DNA from: Candidatus Latescibacterota bacterium
Lineage (GTDB): Bacteria > Latescibacterota > UBA2968 > UBA8231
NCBI GenBank assembly: GCA_965203175.1
Contig: OZ241867.1
Coordinates: forward strand, 800,001 to 864,000
Length of the DNA: 64,000 nucleotides
Direction of reading: 5' to 3'
In this document: positions 1-64,000 of the stretch, one piece after another
How positions within the stretch are numbered: the stretch's first letter is position 1
How the letters are laid out: every line of letters begins with the position of its first letter
Program-made: the position numbers and the translations under genes
Notes under the pieces: model-generated
The model's database searches: none
Seen by the model: only the letters and a program-made list of their open reading frames with translations
What the model was told of the DNA's origin: nothing

Positions 1-1
1 G

Positions 2-103
2 CCGTGGCTTTTGACACCTGTGGTTTTTGTGATTATTACCGTGCTCGCATTTAATTTTGTCGGCGACGGTCTGCGCGACGCCGCCGATCCTTATTTGCGT
101 TAG
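2..103 (+). CDS. Oligopeptide/dipeptide ABC transporter permease (OppC/DppC type), 3' end only
   Basis: Frame 2 reads [33 protein letters not shown], the typical OppC C-terminal (F)NxxGDGLRDAxDP motif; directly upstream of two ABC ATPases. Confidence 0.85.
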
Positions 104-137
104 GGGATTATGGCACGCGCAAAAGAGGCCGTGTGAT

Positions 138-1145
138 TTGGACAATGTGTTGACCATAAATAATTTGCAGACGCACTTTTTTCTCGATGAGGGTACAGTT
201 CGCGCTGTGGATGGCGTCACGATGGATATTCCCCGGGGAAAGACAGTGGGTATTGTGGGGGAGAGTGGATGCGGGAAGAGCGTGACGGCTTTTTCGGCCT
301 TGCGCTTGGTGTCACCGCCCGGGCGAATTGTCGAGGGTGAGGTTGTTTTGCTCCGTGCAGACCGCGAGATCTATTTGACGGATCTGGACGAGGAGGGCGA
401 GGATATTCGCGCGATTCGCGGGCACGAAATTGCGATGATTTTTCAGGAGCCCATGACATCGCTGAGTCCGGTGCATACGGTGGGGTTTCAAATTGTGGAG
501 GCGATTCGGTTGCACCTCAATTTGCGGGGCGAGGAAGCGCGGTCACACGCCGTACATATGCTGGATCGGGTTGGGATTCCAGATGCGGAGCGGCGGTTTG
601 CACAATATCCGCACGAGATGAGCGGCGGGATGCGACAGCGCGTGATGATTGCCATGGCGCTTTCGTGCCGCCCGGCTCTGTTGATTGCCGATGAACCCAC
701 GACGGCATTAGATGTCACCATTCAGGCGCAGATACTGGACTTGATGCGCGATTTGCAAGACGAATTTCAGATGTCGATTATGCTGATTACACACGATTTG
801 GGTGTGGTCGCAGAAATGGCAGATGAGGTTGCAGTGATGTATATGGGGCGCATTGTGGAACACGCGGCGACCGAGGAGGTTTTTGAAAATCCCAAACACC
901 CCTATACGCAGGCGTTGATGCAATCTATCCCGGGAATGAGCCGGGCGAGAAAGACGCGGTTGCAAACGATCAGGGGGTCCGTGCCCGATCCCTATACGCA
1001 ATTGCCGGGGTGTCCTTTTCATCCCCGATGTGAAGTAGCGCGGGACGGGATGTGCAATACAGGCGAAAGGCCAGAATTGCTCGCTGTTGGAAATGGGCAT
1101 GCGGTTGCGTGTGTGCTTTATGGAGAGGATGTGCGCGATGCGTGA
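138..1145 (+). CDS. oppD: Oligopeptide/dipeptide ABC transporter ATP-binding protein (OppD/DppD type)
   Basis: Walker A GESGCGKS, signature MSGGMRQR, Walker [15 protein letters not shown]-terminal GCPFHPRC motif; start moved to TTG 138 after GAGG. Confidence 0.9.
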
Positions 1146-2151
1146 ACCTAACGCCCTGTTGCGGGTGCGCAATCTGAGAAAATATTTTCCCATTACGCGC
1201 GGTTTTTTCAATACGGTTGTCGGTCAGGTCAAAGCCGTAGATGGCGTGAGCTTTGATTTGTTTGCAGGCGAGTGCTTGGGGCTGGTTGGGGAAAGCGGAT
1301 CGGGTAAAACAACGGTTGGGCGCACGATTTTGCGGGCGCTAGCACCCACGGCTGGCGAGGTGTGGTTCCGCAGAGATAGCGAGGAGGTCGATGTTGCACG
1401 GGCACTCCACGATGTGCTCAAGTCGCTGCGTCGAGATATGCAGATGATTTTTCAAGACCCCTACGCCTCTTTGAATCCGCGTATGACGGTGCTCGATATT
1501 ATCGGTGAACCGCTGCTGGTCAATGGGGTTGCAGATCGCCGCGAACGGGAGGCGCGCGTGCGGGAATTGCTCGTTCAGGTGGGGTTGAATCCCCATTTTT
1601 TGCGGCGGTATCCACACGCTTTTAGCGGGGGGCAGCGGCAGCGCATTGGCATTGCGAGGGCACTGGCACTGCATCCCAAATTGATCGTGGCGGATGAACC
1701 CGTTTCCGCGCTGGATGTCTCTGTGCAGGCGCAGGTGCTCAATTTGCTTCAGGAGTTGCAAGAAAAGTTCGGGTTGACCTATTTGTTTGTCGCGCACGAT
1801 TTGAGTGTGGTGCGTCATATTTCCGATCGCGTGGCCGTGATGTACGTGGGTAAAATTGTGGAATTGGCTCCGGTTGATCAGCTTTTTCAAAGTCCCGCGC
1901 ATCCCTATACCGAAGCACTCTTGTCGGCGGTGCCCAATCCAAATCCCAGACAAAAGAAGAAGCGCGTTTTGCTGTCTGGCGAGGTGGCCGATCCCGGCGA
2001 TACGCCTTCGGGTTGTGCGTTTCATCCGCGCTGCCCTTATGCTGAGGATCGATGCAAGTGGGAAGTTCCCGAATTGCGCGAGATCGCGCCAAAGCATGCG
2101 GTGCGCTGTCATTTGAGCGATTCATTGCAGTTGGAAGGCATGGCGGATTAG
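1138..2151 (+). CDS. oppF: Oligopeptide/dipeptide ABC transporter ATP-binding protein (OppF/DppF type)
   Basis: [36 protein letters not shown]; ATG 1138 overlaps the end of the previous gene. Confidence 0.9.
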
Positions 2152-2185
2152 GGATGGAGTGTTGCTATCAAGAGCCGCCTTCCTC

Positions 2186-2824
2186 TCACAATATCCCGTA
2201 GCGATCAAAAACCTCCCTCGGCGACTGCCCCGCAGCCAATTCATCGCGCACGACGTTTTCCCCGGCGAGCTTTTCCATGGCCTTCTTGTGGACTTCGCCT
2301 TTAATCGCCGTCGGAATCACCGCCACGCCGTCGTAGTCAGCTAAAATAAAATCGCCAGGGTGAACCTGCGCGCCGCCGCAGGTGATGGGCTGGTTGATCG
2401 TTTTAGCCAGGATACGGCCCGCCGAGTCGAGCGGCGAATAGCCTTTGCAGAAGCAGTGGTAGCCCATGGCGTTCATCTGGCGCACATCGCGGACCAAGCC
2501 GTCGGTGAGCACGGATTCGACGCCGCGAGCTTGGGCAGCCGTGGAGAGAAGCTCGCCCCAGAGGCCGGAGCGCTCTTCGCCGTTAGTCGCAATGACGAAA
2601 ACGTCGCCGGGGCTAGCTTGATCGTAGGCGGCAAAAATTTGACCGTAAGGATCGGGGTCGGGACTGGCATCGGCGTACGCGTCGATGGTGAGCGCCGGAC
2701 CGGCGATGAAGGCGTCAGGGCGGCTGGGCCGGATATCGGGCGTCATGGCCTGATCGCGGTAGCCGAGTTGGTCCATGATGTCGGTGACTAAAGCCGAGTA
2801 GATAGGCTTCCATTCGTCGTACAT
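2186..2824 (-). CDS. RraA-like / HMG-CHA aldolase family protein
   Basis: WGELLSTAAQARG, DGLVRD, VHPGDFILADYDGV motifs; start taken at MYDEWK (ATG 2824) after GGAG. Confidence 0.85.
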   Translation of the reverse strand: MYDEWKPIYSALVTDIMDQLGYRDQAMTPDIRPSRPDAFIAGPALTIDAYADASPDPDPYGQIFAAYDQASPGDVFVIATNGEERSGLWGELLSTAAQARGVESVLTDGLVRDVRQMNAMGYHCFCKGYSPLDSAGRILAKTINQPITCGGAQVHPGDFILADYDGVAVIPTAIKGEVHKKAMEKLAGENVVRDELAAGQSPREVFDRYGIL

Positions 2825-2842
2825 TTTTAGTCTCCTAGTTCC

Positions 2843-2876
2843 TAGCATTCCTCCAACAGTTGTTGGAGGAATGCTA
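2843..2876. repeat. Perfect palindrome with 16-bp arms (P0), downstream of the STAND gene
   Basis: tagcattcctccaaca-gt-tgttggaggaatgcta. Confidence 0.95.
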
Positions 2877-2912
2877 CTCCTTATGATTGCGATCTCCATT
2901 CACTGTTCTATA

Positions 2913-5900
2913 TCACCGTTCGTATTCATTCAGATCTGTGCGAATAGCGTAACTTTTTTCAAGACACATCTGATCTATCAGATCAAGGCATTTAGCTGCC
3001 CATTCATCACTTTGATGTTGGTGGTATGTTCGTAAAATCAACTTTGACACCATCGGAACATCACCTGCCCGACTCGTACGCATATCATTCGCCTCTTCGA
3101 TAAACCGTTCGAGAAATTTTTTACATACAATATACGTAATGCCAGGTAATCGGTAAGAAGATTCCTCAAGAAGGTGAAGTAAGGAAAACGAGTTTTCTTG
3201 ATAGGCTGCACTATCGCAAAACTTGACTATCAGATTCTCGTAGAATTCTAGAGGTTGTTTTTCCAAATTTCGGAAGCACTCTGCAGCTTTTCGACGAACC
3301 TCAATATCATCGTCATCAAAAAACAGCAGAAGTTTTTGCCCTGACCATTGCCGGTACTCCTCTTGGCCGATGTTGGCAGATGCCACTTGAGCCACCCCTA
3401 CTCTCTGTGACGAGTTGCCACGGAGTGCTTCTTCCACAAGATCCTCGGCATCGTCGCGCTGAAGGAGCAAAGCAATGCTCACCAATCGAGCACCTCCCTC
3501 ACTTGCTTCAGGAAGATTTGATCGAAGCATTCTCTCTATGACGGTTCTAAGGTCTTCGAAGTGCTCGTGCAGGCCGTAACGAATAAAATGCCCTATGTAT
3601 GGGGTTGTCAGTAAACGGTCGTCGCTATGTTGGTTGTCCCGAGATTCGATGAGACTGAGAAACTGCCTTAAAGCAAATCTCGATTCCTGACCGAGAATAG
3701 CTAAAAGAATAGAACTTGTACAAGCCCGAACGGCCAAACTGTTGTCGTTGACCAACTGGTCAATAGTAGGACGAAAGCGATCGATGTATGATCTATTTCG
3801 TTGTATAAGATTACGAATGGCCTCAGCAGCGTGGCCACGTGTTGTATTGATACCATGTGTAAGAATATCACCTCCTCCGCTCGTGGCTTCTTCACTCCAC
3901 AACTCTTTATCCGGATCCGAATTGGTTGCCAGCCAGTCGAGCATCTGCACAGCATCATCGGGAAGTGGTTCTTCAATTAATCCCAATAGGTCTGTAATCG
4001 CTTTCCCACAACTATCGCGGTATTCATTATACGCCTTGCGACACACTTCTAATTTGAGTTCGATAGAGCACTCTGTCTCTTTCAGACCATTGAGGGTATG
4101 CTCTATGTAGGAGGGATGGGTACCCAACGGAAATCTAAGGCTCAAGCGGGCAAATCTTTCCGGCTCTTGCTTCACGAACTCCTGTAACATCTGGGCAAGC
4201 TCCGGCGCTCCACCCTTTTCAGGATTCTCCCAAAGGTATTTTCTCTCTTCTGAATCATATTCTTGGATTGCTCTTAGCCATTGCTCATCTGTCATTCTCT
4301 CTGCGGCTATCTTTTCAATTGGGGAGCCTACTTGATACACTTCTAATCTTCGCGGAGAGGAATCTGGTGATCTAAATTTTCGTTCAAGTTCCATATAACG
4401 GCTCTGAGCATTCCTGCTCCTCAATTCAACTGGAATGCTAGACAGTAGATTAAAACAGGCATGTCCTCTCCGCTTGTACCCTTCAGGAGTGCGCTCCCAA
4501 GGTGAGATGTAATCCAGAATAGCCTTTTCGAGCTTTGTACAGTTCTCACCGGAACAAAGCGGAGTAGCTGCTTCTATTAATTGCATCGCTATCCAATAAG
4601 GGTTATCGGAGTATCCGCATTGAAATCGCCAAGTCTTGTCGCATAGGTCGGACACAGCTTCATTGGCAAAGTGCTTAGCACCTACTGTATAAGCACGAAG
4701 CAGGAGAAAATTTGCTAGATAGGTATCACGGCTACGTAGCTCTGCAAGAATCTTGCCAATACTATCTGACCTAGTCTCGGCTAGCTTCTCTACTGCTATA
4801 GCGGCTACATCCCTGCATGTTCCACGGATTGAAACACTTTCGCCGTTAATCAAGTGCCCCCAAACAGCATCCCGCTTGGGGACGGTGGAATTTTCCCTAT
4901 AGACGGCTTCATCAGCAATTTTTAGAATTACAGGTAGGACATGCTGTGCAAACTCTTCAGGAGCCTTGATTGCAGAGTCGTGTATAAGTTTTGGTCCAAA
5001 ACCGTCATGGTTGAACAGATCATTCCAGTTAGGTTCACCTGTACCATCCTGAGCCGCTCGAATAACGGAAAGACATCTTTGTAGCCAATGAGCAGTTACT
5101 TCGACAATCCAATCAGGACGTGTCTTATCGAGTCCATACATCATGCTCCAAAACGTGCTATTGACTGCGATCGGTCCAACTGCATTGTCCAAAGTTCCAT
5201 CGTCAATCAGATTCAAAAATAAATCAAAGAACCTTCGACTATTTTCAAGAGTAGCCCATTGCATAACGTAACTTAACCGCTGAGGCCATTCGCCTCCTTT
5301 TCCTACGAATGGCTCAAGGAGTTCAGCGACTCTGTCCCCTGAGTGTTCCTGATGAAATCGAGTATAGTTCACTCCCATGTTGACTAGACCGTTGTTCTCG
5401 GATGTAAGCCAATCTACAATCAGACCTTTTTCATCCGTAATCTGAAACCAATTCTGAGACATATGAAAACGGTTCCAAACCAAAGACGCGAATTTGTCTG
5501 TATTTGGTCTGTTGCTCTTAATTGCCTCAAGTTCAGATTCGATCCATGGTGAAATTACGTTCCATTCACCTTCTTCTGGATTAGGCATCGAAAAGGCGAG
5601 AGCAATGGCAAGGTCCTTCAAATGGTACCTAATCCTTTCGTCTCTCAATAATCCACTGAGTTCTCTACAATACCACCCTCGATCAGCATCACTAAGATAA
5701 ACGAGGACTTGCCGCACCTGTGCTCTGCGAAATAGATGTTGTTCTGATGGCACAAGGAATGACACCAATGAATCTCCCCTTGCCATGAAGGCGCGGGCGA
5801 AGCAGTAATCGAAAAAAGTCTCATGGCCGAATCCATAACTCCTTCCATCAAACGAAAGCACTCCCTCTGACGCCATCTGGACAAGACAATCATTCGGGAA

Positions 5901-7460
5901 CTGGTCTAGTTTCTCTTTCGGAACTGAAAGCCGTTGGGATTCAGTCATTGCGTCGCACAAAACCTGGATTATGTTGGCCCAATTATCAGAGGAGAAAGCA
6001 GTGCGCTCATTGACTGCATTGCGTTTCTCATCCCAGTAAAGATCAAACAGGTCCTTTTCCGAGAAGAACTCAGGCTGTGAATCGGAGTTATAATTGGCGT
6101 CAAGGAACAGCGACAGATTCTGAGGAAGGCATAGCAATTCTAATTGCTTTGCATCAAACAGATCAGTGTTGAAGCTACCACCCCCAAGCGAGGATTTCAC
6201 CTCGTCCAAAGAGAAGTCCGTGACTGAGATTTTGGCGTCAACCTTAGCGAGAAGGCGACGCAAACGATGATCGTTCTCCCAATCAAATTCTCTACAAACA
6301 ACCACTATATGTAATTTTACTCTTTCACGTAAACCTCGTACCTCTTTCAAAAGGTCTTCCACGACATCAAAGAAGTCTGAACTGCGGCCAGAAGTCGTAC
6401 TAACGGCATCAAGCTGGTCAATAATGAGCACCGCTTCACCTGATGTGGCTTTAGCTGCTGCCTCCAATACTAGGGCTGGCGATTCCTCTAATTCAAGACT
6501 TTCCCCCAACTTTTTAGTGGACGATACCGGGTCTATTCTATCTAATCGAAAAGCGAGTACCGCAACAGGATCATTGCTTTGATGAAGAGCCTCCACGCAT
6601 TCGATGACACACCCGGTCTTTCCACCACCTGCCTTGCCGGTTACAACGCAGTCGCTGCCTCTAGGGACAGGGCCTTTGATCTTTTCAAGAAGCTCCTTAG
6701 TCGATGAACGAGGAATGAGGGAGTCTTGAATCAGCCTTCGTTTTGTGCTGTCAAGATAGCGACCTGTTGCTTCAGAGATAAGCGAGAGGGCATCACTTGG
6801 TCTGGTAAGTCGCCGCAATGAGAAGCCCTTGTCCGAAAGGTATGAAATCAGATCATCCCAGTTGATGCACTTATGAATTGAGTCTTCAGCAAAATTACGG
6901 AGAAAGTCACAGACTTCCGGACTACTAAGAAACCGCGCTTGCAGCAACTCTCGCACTTTATCTTCAAGCTCTCGTTCATCGATTGTGCTGACCTCTATGC
7001 GATGAAGTAATTTATATGCCGTGGCTGTGTCAGTTTCCCAAATACCTTTGAGTCTTTCGAGGGCTTCCTTTTGAGTCTGAGCATCAACAAACACTGACTC
7101 AAATTCCTTCTGATTCTTTGAATCAATAGCCCGCTCCGTTAGCACTTTTAGCTCTGGAGCGTCACTACCTGAAGCAAAAACGAATCGTGTGTTTTCGCTT
7201 GCAGAAAGCTGCTCAAACATCACCTGTAGTATGCTCCGAAGATCAGATAGATTCCACTTGCCTTCTGGATGACTGCGCTTTGCCTGATGTAGCTCTCGAC
7301 AGTCTCCTACAGCGACCACAAATTCGGCTTTATCGAAATTCGGATCCTCAATTCGTATACTGTCGGCCTCTTTATCGATAATCCGTACTAACTGACGGAT
7401 CGTCCACCACGATTCGTAGCGATTTCCCAGCTTGTTAGCGGGACCACCAGGCAACGGCAC
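2913..7460 (-). CDS. Avs/NACHT-like STAND NTPase with N-terminal PD-(D/E)XK-like nuclease and long C-terminal helical sensor region (putative antiphage protein)
   Basis: N-terminal GNRYE...E..D..EF...HQAK (restriction-endonuclease-like QxK); Walker A GKAGGGKT; Walker B VLIIDQLDAVS; LLCLPQNLSLF and FGHETFFDY post-NTPase motifs; ~900-aa helical C-terminus; AT-richer than flanking genes. Confidence 0.75.
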   Translation of the reverse strand: MPLPGGPANKLGNRYESWWTIRQLVRIIDKEADSIRIEDPNFDKAEFVVAVGDCRELHQAKRSHPEGKWNLSDLRSILQVMFEQLSASENTRFVFASGSDAPELKVLTERAIDSKNQKEFESVFVDAQTQKEALERLKGIWETDTATAYKLLHRIEVSTIDERELEDKVRELLQARFLSSPEVCDFLRNFAEDSIHKCINWDDLISYLSDKGFSLRRLTRPSDALSLISEATGRYLDSTKRRLIQDSLIPRSSTKELLEKIKGPVPRGSDCVVTGKAGGGKTGCVIECVEALHQSNDPVAVLAFRLDRIDPVSSTKKLGESLELEESPALVLEAAAKATSGEAVLIIDQLDAVSTTSGRSSDFFDVVEDLLKEVRGLRERVKLHIVVVCREFDWENDHRLRRLLAKVDAKISVTDFSLDEVKSSLGGGSFNTDLFDAKQLELLCLPQNLSLFLDANYNSDSQPEFFSEKDLFDLYWDEKRNAVNERTAFSSDNWANIIQVLCDAMTESQRLSVPKEKLDQFPNDCLVQMASEGVLSFDGRSYGFGHETFFDYCFARAFMARGDSLVSFLVPSEQHLFRRAQVRQVLVYLSDADRGWYCRELSGLLRDERIRYHLKDLAIALAFSMPNPEEGEWNVISPWIESELEAIKSNRPNTDKFASLVWNRFHMSQNWFQITDEKGLIVDWLTSENNGLVNMGVNYTRFHQEHSGDRVAELLEPFVGKGGEWPQRLSYVMQWATLENSRRFFDLFLNLIDDGTLDNAVGPIAVNSTFWSMMYGLDKTRPDWIVEVTAHWLQRCLSVIRAAQDGTGEPNWNDLFNHDGFGPKLIHDSAIKAPEEFAQHVLPVILKIADEAVYRENSTVPKRDAVWGHLINGESVSIRGTCRDVAAIAVEKLAETRSDSIGKILAELRSRDTYLANFLLLRAYTVGAKHFANEAVSDLCDKTWRFQCGYSDNPYWIAMQLIEAATPLCSGENCTKLEKAILDYISPWERTPEGYKRRGHACFNLLSSIPVELRSRNAQSRYMELERKFRSPDSSPRRLEVYQVGSPIEKIAAERMTDEQWLRAIQEYDSEERKYLWENPEKGGAPELAQMLQEFVKQEPERFARLSLRFPLGTHPSYIEHTLNGLKETECSIELKLEVCRKAYNEYRDSCGKAITDLLGLIEEPLPDDAVQMLDWLATNSDPDKELWSEEATSGGGDILTHGINTTRGHAAEAIRNLIQRNRSYIDRFRPTIDQLVNDNSLAVRACTSSILLAILGQESRFALRQFLSLIESRDNQHSDDRLLTTPYIGHFIRYGLHEHFEDLRTVIERMLRSNLPEASEGGARLVSIALLLQRDDAEDLVEEALRGNSSQRVGVAQVASANIGQEEYRQWSGQKLLLFFDDDDIEVRRKAAECFRNLEKQPLEFYENLIVKFCDSAAYQENSFSLLHLLEESSYRLPGITYIVCKKFLERFIEEANDMRTSRAGDVPMVSKLILRTYHQHQSDEWAAKCLDLIDQMCLEKSYAIRTDLNEYER

Positions 7461-7527
7461 GGCTATTTCCTCCCTCGAATATCAGAGTGACAAAATTCCA
7501 CAGCATCAATTGATAACAGACGAAAGA

Positions 7528-7605
7528 CAAGTACGACCAGTCCAATTGTCGCCACAGTGTAGAGACAATCTCCCCATCCGAGAAACGGCCGGCAAAACGG
7601 ATCAT
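7528..7605 (-). pseudogene. DUF1016/YhcG N-terminal fragment containing imperfect palindrome P1 (7545-7569)
   Basis: Reads MIRFAGRFSDGEIVSTLWRQLDWSYL, resembling the DUF1016 M..FA..F.D..IV.TLS.QLSWSH segment. Confidence 0.65.
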
Positions 7606-7648
7606 CTACTTGTCCGTTTCTGACTTTCTTTGCAGTCGCACAACCGCC

Positions 7649-7893
7649 TCACGGGACGCGACAATCCGCACGAACTTGGGCTACTGCTTCGTCAACAAGG
7701 GCTTGGGCTTCCTCAGCCGAGAGGTGTTTGTTGCGTTCCCAAATGGAGTCAACGGTCTCCCAAAAGATCGCTTGGCGGACCGCACGGACGACGAAACGCG
7801 ATAGGTCGCCCCTTTTCCCACCCGTTCGGGCCAAATAGCTCCGAACGGTGCGGTCCCCGTATCTTCCGAGACGACGATGCTCCAACGGGTCAT
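7649..7893 (-). pseudogene. Ribbon-helix-helix protein (XACb0070-like antitoxin family), frameshifted
   Basis: MTRWSIVVSEDT (ATG 7893) continues as DRTVRSYLARTGGKRGDLSRFV...EEAQALVDEAVAQVR in another frame; shift at the G4 run (cccc 7855-7858); span is 245 nt = 3n+2. Confidence 0.75.
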
Positions 7894-7943
7894 CAATAGC
7901 CTCTCTTCGAGTTTTGCAGTCAAGTACGGCCAGCCCAATTGTC
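7865..7943. repeat. 79-bp direct repeat, copy 1 (RHH 5' end, upstream spacer and palindrome arm)
   Basis: 6 mismatches versus 8163-8241. Confidence 0.9.
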
Positions 7944-8073
7944 GCGACACTGTCGCGACAATATCAGCTTCGCGGAATGCCTTGGCAAAATTTATCATCC
8001 GAGTGAGAGCCGAATAGCTGTAACCTCGCCCAAATTAGGCAGTCAATTGTTGCGACAGTGTCGCAACAATCTC
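7921..8073 (-). pseudogene. DUF1016/YhcG N-terminal fragment with in-frame stop; contains palindromes P2 (7938-7962) and P3 (8046-8070)
   Basis: EIVATLSQQLTA*FGRGYSYSALTRMINFAKAFREADIVATVSRQLGWPYL; TAA at 8035-8037. Confidence 0.8.
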
Positions 8074-8154
8074 AGTTCTGGAACAGCCTGTTCCAGAATT
8101 TCTGCGACAGGCTGTCGCAGAAATTCAAAATGGCAACAGCTTGTTGCCATTTTG
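8046..8154. repeat. Array of four adjacent or overlapping perfect palindromes (P3-P6)
   Basis: attgttgcgaca-g-tgtcgcaacaat (8046-8070); ttctggaacag-c-ctgttccagaa (8076-8098); gaatttctgcgacag-g-ctgtcgcagaaattc (8096-8126); caaaatggcaaca-gct-tgttgccattttg (8126-8154). Confidence 0.95.
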
Positions 8155-8162
8155 CGTTCACC

Positions 8163-8241
8163 TCCGAGACGACGATGCTCCAGCGGGTCATCAATAGCTT
8201 CTCTTCAAGTTTTGCAATCAAGTACGACCAGCGCAATTGTC
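8163..8241. repeat. 79-bp direct repeat, copy 2 (truncated second RHH start)
   Basis: Matches 7865-7943; encodes MTRWSIVVSE on the minus strand, then runs into palindrome P6. Confidence 0.9.
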
Positions 8242-8537
8242 TCCACAGTGTAGAGACTCTCCCAACTCTCCCCGCTCGGATCCGCAGCAAGATGTGCGAC
8301 AACATCCATACCTTCAACAGCGCGTCGTACCTGATTAAAATCGGCAATATCGCACAGGATGAATTTCTCGTCTGGAATTTCGAGCGTCCATGACCCCGGA
8401 ACGCGAACAGATGGCTCCAATTTGTAGTCGAGTGCATACGCATCGTACTTTTCCGGTTGTTCTTTCAGCCGTTTGTATGTCATGTAACCAATCTGCCCAG
8501 TAGCGCCTGTAACAAGCACCCTCTTAGGTGTAACCAT
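8205..8537 (-). pseudogene. NAD-dependent epimerase/dehydratase (extended SDR), 3'-truncated
   Basis: VLVTGATGQIG Rossmann motif, CDIAD, DVVAHLAA; similarity ends at WESL (~8255), where imperfect palindrome P7 (8236-8258) begins; only 110 aa, no YxxxK. Confidence 0.75.
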
Positions 8538-8584
8538 ACGTTTATTTTTCTTTCGTTTATGGGTGTTCCTCCATTACAACGTGC

Positions 8585-9877
8585 CTATTTCCTGCGTCCC
8601 CCATTAAAAGCATCTGGCTTCTCGGTACCCGAAGGCCAGTACCCACTCGGATCCTCGCCCCACGGCGTCCCACAAACTTCCGTCAAAACCCGCCACTCAG
8701 ACGCGCCCATAACCTCTGGATGAAAGACAAAGCGCTTGAGTCCAGCCGCCTCAGACGCCCGCAAGATGCCGAGCAAATCGCGCGCGGGCATGGGATCACC
8801 CGCGTGCGGCGTGCGACCAGTCGAGACCCAGCAAATCACCTTATCGACACCAGCCGCCTCTATGGCCCTGCGCGTTTCCCCGTACACGACCTCGCTGAAA
8901 AACTCGTCGGGAAAGCCCGCCTCCAAGTCAAAAAGTGTCCGCACCTGCGGTAGCTTGATGCCAAAAAGCGCCTGCACCACGGCAAAAGCGTCTTCTTCCG
9001 TTAGCCCCGGATTCCACTCCCCAATTGTCTCCACCCAGCGCGCCACTGTGCCATAAAGTCCGTCGAACCCGCGATGCCAGTAGTAGTGCTTGGGCAGTAT
9101 ATAATCAAAGTATCCGGCCATCCGCTCATAGTCCTGCCCGGTCAACCCAGAAAAGACAGCCGTGCGCGGAATCCCACCCAACTCGATCTTGCGCGAGGCC
9201 TGATCGACTATTGCGCGAGCGTCTTCCCAAGAGCGGCGCGACTTCTCCTGCCGCATCCGCAACCAATACAACCCATCCTCGTCGAGGTCGATCAAATTCA
9301 ACACCGAAAACAGGCCACCTTGGGCGAGGTAGCGCACCCGCTGGGGCGTCAGCCGACACAGGGCCTGCTGCAGATGGTCAATACCCCGCTGCATCCGCCC
9401 GACATCGGCCCCCATGCCAGCAAAAAGCTGATCTTCGCCGGGCCGAAGTTCCAGCAACTCCCCGCCGTGGTGGAACGCCAGCTCGTAGTGGTTTTCGCCG
9501 GGGCCGTCGACAATGACGCCGTGGACCTGCGGATAGAACGCGATCAAATCCTCCAGCCCAACCAGCCCACCGCGCCCCATCCCAAAGGTCATAATCTGCC
9601 AGCCACGCGCCGCTGCATCGTCCATCATGCCTTGGAGCTTTTTCTCTTTTTCTAGATCGCGGGGCGTATCCTCCGGCGGCTCGACGCCGTGCTCGGCGTA
9701 GAGCTTGGTATTGACCGGATAGCTGGAGATCAACGAACCATCGTCCTGCTTAAACTGCATGCGGCCGACGATAATGCCCTCGACGCCGCCTTCTTCCCAA
9801 GCGTCGAAGCGCTGTTGGTAGCCTTCGAGCCAGTGTTCGAGCGGCTGGTCGCTGTGGGTGAAAACCCAAAATTTCAT
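8585..9877 (-). CDS. Hypothetical protein (430 aa), possibly TIM-barrel
   Basis: Long ORF with GGAGG RBS and genome-typical codon use; no family recognised. Confidence 0.7.
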   Translation of the reverse strand: MKFWVFTHSDQPLEHWLEGYQQRFDAWEEGGVEGIIVGRMQFKQDDGSLISSYPVNTKLYAEHGVEPPEDTPRDLEKEKKLQGMMDDAAARGWQIMTFGMGRGGLVGLEDLIAFYPQVHGVIVDGPGENHYELAFHHGGELLELRPGEDQLFAGMGADVGRMQRGIDHLQQALCRLTPQRVRYLAQGGLFSVLNLIDLDEDGLYWLRMRQEKSRRSWEDARAIVDQASRKIELGGIPRTAVFSGLTGQDYERMAGYFDYILPKHYYWHRGFDGLYGTVARWVETIGEWNPGLTEEDAFAVVQALFGIKLPQVRTLFDLEAGFPDEFFSEVVYGETRRAIEAAGVDKVICWVSTGRTPHAGDPMPARDLLGILRASEAAGLKRFVFHPEVMGASEWRVLTEVCGTPWGEDPSGYWPSGTEKPDAFNGGRRK

Positions 9878-9887
9878 AATGGCCTCC

Positions 9888-10721
9888 TTAGCGGTCTGGC
9901 CACTTGTAGGCGGTCTTGCTGTTTTGCCAGAAGTACTTCTCGGTCACGCCCTTTTCGCCAAAGTACGCTTTGACAATGGAGATGGCGGCCTTGAAACTCC
10001 CCGCTCGGTCGCTAACGGGCCAATTGCTGCCATAGATCACGCGGTCTGAGCCAAAGGCGTCCCACATGGCGTCGAGGATCGGGCGATAAAAGTCCAGCTC
10101 TTCCGGCACCGGCTCCACCCTGCTTTGCTCCATGATCGCCGAGACCTTCATAAAGACCTGCGGCTGCTCGGCCGCTTGAGCTATGGCGTCCAACCACATC
10201 GGATCGGGATCGCCGCCATCGGCTCCGACCCCGCCGCAGTGATTGATGACAATGCGCAATTCGGGCAGCCGCCGGGCCAGTTCGACCACTTGAGCCAAGT
10301 CCGCCGGCCCCACCAGCGCGTCGAGCTCCAAGTCCCTTGCGACGAGGTGCTCCATGTCGGCGAGAAAAGACCCAGCCTCTAAGTCGGCAAAATACCCACC
10401 GCCGCAGCGAATGCCGCGAAAGAGTGCGTTTCCCGCTAGGCGGTCGATGTCGCTTTTGAAGTCCTCCCGATTGGGATCGACGTGGCCCACCAGCCCGACG
10501 ATCCAAGGGTCATCAGCGGCCAAATCCAGAATCCACTGATTGTCCGCCAACCACGCGCTGGCCTCCACCACCACCGTCCCGGTCACCCCTTCGGGCGCGG
10601 CGAGAGCGCGGTGGTGCTCGGGCAATACCGTGCGATAGAGCAACTCGTTGTCAGCCGGCGGCCAAGGCACGCCTTCCGGTCGCGTGGGATCGTAGAAGTG
10701 GGTATGAGTATCGATAATCAC
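9888..10721 (-). CDS. Amidohydrolase_2 family protein (sugar lactonase, L-fuconolactonase-like)
   Basis: IIDTHTH metal motif, VINHCG, YGSNWPV. Confidence 0.85.
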   Translation of the reverse strand: MIIDTHTHFYDPTRPEGVPWPPADNELLYRTVLPEHHRALAAPEGVTGTVVVEASAWLADNQWILDLAADDPWIVGLVGHVDPNREDFKSDIDRLAGNALFRGIRCGGGYFADLEAGSFLADMEHLVARDLELDALVGPADLAQVVELARRLPELRIVINHCGGVGADGGDPDPMWLDAIAQAAEQPQVFMKVSAIMEQSRVEPVPEELDFYRPILDAMWDAFGSDRVIYGSNWPVSDRAGSFKAAISIVKAYFGEKGVTEKYFWQNSKTAYKWPDR

Positions 10722-11767
10722 GATGCATTCCTTTCTGTCATGGTTTCTTCAATCAACGTCGCAAACGCCTCTATGTCCTCTGCCTCAGTGTCGAACGAGG
10801 TCATCCAGCGCACCTCGCCCCGTGTGGCATTCCAGGGATAAAAGAAAAACTCCTGCTGCAAAATGGGAATCACTTCCACCGGCAACCGCGCGAAGACAGC
10901 GTTGGCCTGCACTGGGTAGATCACCTCCACCCCGCGAATGGGCCGCACTCGCTCGGCCAGCACCTGCGCCATAGCGTTGGCGTGTTCGGCGCTCCTGCGC
11001 CAAAGGTCGTCGGTCAGCAGGGCCGTAAACTGCGCGGCGACAAAGCGCATCTTAGAGGCCAGTTGCATCCCCTGCTTGCGTGCACGGCGATAGTCCTCGG
11101 CTAGCTCGGGCTGAAAAAAGACCACAGCTTCCCCCAACATCAGGCCGTTCTTGGTGCCGCCAAACGACAGCACATCGACCCCACAATCCCCAGTAACCTC
11201 CCGCAGTTCCAAGCCCAAGCCCACGGCTGCATTGGCAATCCGCGCTCCATCGACGTGCAAATACAACCCGTGATCGTGGGCGCAGTCGGCGATGGCGCGA
11301 ATCTCACTCGGCGCATAAACAGTACCCAGTTCCGTAGCCTGAGTAATCGACACCACGCGGGGGCGCACTTGGTGCTCGTCACCGCGACCCGCAATGTGGG
11401 CAACGACTCCCTCGGGAGTGATTTTGCCGTCGGGTGCTGGCGCGGTCAGGAGCTTGACGCCGGCCACCTGTTCGGGAGCACCGCATTCGTCGATGTGGAG
11501 ATGAGCGGTGTCCGAGCAGATCACCGCGTCGCAAAAGCGCGTGAGCGCGGTGAGGGCCGTAACATTGGCTCCGGTGCCGTTGAAGGCCAAGAAAACCTCA
11601 ACCTCCGACCCCAACACCTCGCGAAAAAGCGCGACGGCTTCATCCGTGTGGGGATCGTCCCCATAGGAATGCACGTGCCCCACGTTGACTCGCTGTAAGG
11701 CCGCCATGACCTCGGGGTGGACTCCGGCGTGATTGTCGCTGCCAAAGCCGCGAATGCGCTCGCCCAT
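10718..11767 (-). CDS. ltaE: Low-specificity L-threonine aldolase
   Basis: FGSDNHAG, NGTGAN, LHVDGARIANA, SFGGTKNG (PLP lysine), GMQLASKMRF. Confidence 0.9.
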   Translation of the reverse strand: MGERIRGFGSDNHAGVHPEVMAALQRVNVGHVHSYGDDPHTDEAVALFREVLGSEVEVFLAFNGTGANVTALTALTRFCDAVICSDTAHLHIDECGAPEQVAGVKLLTAPAPDGKITPEGVVAHIAGRGDEHQVRPRVVSITQATELGTVYAPSEIRAIADCAHDHGLYLHVDGARIANAAVGLGLELREVTGDCGVDVLSFGGTKNGLMLGEAVVFFQPELAEDYRRARKQGMQLASKMRFVAAQFTALLTDDLWRRSAEHANAMAQVLAERVRPIRGVEVIYPVQANAVFARLPVEVIPILQQEFFFYPWNATRGEVRWMTSFDTEAEDIEAFATLIEETMTERNAS

Positions 11768-11852
11768 TATTCTAGTGCCTTTCTCTGTTGTACTCCTCCG
11801 TCCCTCACTCTTCCATCCAACTCAAGTTTCTCCCAATTAAGACGATTTCTAA

Positions 11853-14024
11853 TCACGTCACGCATAGCCTGAGCCGCAGCTTTTCGTTCAACTTTTCCAC
11901 GAACACATCTTTGTTCGGCACAGAGGGATTGTTCCGCATGATGAGATTTTTCCAAGCGGCGCGAATTTCGGTTGGCGAGAATGTACTTTCCAACAACCAG
12001 CCCAATGTTTCGTTGCATTGCCGGCAAAACGTTTCGCTGTCGTTTGTGTCAATAGTGTCTAAAGGCGTCCACGGAGCGGACGGTTTGTTGCCTTCGAGAG
12101 CGAAAACCAAAACGCTGTCGTGCCGGATTGAGTTCAAGTTGCGAATATGTACTGAGATGGGATGTTCGGAGTACACTACGTAAGCATTCATCAGCCTAAA
12201 TCCGGCACTTTTGAGCGCCAAAGTGAGTTCAGCCCACGCGCTGGGATCCCAGTGGTGAAAAGTAAATACCATCCGCCCGGTCTGTTTCTTTAAGACGCGC
12301 CCGCACTCTGCGAAAATTCCCGCGAGTACCCTCATAAAATTGCTAACACCAGCGGTCGCTTTTGTCGCAACAGCACTGTCGGATTCGTCGTAACTCCACT
12401 CGGCCTCGTCGGGAAGCAGGCGCGTCAGCCACACCCGAAAAAAAGCCGCCAGATTGCTGTATTGCACACTGTCGTAATAGGGAGGATCGGTCACTATCAT
12501 ATCTACAGAATGGTCGTCGAGAGGCAAACTCTGCGAATCGCCCTGAATGAGCCAAAACCGGCTCCGATCACGCACGAGATCGGCCTGATTGAAAACTTCA
12601 ACGCCATCATCCGCTTCTCCCGGTATCTTGACTAACTCCCTTTTGCCGTCTTCCCCAATCTTCCGTTCAACAGGCAATACCGACCACTTGCGTCCCCGCT
12701 CAATCCGATCGCGAAAGAGCAATTGTAGGTTGCCGGACGACTTGCGAGGATTGACTGGGTTGTTTTCCAGCACCGTGTATTGAAACGAATAGGCGTGCAA
12801 AGCGAAAACGTGCCGAATCGCACCTGGACGGCGTTTGTTCCAACCCTTGTATCCGCAGAGCATTGCATTGAACTCTAAAGACGTGGACACAAGCATCCCA
12901 AGGGTGAGTCTATCTATACCCGCGTAGTCGCGAAGTTGCCGAATCGCTTGGTGCAAGTACAGTAGCTGACGAGATGAAAAAACGTCGAGATATGAACGGA
13001 CATTGTGCCTTAGCAGATCACCGGATTTAGGGCCGTCATGTACCCTAAAATCCTCCAACGGCCCGAAGTCCAGTTCGCTACGCCGCTCGTCGGCCCGCTT
13101 GATTCGCGCCAAATCTTCTTCACTAGGCGAGCGAAAAAAGTTACCGTGCTCGGGGCAGGTCGCAACAATCGCAATCGGCGTATAGCGCGCATAAAATGGC
13201 AAGTCGAGCAGTTCCTCGTACTTCTGACCGCAGCTAGGACACTCTTTTTCAGCTTTGGTAATCAGATCTGTAGTTGCACCGACCATTCTGGTCAGCGGAG
13301 ACAACTTTTCGACGGCGGTCTTCTGTCCATTTTGATTGCGAAAAATCTCCCCGCTCTCAGGGCAAATGCTGATTGTTGCGTCGTCCTCATGTCGCAAATC
13401 GTACTGATCAATCTGCACGACATTCCGACAAGCGCATTTTTTACGCAGCCCGTGTAGCAAATATTGGATATCCACAGTCTGCTCACAGGTTGGACATTCG
13501 GTCTGGAAATAAGGCCCCAAGCTATCGTGCAAATCGGCGAAGAACCGATCAAAAACTACTCGCAAACCCGCCAACTCGACCTGAGTGAGTGACGCTCGGG
13601 CCTGCACAATCGGGATGGGGTCTATATCCGCACCGATGACGTTCGCGCCGAGGCGAATCGCTTCGTGCAGGGTTGTGCCACCTCCCATCATCGGGTCAAG
13701 CACGGTCATGCCTTCTAGCCCGCCAGGTGCGTAGTAATCGCGACACTCATGGTCAGCCGCAAATTGCTTGAGTATGGTGCGAAATGTGGACCCGCATCGT
13801 CGCGCCCACCACTTATGCAGATACGTGTTTGGACGAAAGAGGTGTTTGTTGAACACCTCCTGACGGGAAAGGTCGTTGACAAATTCCTCGGGAAAGGCTC
13901 GATCTATACTGAGACTGTGTTCCGTTTGCCTCGGACGAATTAGTTCGTCCAGTGTCAACTGGCGTACGTCGCTCACAACATCGGACGATGGCTTGATCTT
14001 TTTAGACGATGAGTATTCGGTCAT
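11853..14024 (-). CDS. Solitary DNA amino-methyltransferase (DUF1156-like N-terminus, Zn ribbons)
   Basis: HKWWARR, motif I VLDPMMGGGTT, motif IV VTDPPYY, CxxC pairs (CPTC, CPSC, CPEH); start taken at MTEYSS, ORF extends to 14054. Confidence 0.85.
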   Translation of the reverse strand: MTEYSSSKKIKPSSDVVSDVRQLTLDELIRPRQTEHSLSIDRAFPEEFVNDLSRQEVFNKHLFRPNTYLHKWWARRCGSTFRTILKQFAADHECRDYYAPGGLEGMTVLDPMMGGGTTLHEAIRLGANVIGADIDPIPIVQARASLTQVELAGLRVVFDRFFADLHDSLGPYFQTECPTCEQTVDIQYLLHGLRKKCACRNVVQIDQYDLRHEDDATISICPESGEIFRNQNGQKTAVEKLSPLTRMVGATTDLITKAEKECPSCGQKYEELLDLPFYARYTPIAIVATCPEHGNFFRSPSEEDLARIKRADERRSELDFGPLEDFRVHDGPKSGDLLRHNVRSYLDVFSSRQLLYLHQAIRQLRDYAGIDRLTLGMLVSTSLEFNAMLCGYKGWNKRRPGAIRHVFALHAYSFQYTVLENNPVNPRKSSGNLQLLFRDRIERGRKWSVLPVERKIGEDGKRELVKIPGEADDGVEVFNQADLVRDRSRFWLIQGDSQSLPLDDHSVDMIVTDPPYYDSVQYSNLAAFFRVWLTRLLPDEAEWSYDESDSAVATKATAGVSNFMRVLAGIFAECGRVLKKQTGRMVFTFHHWDPSAWAELTLALKSAGFRLMNAYVVYSEHPISVHIRNLNSIRHDSVLVFALEGNKPSAPWTPLDTIDTNDSETFCRQCNETLGWLLESTFSPTEIRAAWKNLIMRNNPSVPNKDVFVEKLNEKLRLRLCVT

Positions 14025-14099
14025 TTTGCGTCCCTTCGCGGACACACGTACCATATTTTGCTGCGTGCAATCATAGCTTCCCGGTATCCGCTCGGCCCC

Positions 14100-16823
14100 T
14101 CAGTGCGCCTCCAGCCAATTCTCGCCGGTACCCATCTCGATTTCTATCGGCACCTCCATCGGCAAAGCCTCGCGCATCTCGCGCGCGACTAGCGGCGGTA
14201 GGGTCTCTACCTCGTCCCGGTGCAGGTCAAAGACCAGTTCGTCGTGGACCTGCAACAGCATCGCCGAGCGAAACCCTTCCTCGCGCAGCAGCCGGTGGAT
14301 GCGGCTCATCGCCAGCTTGATCATATCCGCGGCCGTGCCCTGAATGCGAGTATTGATCGCGTTGCGCTCGGCTCCCTTGCGGGTGGTGGCATTGCGCGAG
14401 TTGATGTCGCGCAAATAGCGCCGCCGCCCGGTCACCGTCTCGACGTAGCCCTTGTCGCGGGCGAACTCCACAGTCTCGTCGAGATAGCACCGCACCCCTG
14501 GATACTGGGCAAAGTACTGCTCGATTAGCTCGGAGGCCTGCCAGCGCGGAATGTCGAGCCGCTCGGCCAAGCCAAAGGGCGAGATCCCGTAGATGATGCC
14601 GAAGTTGACCGTCTTGGCCTGGCGGCGCATCTCGGGAGTCGCTTGGTCTTCTGCGACTTGGTAGATCTTTGCGGCCGTGGCGAAGTGGATGTCGCCGCCG
14701 CTGTTGAAGGTGTCCAGCATCCCCTCGTCGCGGCTGAGCGCCGCGGCGATCCGCAACTCGATCTGCGAATAATCGGCCGAGAACAGCAGGTACTCGCTGC
14801 TGCGCGGCACAAAGGCGCGGCGGATTTCCCGCCCCTGCTCGCTGCGGATGGGAATGTTCTGGAGGTTCGGGCGGTCGGACTTCATGCGCCCGGTGGCGGT
14901 CATGAGCTGCTCGTAGTTGGTGTGGACGCGCCCGGTAGCTTTAAAGACCGCGCTGGGGAGCTGATCGACATAAGTTGACTTGAGCTTGGTGTGCAATCGG
15001 TATTCAAGCACCTGCCGCGCGATCTCGTGGCGATTGGCCAGCCGGCGCAAGATCTGTTCGCTGGTTTGGTACTGGCCGGTCTTCTGCGTCCGCCGCGCAT
15101 TGGGGTCCAGCTCCATCTTATCAAACAGCACGGTCCCTAGCTGGTTGCCCGAATTGAGGTTGAAGCGCTCCCCGGCCAGCTCAAAGACGCGCTCGGCAGC
15201 CTGCTCGATGGCCTCCTCAAACTGCCGCGAGAGCGCAGCCAAGGCAGAGCTTTCCATGCGGATGCCCTCGTATTCCATATCCACCAGCACCGGCAGGAGC
15301 GGAACTTCGATCTCGTAAAAAACGCGCTGCTGATCCATGTCTTCGATCTTCGGCCGCAGCGCCGCAGCGAGTTGGAAGGTAATGTCCGCGTCCTCGCAGG
15401 CGTACTCGGCCACTTGCTCTACCGGCACTTGCAGGAGCGTTAGCTGCTCACCGCCGCGCTCGCCGATCAACTCAGATATGGGCTTAGGCGAGTAGGAAAG
15501 CAGGCTCTTGGCCAGCTCGTCCATGCTGCGTCTCAACTCTGGCTCGGCCAAGGTCGCCGCTAGCATCGTGTCGAAGAACGGTCCCTCCACTCGCATACCG
15601 TGCCAGCGGAGGACGCTGAGATCGTACTTGAGGTTGTGGCCGATTTTTTCGCTCGTTCCTTCAAACACCGGGCGGAATTCCTCCAAAACGGCCAGCACCT
15701 CGGCCCGCTCCCTAGGCAGCGGCACGTAGTGGCCCGTACCCAGTGCCCACGAAAAGGCCAAGCCAATCAAGTCGCATTGCCGGACGTCGAGTCCGTTGGT
15801 CTCAACGTCAAAGCAAAACGCGGGCTGCTCCAACAGCTCCTCAATCAACGCCTGTCGCTTGTCGGGCGTATCGGCGAGTTGATAGTCGTGCTCTACATCC
15901 GCCACCCCTTTGAGCGGGCCGTGGGCCGATTCCTTTTCAACGCTAAACTCGTCACCGAGTAGCCGCCGACCCAGCGTATTGAATTCGAGCTCGGTGAAGA
16001 GGGCCTCTAACTTCTCGCGGTCCCAGTCGGCCTTAACCAAATCCGCCAGTCCCACGTCCAACGGCACGTCGCACTCAATGGTAACTAGCTCCTTGGAAAG
16101 CAGAGCCTGTTCCCGGTGTTCCTCTACGTTCTGTTTCTGCTTGCCCTTGAGCTGGTCGGTATGCGCCAGCAACTCTTCGACGCTGCCGTACTCAGCGATG
16201 AGCTTTTGCGCCGTCTTGGGGCCGATCCCAGGAACGCCGGGCACATTGTCCGAGGAGTCGCCCATCAGCCCCAGCACGTCGATCACTTGGTCGATCCGCT
16301 CGACCTGCCATTGGGCGAGAATCTCCGGCACGCCCAACACCTCGGCCTCGTCGCCGCCGCGCCCCGGCTTGTACATAAAACTCCGCTCGGAAACGAGCTG
16401 GCCGTAGTCCTTGTCGGGCGTGACCATGTACGTCGCAAATCCCTCGACCTCGGCCTTTTTAGCCAACGTACCGATCACATCGTCGGCCTCCCACCCCGGC
16501 TCGCGCAAAACCGGGATATTAAACGCCTCGCAGAGCCGGAACACATACGGCAGTGCTTGGCTCAAATCCTCGGGCATCGCCTCGCGCTGGGCTTTGTACT
16601 CTTCGTACTTGTGGTGCCGATGCGTCGGCTCAGGCGTGTCGAAAACAACGGCGATATGCGTCGGCTCACCCTTTTCGATGATGGAAAGCAAGGTATTGGC
16701 AAAGGCAAAAACGGCCGACGTGTTCATGCCCTTTGAGGTCAGGCGCGGATTGCGGATCATCGCGAAGTGGCCCCGATAGACGAGGGCCATACCATCTAGC
16801 AGGAAGAGGACTTTTTCGCTCAT
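14100..16823 (-). CDS. polA: DNA polymerase I
   Basis: 5'-3' exonuclease LLDG...EADD...GDSSDNVPGVPGIGPKTA; polymerase motifs DYSQIELR, AKTVNFGIIYG, LQVHDELVF. Confidence 0.98.
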   Translation of the reverse strand: MSEKVLFLLDGMALVYRGHFAMIRNPRLTSKGMNTSAVFAFANTLLSIIEKGEPTHIAVVFDTPEPTHRHHKYEEYKAQREAMPEDLSQALPYVFRLCEAFNIPVLREPGWEADDVIGTLAKKAEVEGFATYMVTPDKDYGQLVSERSFMYKPGRGGDEAEVLGVPEILAQWQVERIDQVIDVLGLMGDSSDNVPGVPGIGPKTAQKLIAEYGSVEELLAHTDQLKGKQKQNVEEHREQALLSKELVTIECDVPLDVGLADLVKADWDREKLEALFTELEFNTLGRRLLGDEFSVEKESAHGPLKGVADVEHDYQLADTPDKRQALIEELLEQPAFCFDVETNGLDVRQCDLIGLAFSWALGTGHYVPLPRERAEVLAVLEEFRPVFEGTSEKIGHNLKYDLSVLRWHGMRVEGPFFDTMLAATLAEPELRRSMDELAKSLLSYSPKPISELIGERGGEQLTLLQVPVEQVAEYACEDADITFQLAAALRPKIEDMDQQRVFYEIEVPLLPVLVDMEYEGIRMESSALAALSRQFEEAIEQAAERVFELAGERFNLNSGNQLGTVLFDKMELDPNARRTQKTGQYQTSEQILRRLANRHEIARQVLEYRLHTKLKSTYVDQLPSAVFKATGRVHTNYEQLMTATGRMKSDRPNLQNIPIRSEQGREIRRAFVPRSSEYLLFSADYSQIELRIAAALSRDEGMLDTFNSGGDIHFATAAKIYQVAEDQATPEMRRQAKTVNFGIIYGISPFGLAERLDIPRWQASELIEQYFAQYPGVRCYLDETVEFARDKGYVETVTGRRRYLRDINSRNATTRKGAERNAINTRIQGTAADMIKLAMSRIHRLLREEGFRSAMLLQVHDELVFDLHRDEVETLPPLVAREMREALPMEVPIEIEMGTGENWLEAH

Positions 16824-16843
16824 GCAGAATTCTTTCGTCGCGC

Positions 16844-17683
16844 TTAAACGGCTTGGTTAGCTGCTTCGTAGTACTTGTTGATGCCGGGCACGTCGCTCAT
16901 CCCGTGCCACACGCCCCGAAAGAGCGTGCGGCGCTTCTCTGGAAACGAGGCGATCACTTCGGCGGACGGACACCCTTTGCCCCACTTGGAATTGACTGTG
17001 TCGTAACAGGTGAACAAGCTCAGCCGGTCGCGCTGCTCGTTGGTCCAGCGCGTGCCCGAATGGCACAGAGCCTCGGTGAAAATCACCGCCGAACCAGCCG
17101 AGCAGGCATAGCTCTCCCACAGCGCACTGTCGCGCGCGCTCAACTCGTCGGGCCGGGAAAAGGCGGCCTTGTGGCTGCCCGGCAGAAAAAGCGTGCCCCC
17201 GTCGCCGTCGCCGACTTCGTTGAGCTCCCACACCACCCGCGTCAGGCCGGAATGCACCTTGCCCGACTGCATCTGGTAGATGTGCGAGTTGCCGCGAAAG
17301 TTGAAGTACCCGCCGCCGCCATGCGGGCCGAAGTTGTCGTGCCCAGCCTGGCGATGGCTGGTATAGGTGTGGTCGTAGCGGAACCCATAGCAGTCTTCGC
17401 TGGCCAGCGCCTGATGCGACAGCACTTCGTTGAGCACGCCCACTACCGCAGGGTGGTCGAGCAAGATCTGCGACGGGCCGCCGTGATTGTCGCGCTCGTC
17501 CGGCGGCAGGGACTCGCGCTCGTAGAGAAATTTCATCTGGTGAGCGCGGATTGACACTAGCTCTTCTTCGCTCAACAGCGCGGGCAAAAGAATAAACCCC
17601 TTGAGGTCAAAGAGGTACTTCTGGGCCTCGGTCATCGGGATGACGTCCCGCCCGTCGGCATTGGTCGTCGGCAGCAGGTCCAT
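16844..17683 (-). CDS. Phytanoyl-CoA dioxygenase (PhyH)-family Fe/2OG enzyme with HxG instead of HxD
   Basis: KYLFDLKGF, FLPGSHK, FTEALCHSG, RDRLSL; proximal motif PHGGGG; start MDLLPT at 17683. Confidence 0.8.
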   Translation of the reverse strand: MDLLPTTNADGRDVIPMTEAQKYLFDLKGFILLPALLSEEELVSIRAHQMKFLYERESLPPDERDNHGGPSQILLDHPAVVGVLNEVLSHQALASEDCYGFRYDHTYTSHRQAGHDNFGPHGGGGYFNFRGNSHIYQMQSGKVHSGLTRVVWELNEVGDGDGGTLFLPGSHKAAFSRPDELSARDSALWESYACSAGSAVIFTEALCHSGTRWTNEQRDRLSLFTCYDTVNSKWGKGCPSAEVIASFPEKRRTLFRGVWHGMSDVPGINKYYEAANQAV

Positions 17684-17690
17684 ACGCGCT

Positions 17691-18704
17691 TCAGTCCTTC
17701 CAGTTGAATACCACGTTGAGCATGTTTTTCTCGCGGTGATACGCCATTTCATAGGCTTGCACCATGTCCGAGTAGTGCAGCCGGTGGGTGACCAAACGGC
17801 TCGGCTGGAGCTTGCCCTCCTGCATCAGCGAGAGCACGTGGACGCAGCGGCCGTCGTTGTCAAAGTGGTCTCCTTCCGGCGGCGGAAAAAGCGACCCAGC
17901 CCGGTCGTTGACGGCGACAATTGAAACGCCCTTGAAGTAAAACCAGCGCATGTCCAACGGGTTAAAATCCAACGGCTCTTCGCCCCGCCCGGGCAAGCTG
18001 ACGACGGATACCCGCCCGTTGGTCCGGACCACTTCCATCGCCGTGCGATACGCCGGCCAAGGGTTGGCCGTCAGGATCACCAAGTCGATCCCCTGCCCGT
18101 GGGTGAATTCGTCCAGCTTGTCCTCCAACTCGGGGTCGTCCGACAACAGGGCCTCGTGCGCCCCCATCTGCCGCGCCATATCCAAGCGCACCGAACTGTT
18201 GCCTAGTCCCACGACTCGCGCACCAAAAAGCGGGCCTAGCGCCACGGCCCCCAGTCCCAAGACGCCCAATCCCACCACGGCCACGGTCTCGCCGGGCGCG
18301 AAAAACGCCTTGGTGTAGCAATGCATGCTCAAGGCGTACAAATGGGCGAACACCGCGTCTTCGGCCGCCACCCCATCCGGCACGTGGACAATGCTCTCGC
18401 TGTCCCGCGCCACGTACGCCGACTGATGGGGATGCCGCGACACCACCCGATCCCCCACCGCGAACTTGGTGACCTTGCTGCCGACCCCGCGCACCACGCC
18501 TAGGTTGCTGTCGCCCACCCAACGCGGAAAATCCGGTGCTCCGGGCACCTGTTCGGCCCCTTCGTAGTTGCCGCGATCAGTGCCGATCTTAAACCCCGTA
18601 ATCTCCGTCTCCACCCAAATCTGGTCGTCCTCCAAGTTCTCCGTGTCCAGCGTCAAATCTTCAATCCGCAAATCTCGCGGACCGTGCAGCATGGCAATTT
18701 TCAT
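17691..18704 (-). CDS. MDR-superfamily (zinc-binding type) dehydrogenase
   Basis: GroES-like N-terminus, VVGLGVLG Rossmann motif, LVTHRL C-terminus. Confidence 0.85.
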   Translation of the reverse strand: MKIAMLHGPRDLRIEDLTLDTENLEDDQIWVETEITGFKIGTDRGNYEGAEQVPGAPDFPRWVGDSNLGVVRGVGSKVTKFAVGDRVVSRHPHQSAYVARDSESIVHVPDGVAAEDAVFAHLYALSMHCYTKAFFAPGETVAVVGLGVLGLGAVALGPLFGARVVGLGNSSVRLDMARQMGAHEALLSDDPELEDKLDEFTHGQGIDLVILTANPWPAYRTAMEVVRTNGRVSVVSLPGRGEEPLDFNPLDMRWFYFKGVSIVAVNDRAGSLFPPPEGDHFDNDGRCVHVLSLMQEGKLQPSRLVTHRLHYSDMVQAYEMAYHREKNMLNVVFNWKD

Positions 18705-18721
18705 GCGATTTCCTCCGGCTG

Positions 18722-20596
18722 TTAAAGTCCAATTTCGTGGCGCAGCGCCTCGGTATCAGCGCACCAGTTGCCAACGTTCCAGCGGCCAAAGGCCCCCAAG
18801 GCTCCGCGTTCGTCTGGTCCGAAATAAACGGGGACGTGTATCAGCGACAAGCCGCCGTGCGCCCGCGCCTGGTCCAATGCCCTTTCCAGCGACTCGGGCG
18901 AATACCCGCCGCTCAACGCGACCACGCCCTCTACTGCACTCGCCCAAGCCACGTAGTCAACAGCCACGCGGTCCCAAGTGCCACAGTCAGCGCCGTACTG
19001 GGCCAGTTGCAAACCCGAGATCGCGCCCATCCGCCGATTGTCCAACAGCAGGATGCACCCGGTCGCTCCGTGCTCTACCCCGTCGATGAGCACCTGCGGA
19101 TTCATGGTGAAAGACCCATCGCCGCTAATGGCCAACCCGTAGAACGGCTCGGCTGCTACCGCCGTGGCCAACAGTGCCGAGACCGCAAATCCCATATAGC
19201 TAGCCCCGGTCTCGGTAAAGGTGCGCCCCAAGCGATCGTCCTCTACTACTTGAAATCCATTGGCCTGTACGTCGCCGGCGTCGAAAAAACACACCGCATC
19301 GCGGGCGCGCGCCCAGTCCGTGGCCACCTTGATGGCCGTCGGCTGCGTCATAACCTCCGCGTCCCACATCTCGTCGTACAGCACTGACTTGTGATAGCGC
19401 ACGGCCTTAAACGCCGCCCACTCCCGCTTCTTGTCGCTACAGGCTTGCAACCAAGCCGAAGGGGAGCCGTTTTGCACGCGGCTCGCGCTGAGCGCGCGAT
19501 TCAATTTCCGCAGCGTCCCGGCCGCATCGCCGACCAAGGCCATAGTCTTGCCGTAGTGAGTGGCGGTCTCTGAATCGGCGTTGATATTGACGACTCTCTG
19601 TACGCGCGGATAGCCCGTGCGCGACGAATCCGACTGGCAGACAAAGCGGGCACCAACGGCGATCAAGAAATCGGCTTCCTCCATTGCATAGTTGCCGCAG
19701 ATCGACCCCTTGCTGCCGCCGACGGTCATGTTGCGCGGATGATCGTACGGCAAGACGCCGGAGACTAAGGGACTGGTCACAGCCACTGCGTCGGCTAGCT
19801 CCAACAACTCAGCCAACTCCGCCCCGGCCCCACGCGCACCGCCGCCAACCTTGACGACGACGCGCTCGGCCGCAGCAATGGCGGCTGCCGCCTCTGCGTA
19901 GCGCCCCTCATCCGCAGCCACACCCAACGCTGGCGGTGCGCCCACGGGCAGCTCGTCCAAATTGAATTGCGCCAGTTCCGCCGGTTGCACGTTGAGCGGC
20001 AAGAGCAAGAAAAACGGCTCGGCCTGATGCGGATGTTCCACCGCGTTGAGTCCGCGCCGCAATGCCGTGGCAAGCGCCAGCGGCGTGTGCAGCGAGTACG
20101 CCCGGCTCATAGTGCCAAACAGCCGCAGGAAGGCATTTTGTTCGGTCCCGGGTATCTGCTGCATGTTCGGCCCTTCGTCTTGGGTCGTCTCGTCCCCGAG
20201 CAGATACCAGATGCCCAACCCGTCCGAGCGCGGGACAATAGAGGCCGCCAGCGCTTGCAGTGCTCCCGGACCGATCGAGGTGACGACCGCAGCCTTTTCG
20301 CCGCGCACCCAGCGCAGAGCCGCAGCCGCGTGCGACGCCTCGATTTCGCTACGCACCCCACAGACGCGCACTAGCCCAGCGTCCTGATAAACCCGCAAGA
20401 CCTCGCCGATCTCAGTCGAGCCGTGGCCAAAGACGCAAAAAAACGTCCTGACGCCTTGCAACCAAAGCCCCAGGACTAGCGCCTCGGATACCGTGGTATC
20501 GATGCGGCGGCCCAGCACCCCAAAACCCCCGGCTGCGGCGATTTGCTGCGCCCGCTCCTGCCGCGTCTGTGCCAATTGCTCTACGGTTGCTTCCAT
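18722..20596 (-). CDS. Thiamine-diphosphate-dependent enzyme, IolD-like
   Basis: FGHG, VTSIGPGA, MTVGGSKGS, ThDP motif GDGSF...DN; start MEATVE at 20596. Confidence 0.8.
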   Translation of the reverse strand: MEATVEQLAQTRQERAQQIAAAGGFGVLGRRIDTTVSEALVLGLWLQGVRTFFCVFGHGSTEIGEVLRVYQDAGLVRVCGVRSEIEASHAAAALRWVRGEKAAVVTSIGPGALQALAASIVPRSDGLGIWYLLGDETTQDEGPNMQQIPGTEQNAFLRLFGTMSRAYSLHTPLALATALRRGLNAVEHPHQAEPFFLLLPLNVQPAELAQFNLDELPVGAPPALGVAADEGRYAEAAAAIAAAERVVVKVGGGARGAGAELAELLELADAVAVTSPLVSGVLPYDHPRNMTVGGSKGSICGNYAMEEADFLIAVGARFVCQSDSSRTGYPRVQRVVNINADSETATHYGKTMALVGDAAGTLRKLNRALSASRVQNGSPSAWLQACSDKKREWAAFKAVRYHKSVLYDEMWDAEVMTQPTAIKVATDWARARDAVCFFDAGDVQANGFQVVEDDRLGRTFTETGASYMGFAVSALLATAVAAEPFYGLAISGDGSFTMNPQVLIDGVEHGATGCILLLDNRRMGAISGLQLAQYGADCGTWDRVAVDYVAWASAVEGVVALSGGYSPESLERALDQARAHGGLSLIHVPVYFGPDERGALGAFGRWNVGNWCADTEALRHEIGL

Positions 20597-20598
20597 AG

Positions 20599-21183
20599 TC
20601 AGCGGTCCGACAGATGCCCCCAAACGCATTCAGCCACCACACGTCCCAATAACTGCGATCCCTCCTCGGTAAAATGCACCCCATCTTGGGTCAAAAGCCG
20701 AGCCTTTCCCTCGCGTTGAACAACGGCAAAGAGGTCGTCAATCGGCACGTCTAGATCCTCTGCCACGGCGCGGGCCGCCGCATTGTAGGCCTCCACATCG
20801 GCCTCCAAGCGATCGAAGCCCTTATTCTGATGATGCCAATTTTCGTCCACTGGCGTAGTAGTAGCCCAGACGACGGCCCCGTTCAACTCGCGTTGCAGCC
20901 TTTGCAGTATCTGGCGCACGTTGCGCTCGTATTCGTCCAGAGGCACTGCGGATGCTGCGCCAAAGGCCCTCTTCAAATCGTGCAACCCACAATTGACGTG
21001 TACCACGTCCGGCTGGCGCGCAAGCACCCACTGGTCCAGATGTGCGAGAACATTGCGACTATCGCCGCCGTTTTCTTCAGGTACCCAAACCTCGGCCCGA
21101 CCCGCCAACTGACTGGCGACATGGTCCTGATAACCCATGCGAATCGAGTCGCCGATTAGGACGACGAGGGACAAATTAGCCAT
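20599..21183 (-). CDS. SGNH/GDSL hydrolase
   Basis: GDSI, NGG, NCGLHD, DGVH catalytic blocks. Confidence 0.9.
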   Translation of the reverse strand: MANLSLVVLIGDSIRMGYQDHVASQLAGRAEVWVPEENGGDSRNVLAHLDQWVLARQPDVVHVNCGLHDLKRAFGAASAVPLDEYERNVRQILQRLQRELNGAVVWATTTPVDENWHHQNKGFDRLEADVEAYNAAARAVAEDLDVPIDDLFAVVQREGKARLLTQDGVHFTEEGSQLLGRVVAECVWGHLSDR

Positions 21184-21189
21184 AAAGCA

Positions 21190-21678
21190 TCACGCCGAAC
21201 TGACGCCTCCCATCTTGCAGACTTCCTTCCACTCCTGCGCGGTGACCGGCTGAATCGAGAGCCGCTGACCTCGTTGCACCACCCGCATGTCGGCGAGCTT
21301 GTCGTTGGCCTTGAGGTCGGCAAGGTGGACAAACCGTTTGAATCTGCGTTTCCACTTCACGTCGAAAGAGAACCAGCGCGGCTCATCCTCAGTGGATTTT
21401 TCGTCGTAGTAGTGGTGCTTGTCGTCGAATTGGCTAGGGTCGGGATACCCCGCTCTTGTAATCGTCGCGATTCCAGCAATCCCCGGCTCGTCGCAATTGG
21501 AGTGATAAAAAAACGCCAACTCCCCCTTCTTCATGTCGTCGCGAATGAGATTGCGCGCTTGGTAGTTGCGCACCCCTCGCCAGTAGCCCGTGCTTTGCGG
21601 ACGCTGCTTTAACTCGTCAAAGGAGCACTCGTCGAATTCGCACTTGACGAGCCAGTACTTTTTTCCCCGCTTGCTCAC
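21190..21678 (-). CDS. EVE domain protein
   Basis: YWLVKCE, WRGVRNYQARN, FFYHSNC, RLSIQPVT; GTG start overlaps the upstream stop. Confidence 0.9.
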   Translation of the reverse strand: MSKRGKKYWLVKCEFDECSFDELKQRPQSTGYWRGVRNYQARNLIRDDMKKGELAFFYHSNCDEPGIAGIATITRAGYPDPSQFDDKHHYYDEKSTEDEPRWFSFDVKWKRRFKRFVHLADLKANDKLADMRVVQRGQRLSIQPVTAQEWKEVCKMGGVSSA

Positions 21679-22493
21679 AACCATTCCTCGACCACTTCCC
21701 GCGTCTTTGCTATACCCTCCCATTCGTCTCCTGGACTAGAAAAAATCAGCGAGTATGGCCCGGCAAATCCCGCATCATTGGCCAACTGGAGACAGTGATC
21801 AAAATCCTCGCGGTCCATCTGCCCCACTGCGGTAAAGTCGGCCTTGGCGTGTACGGAAGTCGCCCTCGGCAGAATCGCCGCCAGATCGCGGTATTTGTCC
21901 GGCCCCTTGAAGTTGCCAAAGTCAGCGCATAGGCCGACCTCGCCGTCGCACAAGTCGAGGACCGCATTGAGCGACTCAACGCTCGTACCCAGCGTCCGAA
22001 AATTCTCCGTCATCACCCCAATACCCAAGGTGCGACCAAAGCTGGCGAGCGTCCGCAAATTCGCCGCGCTGACCTGCACGGCTCCGCCGTCGCTTGCCTC
22101 CCCGGCGATCACCCGCACGCACTGCGTGCCACAGCGGGCGGCAATCTCCATCCACTCGCGCACCCAAACCACTTCATTTGCGCGTCGGGCCGCATCGGGA
22201 TGCGCAATGTCCCCAGCGTCAATTAGCACGCTGAAGAGCCCGACGCCGCTGTCGGCAAGTGCTTGCCGCAATTGGCTGATATAATCATCGTCGAGCCTAG
22301 GAAAGTGGAAGTGGCAAATCTCCAACAGGCCGATGCCGCGTGCGGCAAGCTGCGCCGGTAGCTCTAACAAGGTGAGATCGCCCTGCCCGGTCCCTTCTAG
22401 CACCGGCTCGCCCTTGGGGTCGGGCCACTGGTACATCGACGCTCCTAACGTCCTGTGCAAGCTCCATGTCGAGGTCGCTATACGCGTCATCAC
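21675..22493 (-). CDS. Sugar phosphate isomerase/epimerase (AP-endonuclease-2 TIM barrel)
   Basis: TENF, CADFGNF, SVHAK metal-binding pattern. Confidence 0.8.
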   Translation of the reverse strand: MMTRIATSTWSLHRTLGASMYQWPDPKGEPVLEGTGQGDLTLLELPAQLAARGIGLLEICHFHFPRLDDDYISQLRQALADSGVGLFSVLIDAGDIAHPDAARRANEVVWVREWMEIAARCGTQCVRVIAGEASDGGAVQVSAANLRTLASFGRTLGIGVMTENFRTLGTSVESLNAVLDLCDGEVGLCADFGNFKGPDKYRDLAAILPRATSVHAKADFTAVGQMDREDFDHCLQLANDAGFAGPYSLIFSSPGDEWEGIAKTREVVEEWL

Positions 22494-22500
22494 ACCATCC

Positions 22501-23196
22501 TCACAGGTTGATTTTAGCGACCCATCCAGACGCGGCGTCGCAATAGATCAAATCCTCGCCAAAAATCGACAAGCCGTGCGGCTGGGGGTCGCTGTCGGGC
22601 ACCACAACTCGATCCAACTCGGCCCCGCTCTCCACGTCGAGTTTGACGATCACGCGGTCGGACGTGTGCACCACCCAAATGCCGTCGGCAACCCGCACCA
22701 CGCCGTGCGCGCGCCCGTAGGGCAGGTCCAGCACGTGCTCGACCGACCAGCCGGCGATCTTGACTTTGCTCAACGTCTGGCTCTTGAGAGTGGTAATCCA
22801 CACGTGGCCTTCTTCAAACGGATCGTACTCCATCCCGTGGACCCCACCTCCGCCAGGCACAGGATAGCGATTGCGAGTCGCGCCAGTGGCCGGATCGACC
22901 TCGAAAATCTCGCCCTCCTCAGCGTCCGTCGGCCGTGCGGGCCGCCAGAGCGTACCCGCCCCGTTGGCCGCCAACCACAGCGAGCCGCCGCCCCACGCCA
23001 TGCCGCTGGTATTGGACGACTCGCTGGGGATATCGCGGATCAGGCGGGTGACGCCGTATTCAGACGGCTCGGCGATTTCAATAAGCGCCACCCGGTCGGT
23101 AATTTGGTCGGTAATCCACAGTCCTTCTTCTACTACTTGCAGCGCATTGGGCACCCCGTACGGGGCGCGGAAGAGCTTCTCTACGGTCCTACTCAT
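22501..23196 (-). CDS. Beta-propeller hypothetical protein
   Basis: Repeated blade-like motifs PNAL, SGMAW, HGMEY, AHGV, PHGL with LW/IW strands. Confidence 0.6.
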   Translation of the reverse strand: MSRTVEKLFRAPYGVPNALQVVEEGLWITDQITDRVALIEIAEPSEYGVTRLIRDIPSESSNTSGMAWGGGSLWLAANGAGTLWRPARPTDAEEGEIFEVDPATGATRNRYPVPGGGGVHGMEYDPFEEGHVWITTLKSQTLSKVKIAGWSVEHVLDLPYGRAHGVVRVADGIWVVHTSDRVIVKLDVESGAELDRVVVPDSDPQPHGLSIFGEDLIYCDAASGWVAKINL

Positions 23197-23210
23197 CGTC
23201 GTCTCCTGAC

Positions 23211-24182
23211 TCAGTTGTCCCACGTCAATAATACCGCCATCGTCTCGCCCAACCGATTGTAGAGCAAATCGAAGGCCGCTGCCGCTTCGGTGTAGGGGAA
23301 GCGGTGAGTGATCATCTTGGCGAACTGGATCTGGTCTGTAGCCAGCAACTCTAACGTACGCGCCGATCCTTCGGGCCGCCGACTAGCGTCGAGATAGCTG
23401 CCTATGAGGCGCTTGCCCATGATTTTTTCTGAATAGAGCGGCAGAGGTTCGTTCTCGTACAGGCCCAGCACCTGCAAGAGGCCGCCGCTCTTGAGCATGT
23501 CCTGCGCCTCGGCAAAAGCCTGTGCCCCAGCCCGCCCGCCCACGGCTTCGACCACGATGTCGGCACCCTTCCCGTCCGTCAGCTCCAAGACCTGTGCGAC
23601 CGGATCGCCAGCGCTGGCGTCAATCATCTCGTCAACCCCCAACTCGCGCGCCAGTTCACAGCGCAAGGGCAAAGTGTCAATCCCAATGACGCGCCCCGCG
23701 CCCTGTGCCTTGGCCGCCTGCATACAACCGCTGCCGACCAAGCCCTGCCCCTGTATGACCATGACATCGTCCGGGCCGGCCCCGGTCTCCCACATCCACA
23801 GGACCGAACTGGTTCCCAGCGGCCAAAAGGTGCCCGCCTCGGGCGACAGGCCCGCGGGCAGGCGCACGGCCGCAGGCTGGTGCCGGCTGGCTCCGACTTC
23901 GACCGCCACGTATTCGGCGTGCGGCGCAAGCGCCGCGACCAAGTCTCCGACTTTGAACTCCTCGACCTCTGCACCCACCTCTGCGACTCGGCCCACCAGC
24001 GAGTAGCCCATGGAGCGGTGGTCGATAGCCTCTTCGCGCACGTAGCGCCGCCAAATCTCCGAGCCTCGGCTGATCAGCGAACATTCGGCGCGAATCAAAA
24101 TCTCGGTCGAGGCAATGGCCGGGGTCTCGACCTCTTCTACTACGATATTATAGGCCCCTGCGGGCTTGGCGATGCGTTTCAT
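23211..24182 (-). CDS. MDR-superfamily (zinc-binding type) dehydrogenase
   Basis: SLISRGSE, MGYSLVG, GQGLVG, DIVVEAVG, ITHRF; start MKRIAK at 24182 after GAGG. Confidence 0.85.
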   Translation of the reverse strand: MKRIAKPAGAYNIVVEEVETPAIASTEILIRAECSLISRGSEIWRRYVREEAIDHRSMGYSLVGRVAEVGAEVEEFKVGDLVAALAPHAEYVAVEVGASRHQPAAVRLPAGLSPEAGTFWPLGTSSVLWMWETGAGPDDVMVIQGQGLVGSGCMQAAKAQGAGRVIGIDTLPLRCELARELGVDEMIDASAGDPVAQVLELTDGKGADIVVEAVGGRAGAQAFAEAQDMLKSGGLLQVLGLYENEPLPLYSEKIMGKRLIGSYLDASRRPEGSARTLELLATDQIQFAKMITHRFPYTEAAAAFDLLYNRLGETMAVLLTWDN

Positions 24183-24248
24183 AGACGGCCTCCTCGCGGA
24201 CAATATGGCAAAAATACCGCGCGTGAACCAACCTAGTTCAACGCGGGC

Positions 24249-24287
24249 AAAAAAAACCGGGCGCACCCTAAGGTGGGGTGCGCCCGG
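24249..24287 (-). terminator. Rho-independent terminator
   Basis: 12-bp stem ccgggcgcaccc/gggtgcgcccgg followed by T8 on the minus strand. Confidence 0.9.
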
Positions 24288-24550
24288 CTGTACTCTCAGA
24301 AGCTATGCCGCCGAGGCGACTGTGCTTCTGACCAGGTAGTCGATCACCTGGAGTTGATCAAGTGATCAACCTCCCTGCGGTACGTTTACTACTCAATGGA
24401 CCACCTCCTTTCGCTGTGCGCGCCTCATATCCATACTCCAACTCTGCGCGTCGTTGCGGCCAATTGCAAAGTCGGGTTGGCCCGCTCGCGTAGCCTCGAG
24501 CCTCAGCATAGCGGCAACAGGGGTTTGAGGCCCCCGAACTCGACTCGATT
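24250..24550 (-). other. Candidate stand-alone small transcript with three chained micro-ORFs (24358-24396, 24344-24361, 24303-24347)
   Basis: Bounded by a TTGACA promoter and a strong terminator; SD GAAAGGAGGTGGTCC precedes TTG-SSKRTAGRLIT; TTGA and GTGA stop/start overlaps. Confidence 0.5.
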
Positions 24551-24552
24551 TT

Positions 24553-24582
24553 AATATGACAAACGCCACAGAACCATGTCAA
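24553..24582 (-). promoter_or_regulatory. Putative sigma-70 promoter for the small transcript
   Basis: TTGACA-18 nt-CATATT with a TG extended -10 dinucleotide; overlaps the stop of the Gfo/Idh/MocA gene. Confidence 0.55.
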
Positions 24583-25571
24583 ATGCTTTTTACTTTCACC
24601 GGCTGCCCGCTAGCGGCCGAGGCCCATGCCGCTTCGGTCAGTTCAATGACCCGCAGGCCGCATTCGGGGGGCACCTGCACCTGATCGCGGCCGAGAATCG
24701 CGTCGATGAAATTCTGGTCGGGCGTCGTCGAGCCGGGCAAGTTATTTACTTCGTACACCTCGTTGCTGTGCTGCGTCTTGTAAAAGATCTGTCCCCGGCG
24801 TATATAGACCGCGGCCTTGGTCCCCCAGATGGTGATGTCCTCCCATATCCCGCTGGCCGGCGAGTTGCCCACCACCGCAATCGTCCCCAGCGCGCCGTTG
24901 CCAAAGCGCAGCGACAGCGCCGAGTTGATGTCCACTTCGGAGTCTAAATACTCCATGTAGGCCTGCACTTCCGCCACCTCTAACCCGGTCATCCACAACA
25001 CAATGTCCAGTAGGTGGCTTCCCGAGTCGTTGAGCTGTCCGCCGCCCGACAGCGCCATTTGCTGCCGCCACAGTCCGATCGTCCCCTGGTACCACTTCTG
25101 GTCTTGGAGCGCCGATATAAATTGGATGTCCCCCAATTCCCCGGCCGCAATCTGGTTGCGCACATAGCGGTACTGCGCCTGCAAGTGCCGCTGATAGGAA
25201 ATCATTACGAGCTTGTCGGTCTCCTCGGCTTTGGCGATAACTTGGCGCGCGTGATCGACAGTACAGACCATCGGCTTTTCGGTCAGCACGTGCAGCCCTT
25301 TGTCCAGCGCGGCCATAATCTGCTCAAAGTGCAATGTGTGGGGCGTGGAAATTTCTACCGCATCCAGTTCGACTTGCTCCAGCATCTCTTGGTAGTGGGT
25401 AAACTCCGGCAACTCCGCGGCCTGCGAGTTGCGCTCTTTGGCTCGCTGCAGACTGGCCTGATCCACATCACACAACGCCACCACTTCGGCCTCGGGGATG
25501 TCGAGAACCCGCCCTAGGTGCCCGCTGGCATTTCCACCACAGCCGATAAATCCCACGCGAATCTTGTCCAT
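24579..25571 (-). CDS. Gfo/Idh/MocA family oxidoreductase
   Basis: GFIGCGG, STPHTLH, HVLTEKP, GGGQLNDSGSH. Confidence 0.92.
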   Translation of the reverse strand: MDKIRVGFIGCGGNASGHLGRVLDIPEAEVVALCDVDQASLQRAKERNSQAAELPEFTHYQEMLEQVELDAVEISTPHTLHFEQIMAALDKGLHVLTEKPMVCTVDHARQVIAKAEETDKLVMISYQRHLQAQYRYVRNQIAAGELGDIQFISALQDQKWYQGTIGLWRQQMALSGGGQLNDSGSHLLDIVLWMTGLEVAEVQAYMEYLDSEVDINSALSLRFGNGALGTIAVVGNSPASGIWEDITIWGTKAAVYIRRGQIFYKTQHSNEVYEVNNLPGSTTPDQNFIDAILGRDQVQVPPECGLRVIELTEAAWASAASGQPVKVKSI

Positions 25572-25611
25572 TTTCCTCTCTTTTCAGTCTGGTTGAAGAG
25601 ATCGCCGGTGA

Positions 25612-27579
<1,968 letters not shown>

Positions 27580-27595
27580 TCAAGGAGGGCGCACT

Positions 27596-28390
27596 TCAAG
27601 GCCGCCTTGATCCCTGGTAAACGCGCGGCATCAAAAGCTGGCCATTGCGAGCCAGAGGCAAGCCGGCAAAGGCACAGGAGTTGCCCCACTGGTCGATGGC
27701 AGCCGCGGTTTTGTACTCGTTGATGATGGCGTGGCGGGCGCGCGGGGTATAGTTGTGCCCGGCGCGGTGAACGACGAGGACGTGGATGATGGCCACGTCG
27801 CCCGGCTCGGCCTCTAAGACGACCTGCTCACTGGCGGGGATGTGATCGTCGGGGATGGTGTGGCTGCTTTCCAACGTGGGGTACTCGCCCTTGAGGTGGC
27901 TGCCGGGCAGGACCTCGGTGGCCCCGGCTTCAAATCCACTCGGATCGAGGTACGTAATGGCCGCGGCCAAGTCTGGCTCGGTATGGCGCTCGTACGGCCA
28001 GTCTTGGTGCCAACTCTGGGTGCAGACAAAGCCGGGGGGTTTGTTGCGAATCTTGCCGTTGTGGAAATCAAGGTCCGGGCCTAACAGATCGACCATGACC
28101 GAGACAATGCGTGGCTCGGTGAACTGGTCGAACCAGTAGTCGCCAGCCAACGTCTGATCCATCATGCCGACGACATTGCGCGGATTGAAGGGGTCGGGCG
28201 CGTACCCGTCCGGCGCGTCCATAAAGGAGTACTTGACGTTCTTGGGCCGGGATTCGATCTCGGTCACCAGACGATAAAACTCGTCACGCATCTGCTCCAT
28301 CTCCCTAGGGCCGTAAAAGCCTTTGAGCAAGAGATAGCCGTTGTCGTCGAAAAACTGCTTCTGCTCGGGGTCTAAAATGAGCAAGCTCAT
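27596..28390 (-). CDS. PhyH-family Fe/2OG dioxygenase
   Basis: FDDNGYL, WHQD, VLPGSH, VVHRAG. Confidence 0.88.
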   Translation of the reverse strand: MSLLILDPEQKQFFDDNGYLLLKGFYGPREMEQMRDEFYRLVTEIESRPKNVKYSFMDAPDGYAPDPFNPRNVVGMMDQTLAGDYWFDQFTEPRIVSVMVDLLGPDLDFHNGKIRNKPPGFVCTQSWHQDWPYERHTEPDLAAAITYLDPSGFEAGATEVLPGSHLKGEYPTLESSHTIPDDHIPASEQVVLEAEPGDVAIIHVLVVHRAGHNYTPRARHAIINEYKTAAAIDQWGNSCAFAGLPLARNGQLLMPRVYQGSRRP

Positions 28391-29541
28391 GGCGTGGCGT
28401 CCTTTGCGGTTGAGCGGTTGGGTAGGAAGAAGGCCAGCCCAGCGGGCAATATCGGCAGCAGGGCTAGGTATTTCAAGGTCTCAGCCACGCCGATCTGGTC
28501 GCCGAAATGGCCGATCAGCGGCAGCGCGAGGCTGGCCAAGCCCCAGCTAAAGCCCAGCGGCAGGCTGGAGACCAAGCCCGTATTTTCCGGCGCAAACTCT
28601 TGGGCCATGGCGACCATGATCGAATTGGAAGACAGCAGCAGGCCGCCGCCCAAAAAGAGCAGGGTATAGCTAGCCAGCGTGCCCTCGACATAGATGAAGG
28701 CGTAGAGTGGCGGCACCGAGCACAGCAGCGATCCCCAGACCAGCGGTTTAGGATCGACGCGATCGGCTAGATAGCCAACGATGAGCGCGCCGACCACGCC
28801 GGCGATATTGTAGATTCCCAAGGGGATGCCGCCCGCGACGAGACCAAGGCCGCGCTCCTGGGCCATGAGCGTCAAAAACGTGCCAAAGCCCAGTCCCGAC
28901 ACTGAGCGCAAAATGACGATCGCGGTGATCAGCACGAGAGGACCCGCTTGGTCGCCGAGACTGCGCCACTGGGCCGTGCTTCTGCCGTGGGAGAAGTTGG
29001 GGTTGCCCAGCGGCACCGCGCGATACATGAGCAGGAGAAACAACAGGCCGGGAATGGAGAGGTAGGGCAGGGATTCCAGCCCGAAGGAATTGGTGTAGGC
29101 AGGTGCCCACAGCGGCGTTAGGCCCAGCCCCAGTGTCCCGCCAAAGATAAAGAGCGCCAAGCCAAAGGAGCGGCGCGGTCCGCTGAGTTCGCCGGCCAGC
29201 GAAAAGACTTGGGGGTGGAAGGCGGCAACCCCGAGCCCACCCAGCGTCAGAATGGCAACGAGAGTCAGATAATTGTGAGCCAACCCCATGAGCGGGGAGA
29301 AAACGGTCGCCAAGGCCAAACCACCGACGATCAGCCAGCGCCAAGCCATGCGGTCGGCCCACAAGCCCATGAGAGGCTGGCTGATATTGCATATAGAAAC
29401 GATGGAACCCAAAAACCCAACTTGCGCCAAGCTCAGCCCCAAGTTGACCTTGATCAGGGGCAAGAGCGGGGCCAGCATCGTGGCGTAGCTATCGACGCAA
29501 AAATGCGAGACCGAGATGACGAACAAGCGGAGTTTTTGCAT
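28387..29541 (-). CDS. MFS transporter (Fsr-like)
   Basis: SHFCVD, QPLMGLWADR, AAFHP, GYLADR; about 12 hydrophobic segments. Confidence 0.88.
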   Translation of the reverse strand: MQKLRLFVISVSHFCVDSYATMLAPLLPLIKVNLGLSLAQVGFLGSIVSICNISQPLMGLWADRMAWRWLIVGGLALATVFSPLMGLAHNYLTLVAILTLGGLGVAAFHPQVFSLAGELSGPRRSFGLALFIFGGTLGLGLTPLWAPAYTNSFGLESLPYLSIPGLLFLLLMYRAVPLGNPNFSHGRSTAQWRSLGDQAGPLVLITAIVILRSVSGLGFGTFLTLMAQERGLGLVAGGIPLGIYNIAGVVGALIVGYLADRVDPKPLVWGSLLCSVPPLYAFIYVEGTLASYTLLFLGGGLLLSSNSIMVAMAQEFAPENTGLVSSLPLGFSWGLASLALPLIGHFGDQIGVAETLKYLALLPILPAGLAFFLPNRSTAKDATP

Positions 29542-29550
29542 TCGCCTAGT

Positions 29551-30768
29551 CTAAACCGTAACCCCTGCGCCGTCCAGACGGCGGCAGAGGCCAAAGGCAC
29601 CGAGCGCACCGAGCGCTGTGAGCGCCGTGCCTAGGTAGAAGGGCAGGGCGGCATTTATCTCGATCAAGTAGCCGCCGAGCAAGCTGCCGACCACCATCGA
29701 GCCGCTCCAAGCGAAGTGGCCCAAGCCGACGAGGCGGTTTTTTTCTTCGGGGGCGGCGACGTCGTTGATGAGCCGGGGAATCAGCGTCGAGACGGCCCAC
29801 GCCGTAGCGGTGAGAGCGGTACCGCAGGCAAAGAGGCCGACGAGGGAATCGTGCCACAGGGCCAGTCCCAAGGCGCTGAGGAAGACGCCAGACGCCGAGC
29901 CGAGGAGCGGTGCAGTGCGGCCGAGGCGGTCGTTGAGATAGCCGACGCTGAGCTGACAGCAGGCCGCCGCCACCAGCGAGAGGGAGGCAAAGAACGCGGG
30001 CAAGGCCTCGCTTCCGCCAACTCGATAGATCAACAGGGGCAGGGCCAGCGTCGCCATACCCCAGAAGGTAGTGATAGTCAGGCGCAGGCTGAGCAAAAGG
30101 TGCACATTGCGGCGGCCCAAAAGCGGTCGGTAGGCCGTCCACGTATTGAGACGCGCCGTCTGCGCCGTGGCGGGGGCAGGCGCGTCGCCGGGCAACAGCG
30201 CCAGCGCTACGGCAACTACCGCGACCATGCCGATGCACATGGCAGCGCCAATCTGGGCAAAGGAATAGGCGGTTTTAACCAAGCCGGTACAAAAACTGCC
30301 GAGCGCGTTGCCGAGCGTATTGCTGAGAAAGTACAAAGCGCCGCCCAAACCGAGTCGAGCGGGACTGACTGAGGTAATGAGAATGCTCTGTCCGGCCGTG
30401 GACCAAGGGCCGCTGGCCGCGCCCATCACCAACAGCAGGCACGAGAGTCCCCAAGGATCTGCGGTGCGAAAGACCAAGCCGGTGAACGCGCTGCCGATGA
30501 GGCCAATCATCAGGGTTGTCTTGCGGCCAAAGCGGTCGCAGAGCCGGCCGGCGACCACGGCAAATATCCCCCCCAAGAACAGCATGAGCCCGCGCAGATA
30601 GCCGGTAAACCACGGAGGCCGCGCCAAATCGGCTTCGATATAAACGGGGAAGAGCGCTTGGAAGGGGGCGACGAGGAAGCTCTCGAAAAAGTAAATCAAA
30701 CAAAGGGCCAGGAAGGCGCGGCTGAGCAGCCCGCCTTCCTGGCCCGTGGTCGCGGATGTTGAGTCCAA
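29551..30768 (-). CDS. MFS transporter
   Basis: Motif A GRLCDRFGRK and GYLNDRLGR; hydrophobic throughout. Confidence 0.88.
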   Translation of the reverse strand: MDSTSATTGQEGGLLSRAFLALCLIYFFESFLVAPFQALFPVYIEADLARPPWFTGYLRGLMLFLGGIFAVVAGRLCDRFGRKTTLMIGLIGSAFTGLVFRTADPWGLSCLLLVMGAASGPWSTAGQSILITSVSPARLGLGGALYFLSNTLGNALGSFCTGLVKTAYSFAQIGAAMCIGMVAVVAVALALLPGDAPAPATAQTARLNTWTAYRPLLGRRNVHLLLSLRLTITTFWGMATLALPLLIYRVGGSEALPAFFASLSLVAAACCQLSVGYLNDRLGRTAPLLGSASGVFLSALGLALWHDSLVGLFACGTALTATAWAVSTLIPRLINDVAAPEEKNRLVGLGHFAWSGSMVVGSLLGGYLIEINAALPFYLGTALTALGALGAFGLCRRLDGAGVTV

Positions 30769-30771
30769 GGG

Positions 30772-31731
30772 TTATTTCTTGCTGGCGGCGACCGAGTTTT
30801 TGAGGACGCCGATCCCAGAAATTTCAATTTCGACCTTGTCGCCCTTTTTCATAAAGGTGCCGGTGGTCGCGCCGACGCCCGATATGGTACCGGTGCTGAT
30901 CAGGTCGCCCGGTTCTAGGGTAATAATCGCCGAGATGTACTCGATGATCCTATTAACCGGATAGAGCATCTGGCCGGTGTTGTTGTGTTGCTTGCGCTCG
31001 CCATTGATGTACGTGCTGATGTCGAGGACTTGCGGATTCTTGATCTCGTCCGCGGTGACGATCCAAGGTCCCTGCGGGGCAAAGGTGTCGAGCCATTTGC
31101 CGTTGAGCCAGTCGAACCACTCGTCGCGCGGGCGGCTGTCAGTGCGCTTCTTGATGACCAACTCGCGCTCGGATACGTCGTTCATAACGGTGTATCCAGC
31201 CACGTATCTGAGCGCGTCCTTGGCTTTGACGCCCTTGGTCTTGCGACCAATGACCACGGCCAACTCGCCTTCCCAGTCGATGCTGTTGGCGATCGGGGGA
31301 ATGAGGATGCGGTCCCCGGGGCCAATGACCGTGGTCGTCGGCGGCTTCATAAAGACGCGCGGGGTTTCCTTGTCTTGGGCATCCATTTTACCGCCGCCCT
31401 CTTCGATGTGGTCTTGGTAGTTGCCAGCCAAGCAGAACACCTTGCGCGGGTTGGGCACGGGAGCGCGGAGGCGGACCTTGCTGAGGGCGTGGATAGTTTT
31501 GCCGTTGGGTTCCTTATCCTCGGCATACGCCGCGGCCTGTTTGGCGGCGCGCAGGCCCTTAGCACCAGCGCCGAGCAGCGCGAGCATGTCGCTAAAGAAG
31601 GGATGAGTCTTGCGCTTTTCACGGCGAGCCAAGATGCGATCGACAGCGGCGAGGTCCACGACGATATTGTCGTCGCCGACGACTGCGCCCACGCGCTGTT
31701 CGCCAGCGGCAGAGTACGTGGCTAGTTTCAC
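30772..31731 (-). CDS. Fumarylacetoacetate hydrolase family protein
   Basis: AGNYQDH, DWEGELAVVIG, NDVSER, LEPGDLISTGT; GTG start at 31731 after GGAGG. Confidence 0.92.
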   Translation of the reverse strand: MKLATYSAAGEQRVGAVVGDDNIVVDLAAVDRILARREKRKTHPFFSDMLALLGAGAKGLRAAKQAAAYAEDKEPNGKTIHALSKVRLRAPVPNPRKVFCLAGNYQDHIEEGGGKMDAQDKETPRVFMKPPTTTVIGPGDRILIPPIANSIDWEGELAVVIGRKTKGVKAKDALRYVAGYTVMNDVSERELVIKKRTDSRPRDEWFDWLNGKWLDTFAPQGPWIVTADEIKNPQVLDISTYINGERKQHNNTGQMLYPVNRIIEYISAIITLEPGDLISTGTISGVGATTGTFMKKGDKVEIEISGIGVLKNSVAASKK

Positions 31732-31818
31732 AATTTCCTCCGTATGCAAAGGGTTTCTGCGCCGACCCTTCGGTCGGTGCATTGGTAAATAGATAGGGAC
31801 AATTTATATTCGATCAGC

Positions 31819-32385
31819 ATGGCAAAAGAATACTTCATCCATCCCAGCACCTGCGTCGATGAGCCGGTCGCCATTGGCGCGGGAACCCATATATGGCATT
31901 TCTGCCACCTGATGCCCGACGCCCAAATCGGCCAAAACTGCAATCTTGGCCAGAACGTCTATGTCGATCGCGGCGTGGTGATCGGCGACGGCTGCAAAAT
32001 ACAGAACAACGTCTCGATCTACAAGGGAGTCACGCTCGAAGACGAGGTCTTCTGCGGCCCATCAATGGTATTCACCAACGTCGTCAACCCCCGCTCCTTT
32101 GTCGACCGCCGGCACGAGTTCCAAGAGACGCGGGTGCGCAAAGGGGCTTCGCTGGGAGCCAATTCGACCATCGTCTGCGGCGTCGAAATCGGCGAGTACG
32201 CCCTCATTGGTGCCGGAGCGGTCGTAACCCGCGACGTGCCGGCCTATGCGCTGATAACCGGCGTACCTGGGCGACAGACGGGCTGGGCCTGCCGCTGCGG
32301 TGTCACGCTGAGCAGTAACCTAGTCTGTGCGGAGTGCGGAGCGGGCTACGAGGAAGAAGCGGGGCGGCTGCGACCGCTGGGTTGA
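31819..32385 (+). CDS. Hexapeptide-repeat N-acetyltransferase (WbpD-like)
   Basis: IWHFCH, LGQNV, KIQNNVS, GPSMVFTNV, C-terminal CxC..CxxC. Confidence 0.9.
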   Translation: MAKEYFIHPSTCVDEPVAIGAGTHIWHFCHLMPDAQIGQNCNLGQNVYVDRGVVIGDGCKIQNNVSIYKGVTLEDEVFCGPSMVFTNVVNPRSFVDRRHEFQETRVRKGASLGANSTIVCGVEIGEYALIGAGAVVTRDVPAYALITGVPGRQTGWACRCGVTLSSNLVCAECGAGYEEEAGRLRPLG

Positions 32386-32391
32386 GACCAC

Positions 32392-33255
32392 TCAATCCGT
32401 CGGAAACGACAGCGGAATAGTCGGCTCCTGGTCCTGATGACGAGTGCGCGACTCGATCTTCATCGCGTGGTATTCCTCGACAAATTCGGCCAAGTTTCGG
32501 CTCGCCTCCTCAAAGACGATTTTGCCCTTTTCGGCCGTGGCCTTCTCCGCCTCGCCCATCACCCCGGTATCCGAATACTGACTCGTCCACTCGATCAAGC
32601 CCATCGGCCCGTGTGAAAACAAATCGGTGTACAAGAACTTGGAGCCGAGCTTGTTCGTCTTGGCGATTTCGCTCTTGATCTTGTCCTGGCGCACGCTCTC
32701 CGGCGCCAGATACAGCAGCATTGAAGTCTCCAACTCGCACGCGTGTGAGCAGCCGCCCGGGAACACGCTCTCGCGCCACTCTTTGTCGAAGTCGGGATGG
32801 ACTCTGAGCAAATGCCACCACGAGCAAAACGTGCAGCTCGCGTCGGTCTCCACTATCGTGCGCCGCGCGACCATGTCCACGAGGTTGTGGTTGGACCCGT
32901 GGCCATTGACGAGGATCATCTTCTTGAAGCCGTGATAGGCCAAGCTCTTGGTGATGTCGAGCACGTATTGGATGAAGTGCTCGTAGTGAATGTTGAGCGA
33001 ACCCGGAAAGTCCATTACGTGATGGACATAGCCGTAGCTCACCGGCGGCAGGACCAGGGCGAGCTCGGGCTTTAGGCGCGCGGCTTCCGTCGCCACCGCA
33101 TTGGCACACAGGTGATCCACCTTGAGCGGGAGGTGGTGGCCGTGTTGTTCAACCGAGCCAGTGGGTATGATGGGAATTTTGCCCATGGCCACAGCTTGGT
33201 TGACTTCGGGCCAAGTAAGCTCGTCGAACTTGTAAATTTCAGCTACGTCAGGCAT
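32392..33255 (-). CDS. Creatininase family amidohydrolase
   Basis: GSVEQHGHHLP..D, NGHGSN, HACELETS; start MPDVAE at 33255. Confidence 0.92.
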   Translation of the reverse strand: MPDVAEIYKFDELTWPEVNQAVAMGKIPIIPTGSVEQHGHHLPLKVDHLCANAVATEAARLKPELALVLPPVSYGYVHHVMDFPGSLNIHYEHFIQYVLDITKSLAYHGFKKMILVNGHGSNHNLVDMVARRTIVETDASCTFCSWWHLLRVHPDFDKEWRESVFPGGCSHACELETSMLLYLAPESVRQDKIKSEIAKTNKLGSKFLYTDLFSHGPMGLIEWTSQYSDTGVMGEAEKATAEKGKIVFEEASRNLAEFVEEYHAMKIESRTRHQDQEPTIPLSFPTD

Positions 33256-33278
33256 GGGATCTCCTTTGATATGTTTGC

Positions 33279-33914
33279 TCAAGGCAAGCCGAGCGTCTTG
33301 TGGATGCGAGTGGAGAGGCGCCAGCGCGGATGGCGCTTGAGGATCTCAAGGGCCTTCTGCACGTAGCGCGGCTCAGAGGATTCGGGCTGCAAATAGACGT
33401 AGTCGGCGCGGTGCTCCTCAACGCGCTCCTCGCGAAAAGCCCTGCCGACGACGTATTTGAGCTCGGTAATGCGCGCAAAACCAGCGACGACCGGGTAGCA
33501 CTTCGGCGACACAGTCCAGTGGTCAATCCGCTCAAATAGCACCGGATCGGGCACAATAGTACCGTTGGTCTCAATGTGGAGCTTGTAGCCCGCTTCCTTG
33601 AGCCGGCCAGCCAGCGCCACGAGATTTTGGCCCAGAGGCTCGCCGCCGGTCAAGCACACCCATTCGGCCGGGTGGCGCGCCACCTCCGCAGCAATGTCCT
33701 CGATGTTCATGGGCGTGAAGCGGTCGAACTCCGTGTCGCAGAACGGGCAGCGCAAATTGCAGCGCGCCAAGCGCACAAAAGTGGTAGGTTCGCCGACGCG
33801 CAGGCCCTCGCCCTCAATCGAGTAGAATATCTCGTTGATCTGCAGGACGCGCCCCGAGTCGTTCCACACCGGCAGGCGCTCGGCGCGCTCTTCGGCTGGC
33901 ATCTGGGCGGTCAC
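33279..33914 (-). CDS. queE: 7-carboxy-7-deazaguanine synthase (radical SAM)
   Basis: EIFYSIEGEG, CNLRCPFCDT, LTGGEP, IETNG, VSPK; adjacent to queC. Confidence 0.92.
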   Translation of the reverse strand: MTAQMPAEERAERLPVWNDSGRVLQINEIFYSIEGEGLRVGEPTTFVRLARCNLRCPFCDTEFDRFTPMNIEDIAAEVARHPAEWVCLTGGEPLGQNLVALAGRLKEAGYKLHIETNGTIVPDPVLFERIDHWTVSPKCYPVVAGFARITELKYVVGRAFREERVEEHRADYVYLQPESSEPRYVQKALEILKRHPRWRLSTRIHKTLGLP

Positions 33915-34579
33915 GGCGTCTGCTCACCAGCGGCATACGCCAGAGGGTCACAGGCTCGGTTCTCCGCAAAGGCCGCGAGCCGCTCGCAGCAGGCGTCGCA
34001 CACGCCACAGGCCGGCCGCAAGCCCTCATAGCAGGTGTGGGTCTCGTCGTAGGGAACGCCGAGTTTGAGCCCGAGGGCCACGATGTCCCGCTTCCACAGC
34101 TTGACGAAGGGGGTGTGGATCGCCCAAGGCGCGTCGCGGGCAGCCCCCAAGCGCAAGCTCTGCGCAAGGCTGTCGTAAAAGGGGCGACGGCAGTCTCGGT
34201 AGGCCGCGTAGTCGTCTTTGACCGGTGCCATATACAGATCGACAATGCCCTTGGTTGCGCAATATGCCGCCGCCAGCGTCGCAAAGAGCATGTTGCGGAA
34301 GGGAACCACGGTGTCGCGTTGGCGTTTAGATTCAGCGGTGGGCACGTCCACCGTGGGATCGGTCAGCGGGTTGCCCCCTAGAGCCGTCAAGTCCAACGCC
34401 AGCGTCTCGTGAGCCGCGACCTCGGCGAGGCGGGCGAGGCGGGCGGCGCATTCCAACTCGACGCGGTGGCGCTGGCCGTAGTCAATGCTAATGGCGTAGA
34501 TGGGGCCTTGTTGCCGCGCTTTTAGCCACCAAAGCAAGGTGGTCGAGTCCATCCCGCCGCTGAGTAAAATGGCCGTCAT
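33911..34579 (-). CDS. queC: 7-cyano-7-deazaguanine synthase
   Basis: LSGGMDST, YGQRH, VPFRN, YRDC, TCY...CGVCDAC. Confidence 0.95.
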   Translation of the reverse strand: MTAILLSGGMDSTTLLWWLKARQQGPIYAISIDYGQRHRVELECAARLARLAEVAAHETLALDLTALGGNPLTDPTVDVPTAESKRQRDTVVPFRNMLFATLAAAYCATKGIVDLYMAPVKDDYAAYRDCRRPFYDSLAQSLRLGAARDAPWAIHTPFVKLWKRDIVALGLKLGVPYDETHTCYEGLRPACGVCDACCERLAAFAENRACDPLAYAAGEQTP

Positions 34580-34641
34580 AAAGCATAAAATAGGCCACCG
34601 CGCAAAAAACGTAAGCCTTGCGCGCGGGCGCATCCTCTGTA

Positions 34642-34670
34642 TTGACAGTATTTTGACTCAGTTGGATATT
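34642..34670 (+). promoter_or_regulatory. Possible sigma-70 promoter for the DUF502 gene
   Basis: TTGACA-17 nt-GATATT in an AT-rich divergent intergenic region. Confidence 0.35.
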
Positions 34671-34704
34671 CAAAAAATGTCAATTTATATAAGGTATTCA
34701 CGCT

Positions 34705-35370
34705 ATGAGTGATACGCCTCCGCGCAAAAGCCCTACTCGGCTACAGCGGCTTCGGCGCACGATAATGGCCGGCCTGACGATCATTGTGCCCCTGTGGCTT
34801 ACTGGCTGGGTGCTCAAGTTCCTGTTCGACTGGGCCGACGGTTTCTCCGCGCCGTTGATTCGCCAACTGGCGAGGCCGTTCGTCGACGATCCCGACTTCC
34901 ACATCCCCGGCTTGGGCTTTGTGCTGACCTTTATCATTCTATGGGTCGTCGGCGCGCTCGCCACCAACGTGGTTGGCCGCAGCCTGTGGCAATTCGCGCG
35001 CGAAGCACTAGAGGGCCTGCCGTTGGTGCGCACGATCTACGCACCCATACAGCAACTCGTGGAGTCGCTCACCTCCCCGGGCAAGGCTGGCTTCGAGAAA
35101 GTCGTACTCGTCGAGTACCCGCGCATCGGGATGTGGACTTTGGGCTTTTTGGCCGGGAACGTCCCCCGCGAGGACGAAGCAGCGCCGGCGCACAGCATCT
35201 TCGTGCCCACCGCGCCCAATCCCACCACCGGCTTCATGCTCATCGTGCCGCCCGAACAATTGCGCCCCACCGATCTCCGCGTTGAAGAGGCCCTAAAAAT
35301 GATCGTTTCGGCTGGCGTCGCTGTGCCTCCGGCCCTCTTCCTTCACGCCGAAGCTGAAGAGAAGGTATGA
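34705..35370 (+). CDS. DUF502 family membrane protein
   Basis: GLxIIVPLxLT, LPLVRTIY, VVLVEYPR, FVPTAPNPTTGF. Confidence 0.92.
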   Translation: MSDTPPRKSPTRLQRLRRTIMAGLTIIVPLWLTGWVLKFLFDWADGFSAPLIRQLARPFVDDPDFHIPGLGFVLTFIILWVVGALATNVVGRSLWQFAREALEGLPLVRTIYAPIQQLVESLTSPGKAGFEKVVLVEYPRIGMWTLGFLAGNVPREDEAAPAHSIFVPTAPNPTTGFMLIVPPEQLRPTDLRVEEALKMIVSAGVAVPPALFLHAEAEEKV

Positions 35371-35472
35371 GCCCTTTTCTTGCGATTTTCGGGTGCTTTC
35401 GTTATTCTGCTAGAAACTTAGGGCGTCCCTTTCGCGTCCCAATAGAAGCCCTTCGCATACTGAGGAGATGAT

Positions 35473-36150
35473 GTGATGTTTTCGTTTCTTTTCAATCCGT
35501 TTTTCATTATACCGATGATCTTGGTCGCCTGGGCCCAGATGCGGGTCCGCAGCGCCTTCAAGAAGTACAGCCAAGTGGCTTCGGCCGCACAGCTTTCGGG
35601 CGCTGAGACCGCGCGGCGCATCCTGCACCAGCAACGCATCTACGACGTGTCGGTCGAGGAGACGGGCGGGATGCTTTCCGATCACTACGATCCGCGCGCC
35701 AAAGCCGTGCGCCTCTCTTCGGACAACTTCCACGGACACCATCTAGCCGGCTTGGCCGTGGCAGCGCACGAGGTCGGCCACGCGATCCAACACGCCCACG
35801 GCTACATGCCGCTCAACTTTCGGCACGCGATCCTACCCGTCGCCAACTTGGGCTCGTCTCTGTGCTTTCCCCTGATTATAGCGGGGGTGTTCTTCCAAGC
35901 CACCGGCCTGATGACTATCGGCATCATGTTCTTCGCCGGCGCAGTGCTGTTCCAACTCGTCACCCTGCCGGTGGAGTTCAACGCCAGTTCGCGGGCCATG
36001 GCCATCCTCTCGCAGGGCTACCTAGCCAACGACGAGGTGCGCTCGGCCCGGAGAGTGCTCAATGCCGCGGCCATGACCTATGTGGCAGCAGCCGCGACCG
36101 CCGTGCTACAGCTAGTGGGTTTTTTGCTCATGCGCGGTTCAGACGAATAA
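35473..36150 (+). CDS. Neutral zinc metallopeptidase (YugP-like, membrane-bound)
   Basis: LSDHYDP, AAHEVGHAIQH, LPVEFNAS, AAAMTYVAAA. Confidence 0.92.
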   Translation: MMFSFLFNPFFIIPMILVAWAQMRVRSAFKKYSQVASAAQLSGAETARRILHQQRIYDVSVEETGGMLSDHYDPRAKAVRLSSDNFHGHHLAGLAVAAHEVGHAIQHAHGYMPLNFRHAILPVANLGSSLCFPLIIAGVFFQATGLMTIGIMFFAGAVLFQLVTLPVEFNASSRAMAILSQGYLANDEVRSARRVLNAAAMTYVAAAATAVLQLVGFLLMRGSDE

Positions 36151-36174
36151 CAGCAGATGCGGCAAGAAGCTCCG

Positions 36175-36210
36175 AGGCCCCTCGCCCTTGCGGGCAGGGG
36201 CCTTTTGTTT
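36175..36210 (+). terminator. Rho-independent terminator
   Basis: gaggcccct...aggggcctt hairpin followed by ttgttt. Confidence 0.7.
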
Positions 36211-36337
36211 ATGGGCTAGCAACTGCGTTTCGCTATATTATGTTTCTATTGTCGTCTATAAAAGAGGACTATTTCCCCTCCCTTATGGTGTTATATATGG
36301 CACACGCCTTCCATCCTACCCACAGGAGAGTGCGAGC

Positions 36338-37168
36338 ATGATTTTGCTCTTATGTGCATTGCTCGTCAGCGCGGCGAGCGTTAGTGCCGATGTGTATTTC
36401 GAGGAAGAGGTCGTCAATCGAGGCTTTGGCAGAGACAAAACTGGAGCGCGCAAAACGACCAACAAAATCTACATCAAGGGCAAAAGCCAGCGGGTCGAGC
36501 AGCAAATTGAGGTCGACGCGAAAATGGCAAAGGCCCTCCGACGGCAGGGCCAGTCCCTCAATACCAGCACCATTTTGCGGCTAGACCAAGCACAGGTGTA
36601 CGAAATCGACCTGACGGCACAGACCTTCGTCCAGCAGAAGGCTCCTCCGGCGCGCAAGGCCGTTGCCAAGCCGGAAGCCGTTCCCGGCGGGCCGCAGAGA
36701 GCCCTTGCGGTTAAGGTGCCGGGAGACACAGAGCGCATCGCTGGAATTCCCTGTCGGCGGGTCGTCGCACAGATGCGCGCCCGCTACCTCGACCCCAAAA
36801 CCCAAGAGATCCGCCGCGAAAACCGCTATACGTACGATGCCTGCATTGCCAAGGATTTCCCCGGCTTTCAGGAGATCACAGCGTTTATGGCCTTGCAGGA
36901 CGCCAGCACGTCCTATCCGTCGCTAATCGCCGGAGGGCTGGAAGGGTTGGACGACCACGAAGCTCTAAGCGAGGAGCTAGAAAACGCCGAGGAACTCAAA
37001 GGCTTCGCCCTGCGCTCGACCTTGACGGCCTCAGTCAAGCTCCCCGGAAAAGAGAAGCCCAGCCAAGTATTCCGCTTAGACCGCAAGATCAAGACCATGG
37101 CGTACGCGCCGTTACCCGACTCGCTCTTCCACGTGTCTAAGGCCCTGACCCGCCTCGAATCCGAATGA
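36338..37168 (+). CDS. Secreted hypothetical protein (DUF4412-like)
   Basis: Signal-peptide-like MILLLCALLVSAASVSA; beta-rich; GDTERIAGIPC motif. Confidence 0.6.
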   Translation: MILLLCALLVSAASVSADVYFEEEVVNRGFGRDKTGARKTTNKIYIKGKSQRVEQQIEVDAKMAKALRRQGQSLNTSTILRLDQAQVYEIDLTAQTFVQQKAPPARKAVAKPEAVPGGPQRALAVKVPGDTERIAGIPCRRVVAQMRARYLDPKTQEIRRENRYTYDACIAKDFPGFQEITAFMALQDASTSYPSLIAGGLEGLDDHEALSEELENAEELKGFALRSTLTASVKLPGKEKPSQVFRLDRKIKTMAYAPLPDSLFHVSKALTRLESE

Positions 37169-40100
37169 AGAGGAAGCTGCTCTGGGCGGTGGCCGTTTTG
37201 GGTGCCGTCCTCGTCCTCGTCGCGGTCACGCCCATAGGGCCTGCCGCACTTGCGCACCTGCTAGAGCGCGGAGTTGGGGGATGGCAGGTTTCCATCGGCA
37301 GTCGTAGGGGGGGCTTGCTCTACGCGTTTTCCTTTTCCGACGTGTACTGCAAAAACCCCGCGCTAGGGGTGACCGTCAATGCCGAGTACATCGCCGCGTG
37401 GCCGTGGTCTTGGGAAGCCGACATACAGGCACCCAAGGTGCGGATTGAGCCAGGCACCGGGGCCGATTCAACTTCCGCAGCCACGGACATCGAGCTACCC
37501 CTTGCCTTCTTCCCCAATCTCAACGCGAAAGCCGGTGCGCTCGACTGGCAGTTGGGCGAAACGCGGATCGTGGCGCGGGACTGGCACGGCGCATATCGCG
37601 CAGTAGCAGACACCTCGGCGCACTTAGAGCTAACCTTGTCCGAATTGCAGGGCGTACCGCTGCGCTCACTAACGCTAGATCTAGCGCTCAGTCCGCACCG
37701 CATTGACCGCGGAGAGATACGGGCCGTGGGTGCTAGCGATAGCATAAGAACCGACCTGCACGCCTCGTTTGCCTTGGGGCTGAAGTTGCCGCGGCCTTTG
37801 CAGGTGGACGCCACGGCGACGGTGGTGACCGATTCCGCGCGGGGTTCCCTAGCAGCGGAGGTAGACGGGGCATTGACACCCCTGCAACTGCGCGGGACGC
37901 TCAGAGGGAAGGGAAGCGCACCGACGATCTCCGCAGTGGATCTGCGAGGGGACATGCGCGCCAACAGCACGCGCATAGTAGTGGATTCTCTGCTCGTCTC
38001 TTTGTTCGACGGCACCCTGACGGGCGAGGTGACTTATTTTTCCACTCGCGACAGCTTGCATACCCAACTACGGGGCGAGGGATTTGACCTCGCGCTCGCG
38101 GCTCCCTTTGCCGGACGGGCGGAATTCGATCTAGCGGCTGGGGTGCATTTGCAGCACTGGCGCTATGCAGCGGACTTTGCCGCCCTCCTGCGCGATGTAG
38201 AACTAATTTCCGATCAGCGGTTCGACGCCGAGATAACGGGTTGGCATCGGCCCGATGGGGCGACTCGTATCGACCTGCAATCGCCCGTACTAGATTTAGT
38301 AGCCACCGGCTCTTCCAGCTTAGCGGGGGATTACGACCTCGCGCTAAAGGGCGCGTTGCAGGCGGCGTCCTTTTTGCGCGGCGCAGCGCCCATAACCCTC
38401 GACGGGCGGGCCAAGCCTGATACTCTAGCGTTACAGCTAGCGACCAGCCATCTCCCCGGCGAATTGGGCGAGCAATTCGGTCCGCTCGCGGCCGATCTAC
38501 ACCTATTTGCCAATCGCTATCTCGCGGCCGACCTGCGCTTAGAGCGCGATCTCCTAGTAGCGCGGGCAGACATCGACCTAGCAAACAGCGAGATCGATAC
38601 GCTGGTGGCGGATGTGAATGGACTGGCAGTGGAGCGGGTCATGCCCGAGTTGGGCGGGCGGCTCGACGCGGATTTGCGCGGGGCGGGTGGGCTATCGCTC
38701 GACGCGTTGCAGCTGGACGGGCGCGCTGCGACCTCGTCGCTAGAGTACGCGGGGTGGCAGACCGGCGAGCTCGCGCTGAACGTGGGATGGGATCGAGGCA
38801 CCGCGCAGGTAGCCGGTGGCGGACCGGGCGTAAGCTTACGGGCGGAACTGGACGCGACCGGGTACTTAACGGCTCAAGCAGATTTTGCCGATACCTTGTT
38901 GCGGGGGGTAGGTGACGCAGTGGGAGCAATAGGCGCAGCGGGCGGTACGTTGCGGTGGGAGGGGCCGCTAGATGACCTAGATGTGGCCCAAGGGGGCCTC
39001 GCACTCAATTCGCTCTCGCTGCGGCTGGGGGAATGGACGCTGCAAAACTACGGTCCCCTCCAAGCCGACTATGGCGACGGGTACCTAAATCTCGCGGCGG
39101 TAAACCTGCAAACGCCAATCGGCCTAGTCGGCCTTTCGGGTTGGGTCGGCAGGGATTCGCTCTCCGTTGCAGCGGAATTATCCACTCTTGAGTTGTCCAA
39201 CCTCGCGTCCGACCTCAGCGCGACGGGCGGCGGGCATCTGCGGGTCAGCGGCCCCCTAGCAAAGCCAGAGGCACAGGGCGCGGTGACGCTGGCGGAGATG
39301 CACCTCGACACCCTCGCCCTCGGCAATGCTCGGCTGCGCCTCGCGCTGGAGGACTCGCTCGTGGCCGAGTTCAGTGCCGATGCCGGTGTGCGTCTCGCAC
39401 TCACCTGCCCAGCCGCACCGCTCTTCGAGCCGGGGGCAGCCCCCGCACAGCTCGCAATCGAGGCGAAGGCGGCCGACTTGGGCCCAGTGCTCAGCTATGC
39501 TTTGGGACGCTCGATGTACGGGCGGCTCGACCTCGACGGGCACTTAGAAGCGGCCTTCGAGGACTCCATGCCGAGCTGGCGGGACTTGGCCGGGTATATC
39601 GACGTGCGCGGCTTGGTCATCGAAAGCCAAGCCACAGCCGACTCGCTGCGGCTGGATCTCCTGTCCGGGGGACATTTCGCGTTCGGCGAGGGCCGCGTGG
39701 TCCTGGACTCCGTGGCGATTGGCTTGCAGCGCTACGACCGCGATCGTCGCGCCCTGCAACCGGCTGGCACTCTGCGGCTGGCGGGCCAACTAGTGGACAC
39801 CAAGCCCTCGCAGATTGAGTTGGCCCTCGAAAACGCGGACTTGGCTTTCTTCGGCGGCCCCAAGGGACTGGTCCAACTCGACGCCGAGGTCCGCGGCACG
39901 ACATCCGCTCCTCAAGTTACCGCCGATCTAGCCGTGGAAACCGCGGACTTGGGCAGGCTACGCGGCCAGCTCGTCGGCGACCGGGACGGCGGCGATTGGC
40001 ACTTGAACTGGACGACCTTACTCGACGACAGCCTCACCGTGATCGGTCGAGTGCCCTGGGATTTACAGGCCGGCACCCTCTCCTTAGACGAGAGCTGGCT

Positions 40101-41475
40101 CGAGGCGCGTTCTAACGGCATCGGACTCCTCTTCCTCGGAGACCTAATAGCCGAACTGGACCATCTCGACGGACGGATCAGCGCAGACCTCCGGGCCGAG
40201 GGCTTGGACACAACGCTCTCATTACAAGGCCAAATAGAGGTCAAAGATCTCGAATTTGCCCTCCTCGACTTAGAGCCGATCTACGCGCTGCCCGACGGGC
40301 ACTTGCAATTCAATGACCGGCAGGTCGAGCTAGTGGGTTTCTCCGTCGAGAAAGAACCTAAGCGGGGGTTTCGCAGCGCGTCGCTCACTGGGCAGTTCGA
40401 CCTAGCGCGGCTAGACGACCCTAGCTTTGACTTGCGGCTCCAAGCCGAGCGGATGACCTCCTACTACGAGGACGTTGGGCAGTCGTTTAAGGCGAACGAC
40501 ATCGACTTAGATTTGTCTTTCGCTGGCTCGCTCAGCGCGTCCAAGTTGGCAGGGCGCGTCCGCCTTGACCAGCCGAAGTCCGAGGCGAGCCTCGTAGTCC
40601 TCGCACTTCCCGTGCCACCGCCACCACCGGCGCTGCGCGACGATTTTTTAGAGAACATGGCCCTCGCTGTCGAGGTCGATATCCGCGGCCTCGCCCTCGA
40701 CAGCGAGCTAGCCGAGGTCGAGGCATCGGGCGCGGTTGAGGTCGGCGGCACCTTCTACAAGCCGCTCTTCCAAGGCGACATAACGATAGATGAAGGGCAG
40801 GTCTTCGTACTCAATGAGCAGTTTGACATCACACAGGGACGCGTCGTCTTCAACCGCCTAGCGCCGACTAAGTCCATCCTCGACGTAATGTACGATCCCC
40901 TCGAACTGAACCCCACACTCGATTTGCAGGCTCAGACCAAGGAAATCGAAGACATTAATGACGATAAGAAGTACGTTGCAACTTTGACGTTACGAGGGTC
41001 GGCTCAAAGAGTCGTGCCCCGGCTTTCTGCAAAACCAAGTGGGGGCGAAAGCGGGGACCCGTTAGGTCCTCAGGGTACCGTCAACCTGCTGGCCTTTCGC
41101 ATGGTCGACTTCGACTACGTTGGGGCCTTTGGCTCGACTTCTGAGGCCCTTAATACAGCCGCCACGGCCTTTGGCACGGTCGCCGGCCAACTCTTGAGCA
41201 AGCAAGTCGAAAAGGTGGGACTGAATGAATTCACGGTCCTGCCGTCGAGTGAGATCGACGGGGCCGAACCAGGGACCGCTCTGCGCGCGGGCAAGTACCT
41301 CGGTGGATTGCCCTTCCCCCTCTGGGTGCGCTACGAGGCCCTGCTAAAAGAGATGGCCTGGGGCGAGGTGCGAGTCGAGCACAAAATCAAATCCTTTCTG
41401 ACCATCGTCGGCTCGGCGCAAAGCAAGTACGATAGCTATGGGCTAGGCATTGGCCTGAAGCGAGAATTCCGATGA
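37165..41475 (+). CDS. TamB/AsmA-like translocation and assembly module protein
   Basis: N-terminal anchor, long Gly/Leu-rich beta-repeat body, TamB-like C-terminus (F.I..G.V.F, P.LDL.A, RAGKYL); coupled to an Omp85 gene. Confidence 0.75.
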   Translation: MKRKLLWAVAVLGAVLVLVAVTPIGPAALAHLLERGVGGWQVSIGSRRGGLLYAFSFSDVYCKNPALGVTVNAEYIAAWPWSWEADIQAPKVRIEPGTGADSTSAATDIELPLAFFPNLNAKAGALDWQLGETRIVARDWHGAYRAVADTSAHLELTLSELQGVPLRSLTLDLALSPHRIDRGEIRAVGASDSIRTDLHASFALGLKLPRPLQVDATATVVTDSARGSLAAEVDGALTPLQLRGTLRGKGSAPTISAVDLRGDMRANSTRIVVDSLLVSLFDGTLTGEVTYFSTRDSLHTQLRGEGFDLALAAPFAGRAEFDLAAGVHLQHWRYAADFAALLRDVELISDQRFDAEITGWHRPDGATRIDLQSPVLDLVATGSSSLAGDYDLALKGALQAASFLRGAAPITLDGRAKPDTLALQLATSHLPGELGEQFGPLAADLHLFANRYLAADLRLERDLLVARADIDLANSEIDTLVADVNGLAVERVMPELGGRLDADLRGAGGLSLDALQLDGRAATSSLEYAGWQTGELALNVGWDRGTAQVAGGGPGVSLRAELDATGYLTAQADFADTLLRGVGDAVGAIGAAGGTLRWEGPLDDLDVAQGGLALNSLSLRLGEWTLQNYGPLQADYGDGYLNLAAVNLQTPIGLVGLSGWVGRDSLSVAAELSTLELSNLASDLSATGGGHLRVSGPLAKPEAQGAVTLAEMHLDTLALGNARLRLALEDSLVAEFSADAGVRLALTCPAAPLFEPGAAPAQLAIEAKAADLGPVLSYALGRSMYGRLDLDGHLEAAFEDSMPSWRDLAGYIDVRGLVIESQATADSLRLDLLSGGHFAFGEGRVVLDSVAIGLQRYDRDRRALQPAGTLRLAGQLVDTKPSQIELALENADLAFFGGPKGLVQLDAEVRGTTSAPQVTADLAVETADLGRLRGQLVGDRDGGDWHLNWTTLLDDSLTVIGRVPWDLQAGTLSLDESWLEARSNGIGLLFLGDLIAELDHLDGRISADLRAEGLDTTLSLQGQIEVKDLEFALLDLEPIYALPDGHLQFNDRQVELVGFSVEKEPKRGFRSASLTGQFDLARLDDPSFDLRLQAERMTSYYEDVGQSFKANDIDLDLSFAGSLSASKLAGRVRLDQPKSEASLVVLALPVPPPPPALRDDFLENMALAVEVDIRGLALDSELAEVEASGAVEVGGTFYKPLFQGDITIDEGQVFVLNEQFDITQGRVVFNRLAPTKSILDVMYDPLELNPTLDLQAQTKEIEDINDDKKYVATLTLRGSAQRVVPRLSAKPSGGESGDPLGPQGTVNLLAFRMVDFDYVGAFGSTSEALNTAATAFGTVAGQLLSKQVEKVGLNEFTVLPSSEIDGAEPGTALRAGKYLGGLPFPLWVRYEALLKEMAWGEVRVEHKIKSFLTIVGSAQSKYDSYGLGIGLKREFR

Positions 41476-43601
41476 GCGCGCTCGCCGCCGTGCTCTGTCT
41501 GGCTCTCGCTGGGACCGCCTTGGCCCAAGAGGATTTGCGCGAAATATCGGCCCATGAAGCCGATGGTCACAAGGTGGCTCAGATACGCTTCGTTCACCGA
41601 GGCGCAAAGCGCATCAAAGGAGAGACCTTGCGCTCGGCCATGCTAACCCAAGAAGGCAAGCGCTTCCAACGCCGCTTCTTCAAAAACGACCTGAGCGGCC
41701 TAGTCAATCTCTATTACAGCAAGGGCTATCGCGACGCCGAGATCGTCCGCAAGCTCCTGCGGTTGGACGCCAAAAACCGAGTCCACATTCACATTGAAAT
41801 CAACAGCGGTGCGCTGTGGACGGTGCGCGCCCTAACGCTCGTAGGAGGTGCGCCTTTTGCGGCCGATACCCTGCGTGCTCAGGTCGGCCTGCGCGCGGGC
41901 GCGCCTCTCGACTACGGCAAGGTGCTCGAAGGCGAGCGCCAACTACAGGTCTTTCTCAATCAGCGCGGCTACCCTCATGCCGCAGTGCGCAACGAGTGGG
42001 TGGAGGACGACCGCGCCAGCCGCAGCACAGAGGTAGTCTTTCACATCAATCCCGGGCGCAAGATGTACTTCGGTGCCGTCGAGGTCGAAAACCTCGACCA
42101 GCTATACACGCGCAAGGAGGTAATCGAGCGCTATCTGGACTTTGAACAAGGGGACTTATACAATCCCGAGCAGCTAGCCAAAAGCCGCGGGCAACTGGCG
42201 AAGACCGGCCTGTTCCGCTCGGTCTTTCTACTCACTCCCGAGACGGGTGACAGCTTGCAGCCGGTCGTGGTTCGCTTAAAAGAAAGAAAGCGCATCTCCC
42301 TAAGCGCCGGTGCCTTCTTCAGCAACATTGAGCCGCGCGTAGGCGGGGTCGTGCAGCACAACAACTGGCTGGGTCGTGGCGCTCGGCTAAGCCTCAATGC
42401 CGGTTGGGGGAAACCGGAGCAGGGCGTCACCGCGTCCTTTACCGAGCGCAACTTGCTGGGCACGGGCGCTGACTTGGTGTTGTCGGCAGGGGTCACCGAC
42501 AAGTGGCAGCCGACCAAGCAGCCGGGCAACCCAGACGACCAGCGGCAAGTCGCACTTTTGACGACCAACGATTCGGTGCTCAACGGCTTTTTGTTTATTC
42601 CCTTCGGCGGGGAAGCGACCATACGACAGTATATAAACACAGCCACCTTCAACTACCTCGCAGTTGAGCATTTGTGGAAAGCTGAAGCAACGCTCACCAA
42701 GGGTTGGCGCGAGATCTACCAAGCCCAAGTCTCTATTAGCGGAGAAGACTCGCGCACCCGGCCCGATCCGAGCGAGCGCATCGACTACGCGCCTAAGCCT
42801 CTCGATCCCGGAGACGAGGGTGAAACTAACAGCGATGAGACGACCGACGCGGACGCTCTGTTTGGCGACGGCGACTTCGATTTCTCTGGCAAAGGCAATT
42901 TCTCTGCCCAAGACGAGGTTATAGACTACAGCGACGGCAAGATCCCAGTGACGGCGGATTGGCTGCGAATTCTGACCGAACGCGAGCGCTCGGTCAATTT
43001 GGAGACCGAGTTTTTGCGCGACTCGCGCGATGACCCCTTTGCTCCCACGCGCGGTGCGCTCTTGCGGTTGACCGGACTCTACGCCTACTCGTTCACTCTG
43101 GGCCGGCACCAGACTTATGTGATCGATGGTGAGGCCGCATTCACATATTACCAACCGCTCTCGCGTCGGCTGGTGTTGGCCCTAGCCCTGCAAGGAGGAG
43201 GGGCGGCCTCGTTGCGCGAGAGACGGCCGCTACCGCAGAAGTACTGGTGGGCATACGGAGGCGAGGGGTCCCTGCGCGGCGTTGAGCGCGACGCCATAAA
43301 CGCACCGGGCGGCGGACGCCTCGGCCTGAATATGCGCGGGGAATTGCGCTATCAGCGGAACAACTTCGGTTTCGTTGGCTTTTGGGATCGGGCGCAGGTC
43401 TGGCGCAAGCCAAGCCAAGCGACCTTGTGGCACATGGTGGATGGTTATGGGGTGGGGCTGCGCTACGTTTTGGGCTTTCCCCTCCGGCTCGACATAGCCT
43501 TCAACGATGGATCCCTCGGCAACCAATCTGACGAGAAACAGTGGTGGAGGCGGTTGTATCAGCGGAAGCAGTTGTATTTTAACATTGGTCAGGCTTTTTA
43601 A
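41472..43601 (+). CDS. Omp85 family outer-membrane protein (TamA/BamA-like)
   Basis: Signal peptide, POTRA motifs (Y..KGY, RGYPHA, TGLF), barrel GGEGSLRG, C-terminal FNIGQAF. Confidence 0.88.
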   Translation: MSALAAVLCLALAGTALAQEDLREISAHEADGHKVAQIRFVHRGAKRIKGETLRSAMLTQEGKRFQRRFFKNDLSGLVNLYYSKGYRDAEIVRKLLRLDAKNRVHIHIEINSGALWTVRALTLVGGAPFAADTLRAQVGLRAGAPLDYGKVLEGERQLQVFLNQRGYPHAAVRNEWVEDDRASRSTEVVFHINPGRKMYFGAVEVENLDQLYTRKEVIERYLDFEQGDLYNPEQLAKSRGQLAKTGLFRSVFLLTPETGDSLQPVVVRLKERKRISLSAGAFFSNIEPRVGGVVQHNNWLGRGARLSLNAGWGKPEQGVTASFTERNLLGTGADLVLSAGVTDKWQPTKQPGNPDDQRQVALLTTNDSVLNGFLFIPFGGEATIRQYINTATFNYLAVEHLWKAEATLTKGWREIYQAQVSISGEDSRTRPDPSERIDYAPKPLDPGDEGETNSDETTDADALFGDGDFDFSGKGNFSAQDEVIDYSDGKIPVTADWLRILTERERSVNLETEFLRDSRDDPFAPTRGALLRLTGLYAYSFTLGRHQTYVIDGEAAFTYYQPLSRRLVLALALQGGGAASLRERRPLPQKYWWAYGGEGSLRGVERDAINAPGGGRLGLNMRGELRYQRNNFGFVGFWDRAQVWRKPSQATLWHMVDGYGVGLRYVLGFPLRLDIAFNDGSLGNQSDEKQWWRRLYQRKQLYFNIGQAF

Positions 43602-44462
43602 ATGGTCGAGATAATACATCACGCCGACGCCAGCGAGCTGATTGCGCTTGCTGGTGCTTGCCTCGAAGCGCATGAGAGCGAAAACAACTTGCCGATCGGC
43701 CTCGCGTACGCGCTCGCCAAAGATTCCCTGTGCTACGGGCCCGAGCCGCCGTTATTATTGAGCGTCTTGGAACAAGGCAGCGCGATCGGCGCGGCCGTAA
43801 TGACGCCGCCGAGAAGAATCATCCTCAGCAAGTTCGTTGCGAACGTCGAAGAGGCTATCGCCCATCTCGTTCGTCGCCTTCTTGAAACAGATGCATCCCT
43901 CCCCGGCGTTGTCGGGCCAGCGTCCGAAGCGCAAGCCTTTGCCGCTTGCTGGGCCGAGGCCGTGCCTAGTGTAGCGCCTAAGGAGACTATGCGGCTGCGC
44001 GTATTTGAGGCGCGCACGGTCGTCGACGTGCCCTTCGCTGAGGGGGCGCTGCGCTTGGCCAGCATGGACGATCATCCGCTCATGGCGCACTGGATGGACG
44101 CCTTTTCGCAGGAGGCGTTAGGGGAACCAGCCGATCTCGACAAAGCCGAGAAAAGCGCCGAGCGGTTCATTGCCGACAAACAACTGTACATTTGGGATTG
44201 CAATGGGCCGGTCTCCATTGCCAAAACGACGCGCCCGATGCGCAACGGCATATCCGTCACCGCGGTGTACACGCCGCCCGATCAGCGCAACAAGGGATAC
44301 GCCACTTCGTGCGTCGCGTCGCTGACCAAGAAGCTGCTCTCCGAGCGCTATTCGTTTTGCAGCCTATTTGCCGATCAAGCCAATCCAACCTCCAACAGCA
44401 TCTACGCGAAAATCGGCTACGTGCCTTTGGGGGATGCGCTAGAAATTGATTTTGCTACCTAA
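43602..44462 (+). CDS. GNAT family N-acetyltransferase
   Basis: [32 protein letters not shown]. Confidence 0.9.
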
Positions 44463-44500
44463 AACTCGCTGTCAGACGGCAGCTTTTTGAAAGAGCTATT

Positions 44501-46342
44501 ATGCAATCATTTCGCAGCAGTACCACCACGCAGGGGAGGCGCATGGCCGGCGCGCGTGCCCTGTGGCGCGCCACCGGCATGAAGACCGAGGACTTCCAAA
44601 AGCCCATCGTCGCCATCGCCAACTCCTTTACTCAGTTCGTGCCCGGACACGTGCATCTGCATCCCATCGGCCAGAAGGTCAAGGAAGTGATCGATCAGCA
44701 CGGCGGCTACGGCGTGGAGTTCAACACCATTGCCGTGGACGACGGCATTGCCATGGGCCACGACGGCATGCTCTACTCCCTGCCGAGCCGCGAGCTAATC
44801 GCCGACAGCGTCGAGTACATGGTGCAGGCCCACAAGGCCGATGCCCTCGTCTGCATCTCCAATTGCGACAAAATCACTCCGGGCATGTTGCTGGCCGCAC
44901 TCAGGCTCAACATCCCGGCGATCTTCGTCTCGGGCGGGCCAATGGAGGCCGGCAAAACCGAACTGTCAACGGGCCGCGCCAAGCTCGATTTGGTCGACTC
45001 CATGGTCGCCGCGGCTGACCCCAACTTGAGCGACGAGGACGTGGCCAAGATGGAGGAACAGGCCTGCCCGACTTGTGGCTCGTGCTCGGGCATGTTCACC
45101 GCCAACTCCATGAACTGTCTCAACGAGGCCATCGGCCTAGCCCTGCCGGGCAACGGCACCATCCTCGCCACGCACGCGCTACGCTGGGAGCTTTTTGCCG
45201 CGGCCGGCAAGCGGATTGTCGAAATGGCCAAGGCATTTTACCTAGAGGGAGACACGTCGGTGCTGCCGCGCAGCATTGCGAACTTCGCCGCCTTTGAAAA
45301 CGCCATGACCTTGGACATTGCCATGGGCGGCTCCACCAACACGGTCCTGCACCTGTTGGCCATGGCCCGCGAGGCCGAAGTCAATTTCACCATGGCCGAC
45401 ATCGACCGGCTCTCGCGGCAAGTCCCCTGTATCTGCAAAGTGGCACCGGCCACGCAGGAGTTTCACATAGAAGACATCGCGCGCGGCGGCGGCATTATGA
45501 GCATCTTAGGCGAACTGTTGCGCGGCGGCAAAATCCACCCGGAGCCCAAGACCGTTGCCGGGGCGTCGCTGGGCGACCTGATCGCCGCAAACGACATCCG
45601 CGGATCGGGTACAATCGACGCAATGGCCACGCAGCGGGCGTTGGCGGCTCCGGGCAACGTGCGGACCAAAACCGCCTTCTCCCAGAACAACTTTTACGCC
45701 GAGTCGGACGCGGACGATCAAACGGGCTGCATCCGCTCGGTCGCGCACGCCTATTCGCAGGACGGCGGGCTGGCCGTGCTTTTCGGCAACATCGCCGAGG
45801 AGGGCTGCATCGTGAAAACGGCTGGCGTCGATGAGTCGATCTGGGTGTTTGAGGGCACGGCCCAAATCTTCGAGTCGCAGGACGAAGCATGCGAGGGCAT
45901 CCTCGGCGGCAAAGTCCGCGACGGCGACGTGGTAGTAATCCGCTACGAGGGTCCCAAAGGCGGGCCAGGGATGCAGGAGATGCTCTATCCAACGTCGTAC
46001 ATCAAGTCCATGGGGCTGGGCAAGACCTGTGCACTGCTGACCGACGGCCGCTTTTCCGGCGGCACCTCCGGGCTGTCGATCGGTCACGTCTCGCCGGAGG
46101 CAGCCGAGGGCGGAGCACTGGCCCTAGTGGAAACCGGCGACCGGATTCGCATCGACATTCCCAACCGCAAAATCGACGTGCTAATCGCAGACGCCGAACT
46201 CTCCTCCCGTCGCCAAAAAATAGACGCCTACCGCCCCCGCAACCGCCAGCGCCACATCCCCCAATCGCTACAGGCGTATGCCGCACTGACGACAAGCGCA
46301 GCACACGGGGCCGTGCGGGACGTGGGTCAGCTACAGAAATAG
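44501..46342 (+). CDS. ilvD: Dihydroxy-acid dehydratase
   Basis: [59 protein letters not shown]. Confidence 0.97.
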
Positions 46343-46364
46343 CTCTACAAACAAAAGGAATCCC

Positions 46365-47321
46365 ATGAAAATCACAGTACTAGACGGACACACCCTAAAC
46401 CCCGGCGACAACCCCTGGGACCCGGTCTCGGCGCTGGGCGAATTTGCGGTGTACGACAAAACGCCTGACGACCTGATCTTGGAGCGGGCCGCAGACGCCG
46501 ACGTGATCTTGACCAACAAGGTGCCGCTGACGGCCGAGACATTTGACCAACTGCCCAACCTGCGCTTCGTGTCGGTTACGGCCACTGGGTACAACGTCGT
46601 CGATGTGGAAGCTGCGCGCGCCCGCGCCATCCCCGTGTCGAACATTCCAGTGTACGGCACCGATTCGGTCGCCCAATACACCATGGCGCTGCTGCTAGAG
46701 ATGTGCCACCACGTCGGTCGCCACGACGCTGCGGTCCATCGCGGCGGCTGGGCTGAATCGGGCCATTGGTGTTTTTGGGAGACGCCGCTGACGGAGCTGG
46801 CCGGGAAAATCATCGGCCTCGTGGGCTTTGGGCGCATCGGCCAGCGCGTCGGCGAGTTGGCCCACGCTTTTGGCATGGAAGTCTGGGCTTATGCTCCATC
46901 GCCAAAGAACCCGCCGGGGTACGCGCCGTTTGCCCTCAAGAGCACGGAGGAGATTTTTGCCGGAGCCGACGTGGTCAGCTTGCACTGCCCGCAGACGCCC
47001 GACAACACCGGCTTTGTCAACGCCGAGTTGTTGGCGACCATGAAGGAAGGGGCGCTTTTCATCAACACGTCGCGCGGAGCACTCGTCGATGAAGAAACCC
47101 TCTTGGAAGCACTGCGCGCTGGCAAGCCCCAAGCGGCGGCAACAGACGTGGCTTCCGTCGAGCCGATTGTCAACGGCAATCCGCTCTTGCAGGCACCTAA
47201 TCTGCTCATCACGCCGCACATGGCTTGGGCTACCCTAGAGGCGCGCAAGCGCCTGATGCAGATGACGGCAGAAAACGTGCGGGCTTTTCTGGACGGCACG
47301 CCGATCAACGTGGTGAACTAA
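46365..47321 (+). CDS. D-2-hydroxyacid dehydrogenase (glycerate dehydrogenase-like)
   Basis: GFGRIG, SLHCP, INTSRG, ITPHMAW. Confidence 0.92.
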   Translation: MKITVLDGHTLNPGDNPWDPVSALGEFAVYDKTPDDLILERAADADVILTNKVPLTAETFDQLPNLRFVSVTATGYNVVDVEAARARAIPVSNIPVYGTDSVAQYTMALLLEMCHHVGRHDAAVHRGGWAESGHWCFWETPLTELAGKIIGLVGFGRIGQRVGELAHAFGMEVWAYAPSPKNPPGYAPFALKSTEEIFAGADVVSLHCPQTPDNTGFVNAELLATMKEGALFINTSRGALVDEETLLEALRAGKPQAAATDVASVEPIVNGNPLLQAPNLLITPHMAWATLEARKRLMQMTAENVRAFLDGTPINVVN

Positions 47322-47326
47322 GTAAC

Positions 47327-49588
47327 ATGGTAGAGCTTAATGACGGCCAGCCCTTCGCCACGCTCGAAGACGCCCGCGATGCGGTACGGGAACTGAAGGC
47401 GACCACCGGCCTACCCGCCGACGGCCTGAGAGTCCTGGTGCGCGGCGGGGTTCACGCGCTGGCGCACGGCGTGCGCTTCGGCCCGGAGGACTCGGGTACG
47501 GCCGCAGCCCCCATCGTGTATCGCCCTGCCGAGGGCGAGACGGTGCGTCTTTTGGGCGGCCGGCAACTCGACCCGGCGGCGTGGACTCCGGTGATCGATC
47601 CTGCGGTCCGGACCCGTCTGGCCGAGGAGGCGAAGGAACACGTCGTGCAGATCAATCTGGTCGCCCAGGGAGTGACAGACCTTGGCACCTTTGTCTCGCG
47701 CGGATTCGGCCGCGACACCGCACCGGCCCATCTGGAGCTCTTTTTCAATGACCTGCCCATGACCGTGGCCCAGTGGCCCAATGCCGGACAGTTCGCCACA
47801 ATCACCGGCTTCACCAATCCGATGTCCAACCCGTGGGGCCAGGAAGCGGGAGATCTGACCGGCGGGTTCACCTACGAAGGGGACCGGCCGAGTCGCTGGG
47901 CACCGACCGACGACATCTGGGTGCACGGGTATTGGGGCTATGACTGGGCCAACTCCTACGAGCGGGTCAGCCGTCTCGATCCCGAGAACCGCTTAGTGGA
48001 AACCGCCCCGCCCCATGGCAACCACCACTTCACCCCGGGGCAGCGGTTCTACTTCCTCAATGTCCTAGAGGAGCTCGACCAACCCAGTGAGTACTACGTG
48101 GACCAAACCAACGGCATCCTCTACTTCTGGCCTCCGAGCGAGCTGTCCGAGGCGGAGACCGTGGTATCAGAGGTGAGCGAGCCGCTGCTGACGCTGCAGA
48201 ACGTCAGCCACGTGGAGCTTCGCGGTCTGACCGTGGAAGCGGGCCGTGGCAGCGGCATCGAGGCCGAGGGCGGCGAGGGGCTGCGCATCATCAGCTGCAC
48301 CATTCGCAACTGCGGTACCTGGGCCGTGCGGATCGAGGGCGGAACCAACCACACCGTGGCCGGATGCGACATCTACGGCTGTGGCGACGGCGGCGTCAGC
48401 GTCAACGGCGGCGACCGTCCTAGTCTGACTCCCTGCAACCACGCCGTCGTCAACAATCACATCCACCACTTTGCGCGCTGGACCCGCTGCTATGTCGCCG
48501 GCATCGGGGCGGGCGGGGTCGGCATGCGCTTCGCCCACAACCTGATCCACGACGCGCCGCACAATGCCATCCTGTTCTGGGGCAACGATTTTCTGATCGA
48601 GAACAACGAGATCTACCGGGTCTGCTTGGAGACCGGGGACGCCGGAGCCATCTACACCGGCCGCGACTTCACCTACCGAGGCAACGTCATCCGCCGCAAC
48701 TTCATCCACCACATGGGTGGCGTCGGCATGGGCACCATGGCCATCTACATGGACGACTGCGTCAGCGGCACCCACATTGCAGAGAACACCCTCTGGCGCT
48801 GCCAGACCGCCGTCGTGCTGGGCGGCGGGCGCGACTTCACTGTCGAGCAAAACGTCTTCGTGGAGTGTCTTCTCGCCATCGGTGCCGACGCCCGCGGGAT
48901 AAGCACCAATCCGGTCTGGCAGAACAACATCAAGGGACTGCGGGAAAGCCTCAAAGCGATGCGCTACAACGAGCCCCCCTACAGCGAGCGCTATCCCGAG
49001 ATCGCGAGGGTCGATCCGCACTATGCGGCGGGGAAGGGTGTGCCGCCGGAGCACAACCGGGTCGAGCTCAACATCTGTTGGCACTCCCCCTGGATCGGCG
49101 AGCCTTGGCCGACCGGGGCGGACAACGGCATTACCGAGAAAGACAACTTGGTCGCCATCGACCCCAGATTCACGGACGAGGCCTTCGGGGTGCTGACCCT
49201 CGGCCCGGGGTCACCGGCGCAGGGCTGGGGGGCTGGCGTGATTCCTCTCGACGAGATCGGCCTGATCCGGGACGCTGCCCGCGCCACCGTGCCGCCGCGC
49301 GTGCGCACTGCCCTAGAACTGGGGGCACCACGAAGGAACGGCGAGTCGGCAGAGCTGCGCTTGCGGTTGCGCAACGATGGCACCGACCCGGCCCGGGGCA
49401 CGGTCGTGGTAGAGACGAGCACCTCGGCCGTCAGTGAGCGCTTCGATTACGCACTGGCTCCAAGCGAAGTCCTAACCCGCGACCTGACCGTCCGTGCCGA
49501 CGACCGGACCGTGCGGATCTACTCACCGGACAGCCGCCTGCAGCCTACGCAACTGGTCATTCCCGACCCGCAGAATAAGGCGAACTGA
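47327..49588 (+). CDS. Right-handed parallel beta-helix protein (polysaccharide-active, GH141-like architecture)
   Basis: PFATLE.ARDA, ELDQPSEYY, NNHIHH, HNLIHD, DAGAIY, IYMDD repeats. Confidence 0.8.
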   Translation: MVELNDGQPFATLEDARDAVRELKATTGLPADGLRVLVRGGVHALAHGVRFGPEDSGTAAAPIVYRPAEGETVRLLGGRQLDPAAWTPVIDPAVRTRLAEEAKEHVVQINLVAQGVTDLGTFVSRGFGRDTAPAHLELFFNDLPMTVAQWPNAGQFATITGFTNPMSNPWGQEAGDLTGGFTYEGDRPSRWAPTDDIWVHGYWGYDWANSYERVSRLDPENRLVETAPPHGNHHFTPGQRFYFLNVLEELDQPSEYYVDQTNGILYFWPPSELSEAETVVSEVSEPLLTLQNVSHVELRGLTVEAGRGSGIEAEGGEGLRIISCTIRNCGTWAVRIEGGTNHTVAGCDIYGCGDGGVSVNGGDRPSLTPCNHAVVNNHIHHFARWTRCYVAGIGAGGVGMRFAHNLIHDAPHNAILFWGNDFLIENNEIYRVCLETGDAGAIYTGRDFTYRGNVIRRNFIHHMGGVGMGTMAIYMDDCVSGTHIAENTLWRCQTAVVLGGGRDFTVEQNVFVECLLAIGADARGISTNPVWQNNIKGLRESLKAMRYNEPPYSERYPEIARVDPHYAAGKGVPPEHNRVELNICWHSPWIGEPWPTGADNGITEKDNLVAIDPRFTDEAFGVLTLGPGSPAQGWGAGVIPLDEIGLIRDAARATVPPRVRTALELGAPRRNGESAELRLRLRNDGTDPARGTVVVETSTSAVSERFDYALAPSEVLTRDLTVRADDRTVRIYSPDSRLQPTQLVIPDPQNKAN

Positions 49589-49591
49589 GCG

Positions 49592-49621
49592 TTGACATTG
49601 CGCGCGATTTTCGGTTATTAT
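49592..49621 (+). promoter_or_regulatory. Sigma-70 promoter of ssrA
   Basis: TTGACA-18 nt-TATTAT, ending 7 nt before the tmRNA 5' end. Confidence 0.75.
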
Positions 49622-49628
49622 GCTCCAA

Positions 49629-49987
49629 GGGGGCGACTTGGCTTCGACGGGGTCGGAGAAGCCCAAATTGCGTGCCGAGGTCCCGACACCTCGTAAATCC
49701 TCGGGAAACAATTAAGCGACGAAACTAACACGTACGCTCTGGCTGCCTAAATTTAGCGCAGCCCATTGGGGTCTGTTGAGCCTGCGCGGCAGGCCCCAAT
49801 GTCAACTCTTAGCAGGCTGGTCCCAAACTTTCGCCCGAGGGAATGGGACGAGATTTTTCGGGCTGGCTCGTTGCGAGGCCCGTTGGCCGGCAGCGCAACA
49901 GGCAAGATAACTAAGGCCGACTACGCACGTAGTATATTTCGGTAGAACCGGTCTCGGACGCGGGTTCGATTCCCGCCGCCTCCACCA
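49629..49987 (+). ncRNA. ssrA: tmRNA; tag reading frame 49718-49750, (A)DETNTYALAA*
   Basis: 5' GGGGGCGA..GGCTTCGACG; 3' T-arm GCGGGTTCGATTCCCGC and acceptor end CGCCTCCACCA; tag ends YALAA. Confidence 0.97.
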
Positions 49988-49992
49988 TCTTC

Positions 49993-50032
49993 AAGCGCGA
50001 CCTCTGCATACCGAGGTCGCGCTTTCTATTTT
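49993..50032 (+). terminator. Terminator downstream of ssrA
   Basis: 12-bp stem aagcgcgacctc/gaggtcgcgctt followed by tctatttt. Confidence 0.75.
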
Positions 50033-50104
50033 GTTGTGTCATCCCTAAGAGGCCTTTTATATTCTCTATCTCTAATTGGCGACGTAGAGTTCGAGAGGCT
50101 CTCA

Positions 50105-52471
50105 ATGAAACAGCACCTCAACTCGATCCGTTACACTGCATTTGTTTCGACTGCCGCTCTGGCGCTCTGGTGCGGGTCCACCCTGTCGGCCGAGCAGTTG
50201 CGCTACGACTCGGCGCGCGACTGGCGGCAGTGGGAGTTGCCCCTGGGCGCGGTGGACCTGACGGCGCTGGGCGTGATCCAGCCCACCCGTATCGAAAGGC
50301 TGACCGACGCCGTGCGCGACTTGGACGCCTTCGACGGCGGCATCCGCAACGCCGGCTCCAACCTCAACCTAGCCCGCTTCGCCATCGATGGCGACCCGGC
50401 GACCGGCTGGGCACCCGACCCGGAAGCCGAACCCGAGAATTGGTTTCTCGAAGTCGACCTCGGCCGCGCCGTTTCGGCCCACAGCGTCACCCTAGTCTTC
50501 GACGAAGCAGCAGCCCCCTTCGAGCTTTTCGATCTGCTGATTTCTACCGGCGAACCCGAAACCGACGTTATCGCCGCGCCCATCGAGGGGTCGCTCGTCT
50601 ACCGCACTAAGGAGCGCTTCAAGGAAAACACCCGCCACCGGGTGACCTACGAAATAGCGGAAATCGACGTCGAGCCGCTGCAGTTTATCCGCTTCGATCC
50701 CTTGCTGATAGTGCCCGACGCCCGCCTGGTCGAGATCGAAGTCGAGACCATCGGCGACAATATCGCTCTCGGTCTGCTGGAACGGGGGGGAGCCGTCGAC
50801 ATCAATACCAACCTCGCCCAGATTGACCAGCAACCCCTCGGCAAGGCCAGAGCCCTTTTCGATGGCGACCTCTACTTAGGCTGGAGAGCCGGCAGCGCCG
50901 GGCGAGGCCTCAATGATATTCTCTCACACATGGTCCTCGACCTGGGCGCTGTCTACTGGGTCGACCAGATCCGGGTCATCGGCGGCGTGGTTGAGAAGTC
51001 GTTTTTTGGCGGTGCCATCACCAGCAGACACATTGTCTCCCGGCGGCGCTGGGGCTTTCGCTTCTACGAGTTGATGACCTCCGATGGCTCGCTCTCGCCC
51101 GACGGCTCGCGCCTGTGGACCAAGCACTTCTCGGGCGAAGCGCCCGTCCACCAGCGGTCCAAAGGGCTGGTAGACCACCATTTCGACCTGCAGCCTACCC
51201 GCTACATGCGCATCTTCTGGAAATTCTGGGACACTAGCTGCTTCTCCTTCCAGAGCCTAGGCGTGAGGGGCGGTAGCTTCAGAGTGCCCGGCTGCAGCGC
51301 CGGCGGTGGCACCGACGAGATCCAAATCTTCGGCCGCGGCTTCCCCCAGGAAGTCGGTTTTCGCTCGCCGCTGATCGATCTGGGCGAGAGCAAAAACCTC
51401 AACTCGATAGAATGGAGCGGCGACCAGCCGCTGGGCACCCTGATCGAGATCCGCACTCGCACCGGCAATGAAGTCGTCGAGACCTTGACCTACCACGACA
51501 AGAACGGCAAGGAAGTCACCGAGAGGAAGTACAACAAGCTGATCCCCAGCTTCAAAGGCCCCATCGACACCACCCTCGCCGCCGGCGGTGACTGGAGCGC
51601 CTGGAGCCGGATCTATAGCTTCTCCGGCGAGGCCTTCCTCTCGCCCTCGCCGCGCCGCTACATGGAAATCGACGTGCGCATGGTCTCCGACTCCCCCGAC
51701 CGCGCCGCCACCCTCGACTTCCTCGCCGCCAACTTCACCGAGCCGCTGGCCGGCCGCGTGCTCGGCGAGATATTTCCCCAGCAGGCCGAACCGGGCATAC
51801 TGACCGAATTCACCTATTACTTAAAACCCGAAAACGCCAGCGGCTTCGACCGCCTCGCCGTCGAGTCGGCCGCGCTGGTGCATTTTATGAGCGTTTCGCG
51901 CAACGGCACCGACCTCGACGTGCAGATGGACACCACCGCCAATGGCTTTCTGATCCACTTGCCCAATCGCATCCGCACCGACCAACTCATCGAGTTGAAG
52001 TTCAAATCTTCCGTATTCCGGCAATCAACCCGCTTCGACGTCTTTCTCCAGGACAGCCGCCAGGACGCTAGCGTGCGCCAGCGCGTCGACCCCGGTAACG
52101 CCTCCGAACTAATCGAGAGCAACACCAACGTCGTCAGCCTGCCCGTCAGCCGCAATCTCTTCGCCAACGTGGCGCTCTCTTCGCCGGTGATTACCCCCAA
52201 TGGCGATGGCGTCAACGACGCATTGCAACTCTCGATCGACCTAGTCAACGTGCTCAAACCGCGTCCCTTGTGGCTGCGCCTCTACGATCTGGCGGGTCGC
52301 CCCGTCTACGCCCGCGGCGAGGACGGCCGCGCCGGCCAGCACCAGTTCACCTGGGACGGCCGCGACGATGCGGGGGGCCGCGTCGCCCCCGGCCTCTACA
52401 TTCTGGAAATTCTCGTCGAAGGCGATGTCGGCGAAGAGAAGGCGCAGGAAATCATTTCGGTGGCCTACTAA
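50105..52471 (+). CDS. Secreted protein with discoidin-like domains and C-terminal FlgD-Ig domain
   Basis: Signal peptide; AIDGDPATGW...EVDLG and LFDGD...VLDLG repeats; C-terminal ITPNGDGVND...WDGRD..G..VAPGLY. Confidence 0.75.
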   Translation: MKQHLNSIRYTAFVSTAALALWCGSTLSAEQLRYDSARDWRQWELPLGAVDLTALGVIQPTRIERLTDAVRDLDAFDGGIRNAGSNLNLARFAIDGDPATGWAPDPEAEPENWFLEVDLGRAVSAHSVTLVFDEAAAPFELFDLLISTGEPETDVIAAPIEGSLVYRTKERFKENTRHRVTYEIAEIDVEPLQFIRFDPLLIVPDARLVEIEVETIGDNIALGLLERGGAVDINTNLAQIDQQPLGKARALFDGDLYLGWRAGSAGRGLNDILSHMVLDLGAVYWVDQIRVIGGVVEKSFFGGAITSRHIVSRRRWGFRFYELMTSDGSLSPDGSRLWTKHFSGEAPVHQRSKGLVDHHFDLQPTRYMRIFWKFWDTSCFSFQSLGVRGGSFRVPGCSAGGGTDEIQIFGRGFPQEVGFRSPLIDLGESKNLNSIEWSGDQPLGTLIEIRTRTGNEVVETLTYHDKNGKEVTERKYNKLIPSFKGPIDTTLAAGGDWSAWSRIYSFSGEAFLSPSPRRYMEIDVRMVSDSPDRAATLDFLAANFTEPLAGRVLGEIFPQQAEPGILTEFTYYLKPENASGFDRLAVESAALVHFMSVSRNGTDLDVQMDTTANGFLIHLPNRIRTDQLIELKFKSSVFRQSTRFDVFLQDSRQDASVRQRVDPGNASELIESNTNVVSLPVSRNLFANVALSSPVITPNGDGVNDALQLSIDLVNVLKPRPLWLRLYDLAGRPVYARGEDGRAGQHQFTWDGRDDAGGRVAPGLYILEILVEGDVGEEKAQEIISVAY

Positions 52472-52523
52472 ACTTCAACGACCTGATTCTTCATGGCACT
52501 TGGCCTTCAGCAGTGACACGAAC

Positions 52524-52670
52524 CGGCAGAACGGCTCACCAGAACCGATCTTTGAAAGCGATAACGACCGCACTTGGTTCCGAATGCGTCTACCGGTCCA
52601 TGAACGGGCTTCTCGTGCGGCGACCGAACATGAGACCGAACAAGATAAGTCATTGAAAAATAAGAAGAAA
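52524..52670 (+). pseudogene. Internal fragment of a paralog of the AlbA/HATPase gene at 54314
   Basis: RQNGSPEPIFESDNDRTWFRMRLPVHERASRAATEHETEQDKSLKNK versus RQNGSPVPIFESDEDRTWFRVRLPVHERVSLAAT...QDKSLKNK at 55484-55640. Confidence 0.85.
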
Positions 52671-52732
52671 AGGGGCGAGTGCCCGCCCGACACCCCGGAA
52701 CACCATCGCGCGCATAGTCGTGCCGTTCATCG

Positions 52733-52779
52733 CGGTGAATTAAGCGTTGAGGAGAACGGTGAATTAAGCGTTGAGGAGA
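52733..52779. repeat. Tandem duplication, 24-bp period
   Basis: cggtgaattaagcgttgaggaga at 52733-52755 and 52757-52779. Confidence 0.95.
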
Positions 52780-52892
52780 GATGATGAAAATGAGAGCTTC
52801 TAGCGATCATCATAGCGGTTGACCGCTATGTTTTCGGGCTGATGATAGGCGTTTTGGCAGGGCCTCTTAGTAACTGACGTTACGCGGCGGCC

Positions 52893-53768
52893 CTATTCGG
52901 CTTGGTCTAACAGGAGCCTAAAGGCTTCAAGGCTGGGCACCTGTATGGCCGCCCGAAACAACTGCTTGAGACGCGGCACATCGTCAATGTCCCCAAGGCG
53001 GGAGGCCAAGCGGCGCACGGCCTCCGGCTGAAAGCGCAGTTCCAACACTTCTTGAATGCTTTCGCGGATGCCTTGCTCAATGCCTTGCTTGATGCCCTTT
53101 TCCGTGAAATACTGCACTACCGACGATTCGTACATGGTCGCCTCCGACATGATGGTCATAACCGTTTCTGATTTATACACTAATCCGCTCAAAATGGCAA
53201 GATCGGCCAGATAATTGGCCTTGACGGTTTCGTCCATCGGCACCTCTTGCGCCCGGTGGATACACTGGCGCAACCACGCCTCAGCATCCACCCCCGCCGG
53301 ACGCTGCATCAACGGCGCAAACGGAAGCAAGCCTACATGTTCCCCGTCGAAGATGCGCTGACCGTCTAGTTCAATCAGCCGAATCACTTGGTATTGCACC
53401 AAGACGCGAAAGCCGTGTCGCTCTTGGAGATAGTGTCCCGGATCGGTGCGGCCGGCGTCGGGACGCAGATAGATGACGCTGGAGTAGATGGGTAGGCCGT
53501 GCTGCTCAATGCTGCGGCCGATATAACCCGCCATCCGCCGCGGCATGGGCGGGGTGCTGTCGGTGGTTTGAAACTCGTGATGCACCAACGCCTCCTCGTC
53601 GCCGATTTGCACGCGGATGAGGCTGTCGGTGCGGTGGGCTTCGACGGTGGGTTGCTCGGTGTCGATCACGTCGATCACCTCAATGTCGTCTTGGTGGAGG
53701 GCGAAGCGGGCGAAGTCGTGGGGGTAGGTGTGAATGAGATGTTTGGCGATGGTATCGAATTCGGCCAT
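52893..53768 (-). CDS. Rpn-family (recombination-promoting nuclease / PD-(D/E)XK 'putative transposase') protein
   Basis: FDTIAK, RTDSL, HHEFQT, MPRRMAGY, GLLPFAPL, GIKQGIEQGI repeats, LELRF C-terminus; start MAEFDT at 53768. Confidence 0.85.
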   Translation of the reverse strand: MAEFDTIAKHLIHTYPHDFARFALHQDDIEVIDVIDTEQPTVEAHRTDSLIRVQIGDEEALVHHEFQTTDSTPPMPRRMAGYIGRSIEQHGLPIYSSVIYLRPDAGRTDPGHYLQERHGFRVLVQYQVIRLIELDGQRIFDGEHVGLLPFAPLMQRPAGVDAEAWLRQCIHRAQEVPMDETVKANYLADLAILSGLVYKSETVMTIMSEATMYESSVVQYFTEKGIKQGIEQGIRESIQEVLELRFQPEAVRRLASRLGDIDDVPRLKQLFRAAIQVPSLEAFRLLLDQAE

Positions 53769-53810
53769 GAGCCATGCCTTGGGTTGCGGGTGGGGTGGTA
53801 CCCGCAAGGG

Positions 53811-53826
53811 GCAAGAATCGTGCCAA
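53811..53826 (-). promoter_or_regulatory. Sigma-54 (-24/-12) promoter motif upstream of the Rpn gene
   Basis: TTGGCACGATTCTTGC matches YTGGCACG-N4-TTGC and ends 42 nt before the ATG. Confidence 0.7.
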
Positions 53827-53935
53827 GGCGGCGGCTCAGAGGGGAGGAGCGGGCTAGAAGGCGCTGGAGTGTAGCGGAATGGATACAGCAATGGAGGGTT
53901 GGGAACAAAAGCTGCGTAACATCACTTAGTAAGAG

Positions 53936-54109
53936 CTAAAATGTCCGGCGAGAGGCTTCGTCAAGCAATCGGTCCTGTGTCTTCCTGATTTCTTCAATCA
54001 CTGGGTCAATTTCCTCGTGGCATCGCCACGCCGGTATTCGCAGGATTGTCCAACCGAGATTGACTAGAACGCGGTCTCGTGCGCCGTTGTTGGCTTCTGC
54101 GTCAGATAC
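53936..54109 (-). pseudogene. C-terminal remnant of a DUF559/Vsr-like endonuclease domain
   Basis: ARDRVLVNLGWTILRIPAWRCHEEIDPVIEEI...*, the RD..L...GW..LR motif; no start codon or N-terminal part. Confidence 0.55.
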
Positions 54110-54263
54110 GTAGCTCTTTGGGGAGTTTCATCCTCGGTCCTTAGAGGGTGCCATCAGTGCGGGCCTGATTGTCGATGCGATAAAACAGGGCTATTATAAA
54201 ACTGGCTAAACTGAATGTAGTGCAAATCTTTAGTGCAAGGGACATCCTAGACCACGGGACGGC

Positions 54264-54303
54264 ATGAACACAGCGCTCATCGCCTCCAAAGTCCAGCACT
54301 TCT
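54264..54303 (+). repeat. Degenerate copy of the hsdM 5' end
   Basis: 32/40 identical to 55930-55969; reads MNTALIASKV. Confidence 0.8.
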
Positions 54304-54313
54304 ACATACAAAC

Positions 54314-55933
54314 ATGACCAGCAAACTTCCCATCAACATCGACCACCTGCTGCGCCAGCGCCCCATCGAAGGCGAACGCATCGAGTACAAAGCTGGTTGG
54401 AATCCGCAGAGCGTGCTGCACACCATCTGCGCCTTCGCCAACGACTTCCACAATCTAGGCGGCGGTTACGTGGTGTTGGGCGTTGAGGAACAAAATGGCC
54501 GCCCAATTTTACCGCCCAGAGGCATTAACCTTGATGCCATCGATGCGATACAGAAGGAACTACTCAATCTGGGGCATGTCGCCATACAGCCGCATTACCA
54601 TCCCCTCACCGCTACCTATAACGTCGATGGCCAGACCATCCTCGTCCTCTGGGTGCCCGGCGGCGAAACCCGTCCCTACAAAGCCAAAGTGAATCTGAGT
54701 GCGGAGCGCGACGATTGGGCTTACTTCATTCGCAGACACAGCAGCACGGTTCGCGCCAAGGGTCAGGACGAGCGTGAGCTGCTCAGTCTGGCGGCCACAG
54801 TACCTTTTGACGACCGCTATCGCCAGACTGCTTCGCTTGATGACCTGTCCTATCGGCTGATCCGTGAGTTTTTAGGGGAAATCGGCAGCGAACTGGCATC
54901 GGAAGCAGAGGGCCTATCTGTTGAGGACTTGGGCAAGCGCCTGAATATCGTCGGCGGGCCGCCCGAGGCGATGTTTCCGAAGAACGTCGGTCTGCTGTTC
55001 TTCAATGAGCGGCCAGACAGGTTTTTTCCGGCCACCCAGATCGATGTCGTGTGGTTTCCCGATGGGCCGGGCGGCGATCAGTTCGAGGAGAATGAGTTCC
55101 GCGGGCCGTTGTCCATCATTCTCAGCGAGGCGATCAGTTACATTGAGCGGAACTACCTGAAGGAAACCGTCGTCAAGTATCCCCACAAACCGGAGGCCGA
55201 GCGATTCTGGAATTTTCCGATTGGTGCCATCGAAGAGGCGCTGGTGAACGCCATCTACCATCGCTCATACGAGGAGCGGGAGCCGGTTGAAGTTCGGATC
55301 ACCCGCGAAGAGTTGCTGGTCTTGAGTTATCCCGGTGCAGACCGCTCCATCCGTATGGATGACTTCAAGAAGGGGCAGGCCGTGAGCAGGCGCTACCGGA
55401 ACCGGCGTATTGGTGAGTTTCTGAAAGAACTCGACCTCGCCGAGGCGCGCTCAACCGGCGTGCCGAAAATCTTCCGGGCCATGCGGCAGAACGGCTCACC
55501 GGTACCCATCTTCGAAAGCGATGAGGATCGGACCTGGTTTCGTGTGCGCCTACCGGTGCATGAGCGGGTTTCTCTTGCGGCGACCGACCAAGATACCATA
55601 CATGACACCCAACAAGATAAGTCATTGAAAAATAAAGAGAAAGATCAAGATACCCCCCAAGATACCCCCCAAGATACCCCCCAAGATAATGGGCATATTG
55701 AACGGCTGGTGGCAGCCCTGACCGGGGAGATGAGCCGCGCTGAATTGTTGGCGGCACTGCTACTCACAGACCGGAAAAACCTCAGAACATCCTACCTGCA
55801 ACCGGCTCTTGACGCTGGCCTGATCGAGATGACTCTCCCCGACAAGCCCACTAGTCGCCACCAGCGCTATCGCCGAACTGCCGACGGCGAGGCGCTCGCT
55901 GAACAAATCAAACGGAAGAACGCCCCCACATGA
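54314..55933 (+). CDS. AlbA_2/Schlafen-like + HATPase_c_4 + winged-HTH protein (commonly R-M associated)
   Basis: EGERIEYK, TICAFAN..GGYVVLGV, EEALVNAIYHRSY, YRNRRIG, STGVPKI, C-terminal YLQPAL..GLIEMT.PDKP.S..QRY. Confidence 0.88.
   Translation: MTSKLPINIDHLLRQRPIEGERIEYKAGWNPQSVLHTICAFANDFHNLGGGYVVLGVEEQNGRPILPPRGINLDAIDAIQKELLNLGHVAIQPHYHPLTATYNVDGQTILVLWVPGGETRPYKAKVNLSAERDDWAYFIRRHSSTVRAKGQDERELLSLAATVPFDDRYRQTASLDDLSYRLIREFLGEIGSELASEAEGLSVEDLGKRLNIVGGPPEAMFPKNVGLLFFNERPDRFFPATQIDVVWFPDGPGGDQFEENEFRGPLSIILSEAISYIERNYLKETVVKYPHKPEAERFWNFPIGAIEEALVNAIYHRSYEEREPVEVRITREELLVLSYPGADRSIRMDDFKKGQAVSRRYRNRRIGEFLKELDLAEARSTGVPKIFRAMRQNGSPVPIFESDEDRTWFRVRLPVHERVSLAATDQDTIHDTQQDKSLKNKEKDQDTPQDTPQDTPQDNGHIERLVAALTGEMSRAELLAALLLTDRKNLRTSYLQPALDAGLIEMTLPDKPTSRHQRYRRTADGEALAEQIKRKNAPT
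55646..55688 (+). repeat. In-frame 12-bp tandem repeat (QDTP)x3.5
   Basis: caagataccccc x3 plus caagata. Confidence 0.95.
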
Positions 55934-56053
55934 ACACCGCTCCCATCGTCTCCAAAGTCTGGAGCTTCTGCACTACCCTACGCGATGACGGGGTGAGCTA
56001 TGGCGACTACCTAGAAGCAGCTCACCTATCTGATCTTCCTCAAGATGGCCGAC
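55930..56053 (+). pseudogene. hsdM: Type I R-M methyltransferase (HsdM) N-terminal remnant
   Basis: MNTAPIVSKVWSFCTTLRDDGVSYGDYLE, a +1 frameshift, then QLTYLIFLKMAD and truncation. Confidence 0.85.
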
Positions 56054-56074
56054 GTCTACGACTAAGGATAATCG

Positions 56075-57520
56075 ATGCCAAAACGACCCAATGTGATTCT
56101 TATCGTCGCCGACGACATGGGCTATGGCGATTTCGGCGTTTTTAACGACGGCCCGGCCCGCACGCCCCATCTCGACGCGCTGGTCGGCGAGGGGGTCTGT
56201 CTGACCCAACACTACGCCGGGTCGCCGGCCTGCTCGCCGTCGCGGGCGGCGCTTCTTACGGGTCGTTACCCGCACCGCACCGGCGCGTTGACACCGATGG
56301 AGGTGCGCGGGATGGACCGCATCGCGCTCGACGAGGTGACCATCGGCAATGCGTACAAACACGCGGGGTATGCGACGGGGCTGATCGGCAAGTGGCACAA
56401 TGGAGCGTTTGATGATCGCTATCATCCCAACGCACGCGGCTTCGATGAGTTTTTGGGCTTTCGCGGCGGGTGGATGGATTACTTTGACTGGTGGATCGAG
56501 CGCAACGGGCGGCGCGAGACCGCGGACGGGCGCTATTTGACCGATGTGTTCACCGACGAGGCGGTGGATTTTATCACGCGGCACCGGCAGGACCCCTTTC
56601 TGCTCTGCATGATGTACAATGCGCCGCATTCGCCGTTGCAGGCCCCCAACGAAACGGTGCAGCCCTATCTCGACGCGGGGATGAGCCCGGGCGTAGCGAT
56701 TACCTACGCCATGAACGAGATCATGGATCGGGGCGTCGGGCGGATCGCGGAAACATTGGCAGACTTGGGACTGGCGGACGATACGATCCTGATGTTCACC
56801 AGCGACAACGGACCGGCGTTCAGGTTGCGGCCCGACCAAGTGCCCGAGGGGATGAGCACGGATACACGGCGCTACAATTGCGGCTTTAACGGGCAGAAAG
56901 GGTCGGTTTACGAGGGCGGCATCCGGGTGCCGATGATCGTGCGCTGGCGCGGCGGGTTGGAGGGGGGGCGGCAGATCGACGAGTTGGTGCACGGTATGGA
57001 CTGGTTGCCGACCTTGGCCGGGTTGTGCGGCATCGAGCGGCCCGGCGGGCGGGCCCTAGACGGGCGCGACGCGGCCGCGGTGTTGCGCGGTGCCGGCGAT
57101 GACGCTCCTGCGCGATTTTGGCAGCTCAACCAATTTCAGCCCGTCGGCTGGATCAACGCGGCGATGCGCGAGGGGTCGTGGAAGCTGGTCCGTCCCCAGT
57201 TGGCGCAAAAGCCCAAGACCGATGCGGATAAGCGCGTGATGGAGCGCTACGTGGAGATTGATATCCAATACAAATACCACCCCGACGAGGTGACGGAGCT
57301 AATGAGCGAGCCGGATCCCGAGTTGATTGTCCCGCCGCCAGCTGATTTGGAGTTGTATAATATTGACGACGACCCGCTTGAACAGAACAACATGGCGACG
57401 GATGAGTCGGAGCGCGCGGGCCGGATGTTAGGGGCGTTGGAGACATGGTTTGAGGGAGTCGAGGCAGAAAGGCGGCGGATTCAGCCCGACGGCTCTATAC
57501 TGGAAATCGTGGACGATTGA
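56075..57520 (+). CDS. Sulfatase (arylsulfatase A-like, Cys-type)
   Basis: PNVILIVADDMG, CSPSRAALLTGRY, GKWH, SDNG, KGSVYEGGIRVP. Confidence 0.95.
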   Translation: MPKRPNVILIVADDMGYGDFGVFNDGPARTPHLDALVGEGVCLTQHYAGSPACSPSRAALLTGRYPHRTGALTPMEVRGMDRIALDEVTIGNAYKHAGYATGLIGKWHNGAFDDRYHPNARGFDEFLGFRGGWMDYFDWWIERNGRRETADGRYLTDVFTDEAVDFITRHRQDPFLLCMMYNAPHSPLQAPNETVQPYLDAGMSPGVAITYAMNEIMDRGVGRIAETLADLGLADDTILMFTSDNGPAFRLRPDQVPEGMSTDTRRYNCGFNGQKGSVYEGGIRVPMIVRWRGGLEGGRQIDELVHGMDWLPTLAGLCGIERPGGRALDGRDAAAVLRGAGDDAPARFWQLNQFQPVGWINAAMREGSWKLVRPQLAQKPKTDADKRVMERYVEIDIQYKYHPDEVTELMSEPDPELIVPPPADLELYNIDDDPLEQNNMATDESERAGRMLGALETWFEGVEAERRRIQPDGSILEIVDD

Positions 57521-57617
57521 AGGTGAGTGAACAGCGTCCGGAACAACGATCCGGACATCCTTGACCCCATGCCTCAGCGGAGCCTATTTTGCCCATAGAA
57601 GGCGGAAATCGGCGTTA

Positions 57618-57651
57618 GCGACTTCTGCACATCCGAAGTCGCGCTTTCTAT
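57618..57651 (+). repeat. Hairpin element homologous to the ssrA terminator
   Basis: gcgacttctgcacatccgaagtcgcgctttctat versus 49997-50029 (30/34, one compensatory base-pair change). Confidence 0.7.
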
Positions 57652-57674
57652 GTTTGCCTAGAGAAAGAGAGAAC

Positions 57675-58832
57675 ATGAAGATCACCGACATTAAGGTTAC
57701 GCCCTCCCTCGGCGCGGAAACTCGCCACTGGTCCTTGCTGAAAATCTTCACGGACGAAGGCATCGTCGGCCTCGGCGAATGGGCTGGGGGCCCCATCGAG
57801 CAGCTCAAAAAGATGCTCATCGGCCGCGACCCGACCAACATCAATCAACTGCACTACGACCACCTGTGGCAGATGCAGGGCCGCGGCGCTGGCGTGGAAA
57901 TCGCCCTCTGGGACATTCGCGGCAAGCAGCTAAACGCACCCATGCACGAACTGCTGGGCGGCAAACTGCGCGACCGCATCCGCGTATACTGCGACTGCCA
58001 CTCGGGCGCGCACTGGACGCGGGAGGACTACGCGCGGCGCTGGCAGGAGACGCGGGCCAGCGGGCAATTGGATCCGGTGTACGAAACCAGCGCCTACGTA
58101 TCCATGGCCCAAGAGGTGGTGGCCGAAGGATACACCGCAATCAAATTCGATCTCGACGTGCCCAACCCCTGGAAGCTCGACGTGTACGACCGCTCCATTA
58201 GCCGCCGACAGCACCATCACATCGTCACCACCATCGAAAGCCTGCGCCAGGCAATAGGCCCTTACATCGACTTATCCATCGATTTGCACGGTTCCTTCAA
58301 CCTCGCCGACGCCCTGCGCATCTGCAAAGACGTGGAACACCTCGACCTGCTTTGGTTGGAGGATCCCATCCGCTGGGAGTGGGGCAATGTCGCCGCCTTG
58401 GCCAAGATCTGCCAGCAGACCGAGACGCCGATCTGCACCGGCGAGATCTTTTACGGAGCCAAGATGTTCCGCGAGCTAATGGAACAACAGGCCTGCGACC
58501 TGCTAGAGCCAGACATCCCCCACAGCGGCGGAGCCATTGAAATCCGCCGCATCGCCGAACTGGCCGAGATGTACCACATGTCGGTCGCCCCCCACTACAT
58601 GCGGAGCGCGGTTACGGGCATAGCCGCGGTGCATATCTGCGCCACCCTGCCCAACTTCCTCGCCCTAGAGCACCACTCGCGCAACATCCCGCTGTGGAGC
58701 ACCATGCTCGACATCAAGAACCCAATTCAGCAAGGTTACATCGACGTGCCCGACGGCCCTGGCTTGGGCATCGATCTAGACGAAGAAGCCATCGCCGCCG
58801 CACTACCTGCCGGAGTGCCGCTGTGGTCCTGA
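57675..58832 (+). CDS. Mandelate racemase/muconate lactonizing enzyme family protein (sugar-acid dehydratase-like)
   Basis: EIALWDIRGK, AIKFD, IDLH, WLEDP, TGE, GPGLG. Confidence 0.92.
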   Translation: MKITDIKVTPSLGAETRHWSLLKIFTDEGIVGLGEWAGGPIEQLKKMLIGRDPTNINQLHYDHLWQMQGRGAGVEIALWDIRGKQLNAPMHELLGGKLRDRIRVYCDCHSGAHWTREDYARRWQETRASGQLDPVYETSAYVSMAQEVVAEGYTAIKFDLDVPNPWKLDVYDRSISRRQHHHIVTTIESLRQAIGPYIDLSIDLHGSFNLADALRICKDVEHLDLLWLEDPIRWEWGNVAALAKICQQTETPICTGEIFYGAKMFRELMEQQACDLLEPDIPHSGGAIEIRRIAELAEMYHMSVAPHYMRSAVTGIAAVHICATLPNFLALEHHSRNIPLWSTMLDIKNPIQQGYIDVPDGPGLGIDLDEEAIAAALPAGVPLWS

Positions 58833-58869
58833 GCCGCGCATCCGCGAATCACTTTTAACTGGAGCTATT

Positions 58870-60318
58870 ATGAAATCGCAAAACTACATCGACGGCCAGT
58901 GGGTTGGAGCCTCGGACGGAAAGACCTTCGCCCAGCACAATCCAGCCGACCTAGAACACGTAACCGGGGAGTGGCCCCAAGGCACCAGCGCCGACGCCGA
59001 GCAGGCCATTGAAGCGGCGCACGCGGCATTTCCAGCGTGGGCCGACATGGGGGTGTACCAGCGGGCAGAGTACTTGTCGCGGGCGGTCGCAGTGCTAAAG
59101 GAGCGGGCCGAAGAAATCGCCGCCATCCTCACCGCAGAAAACGGCAAGACGCTCGACGAAGCGCGCACCGAAATAGGGTCGGCAGTGCGCGAGATGGAGT
59201 TCCAGATCGCCCAGGGGATCTCCATGTGCGGCCAGACCGCGCCCTCGGCGCAAGCTGGGGTGTTTGCCTACAGCGTGCGGCGGCCCCTCGGGGTGGCGTC
59301 GATCATCAGCCCTTGGAACTTTCCGTTCAACGTGCCGGGGCGCAAGTGCACGCCAGCGCTGATCAGCGGCAACACCATCGTTTTCAAGCCAGCGAGCCTG
59401 ACGCCCGGAGCCGGGCGAGCTTTCGTCGATATTTTTGCCGAGGCTGGGCTACCTCCGGGCGTGCTGAACTTCGTCTGCGGCGGGGGCAGCACAGTCGGAG
59501 AAACCATGATCACGCATCCATTAGTGCAGTCGATTTCCTTTACGGGCTCGACCCAAGTGGGCCGGGGCATTCAGCAGCGCGCCGCCCAAGGGATCATCCG
59601 CACGCAACTGGAAATGGGCGGCAAAAATCCCGCAGTTATCTTGGCCGACGCCGACCTCGACATGGCCGCGGATGCCGTCGTCAAGGCAGCTTACGCCTGC
59701 GCCGGACAGTGGTGCACTTCGACGAGCCGCGCAATTGCCGAGCGCGAGGTCGCCGAGGCCTTCACCGACAAAGTGCTAGAGCGCGTCAAGCAAATTCGCA
59801 TCGGAAATGGGACAGAGGATGGGGTGGATATGGGGCCGGTGTGCGGCACGGACCAGCTCGAAACCATCGAAGCCTACATCGAGATCGGCAAAGCAGAAGG
59901 AGCCTGCATCGCGCACGGCGGCGAGCGCCTGACCGACAACGGGCTCGACAAAGGGTGTTTTATCGCGCCGACAGTCTTTACCAACGTCCAGCCGCAGATG
60001 CGCATCGCTCAGGAGGAGATCTTCGGCCCGGTGTTGTGCCTAATGGTAGCAGAGGGTTTCTCCGAAGCCCTAGAGATCGCCAATGGCGTGGAGTTTGGGC
60101 TGGCGTCGTCCATTTTCACGCGGGACATTGGGCGGGCTTTTCAGTTTTTAGCAGAGACTGACGTAGGGCTGACGCACGTAAACATGATGACGGCCTACCG
60201 CGAGCCCCAACTCTCATTCGGCGGGGTCAAGGCTTCCGGGCACGGGATCCCGGAATCGGGCGACACTGGGATCGAGTTTTTCACCGAGCACAAAGTCGCC
60301 TTTATCAATTATCACTAA
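58870..60318 (+). CDS. Aldehyde dehydrogenase (KGSA-dehydrogenase-like)
   Basis: SPWNFP, FTGS, LEMGGKNP, AGQWC, EEIFGP, FGGVKASG. Confidence 0.95.
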   Translation: MKSQNYIDGQWVGASDGKTFAQHNPADLEHVTGEWPQGTSADAEQAIEAAHAAFPAWADMGVYQRAEYLSRAVAVLKERAEEIAAILTAENGKTLDEARTEIGSAVREMEFQIAQGISMCGQTAPSAQAGVFAYSVRRPLGVASIISPWNFPFNVPGRKCTPALISGNTIVFKPASLTPGAGRAFVDIFAEAGLPPGVLNFVCGGGSTVGETMITHPLVQSISFTGSTQVGRGIQQRAAQGIIRTQLEMGGKNPAVILADADLDMAADAVVKAAYACAGQWCTSTSRAIAEREVAEAFTDKVLERVKQIRIGNGTEDGVDMGPVCGTDQLETIEAYIEIGKAEGACIAHGGERLTDNGLDKGCFIAPTVFTNVQPQMRIAQEEIFGPVLCLMVAEGFSEALEIANGVEFGLASSIFTRDIGRAFQFLAETDVGLTHVNMMTAYREPQLSFGGVKASGHGIPESGDTGIEFFTEHKVAFINYH

Positions 60319-61093
60319 TAGGCTGGTAGGTCGGGAAGACGCGGGGAAAGGCGCAGCCCGAGGTCTTTTGACGGGTAGCCGCGTCAATGTAGCAGACGCT
60401 AAACGCGCGGCGCGGACGGTTGGTGTTATTCGTCTCCGAGCGGTGCAAGGTCCAGTTGTGCAAAAGCACCACCTCGCCTTTTTCCATTTCCAAATACAGC
60501 CGCTTCTCATCCGGGGCGTGCTGCGCGCGCTCGTCCGCCGAGAGCTGATCGCCCGTCTCGGGGATCATGGTGTGGTGCGAGCTGGGGATGATTTGCAGGC
60601 AGCCATTGGCAACGCACGTGTCGTCGAGCGCGGTCCACACCGTGACCTTGGGGGGAATGCTCAGTTGCCAGCCGCCAGCGCCGTCTTGGTGCCAGTTGAT
60701 CAGGACGCCCTGCTCGGCGGGCTTGTTGAAAAACATGGCGCGAAAAATCGAGACCTCCGCGCTGACGATTTTGGCGGTTAGATCGCGGAAGAGCGGCTTT
60801 TGCATGTAGTCCAAGAACAGCGGATCCTGCTCCAGATCCTGAATTTTGCGGTACTTGAGCGAGGAGCCCTTAAACTCTTTAGTCTGCCGCGAAAGATCGG
60901 GGTTGCCGGCCGAAGGGCATAGCTGCATGAGCATGTCGTCGTAGCGCACTTCGCCGAGCATGATCTGGTCGATGCGCTGGCAGAGGGCGTCGATTTCCTC
61001 ATGGGAAGCCACGTGGCCGAGGCGCACATAGCCCTGATCGTGAAACTGGTCGAGTTCGGCGGCACTGAGCGCGGAGGCGTGGAGATCGGTCAT
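60305..61093 (-). CDS. PhyH-family Fe/2OG dioxygenase
   Basis: FHDQGY, WHQD, WTALDD..NGCL..IPSSH, TLHRS..N...RRA. Confidence 0.92.
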   Translation of the reverse strand: MTDLHASALSAAELDQFHDQGYVRLGHVASHEEIDALCQRIDQIMLGEVRYDDMLMQLCPSAGNPDLSRQTKEFKGSSLKYRKIQDLEQDPLFLDYMQKPLFRDLTAKIVSAEVSIFRAMFFNKPAEQGVLINWHQDGAGGWQLSIPPKVTVWTALDDTCVANGCLQIIPSSHHTMIPETGDQLSADERAQHAPDEKRLYLEMEKGEVVLLHNWTLHRSETNNTNRPRRAFSVCYIDAATRQKTSGCAFPRVFPTYQPISDN

Positions 61094-61111
61094 GGCAAGT
61101 TCCTTTTGGTC

Positions 61112-61759
61112 TTAAGCGAGGCGGGCGAGCGCCTCTTGTCGGCTGATGCGGCGGAAGGATTGTTCGAGCACGGGACCTTGACCCTGCCAGCCCTCCTCGC
61201 GTTCGCCGTCGGGCACGGAGTCGCAGACGCTTTGGCACCAATCGGCGAGCGGATCTGCTGGGCAGCGGATCACCAAGTCGGGGTCGGCGACCGCGCCGGT
61301 GGCCGAATACGCATAGCAGGTTTCGATGAGCCGCTCGGCCGAGGCTAGCTGCTGACGCTGGTATTCACACGGGATTGGAGGACCGTCGGGCACGAGCAGG
61401 ATGTTGACGCCGCGGTCAGTAATCGCGTTGAGCCGCTCGACCGCATCCGTGCCGACCAGCACGTCCTTGTGCTCCGGCCAGATGTCGAACATCCCGTAAG
61501 CCGCCTTGGGCTCACGCGATTGGAAGGTGAAGTTATCGGGGTACGCGAAAAAATCCTCGCCCGTGGCGCGATAGGTATTGTAAAAGGCAGTTACGTGGGC
61601 CATGATCAAATTAATGGCCCCGATGCCCTCAAGGCGATTGGGCGCTAGCACCCCCAGCCTCTTGGTATTGGTAAAGCCGCGGAAGTACTCCGCCAGCGCG
61701 ACCGGTTGGCCGCTGACAAGTATCTCAAAATCGCTGTCGCCGAGTGTTGAACTGTGCAT
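61112..61759 (-). CDS. Hypothetical protein (215 aa)
   Basis: ORF with typical codon use, co-directional with neighbours; no family recognised. Confidence 0.65.
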   Translation of the reverse strand: MHSSTLGDSDFEILVSGQPVALAEYFRGFTNTKRLGVLAPNRLEGIGAINLIMAHVTAFYNTYRATGEDFFAYPDNFTFQSREPKAAYGMFDIWPEHKDVLVGTDAVERLNAITDRGVNILLVPDGPPIPCEYQRQQLASAERLIETCYAYSATGAVADPDLVIRCPADPLADWCQSVCDSVPDGEREEGWQGQGPVLEQSFRRISRQEALARLA

Positions 61760-61782
61760 GGATGCGTCCGTCTAAAAGCCCT

Positions 61783-62022
61783 TCACGGCAGATATTTCAT
61801 AATCGTCGCCACTGCCACAACGGCACCGATGGTAATGTACAGGTTGCGGTTCAGTCCCTTGTGCAATTCGGTTTTGAGTTCGGCCATCGCGCTTTCGAGG
61901 CGGGTGCTCTCGGCCTTGATTTGACCTTCGAGGCGGGCGACATCGGCTTTCGTGGCGAGATGCTCATAGACGCCTTCGAGCCGCGCCAGACGCTCTTCCG
62001 GGGTCAGAGGGGAGTTGGTCAT
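61783..62022 (-). CDS. Small coiled-coil protein with C-terminal TM helix (DUF1640/CCDC90-like)
   Basis: LATKADVARLE...LKTEL plus hydrophobic tail; start MTNSPL at 62022 after AAGGA. Confidence 0.7.
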   Translation of the reverse strand: MTNSPLTPEERLARLEGVYEHLATKADVARLEGQIKAESTRLESAMAELKTELHKGLNRNLYITIGAVVAVATIMKYLP

Positions 62023-62373
62023 AGCTAGTTTCCTTAATGATTGTAGCGAAAGTACTGTATAGTATAGGGGGGTGTCAATTTCCAAGCTACCTTGCACGGT
62101 TGCGAGGATGGGACGGCTGCATGGGGCCGACCGCGAAACGCCCCAAAGAGACGCAACAAGCGGGCGGCCCTCATTTTGCAAAAGCAATATCCGGGCCAGC
62201 GTCGCTGGGCTGGTAGCGGGGGCTTGTGGGCGGTTCCTACTGTGTCGGTAAGCACACACCGATGGGTTGTTTACGCGCCTGTCGTCGGAGTTGTATTCTA
62301 CCGGCTCCAAGGTGGCGATTTCGTCGAGTCAGGAAGCTGCTGCTCAGATAGCGCGGCGTCATTGCGACAGCCT

Positions 62374-63159
62374 CTACTCCAGCAGAATGCCGCCGTCGAG
62401 GACGATGTTTTTACCCGTCATCGACGGGGTTCTGCACAGCATTTCAAAAACGTAAAGCAAATGCACAGGGGGGACTTCCTGATTCCACACCTTCATTAGG
62501 TTTTTGACCCCGTCAATGGCCTCGCGCGGCGTGTTAGAAATCATCTGGCCACTGACGATAACCGGGCTGATAGAATTGACGCGAATCCCGAATTCCTTAC
62601 CCGCCTGTACCGTATAGTTGCGGCTGAGCCCGAGCAGAGCCGCCTTGCTGCAAACATAGGGTGCCCCCACGTACAACCCGCCCACCAATGCGGCCAGCGA
62701 CACAATGTTGATGATTTGCCGGTCGCCGCTGCCATGCTGCATCAAGCCGACCGCGCCTTGGCTCATAAAGGCCGCGCCTTTTGCATTTACATTGAGGACG
62801 CGATCCCAGTTGTCCTCGGTCATGTCGAGCAACTTCACCTCGCTGAGGAGCCCGGCGTTGTTGATGAGCAGATCAAGACCGTCGTACCGTTCGGCTATTT
62901 CAGCGTAGAAGGATTTGATCTGGGCAACATCGCTGAGATCCACGCGATGGGCGCTGTATTCACCACCGTAGGACGCGACGGCCTCCTCAGCCTCTTCTTG
63001 CGGCACCACATCTACCAGAATGGGAGTCCCGCCGCGCGAGGCGATAAAGGTCGCAAAGAGTTTGCCAATCGTCCCACTGGAGCCGGTGATAATGCAGCGC
63101 CGACCCTTGAGGTATTCTTCCATCGTTACGTACTGCTCAAATCCCGTACTACCGTTCAT
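62374..63159 (-). CDS. Short-chain dehydrogenase/reductase
   Basis: TGSSGTIG, LINNAG, YVCSK, IRVNSISP, TGKNIVLDGG. Confidence 0.92.
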   Translation of the reverse strand: MNGSTGFEQYVTMEEYLKGRRCIITGSSGTIGKLFATFIASRGGTPILVDVVPQEEAEEAVASYGGEYSAHRVDLSDVAQIKSFYAEIAERYDGLDLLINNAGLLSEVKLLDMTEDNWDRVLNVNAKGAAFMSQGAVGLMQHGSGDRQIINIVSLAALVGGLYVGAPYVCSKAALLGLSRNYTVQAGKEFGIRVNSISPVIVSGQMISNTPREAIDGVKNLMKVWNQEVPPVHLLYVFEMLCRTPSMTGKNIVLDGGILLE

Positions 63160-63350
63160 AGTCTGCGTCTCCTAGTGTTCATTAGTTAGGATGCGAGTGA
63201 TCAATGTGCAGGGCATTAAAAGACCCTTTCGCATACTAGTCAAGGAATGGGACTCCACGCCAACAGACGGCATCCTTCCTTGACTAGGCCGCGAAAAATC
63301 TCTTTATCCATACACGCAAACCACGCACCAATTAAAAAGGAGCCAATCCA

Positions 63351-64000
63351 TTGACTGAATCTACCCGCCAAAATATTCAACCGGACGACCTGAAGAACTT
63401 TTGCACCGCCGCCATGGTCAAAGCCGGCCTCAGCCAAGAAGACGCCGCACTAAGTGCCCACGTCTTCGTCACCACCGACACTTGGGGCACCTTTACGCAC
63501 GGCACCCGGCAGATTCGCGGCTTGATGCAGAATGCGCGGCGCGGCCGTCTGGTCGCGACCGCGAAAGAGAAAATCGTCGATGATGGACCATCCTGGGCCA
63601 TCATCGACGCCTGCGACGGCATGCCGCCCGCCATCTCCTGCCGCGCCGTGGAGTTGGCCGTTGCCAAAGCCCGCCGAAGCGGCATGTGCTATATCGGCAT
63701 CCGGGGCAGCAGCCACTACGGTGCCGCCGGATTTTACGCCAACATGATCGCCGAAAACAACATGATCGGTCTGTCCATGTGCAATGTAGAACCCTGCATG
63801 ACCGTGCCCGGCGGCAAGAGCAGAGTGCTGGGAACCAACCCGATCGCCTACGCCGCACCCACCGGCACCGACCGCACCGTCATGCTCGACATTGCCACCA
63901 GCGCGGTTGCGGCCACCAAAATATTCGCGGCCAAAAACGAAGGGCGCAGCATTCCCGACACCTGGCTGGTGGACGAAGAGGGCATCCCAACGACCGATCC
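63351..64000 (+). CDS. Ldh_2 family (malate/L-lactate/sulfolactate-type) oxidoreductase, runs off the window end
   Basis: AAGGAG RBS then TTG; D.WG..THG, SSHYGAAG, LGTNPIAYAAP, LDIATS; absent from the ORF track because no stop codon is reached. Confidence 0.9.
   Translation, partial: MTESTRQNIQPDDLKNFCTAAMVKAGLSQEDAALSAHVFVTTDTWGTFTHGTRQIRGLMQNARRGRLVATAKEKIVDDGPSWAIIDACDGMPPAISCRAVELAVAKARRSGMCYIGIRGSSHYGAAGFYANMIAENNMIGLSMCNVEPCMTVPGGKSRVLGTNPIAYAAPTGTDRTVMLDIATSAVAATKIFAAKNEGRSIPDTWLVDEEGIPTTD

What the first reader, a model, noticed from the sequence alone, without database searches (positions are those of the whole stretch)
8046..8154. Array of four different perfect palindromes, each resembling the variable segment of DUF1016/YhcG
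Seen: four hairpins with 11-15 bp arms are packed into 109 bp. They share a central ACA-N1/3-TGT but differ in arm sequence. Each translates to a similar peptide on either strand (IVATLSQQL, LEQAVPE, FLRQAVAEI, KWQQLVAIL/KWQQAVAIL), and P2/P3 lie in frame inside a recognisable DUF1016 fragment. Because both arms differ together between units, simple tandem duplication does not explain them. Inferred possibilities: a stored library of interchangeable coding cassettes for a DUF1016 helix, an array of operator or decoy sites, or scars of successive insertions. I know of no named feature type that covers this.
Basis: partly seen in the sequence, partly recalled or inferred. Interest (0 to 1): 0.8.

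Follow-up and report, generated by a model that had tools for sequence, protein, structure and literature searches.

The report
Leftover palindromes of dead YhcG genes
The four perfect hairpin-forming palindromes are real; they are remnants of a DNA palindrome that YhcG/DUF1016 nuclease genes across bacteria and archaea carry inside their coding sequence, packed together here where two such genes were destroyed by deletions.

Summary
Observation confirmed. Four perfect palindromes (8046-8070, 8076-8098, 8096-8126, 8126-8154) are the only cluster among 72 such palindromes in the 6.58 Mb genome.

They are relics of YhcG/DUF1016 genes. This genome has no intact copy. Congeners keep one or two intact genes at this locus, with the same palindromes in frame.

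The palindrome is family-wide. It lies at one fixed codon of the N-terminal domain in 25 of 36 genes sampled in the phylum, 67 of 80 from many other phyla, and E. coli K-12 yhcG. Arm sequences differ and covary, and synonymous sites track the opposite arm.

The array here joins the start of one dead gene, three of its palindromic units, and a fragment of a second gene that begins at its own palindrome. Rearrangement junctions sit at palindrome edges.

Between species the relic palindromes differ by compensated arm changes, flipped loops and half-converted intermediates. This is the signature of replication template switching.

The cassette-library and operator readings are not supported for this genome. 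The scar reading is closest.

This scan has noted the YhcG palindrome before on other DNA. Four literature searches found no published description.

The parts
8046..8070 (-). P3. Perfect palindrome, 12-nt arms, 1-nt centre. On the minus strand it encodes IVATLSQQL, the first helix of the helix-turn-helix-like part of a 'type 1' YhcG N-domain relic.
   Evidence: The arms are identical in G014, G021, G012 and G003 arrays with the centre C or G. G021's second copy has two compensated arm changes.
8076..8098 (-). P4. Perfect palindrome, 11-nt arms. It encodes LEQAVPEL, a unit of the variable segment of a 'type 2' YhcG gene.
   Evidence: The same unit lies in frame in the intact G011 gene (FLEQAVPEL). 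The centre is flipped C/G between species.
8096..8126 (-). P5. Perfect palindrome, 15-nt arms. It encodes EFLRQPVAEI, a type 2 unit.
   Evidence: The same core lies in frame in intact genes of G014, G002, G013 and G001.
8126..8154 (-). P6. Perfect palindrome, 13-nt arms, 3-nt loop. Its right arm on the plus strand holds the native ATG (8150-8148, minus strand) and second codon of the dead type 2 gene. Its left arm is an inverted copy of that flank.
   Evidence: (homology to the intact gene's 5' flank ends at 8146-8148). Three states were seen: perfect (window, G012), two mismatches (G021, G022) and doubly compensated (contig of run X18).
7938..7962 (-). P1. Perfect palindrome, 12-nt arms. It encodes IVATVSRQL just before GWPYL, at the family's fixed palindrome site in a type 1 relic.
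7927..8076 (-). DUF1016_N relic (profile positions 46-95) with a TAA stop, spanning P1 and P3.
   Evidence: 41.6 bits, cut-off 32.8
8148..8257 (-). The 5' flank of the type 2 YhcG gene, 97-99% identical to the flank of intact genes in G002, G013 and G014. It is itself an older N-domain relic ending in the imperfect palindrome 8239-8257. It forms a direct repeat with 7865-7962.
   Evidence: (D1, 88%)
7865..7962 (-). Second copy of that flank unit. It ends at P1, and its first 54 nt continue into the RHH gene leader.
7528..7611 (-). Third, weak DUF1016_N relic (positions 70-97) with the imperfect palindrome 7545-7569.
8258..8537 (-). NAD-dependent epimerase gene cut off after about 93 codons. 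The cut lies exactly at the edge of the palindrome at 8257. Congeners have the full 291 codons.
8043..8150 (-). 35-codon frame from the dead type 2 gene's ATG through P6, P5 and P4 (P5 and P4 in their original frame) to a stop in P3. It is a by-product of the deletion.

Best explanation
The array is a pile-up of relics of one DNA element: the palindrome that YhcG/DUF1016 nuclease genes carry inside the coding sequence of their N-terminal domain.

That palindrome has its axis on the first base of one fixed codon. Second codon positions of one arm therefore pair with wobble positions of the other.

Congeners keep two intact YhcG genes at this locus. I call them type 2, with two or three palindromic units, and type 1, with two. 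In this genome both were destroyed by deletions and fusions whose ends lie at the palindromes.

What remains, reading the minus strand:
- the start codon of type 2, folded into a new palindrome (P6)
- two type 2 units (P5, P4)
- a type 1 fragment that begins at its own palindrome (P3) and ends at the next (P1)

Shown: the origin, the family-wide palindrome, its covariation, the junctions, and the pattern of differences between species.

Inferred: the palindromes stay perfect without any YhcG protein because hairpin-mediated template switching during replication copies one arm from the other. That process homogenises arms, inverts loops and extends arms into flanking sequence. The same hairpins make the sites break-prone and recombination-prone.

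In this genome the array most likely has no function of its own.
For: Origin
- DUF1016_N hits cover P1 and P3.
- G000 has no YhcG_C domain over cut-off and only four broken N-domain pieces.
- 17 of 31 genomes of the genus have YhcG_C and 22 of 31 have DUF1016_N.
- Intact 357-425-codon genes at the syntenic locus hold the same palindromes in frame.

Family-wide element
- A perfect palindrome (arm >=8) lies at nt 241-323 of the N-domain in 25 of 36 genes sampled in the phylum, with unrelated arm sequences.
- A palindrome (arm >=7) lies within 40 codons before the conserved W in 67 of 80 loci from many phyla including archaea. 12 had none and 1 was not scored.
- There are 65 palindromes with arm >=9 in that zone against 20 in the other 160,546 nt of the loci, a 42-fold density.
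- E. coli K-12 yhcG has a 33-nt and a 15-nt palindrome there.

Covariation
- 79.3% of cells are paired against 61.5% in shuffles (0 of 500 as high) and 29-43% when slid.
- 138 cells changed on both sides against 47.8 expected.
- 9.28 of 13 pairs match against 5.55 after synonymous resampling.
- The Val wobble base pairs with the Ala/Gly second base (G:C 45, C:G 16).

DNA rather than RNA
- G:T-type mismatches number 35 and A:C-type 31.

Template-switch signature in the relic arrays
- Centres flip C/G in P3 and P4.
- The 3-nt loop is AGC in some species and GCT in others.
- Two compensated pairs occur in P3.
- One-arm intermediates occur in the G012 array, and in the intact genes of G002 and G013 compared with G014 and G001.
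- P6 is seen in perfect, mismatched and doubly compensated states.
- Window versus G021: 8 of 8 differences in 214 nt lie inside P3 or P6. Versus G012 it is 4 of 4, and versus G022 2 of 3.
- Published work describes arm homogenisation and spacer inversion by template switching (PMC8604942 abstract; PMC7202029 abstract; PMC5941160 passages).

Junctions at palindromes
- 8256/8257, the epimerase cut
- 8146-8148
- 8126/8127
- 8044
- 8073-8076
- 7962
- the centre of P4 in G012
Against: - Template switching was not observed directly. The pattern could also come from gene conversion between palindromes at different loci, or from selection for a hairpin.
- Palindromes occupy about 59% of the 214 nt compared with G021, so 8 of 8 differences inside them is only modestly significant.
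- A purely neutral mechanism does not easily explain why the palindrome has stayed at one codon through deep divergence of the family. That suggests a function in intact genes.
- The N-domain model resembles the ParB/Noc DNA-binding domain, and those proteins bind palindromes.
- Array modules are 89-96% conserved at two intergenic positions in several congeners. This would also fit an exapted role.
- Not all relic palindromes are perfect (7545-7569, 8239-8257, the relic at genome 4124591).
- No single short-read contig of the laid runs spans the whole array.
Confidence: 0.6

Rival explanations
1. The array was exapted as a functional multi-hairpin element in a transcript or in DNA. It would protect the 3' end, terminate or pause transcription between neighbouring genes, like REP/BIME elements. 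It would be derived from YhcG relics but now kept for itself.
For: - The hairpins are very stable on either strand.
- The P3-P4-P5 module is 89-92% conserved between the 430-codon gene and the epimerase start in G014, G021 and G012. The P4-P6 module is 95-97% conserved in G021, G022 and G012.
- A 230-nt contig from an RNA library (X18) covers 8066-8257. DNA carry-over is not excluded.
- An earlier scan note (e1-011486, not tested here) reports a yhcG-derived hairpin at an mRNA 3' end in E. coli.
Against: - The terminator scan flags nothing in the array, and there is no U-tract after most stems.
- The module sits at different places, or is partly deleted, in different species.
- Differences between species concentrate in the palindromes instead of avoiding them.
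- Conservation is no higher than in the flanking DNA.
Confidence: 0.2
2. The palindromes are binding or cleavage sites for the ParB-like head of YhcG proteins, a self-site written in the gene. The array would be a set of operator or decoy sites.
For: - Residues 41-154 of the N-domain model align to Noc/ParB/Spo0J DNA-binding domains: Z 9.0-10.2, rmsd about 3 A, 94-103 residues, including DNA complexes.
- Those proteins bind 16-bp palindromes.
- The palindrome lies inside the part of the gene that encodes this domain, and extra copies lie beside intact genes (G014).
Against: - G000 has no intact YhcG N- or C-domain, so nothing resident could use the sites.
- The four arms differ from each other.
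- Arms vary between close homologues with little protein change.
- In five genomes with intact genes the two palindrome types occur only in the genes of this locus and the adjacent array, with no dispersed sites.
- For helical folds a Z near 10 may reflect only a common arrangement (note).
Confidence: 0.1
3. The array is a stored library of interchangeable coding cassettes for the variable helix of DUF1016, used for programmed diversification.
For: - Each unit reads as a variant of the same peptide on either strand.
- Intact genes have 1-4 such units and the N-domain span varies from 411 to 591 nt.
- DUF1016 genes are enriched next to inversion-targeted genes (table in PMC9881135, passages read).
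Against: - There is no acceptor gene in this genome.
- The ORF list of 5000-11500 and the Pfam scans of nine of its frames turned up no recombinase or reverse transcriptase.
- P6 is made from a start-codon flank, not from a helix unit.
- Differences between orthologous units are paired arm changes and loop flips, not cassette swaps.
Confidence: 0.03
4. The array is a hairpin-induced assembly artefact.
For: Short-read contigs of the laid runs break inside the array, at 8105/8112, 8148 and 8257.
Against: - The same array lies within single contigs of separately assembled genomes of other species: G021 at 96% over 214 nt, also G022 and G012.
- An X2 contig matches 7300-8105 and another matches 8112-8257, each with 0 differences. 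An X18 contig bridges 8066-8257.
Confidence: 0.01

Closest known systems
Quasipalindrome template-switch mutation hotspots (PMC7202029 and PMC8604942, abstracts read; PMC5941160, passages read; Ripley 1982 as cited there)
   Same: Short inverted repeats whose arms are made alike by copying one arm from the other. The effects are multi-base simultaneous changes, spacer inversion and arm extension. All of these appear when the arrays of different species are compared.
   Different: The published cases are single hotspots, or genome-wide statistics on non-coding repeats. Here one palindrome sits at a fixed codon of a protein family across bacteria and archaea, and it survives the death of the gene.
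[quoted passage not shown]
   Same: Perfect inverted repeats embedded in protein-coding sequence, with both arms encoding protein.
   Different: Those are many long repeats (up to 284 bp) in the mitochondrial genes of a few species. Here a 17-41-nt palindrome marks one site of one prokaryotic gene family, with covarying arms, and in this window it survives only as non-coding relics.
ParB-parS / Noc-NBS
   Same: The N-domain model resembles the ParB/Noc DNA-binding domain. Those proteins bind short palindromes. From memory, not from a call: one parS site lies inside the spo0J gene.
   Different: parS and NBS have a conserved sequence and are dispersed. The YhcG palindromes differ in sequence between genes and were found only in or beside the genes. 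Binding is untested.
REP/BIME elements
   Same: Clusters of extragenic hairpin-forming palindromes between genes.
   Different: REPs are many copies of one imperfect consensus per genome. Here four different perfect palindromes occur once. The genome holds only 72 such palindromes in all, and these four derive from coding sequence.
Rickettsia palindromic elements inserted in frame in genes (recalled, no call)
   Same: Palindromic DNA tolerated in frame inside protein-coding genes.
   Different: RPEs are 100-150-bp dispersed mobile repeats found in many unrelated genes. These units are confined to one gene family and one site.

Membership tests
YhcG/DUF1016 gene (Pfam PF17761 + PF06250) | N-terminal DUF1016_N domain | tested here: met
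   7927-8076(-) scores 41.6 bits (cut-off 32.8) but covers only profile positions 46-95. 7528-7611(-) scores 13.4 bits.
YhcG/DUF1016 gene (Pfam PF17761 + PF06250) | C-terminal YhcG_C PD-(D/E)xK nuclease domain in one open frame with the N-domain | tested here: not met
   No YhcG_C match over cut-off anywhere in G000; the best is 12.2 bits, elsewhere in the genome. There is a TAA stop inside the N-domain piece. So these are relics, not a gene.
Family-wide YhcG coding palindrome | Perfect or near-perfect palindrome with its axis on the first base of the codon six before the conserved W, and arms that covary | tested here: met
   P1 sits at that site before GWPYL. P4 and P5 equal units found in frame in intact congener genes.
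Quasipalindrome template-switch hotspot | Arm homogenisation, spacer inversion and clustered multi-base changes that raise or keep complementarity | tested here: met
   Searches show the pattern by comparative inference. The process itself is not testable with these tools.
REP/BIME | Many dispersed copies of one species-specific imperfect palindrome | tested here: not met
   Of the genome's 72 perfect palindromes, this type occurs only at DUF1016 relics: the window and genome position 1399836.
Intrinsic terminator | G+C-rich stem followed by a U-tract | tested here: not met
   The scan of 7300-8700 flags no site in the array. P6 has T-runs inside its own arms only.
Integron attC array | 57-141-bp imperfect sites with extrahelical bases, separated by cassettes, next to intI | tested here: not met
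   The units are 23-31-bp perfect palindromes that abut or overlap. An intI gene was not searched for.
CRISPR array | Identical direct repeats separated by unique spacers | tested here: not met
   The four units differ from one another and there are no spacers.
ParB/Noc-type site (parS-like) | Site bound by a ParB-fold HTH domain, with a conserved sequence | tested here: inconclusive
   Fold resemblance is Z 9-10.2. The sequence is not conserved between genes. Binding is not testable here.
Rfam RNA families | Match to a curated covariance model | tested here: not met
   0 matches at E <= 1 in 8 loci including the window region.

The most novel reading that the evidence does not exclude
The palindrome is a self-site. 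On this reading the ParB-like head of each YhcG nuclease recognises a palindrome written into the very stretch of its own gene that encodes that head, and site and protein co-diversify. Relic arrays like this one would then be fossil sets of recognition sites. They would record which YhcG specificities once lived at the locus, and might still attract incoming YhcG genes or their nucleases.
Probability: 0.12. Interest if true: 0.85.

Novelty: new variant of a known kind. Interest (0 to 1): 0.6.

Why it matters
YhcG/DUF1016 is a very widespread nuclease family of unknown function that rides in restriction and defence islands. A DNA palindrome kept at one codon of its gene across bacteria and archaea, with synonymous sites tracking the opposite arm, is a rare case of a nucleic-acid constraint overriding codon choice in a whole protein family.

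This window adds a natural experiment. In a genome that has lost every intact YhcG gene, the palindromes remain perfect, and they differ from those of sister species by paired changes, loop flips and arm extension into foreign flank. That points to replication template switching as the force that maintains them. It also marks the palindromes as breakpoints that drive turnover of the locus.

It gives clear bench tests in E. coli K-12:
- recode the palindrome synonymously
- measure correction of one-arm mismatches
- test binding by the N-domain

Tried and rejected
- **Alignment too divergent.** I used the closer alignment A2 instead.
- **Wrong accession.** PF04411 was the wrong Pfam accession for the YhcG C-domain. 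I repeated the search with PF06250.
- **Solved structures.** A PDB sequence search with A1 found no relative. Foldseek against the PDB gave no match at E <= 0.001. Only the VIA second look gave usable rows.
- **Rfam.** No family matched.
- **Terminator scan.** Nothing was flagged in the array.
- **Sequencing runs.**
  - All four laid runs are contigs, so starts, ends, strand and expression level cannot be read.
  - No listed piece spans the whole stretch, and contigs break inside the array.
  - The RNA-library contig does not prove transcription.
  - Small-share holders say nothing about habitat.
- **RNA-hairpin selection.** I looked for an excess of G:U-type over A:C-type mismatches. The counts were 35 and 31, so there is no support.
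- **Relic versus intact comparison.** 14 of 20 further short, split or interrupted DUF1016_N matches in the genus still hold a perfect palindrome with arm >=8. Their ages are unknown and some do not span the site, so this is not a clean test.
- **gltD hairpin.** My script stopped with an error before it reached the E. coli gltD 3' hairpin.
- **Not run.** Phylogenetic incongruence between the gene parts before and after the palindrome.
- **Supplements.** Supplementary files of papers were not available. A supplementary list in PMC5941160 or PMC9881135 could mention yhcG without my seeing it.
Full report
**1. The observation**

The four palindromes exist as described: 8046-8070, 8076-8098, 8096-8126 and 8126-8154. 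All are 100% self-complementary, with arms of 12, 11, 15 and 13 nt around 1- or 3-nt centres of the form ACA-N-TGT. A fifth perfect palindrome lies at 7938-7962, and two imperfect relatives lie at 7545-7569 and 8239-8257.

The whole 6,579,469-bp genome, a single contig, has only 72 perfect palindromes with arms >=11 and loop <=5. 68 of them stand alone, and this is the only cluster.

The stretch folds as four independent hairpins far below shuffled controls:
- DNA: -45.6 kcal/mol, z -11.2
- minus-strand RNA: -65.4 kcal/mol, z -9.7

**2. What surrounds it**

Window 7460-8257 lies between a 1515-codon STAND-type NTPase gene (2913-7460, minus strand; weak nSTAND and AAA hits) and a truncated NAD-dependent epimerase gene.

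Read on the minus strand, the region is a stack of broken DUF1016_N pieces:
- 7927-8076 matches Pfam DUF1016_N positions 46-95 at 41.6 bits, with a TAA stop. It contains the palindromes at 8046 (IVATLSQQL) and 7938 (IVATVSRQL).
- 7528-7611 is a weak third piece.

Elsewhere the genome has two more broken pieces, at 4124591 and 1399759. It has no YhcG_C nuclease domain over cut-off. This genome therefore has no intact YhcG/DUF1016 gene.

**3. Relatives have the intact genes, with the palindromes in frame**

In the genus, 17 of 31 genomes have YhcG_C and 22 of 31 have DUF1016_N. At the syntenic locus, congeners carry one or two intact genes.

A 'type 1' gene (G010, G002, G013) encodes EIVATLSRQL twice, once in ...YGKEIVATLSRQLV..FGTGFS and once in ...PDREIVATLSRQLSWSHF. 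Each is encoded by a palindrome of the P1/P3 kind.

A 'type 2' gene (G014, G002, G011, G001, G006) has two or three tandem units. An example is VLAQAVQEIGNLEKD-AILRQAVAELENDRTEQAK-EFLQQLVAEIPWGHN, with perfect palindromes of 27 and 41 nt. G011 has FLEQAVPEL twice.

P4 and P5 of the window are such type 2 units, and P3 and P1 are the two type 1 sites.

**4. The palindrome is a hallmark of the family, not of this window**

I sampled DUF1016_N genes across the phylum (151 genomes, of which 49 have a strong match). A perfect palindrome with arm >=8 lies at nt 241-323 of the N-domain in 25 of 36 genes. The arm sequences are unrelated in different subfamilies; the encoded peptides include EILYTLCREL, FVQQLAGQ, LQPLVGE, ANLSQPVRDL and IYYTACNKL. 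The N-domain span varies from 411 to 591 nt, and the extra length sits at that site and holds extra palindromes.

A scan of one genome per species returned 80 loci from Verrucomicrobia, Cyanobacteria, Acidobacteria, Deinococcus, Armatimonadota, Chlamydiae, Proteobacteria, Chloroflexi and methanogenic archaea. Results on these loci:
- 67 of 80 have a perfect palindrome (arm >=7) within the 40 codons before the conserved PW(G/F/Y)HN motif. 12 have none and 1 was not scored.
- With arm >=9 there are 65 palindromes in that zone against 20 in the remaining 160,546 nt, a 42-fold density.

E. coli K-12 yhcG has a 33-nt perfect palindrome (15-nt arms, AKIWQTLSAKSF) and a 15-nt one at the same place.

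**5. It is the DNA symmetry that is kept**

I anchored an ungapped 37-column alignment on the W codon rather than on the palindrome. On it:
- 79.3% of cells pair, against 61.5% in shuffles (0 of 500 as high) and 29-43% when the partner is slid.
- 138 cells carry changes on both sides, against 47.8 expected.
- The covariation score is 0.421 against 0.162.

Resampling synonymous codons lowers the match from 9.28 to 5.55 of 13 pairs.

The axis always falls on the first base of a codon. That places second codon positions opposite wobble positions:
- The wobble base of the Val codon tracks whether the opposite residue is Ala or Gly (G:C 45, C:G 16).
- The wobble base of Gln tracks Val or Ala opposite (A:U 44, G:C 13).

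Positions 3-11 from the axis pair in 53-68 of 80 genes, and positions 1 and 2 in 29 and 48. G:T-type and A:C-type mismatches are equally common (35 and 31). There is thus no sign of the wobble tolerance expected for a sense-strand RNA hairpin.

No Rfam family matches.

**6. How the array in this window was built**

Blastn against the congeners' loci and an alignment of the arrays give the following picture.

- **Flank unit.** 8148-8257 is the 5' flank of the type 2 gene, 97-99% identical to the flank of the intact genes, down to its ATG at 8150-8148 on the minus strand.
- **P6.** It consists of that native start region (right arm on the plus strand), the usual type 2 core, and an inverted copy of the start region as the other arm. 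This palindrome has grown into unique flanking sequence.
- **P5 and P4.** They follow in the original reading frame of the ATG. This gives the 35-codon frame 8043-8150.
- **P3 and P1.** At P3 the sequence switches to a type 1 fragment that runs to P1.
- **Second flank copy.** 7865-7962 is a second copy of the flank unit (88%). It leads into a ribbon-helix-helix gene (RHH_6, 49 bits), which in G014 lies just downstream of the intact type 2 gene.
- **Epimerase.** The gene is cut at 8256/8257, exactly at the edge of the palindrome 8239-8257. The congeners' 3' part of the gene, about 570 nt in G014, is missing.

Other homology ends fall at 8146-8148, 8126/8127, 8073-8076, 8044 and 7962, and at the centre of P4 in G012. 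Most junctions are therefore within 3 nt of a palindrome edge or at a centre.

The locus varies between species:
- G014, G021 and G012 have a P3-P4-P5 module between the 430-codon gene and the epimerase start.
- G021 has that module and also a 96% copy of window 8044-8257 downstream of an intact epimerase gene.
- G022 and G003 have a single array abutting the 430-codon gene and no epimerase.
- Contigs of co-occurring strains show the corresponding joints.

**7. How the palindromes change**

Between orthologous relic arrays:
- The single central base flips between C and G in P3 and P4.
- A 3-nt loop appears as AGC in two species and as its reverse complement GCT in a third.
- P3 of G021 differs from the window by two compensated pairs plus a centre flip.
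- G012 has a one-arm intermediate.

P6 occurs in three states:
- perfect in the window and G012
- with two adjacent mismatches in G021 and G022
- doubly compensated in a contig of run X18, with 8129/8130 A>T together with 8150/8151 T>A

The same three states occur in an intact gene. The last type 2 unit is perfect with A:T in G014, perfect with G:C in G001, and hybrid in G002 and G013. There a Gln/Arg replacement is matched, or not yet matched, by a synonymous Val change.

The differences concentrate in the palindromes. Window versus G021, 8 of 8 differences in 214 nt lie in P3 or P6. Versus G012 it is 4 of 4, and versus G022 2 of 3. The flank unit shows 1-3 differences in 110 nt against G002, G013 and G014, and the epimerase part shows 10 in 304 nt.

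Arm homogenisation, spacer inversion and clustered multi-base changes are the published signature of template switching at short inverted repeats (PMC8604942 and PMC7202029, abstracts; PMC5941160, passages).

**8. Mechanism proposed**

Shown:
- the relic origin
- the family-wide covarying palindrome
- the junctions at palindromes
- the pattern of changes

Inferred: hairpins formed by these palindromes during replication let the nascent strand copy one arm from the other. This keeps the arms identical, flips loops and can extend arms, as in P6. The same structures promote breakage or template jumps between different palindromes that share a core, producing the deletions and fusions that packed four of them into 109 bp.

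Because no YhcG protein is encoded in this genome, the perfection of the palindromes here does not depend on one.

**9. What remains open**

A neutral process does not readily explain why the site has been held through the deep divergence of the family.

The AlphaFold model of a type 1 protein has mean pLDDT 69.7, with the N-domain mostly 75-91. It places the palindrome-encoded peptide in a short helix (residues 99-106) after a helix-turn-helix-like pair.

Residues 41-154 align to the DNA-binding domain of Noc/ParB/Spo0J: Z 9.0-10.2, rmsd about 3 A, 94-103 residues. The C-domain aligns to NucS/EndoMS-type nucleases at Z about 9. For helical folds such Z values can reflect only a common arrangement. 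Still, ParB-type domains bind short palindromes, so a self-site role in intact genes is not excluded.

Against it:
- The palindrome sequences differ between close homologues.
- In five genomes with intact genes, the two palindrome types occur only inside the genes of this locus and the adjacent array.

**10. Known or new**

Four full-text searches covered DUF1016/YhcG; yhcG with palindrom; DUF1016 with inverted repeat; and quasipalindrome terms. I also read passages of PMC9881135, PMC4316617, PMC7967276 and PMC5941160. None gave a description of a palindrome inside YhcG genes. Supplements could not be read.

This scan has met the element before on other genomes (e1-5254382, e1-047515, e1-1299673, e1-5303360 and others). 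I re-derived the family-wide pattern independently before seeing those notes, and afterwards I checked the E. coli claim.

The nearest published kinds are template-switch-maintained inverted repeats and the coding palindromes of Nematomorpha mitochondria (PMC6649704, abstract).

**11. Verdict**

The array itself is most likely a non-functional pile of scars in a decayed, rearrangement-prone locus.

Its value is as evidence on how the unexplained YhcG coding palindrome is maintained.

Noticed in passing
window 2843-2876: A 34-nt perfect palindrome (16-nt arms, 2-nt centre) lies between the stop of the 1515-codon STAND NTPase gene and the start of the next minus-strand gene. It reads FLQQLLEE on both strands, reminiscent of the YhcG units, but its axis lies between two bases. 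It could be another relic or an ordinary transcript-end hairpin.
   Followed up: partly
window 7649-7885 (-): A 78-codon ribbon-helix-helix protein gene (Pfam RHH_6, 49 bits). Its leader shares the first 54 nt of the repeat unit that also precedes the type 2 YhcG gene in congeners.
   Followed up: partly
window 8258-8537 (-): The NAD-dependent epimerase gene is truncated after about 93 codons, against 291 in congeners. It is probably a pseudogene.
   Followed up: partly
window 2913-7460 (-): A 1515-codon protein with weak novel-STAND/AAA NTPase hits and HEAT-like repeats, next to the decayed YhcG locus. This looks like a variable defence-island-like region.
   Followed up: no
G000:C1:1399700-1400000 (L003): A second relic locus has two tandem DUF1016_N fragments (…QTLSVELAKRLPLAWSPYVTLLTIDNPEER… and …IGPTLSDQLASLASVVTLLTIDNPEERRFYEIE…). 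It also holds a 27-nt perfect palindrome at 1399836-1399862 with different, compensated arms.
   Followed up: partly
L089 (about 729 nt after the W codon) and L138 (about 1100 nt after): Some loci from other phyla have an extra copy of a YhcG-type palindrome near or beyond the 3' end of the gene.
   Followed up: no
L018 3871-3924 and 5068-5165 (G014): The intact type 2 YhcG gene is flanked on both sides by direct copies (54-98 nt) of a unit that is itself an older DUF1016_N relic. The gene therefore seems to sit inside the remains of another YhcG gene.
   Followed up: partly

Follow-up and report, generated by a model that had tools for sequence, protein, structure and literature searches.

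A probable small mRNA with a 16-nucleotide Shine-Dalgarno sequence and a conserved micro-ORF in a Latescibacterota genome

The window analysed here, a stretch of 64,000 nucleotides of a Candidatus Latescibacterota genome, contains at 24249-24582 a discrete and independent small gene on the minus strand, with a promoter and a terminator of its own. The element is single-copy per genome (BLAST finds it in 24 of 41 relatives and in 50 of 76 family genomes), and is nearly class-wide in a lineage that is uncultured and associated with sponges and reefs. Its features are as follows, in the order of transcription.

24553..24582, minus strand: sigma-70-type promoter, TTGACA, 18-nt spacer, TG-n-CATATT (motif scan)
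24249..24546, minus strand: predicted transcript of ~298 nt, its start taken from the -10 box and its end from the T-run of the terminator
24413..24546, minus strand: structured 5' domain; conservation extends over genera g1 and g16, other genera having a different sequence
24397..24412, minus strand: first Shine-Dalgarno segment (SD1), GAAAGGAGGTGGTCCA, complementary over 16 nt to the 16S tail with one G.U (duplex and genome scan)
24358..24396, minus strand: ORF1, MSSKRTAGRLIT, TTG start, 12 codons, TGA stop (frame conservation)
24369..24375, minus strand: second Shine-Dalgarno segment (SD2), GGGAGGT, within ORF1 and 8 nt 5' of its stop (alignment)
24332..24375, minus strand: long hairpin, SD2 and segment c against segments d and e (covariation and folding)
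24297..24330, minus strand: variable hairpin P4 (folds and alignment)
24249..24289, minus strand: intrinsic terminator, CCGGGCGC...GCGCCCGG and then a T-run (stem and covariation)

The boundaries of this unit are well marked. The promoter boxes, TTGACA at 24582-24577 and CATATT at 24558-24553 with its upstream TG, agree with the hexamers at 10 of 12 positions, and one site of such quality was found where shuffles lead us to expect 0.3; 38 distinct related sequences have a TTGAC-N16-20-(C/T)ATATT-like site 5' of the element. At the other end, the terminator stem (24289-24255) has 14 pairs, 11 of them G-C, ahead of the T-run, and in the alignment 98.2% of the cells of this helix are paired, with changes on both sides counted at 9 of 12 pairs. 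The fold of the predicted transcript beats 200 of 200 shuffles (z = -4.71). The initial annotation, made from the letters of the sequence, had described a self-contained transcript of ~300 nt with a TTGACA promoter on the minus strand and a strong terminator, and all of this is borne out, the transcript itself also by contigs from metatranscriptomes. Two plus-strand ORFs that overlap the locus, 24362-24493 and 24396-24554, were rejected as genes because the genus alignment shows 1-nt indels within them.

The predicted transcript is supported by assembled metatranscriptome contigs. Contigs lie on 24264-24527 in all four RNA runs, which come from four studies, and a single contig of 259 nt covers 24272-24527. 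One contig of run X16 (23788-24429) crosses the terminator into the downstream gene, from which some read-through may be possible. In all four runs 24546-24686 is without a contig, and in run X19 contig depth drops from 3,452 to 17 over the terminator; neither absent cover nor contig depth is evidence, and both observations are simply free of conflict with the predicted ends.

The most striking feature of the RNA is SD1. Because the single 16S rRNA of this genome ends in ...GGCTGGATCACCTCCTTTCT (tail ...GGAUCACCUCCUUUCU), the segment GAAAGGAGGTGGTCC at 24412-24398 forms 14 of 15 Watson-Crick pairs and one G.U with the cell's own 16S tail, and A24397 provides a sixteenth pair, so that the 14/15 complement first reported for this locus is not only real but longer than was thought. 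The predicted duplex reaches -30.0 kcal/mol, against -15.2 for the Shine-Dalgarno sequence of the downstream gene, and when the 6.58-Mb genome is scanned for 15-mers with up to 2 substitutions, SD1 is the sole single-mismatch site outside the rRNA. The core GAAAGGAGGTGGTC is invariant in the family-level alignment with one exception (GGAAGG). Of 168 genomes of the phylum, 119 carry GAAAGGAGGTGRTC followed by a start codon (the control gives 4 hits), and 50 carry the full pattern of SD1, SD2 and stop, for which the reversed pattern gives none. In predicted folds of 12 representatives the 5' half of SD1 is unpaired with a probability of 0.33-0.99 and the 3' half with one of 0.02-0.39, and an upstream [G/A]CCGC[C/T] is predicted to pair with the GGUGGU of SD1. 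The helices that involve SD1 (to the upstream ACCGCC, to c or to e) show invariant positions or one-sided changes only, and a switch built on SD1 is thus not proven by covariation.

Directly 3' of SD1 begins ORF1, whose frame is conserved across at least 13 genera. It is 9, 10, 11, 12 or 13 codons long, and the frame is kept in all 32 distinct Latescibacterota strings, which start with TTG (25), GTG (4) or ATG (3); the stop is TGA, replaced by TAG in G072. A broader set of 50 distinct pattern matches has an in-frame start 2-11 nt 3' of SD1 in 42 cases, with six ORF lengths, all in frame, and the eight that lack it all stem from records whose titles name other phyla; in other genera GGTGGT is followed by the start after 2-7 nt. 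Within the genus, third codon positions are as invariant as the others and the few changes are non-synonymous (K/N/T, R/C), which points to conservation largely at the RNA level and suggests, from sequence comparison, that the peptide may be incidental. SD2 recurs in the same place: of 11 further class members, chosen by SD1 and start alone, nine have GGAGGT 8-9 nt ahead of the stop, and the other two are degenerate.

The stop of ORF1 is placed at the loop of the long hairpin, in which SD2 and c (GATCACTTG, 24367-24359) face d (CAGGTGATC, 24350-24342) and e (GACTACCTGG, 24341-24332). In the alignment 95.5% of its cells are paired, with changes on both sides at 59:96, 60:95 and 62:93, and per-sequence folding assigns it -19 to -29 kcal/mol in 12 representatives. 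Segments d and e can instead pair with each other as a hairpin of their own, and this two-hairpin form is the minimum-energy fold in g16; the d:e hairpin was assessed by per-sequence folding, at least six rows of the alignment concerned (A2) being shifted by one column. Overall, paired cells make up 96.7%, where slid controls have 36-47%, and 12 pairs have changed on both sides. The element holds three SD-like and two anti-SD-like segments. The parts around this core are more fluid: P4 occurs in most genera with differing sequences, has indels that are not multiples of three, and is absent from g6, g20 and L083, and the 5' domain, ~135 nt in the window, keeps a length of 120-175 nt in other genera despite its different sequence. 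One hairpin of the 5' domain, at columns 49-54:67-72 of alignment A3, has changes on both sides, but neither of the two pairings initially drawn there holds up. The left arm of ggcctca/tgaggct reads GGCCAC in many members of the genus opposite an invariant partner, and in place of gagtcgagtt/aacccgactt the consensus fold from RNAalifold has ACCCGACTTTGC paired to GCAGAGTTGG.

The initial annotation had further proposed a chain of three micro-ORFs, of which the first stands and the other two do not, ORF2 and ORF3 showing no conservation beyond the closest genera. The TTGA overlap of ORF1 and ORF2 is present in 25 of 46 distinct sequences and is CTGA in the other 21, and ORF3 ranges from 6 to more than 40 codons; on this variation of overlap and length both were rejected as genes. 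What relatives share is therefore SD1 and ORF1, and not the overlap pattern. An echo of the ssrA degron in the final AA of ORF3 also fades, since this C-terminus is not conserved (AA ends ORF3 in only a few sequences, such as those of the window, L096 and L125, and most end in ...SAT) and the window has a real tmRNA elsewhere, at 49629-49987. That tmRNA (200.6 bits) is the only match at gathering score when the whole window is searched against Rfam, so no family reaches this score at the locus; a search of 24100-24700 at E <=10 gives weak matches alone (P31, CC2171, Pseudomon-1 and others), which rest on the terminator and SD1. A tmRNA or ssrA-like tagging RNA (RF00023) was rejected for 24249-24582, where no tRNA-like domain with a tag reading frame is seen, as was 6S RNA (RF00013), which has no match at E <=1 anywhere in the genome and whose rod-like form with a central bubble differs from the multi-branched fold predicted here; the 6S model finds only 5 of 14 control genomes and is therefore of low sensitivity.

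Similar loci extend beyond the family. A sister element, which we call type B, is carried within the same class by families f2 and f4 and has a short 5' UTR, almost without a leader, and a long 3' domain. Look-alikes occur in records titled Planctomycetota, KSB1 and Rhodobacterales, and 12 loci from other phyla have no Rfam match at gathering score. We give no distribution for the order Pirellulales because the 13-nt pattern is too loose there: it matches 64 of 121 genomes, and its reversed control ~24.

Taken together, these observations make it reasonably probable that the product of the locus is an RNA of ~300 nt of the 'rre' kind, i.e. a small mRNA of ribosome-regulated expression, as described in Alphaproteobacteria (Hahn et al. 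2016, RNA Biol 14:1353, PMC5711450). The suggestion of a ribosome-binding RNA or micropeptide locus, already present in the initial annotation, is in this form supported by the full-length anti-SD complement, by the conserved micro-ORF and by the match to rre as that paper describes it. We posit that the unpaired 5' half of SD1 (GAAAGGA) would serve as a seed for the anti-SD of the 30S subunit, whilst the 3' half (GGUGGUC) would first be held in cis by the upstream ACCGCC-like element or by the end of the ORF. Once opened, the 16-bp helix of SD1 and anti-SD would anchor the subunit very tightly and, combined with a weak UUG or GUG start, would lead to low translation. A ribosome that does translate ORF1 would melt the 5' arm of the long hairpin, and on reaching the stop would find SD2 5-6 nt from the P site, a spacing like that at initiation, and be held again, as the 3' arm of the long hairpin refolds into the d:e hairpin. 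Anchored at SD1 and held at SD2 in this manner, the RNA would therefore report on ribosome engagement, or be controlled by it, through its stability and processing, and would not act as a regulator of neighbouring genes. The part that is useful to the cell could be the peptide, an abundant 5' fragment or the bound 30S subunit.

That the 5' fragment might be the whole point of the gene deserves consideration. It is conceivable, though unlikely, that the functional molecule is an abundant structured 5' domain of ~120-150 nt, acting in trans or binding a protein, and that SD1, ORF1 and the hairpin are a device for its ribosome-dependent maturation or turnover, or a leftover. The highest contig depths do fall on the 5' domain, at 24405-24498: summed depth there exceeds that of the ORF part by a factor of 10-100 in three of the four runs, and amounts in X19 to 352,006-505,694 against 56,433 and 3,452-7,970, with the same pattern in X15 and X16, but contig depths cannot rank the parts of a gene. 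If the contrast were real, the main species in the cell would be a 5' fragment without the ORF. Adaptor-bearing contig ends at 24397 and 24430, at or just 5' of SD1, occur in both X16 and X19 and are weak hints of the same kind, and the 5' hairpin with compensatory changes would also suit such a molecule. Against it, conservation across the family is limited to the core of SD1, ORF and hairpin, the 5' sequence changes between genera, and type B in f2 and f4 does almost without a 5' leader.

Could the peptide itself be the product? Here the 12-residue MSSKRTAGRLIT would be functional and the long Shine-Dalgarno sequence would serve to express it. The frame is conserved together with its start and stop, position 2 remains Ser across different codon families (AGT, AGC and TCT), and a C-terminal R-x-x-[TA] recurs across lineages. 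However, this C-terminal motif falls on SD2 and the hairpin arm, and the codon phase of GGAGGT differs (GGG AGG T.. in g1, GGA GGT in g22 and type B), which points to a constraint on the RNA. The N-terminal half is freely variable. An extended Shine-Dalgarno sequence moreover depresses translation, and excess RreB was without effect on growth, according to PMC5711450. We consider a micropeptide gene improbable on this balance.

There is likewise little to commend a sponge or decoy, in which the RNA would go untranslated, with ORF1 as a bystander, and would titrate the 16S 3' tail or free 30S subunits. The extreme strength of SD1, the set of SD-like and anti-SD-like segments and the high contig depths in RNA runs would all suit a sponge, but a frame kept over at least five length classes and through swaps of start and stop is not what we would expect if it were never translated. 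The absence of a growth effect on overexpression of rreB speaks against it as well, and the authors of PMC5711450 argue against simple ribosome sequestration by that RNA.

The neighbourhood of the element changes from genus to genus, and the synteny of metG, a GFO oxidoreductase and the element is confined to g1, g16, g6 and g20. The translation-coupled attenuator of a downstream catabolic run, which the initial annotation had entertained, does not survive this, because the first ORF downstream often runs in the opposite direction (10 of 32 loci examined). A ribosome-dependent attenuator, with leader peptide and terminator, of the Zn-dependent dehydrogenase operon (23211-24182 and beyond) is thus most unlikely: the downstream gene is co-oriented in g1 and g16, 67 nt past the T-run, alternative hairpins are predicted and one RNA-run contig spans the terminator, but the downstream ORFs are unrelated between genera, we found no competitor for the 5' arm of the terminator, the leader codons include no run of one amino acid, and a conserved promoter-like TTGGTT...TGCCATATT, noted by eye and unscored, stands in the gap that separates the terminator from the downstream gene.

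In leader-peptide attenuators such as trpL, a ribosome on a short ORF remodels alternative hairpins 5' of an intrinsic terminator. The window element resembles these in having a short ORF and alternative hairpins ahead of an intrinsic terminator, but differs in that it has no conserved regulated gene downstream and no regulatory codon runs, and we found no antiterminator overlapping the terminator.

Two Rfam families invite comparison. CC2171 (RF01867) is a Caulobacter sRNA whose function is described as unknown, validated by Northern blot also in Methylorubrum (as reported in bioRxiv 10.1101/2022.01.24.477521). Its consensus opens with GAAAGGAGGUGAUCCAGUG and ends in a terminator, and the element is the best match to it in the genome, but its 23.9 bits fall short of the gathering score of 75, with SD1 and the terminator aligned and the interior not. 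Ms_IGR-5 (RF02471) is an actinobacterial sRNA, validated but described as uncharacterised (bioRxiv 10.1101/2021.12.14.472595, PMC8079986). Its consensus opens with ACACAaGGAAGGAgGugGuC and has GAGGUGgCug shortly 5' of a UAG. The window element has no match to it at E <=10; type B of L151 scores 41.2 bits (E = 3e-8) and the class relative L150 28.2 bits, both below the gathering score of 45, and the layout of type B, with its short 5' UTR and long 3' domain, is the reverse of that in the window.

The closest known kind is that of the rreB and rreR small mRNAs of Alphaproteobacteria, and the likenesses to the published descriptions are many. Both are short independent transcripts with a promoter and a terminator of their own, with 16-17 nt of complementarity to the 16S tail directly 5' of a small ORF, a start other than ATG, a Shine-Dalgarno sequence of which only the 5' part is single-stranded (predicted here, reported for rreB) and a genomic context that is lost beyond close relatives. 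The 16 consecutive pairs of SD1 (15 Watson-Crick and one G.U, -30.0 kcal/mol) reach the length of at least 16 nt that characterises rre genes, and the conserved ORF, of 9-13 codons here, answers to their ~14-18 (14 or 18 codons). The Rhodobacterales-titled matches to our pattern, with 18 codons and a GTG start, fit the description of rreR. In that report rreB has a 17-nt Shine-Dalgarno sequence, co-sediments with the 30S subunit, is weakly translated and depends on its own start codon for stability, and neither rreB nor rreR is credited with a known function.

The differences are just as instructive. The complementarity of SD1 is not perfect, given its one G.U, and ends at A24397, before the TTG at 24396, where that of rreB and rreR ends inside the (GTG) start codon. 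The structured 5' domain is ~135 nt long, rreB as a whole being 165 nt, and the stop is UGA (UAG in one genus), against UAA or UAG in rreB. SD2, 8-9 nt 5' of the stop in a hairpin of SD- and anti-SD-like arms, is a feature of which we found no mention in PMC5711450. The phylum is different too: rre genes are reported there only from the Caulobacterales, the Rhizobiales, the Rhodobacterales and the Rhodospirillales. Our literature search found no such element described outside Alphaproteobacteria, no paper linking rre genes with CC2171 or Ms_IGR-5, and none on Latescibacteria noncoding RNA. What is new here is the rre kind in Latescibacterota-titled genomes, the SD2 before the stop in a covarying hairpin, and the structured 5' domain of ~135 nt.

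There is one earlier description of small mRNAs whose Shine-Dalgarno sequence reaches 16-17 nt, from Alphaproteobacteria, and we could speculate that the window RNA, type B, the planctomycete and KSB1 look-alikes, rreB, rreR and CC2171, and Ms_IGR-5 belong to one cross-phylum 'double-SD' class of micro-ORF RNAs, a unification that we offer tentatively and regard as doubtful. The SD at the start would capture a 30S subunit and the SD 8-10 nt before the stop would re-capture the same ribosome, which would thus remain tethered to a track of ~40 nt. If so, would such an RNA sense free or competent 30S subunits? Or could it chaperone or gauge the 16S 3' tail, for example in final 3'-end maturation or in hibernation? 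Its output would lie in its own processing, dependent on the ribosome, to a stable fragment. The common architecture of a seed-accessible long Shine-Dalgarno sequence, a weak start, a tiny ORF, a second SD before the stop at a spacing like that of initiation and a stop inside a hairpin can be tested in culturable models such as Bradyrhizobium, Caulobacter and Mycobacterium smegmatis, and, if the class is real, rreB, Ms_IGR-5 and the Latescibacterota RNA would be expressions of an old and widespread coupling of RNA fate to ribosome engagement.

The element, a minus-strand small RNA gene with its promoter, transcript and terminator, carries a long Shine-Dalgarno (SD) site, SD1. The genome (G000) has a single 16S rRNA gene (303605-305161, minus strand) with the 3' end ...GGCTGGATCACCTCCTTTCT, and SD1, GAAAGGAGGTGGTCCA (24412-24397), is complementary to this tail over an unbroken 16 nt, one G.U included; the duplex is computed at -30.0 kcal/mol, whereas the neighbouring dehydrogenase gene's SD region gives -15.2 kcal/mol. 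Across the whole 6.58-Mb genome (15-mers, up to two substitutions), SD1 was the sole one-mismatch site outside rRNA; the extended SD described in the initial annotation is therefore correct, and no chance match. Elsewhere in G000, a 13-nt extended SD, AGAAAGGAGGTGG, precedes an ATG, a 14-codon frame and a hairpin (contig C1, ~1130209, minus strand, outside the window), forming a second small ORF, and another site, AGAAAGGAGGTG, lies at ~4732687 (minus strand).

The element occupies an intergenic gap of ~400 nt, in which the following features were located:

24582-24249, minus strand: element, after the stop codon of a GFO/IDH/MocA-type oxidoreductase gene (24579-25571) and ahead of the ATG (24182) that opens a Zn-dependent-dehydrogenase-like gene (gene context)
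24582-24553, minus strand: promoter-like site, TTGACA, 18-nt spacer, CATATT, with TG upstream (consensus scan)
24412-24397, minus strand: SD1
24396-24358, minus strand: ORF1, a 12-codon micro-ORF
24375-24369, minus strand: SD2, a second SD inside ORF1
24375-24332, minus strand: long hairpin
24330-24297, minus strand: variable hairpin P4, found in most genera and missing from some
24289-24255, minus strand: terminator-like site, a 14-bp stem followed by a T-run (consensus scan)

These promoter-like and terminator-like sites are the only ones that the consensus scan returned within 23900-24900, and the ~298-nt RNA between them folds better than 200 of 200 shuffles (z = -4.71). The gap between terminator and dehydrogenase gene (24183-24248, minus strand) holds a conserved TTGGTT ... 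TTTTTGCCATATTG motif, which appears in genus g16 as TGCAATATTG; from its sequence, it looks like the dehydrogenase gene's own extended -10 promoter.

A BLAST query of 418 nt including the element region showed this region to be single copy, and recovered the element from 24 of the 41 relatives searched (counting G000 and 23 of 24 genomes of its genus) at 79-94% identity. Within the family it was found in 50/76 genomes and 10/18 genera. Between genera the core alone is kept (query 121-215, window ~24426-24332), namely SD1, ORF1 and the next hairpin. Most carrier records are titled as 'Candidatus Latescibacterota' MAGs, with a few titled Gemmatimonadota, KSB1 or Handelsmanbacteria. The pattern of SD1, internal GAGGT and stop occurred in 50 of 168 sampled phylum genomes (family 48/75, f4 1/22, elsewhere 0), and its reversed control gave 0 matches.

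The initial annotation had read three chained micro-ORFs here, and judging by comparative sequence evidence ORF1 is a real reading frame and ORF2 and ORF3 are not. An in-frame start 2-11 nt past GGTGGT, with no internal stop, was present in 42 of the 50 distinct pattern-matching strings of the genome collection (L123, with its start at 11 nt, is doubtful among them), and the eight strings without a start codon all come from records titled as other phyla. ORF1 measures 9, 10, 11, 12, 13 or 18 codons in the start-bearing strings, the frame being preserved through each length change, as it is in genera retrieved later with no stop in the search pattern; in G072, TAG replaces TGA. Starts among 32 distinct Latescibacterota strings are TTG (25), GTG (4) and ATG (3). 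The ORF2 start, in the TTGA overlap, is present in only 25 of 46 distinct sequences, the other 21 having CTGA, and ORF3 ranges from 6 to >40 codons over a hairpin with indels that are not multiples of three. Within the genus, third codon positions of ORF1 vary no more than first and second positions, and such rare changes as occur are non-synonymous. Because the codon phase of GGAGGT differs among genera, the ORF1 sequence appears to be constrained mainly as RNA, with translation to a fixed end-point required too. The idea of an ssrA-like degron at the ORF3 end finds no support; the true ssrA of this genome is a standard one-piece tmRNA gene at 49629-49987 (plus strand; RF00023, 200.6 bits), unrelated to the element.

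The consensus fold of a 33-sequence alignment has two well-supported helices, the long hairpin and the terminator. In the hairpin, SD2 and segment c (GATCACYTG) pair with segments d (CAGGTGATC) and e (GACYACCTGG), and the ORF1 stop lies at the loop. Paired cells make up 96.7% of these helices versus 36-47% with slid partners, and 12 pairs are changed on both sides (hairpin 3, terminator 9); neither value was reached by any of 500 shuffles. The 3' arm is predicted to self-fold alternatively, d:e, at -3 to -14 kcal/mol, and for genus g16 the fold of lowest energy is this two-hairpin form. Across 12 representative full-length RNAs, the unpaired probability of SD1 is 0.33-0.99 for the 5' half and 0.02-0.39 for the 3' half, which RNAalifold pairs with an upstream [G/A]CCGC[C/T], with no compensatory changes. 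Nearly all Latescibacterota elements, the Ms_IGR-5 consensus and many planctomycete matches have GGTGGTC, with its G.U to 16S, and not the perfect GGTGATC; one possibility is tighter pairing to an ACCGCC-like cis element than to the ribosome.

The element stands alone as a unit. In 38 distinct related sequences, SD1 is preceded at a distance of 120-190 nt by a promoter-like TTGAC-N-TATATT. An attenuator for the downstream catabolic run had been suggested, yet the closest ORF downstream is encoded on the other strand at 10 of 32 loci (L114, L083, L079, L093, L109, L105, L117, L095, L120, L130) and the neighbours (metG, oxidoreductase, element) are common to closer genera only, which rules out a general leader or attenuator role for the dehydrogenase operon. 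Sequencing runs containing the stretch are labelled as sponge, coral-reef, marine and biofilm metagenomes, and RNA libraries account for six of the runs. Contigs were compared with 23700-25100 for four metatranscriptomes, each from a different study; all four had contigs on 24264-24527, so the RNA exists in RNA libraries. A single 259-nt contig (run X18) crosses 24272-24527, and a 645-nt contig (run X16, 23788-24429) bridges the terminator. Summed contig depth over the element exceeds that of the flanks by orders of magnitude, peaking over the 5' domain, with the caveat that depths and gaps of contigs are unfit for ranking or delimiting transcripts. In two studies, contigs with adaptor sequence terminate at 24397 and at 24430; depths and ends together hint weakly at a stable 5' fragment that stops at SD1.

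The 16-nt complement of the 16S tail and the conserved ORF1 frame favour the initial reading as a ribosome-binding micro-ORF RNA, and from the observed features we infer the following order of events. The exposed GAAAGGA of SD1 would seed anti-SD pairing, after which the cis helix would open, giving the full 16-bp duplex and anchoring the 30S. The over-long SD and weak start codon would delay both initiation and clearance, an effect measured for rreB, and the translating ribosome would melt SD2 and segment c. With the ribosome at the stop, SD2 would sit 5-6 nt from the P-site codon, which is initiation spacing, so that the ribosome could be held there while the d:e hairpin forms; RNA processing and half-life might then be governed by ribosome engagement.

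A wider scan, with GAAAGGAGGTGRTC and a start codon within 8 nt as sole criterion, matched 119/168 phylum genomes (families f1 63/75, f2 31/31, f4 21/22, others 3/39; control matches 4). Two families within the same class, f2 and f4, carry a distinct type B element with a short 5' UTR and a long structured 3' domain (L148-L160, L168): a promoter, a ~10-nt leader and GAAAGGAGGTGGTC precede an 11-codon ORF, M[ST][DE]MTSGGGC[SR], with stop TAG and GGAGGT 9 nt ahead of it. In the type B loci inspected, GTG or ATG directly follows TAG, and by eye the frame beyond seems unconserved. Both a type-A-like element, the kind seen in the window, and a type B element occur in one genome (G130). Among 11 class members retrieved by SD1 and start alone, nine have GGAGGT, and two a degenerate purine run, at 8-9 nt ahead of the stop. 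Type B nearly matches the actinobacterial Ms_IGR-5 model (41.2 bits for L151, E = 3e-8, just under gathering 45), termed an uncharacterized sRNA in the portions of the sources consulted (bioRxiv 10.1101/2021.12.14.472595; PMC8079986).

Matches outside the phylum, none at an Rfam gathering score, include six titled Rhodobacterales, Gemmobacter and similar (one Limisphaerales, one Proteobacteria) with 18 codons and a GTG start, which fit rreR, the Rhodobacterales analogue. Three titled Pirellulales or Planctomycetales (peptide M[CS]..NQRWLA), one titled KSB1 and one titled as an alphaproteobacterial MAG (MSSWPRRS..) share the element's layout. In planctomycete-titled genomes (L112, L114, L118 and further matches such as L178-L182), the M[CS]..NQRWLA ORF recurs with TGA behind GAAGGAGGTGGTC; a hairpin spans its stop and a terminator comes next; GAAGGAGGTGGTCCCTATATG is present in many Pirellulales genomes.

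At the element, every Rfam family stays below its gathering score. The best weak match is CC2171 (RF01867; 23.9 bits versus gathering 75), for which the element is the genome's top match and whose consensus opens with the same long SD, then GUG. A whole-genome search of G000 with RF00013 found no 6S RNA at E up to 1, so any 6S is unrecognised. According to the excerpted text of Hahn et al. 2016 (PMC5711450), the 165-nt rreB mRNA of Bradyrhizobiaceae carries a 14-codon sORF, and its SD is a perfect 17-nt complement of the 16S 3' end, predicted single-stranded at its 5' nucleotides alone; the mRNA sediments together with 30S, shows weak translation and becomes more stable once the start codon is removed. 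The same excerpt describes rreR (18 codons, GTG start, Rhodobacterales) and further analogues in Caulobacterales, Rhizobiales and Rhodospirillales, and terms rre function elusive (PMC5711450). Our results suggest that this kind has a far wider distribution than the published one, and the element is a differing version of it – a known, functionally unsolved kind – set apart by its phylum, its 5' domain and its SD/anti-SD-like hairpin.
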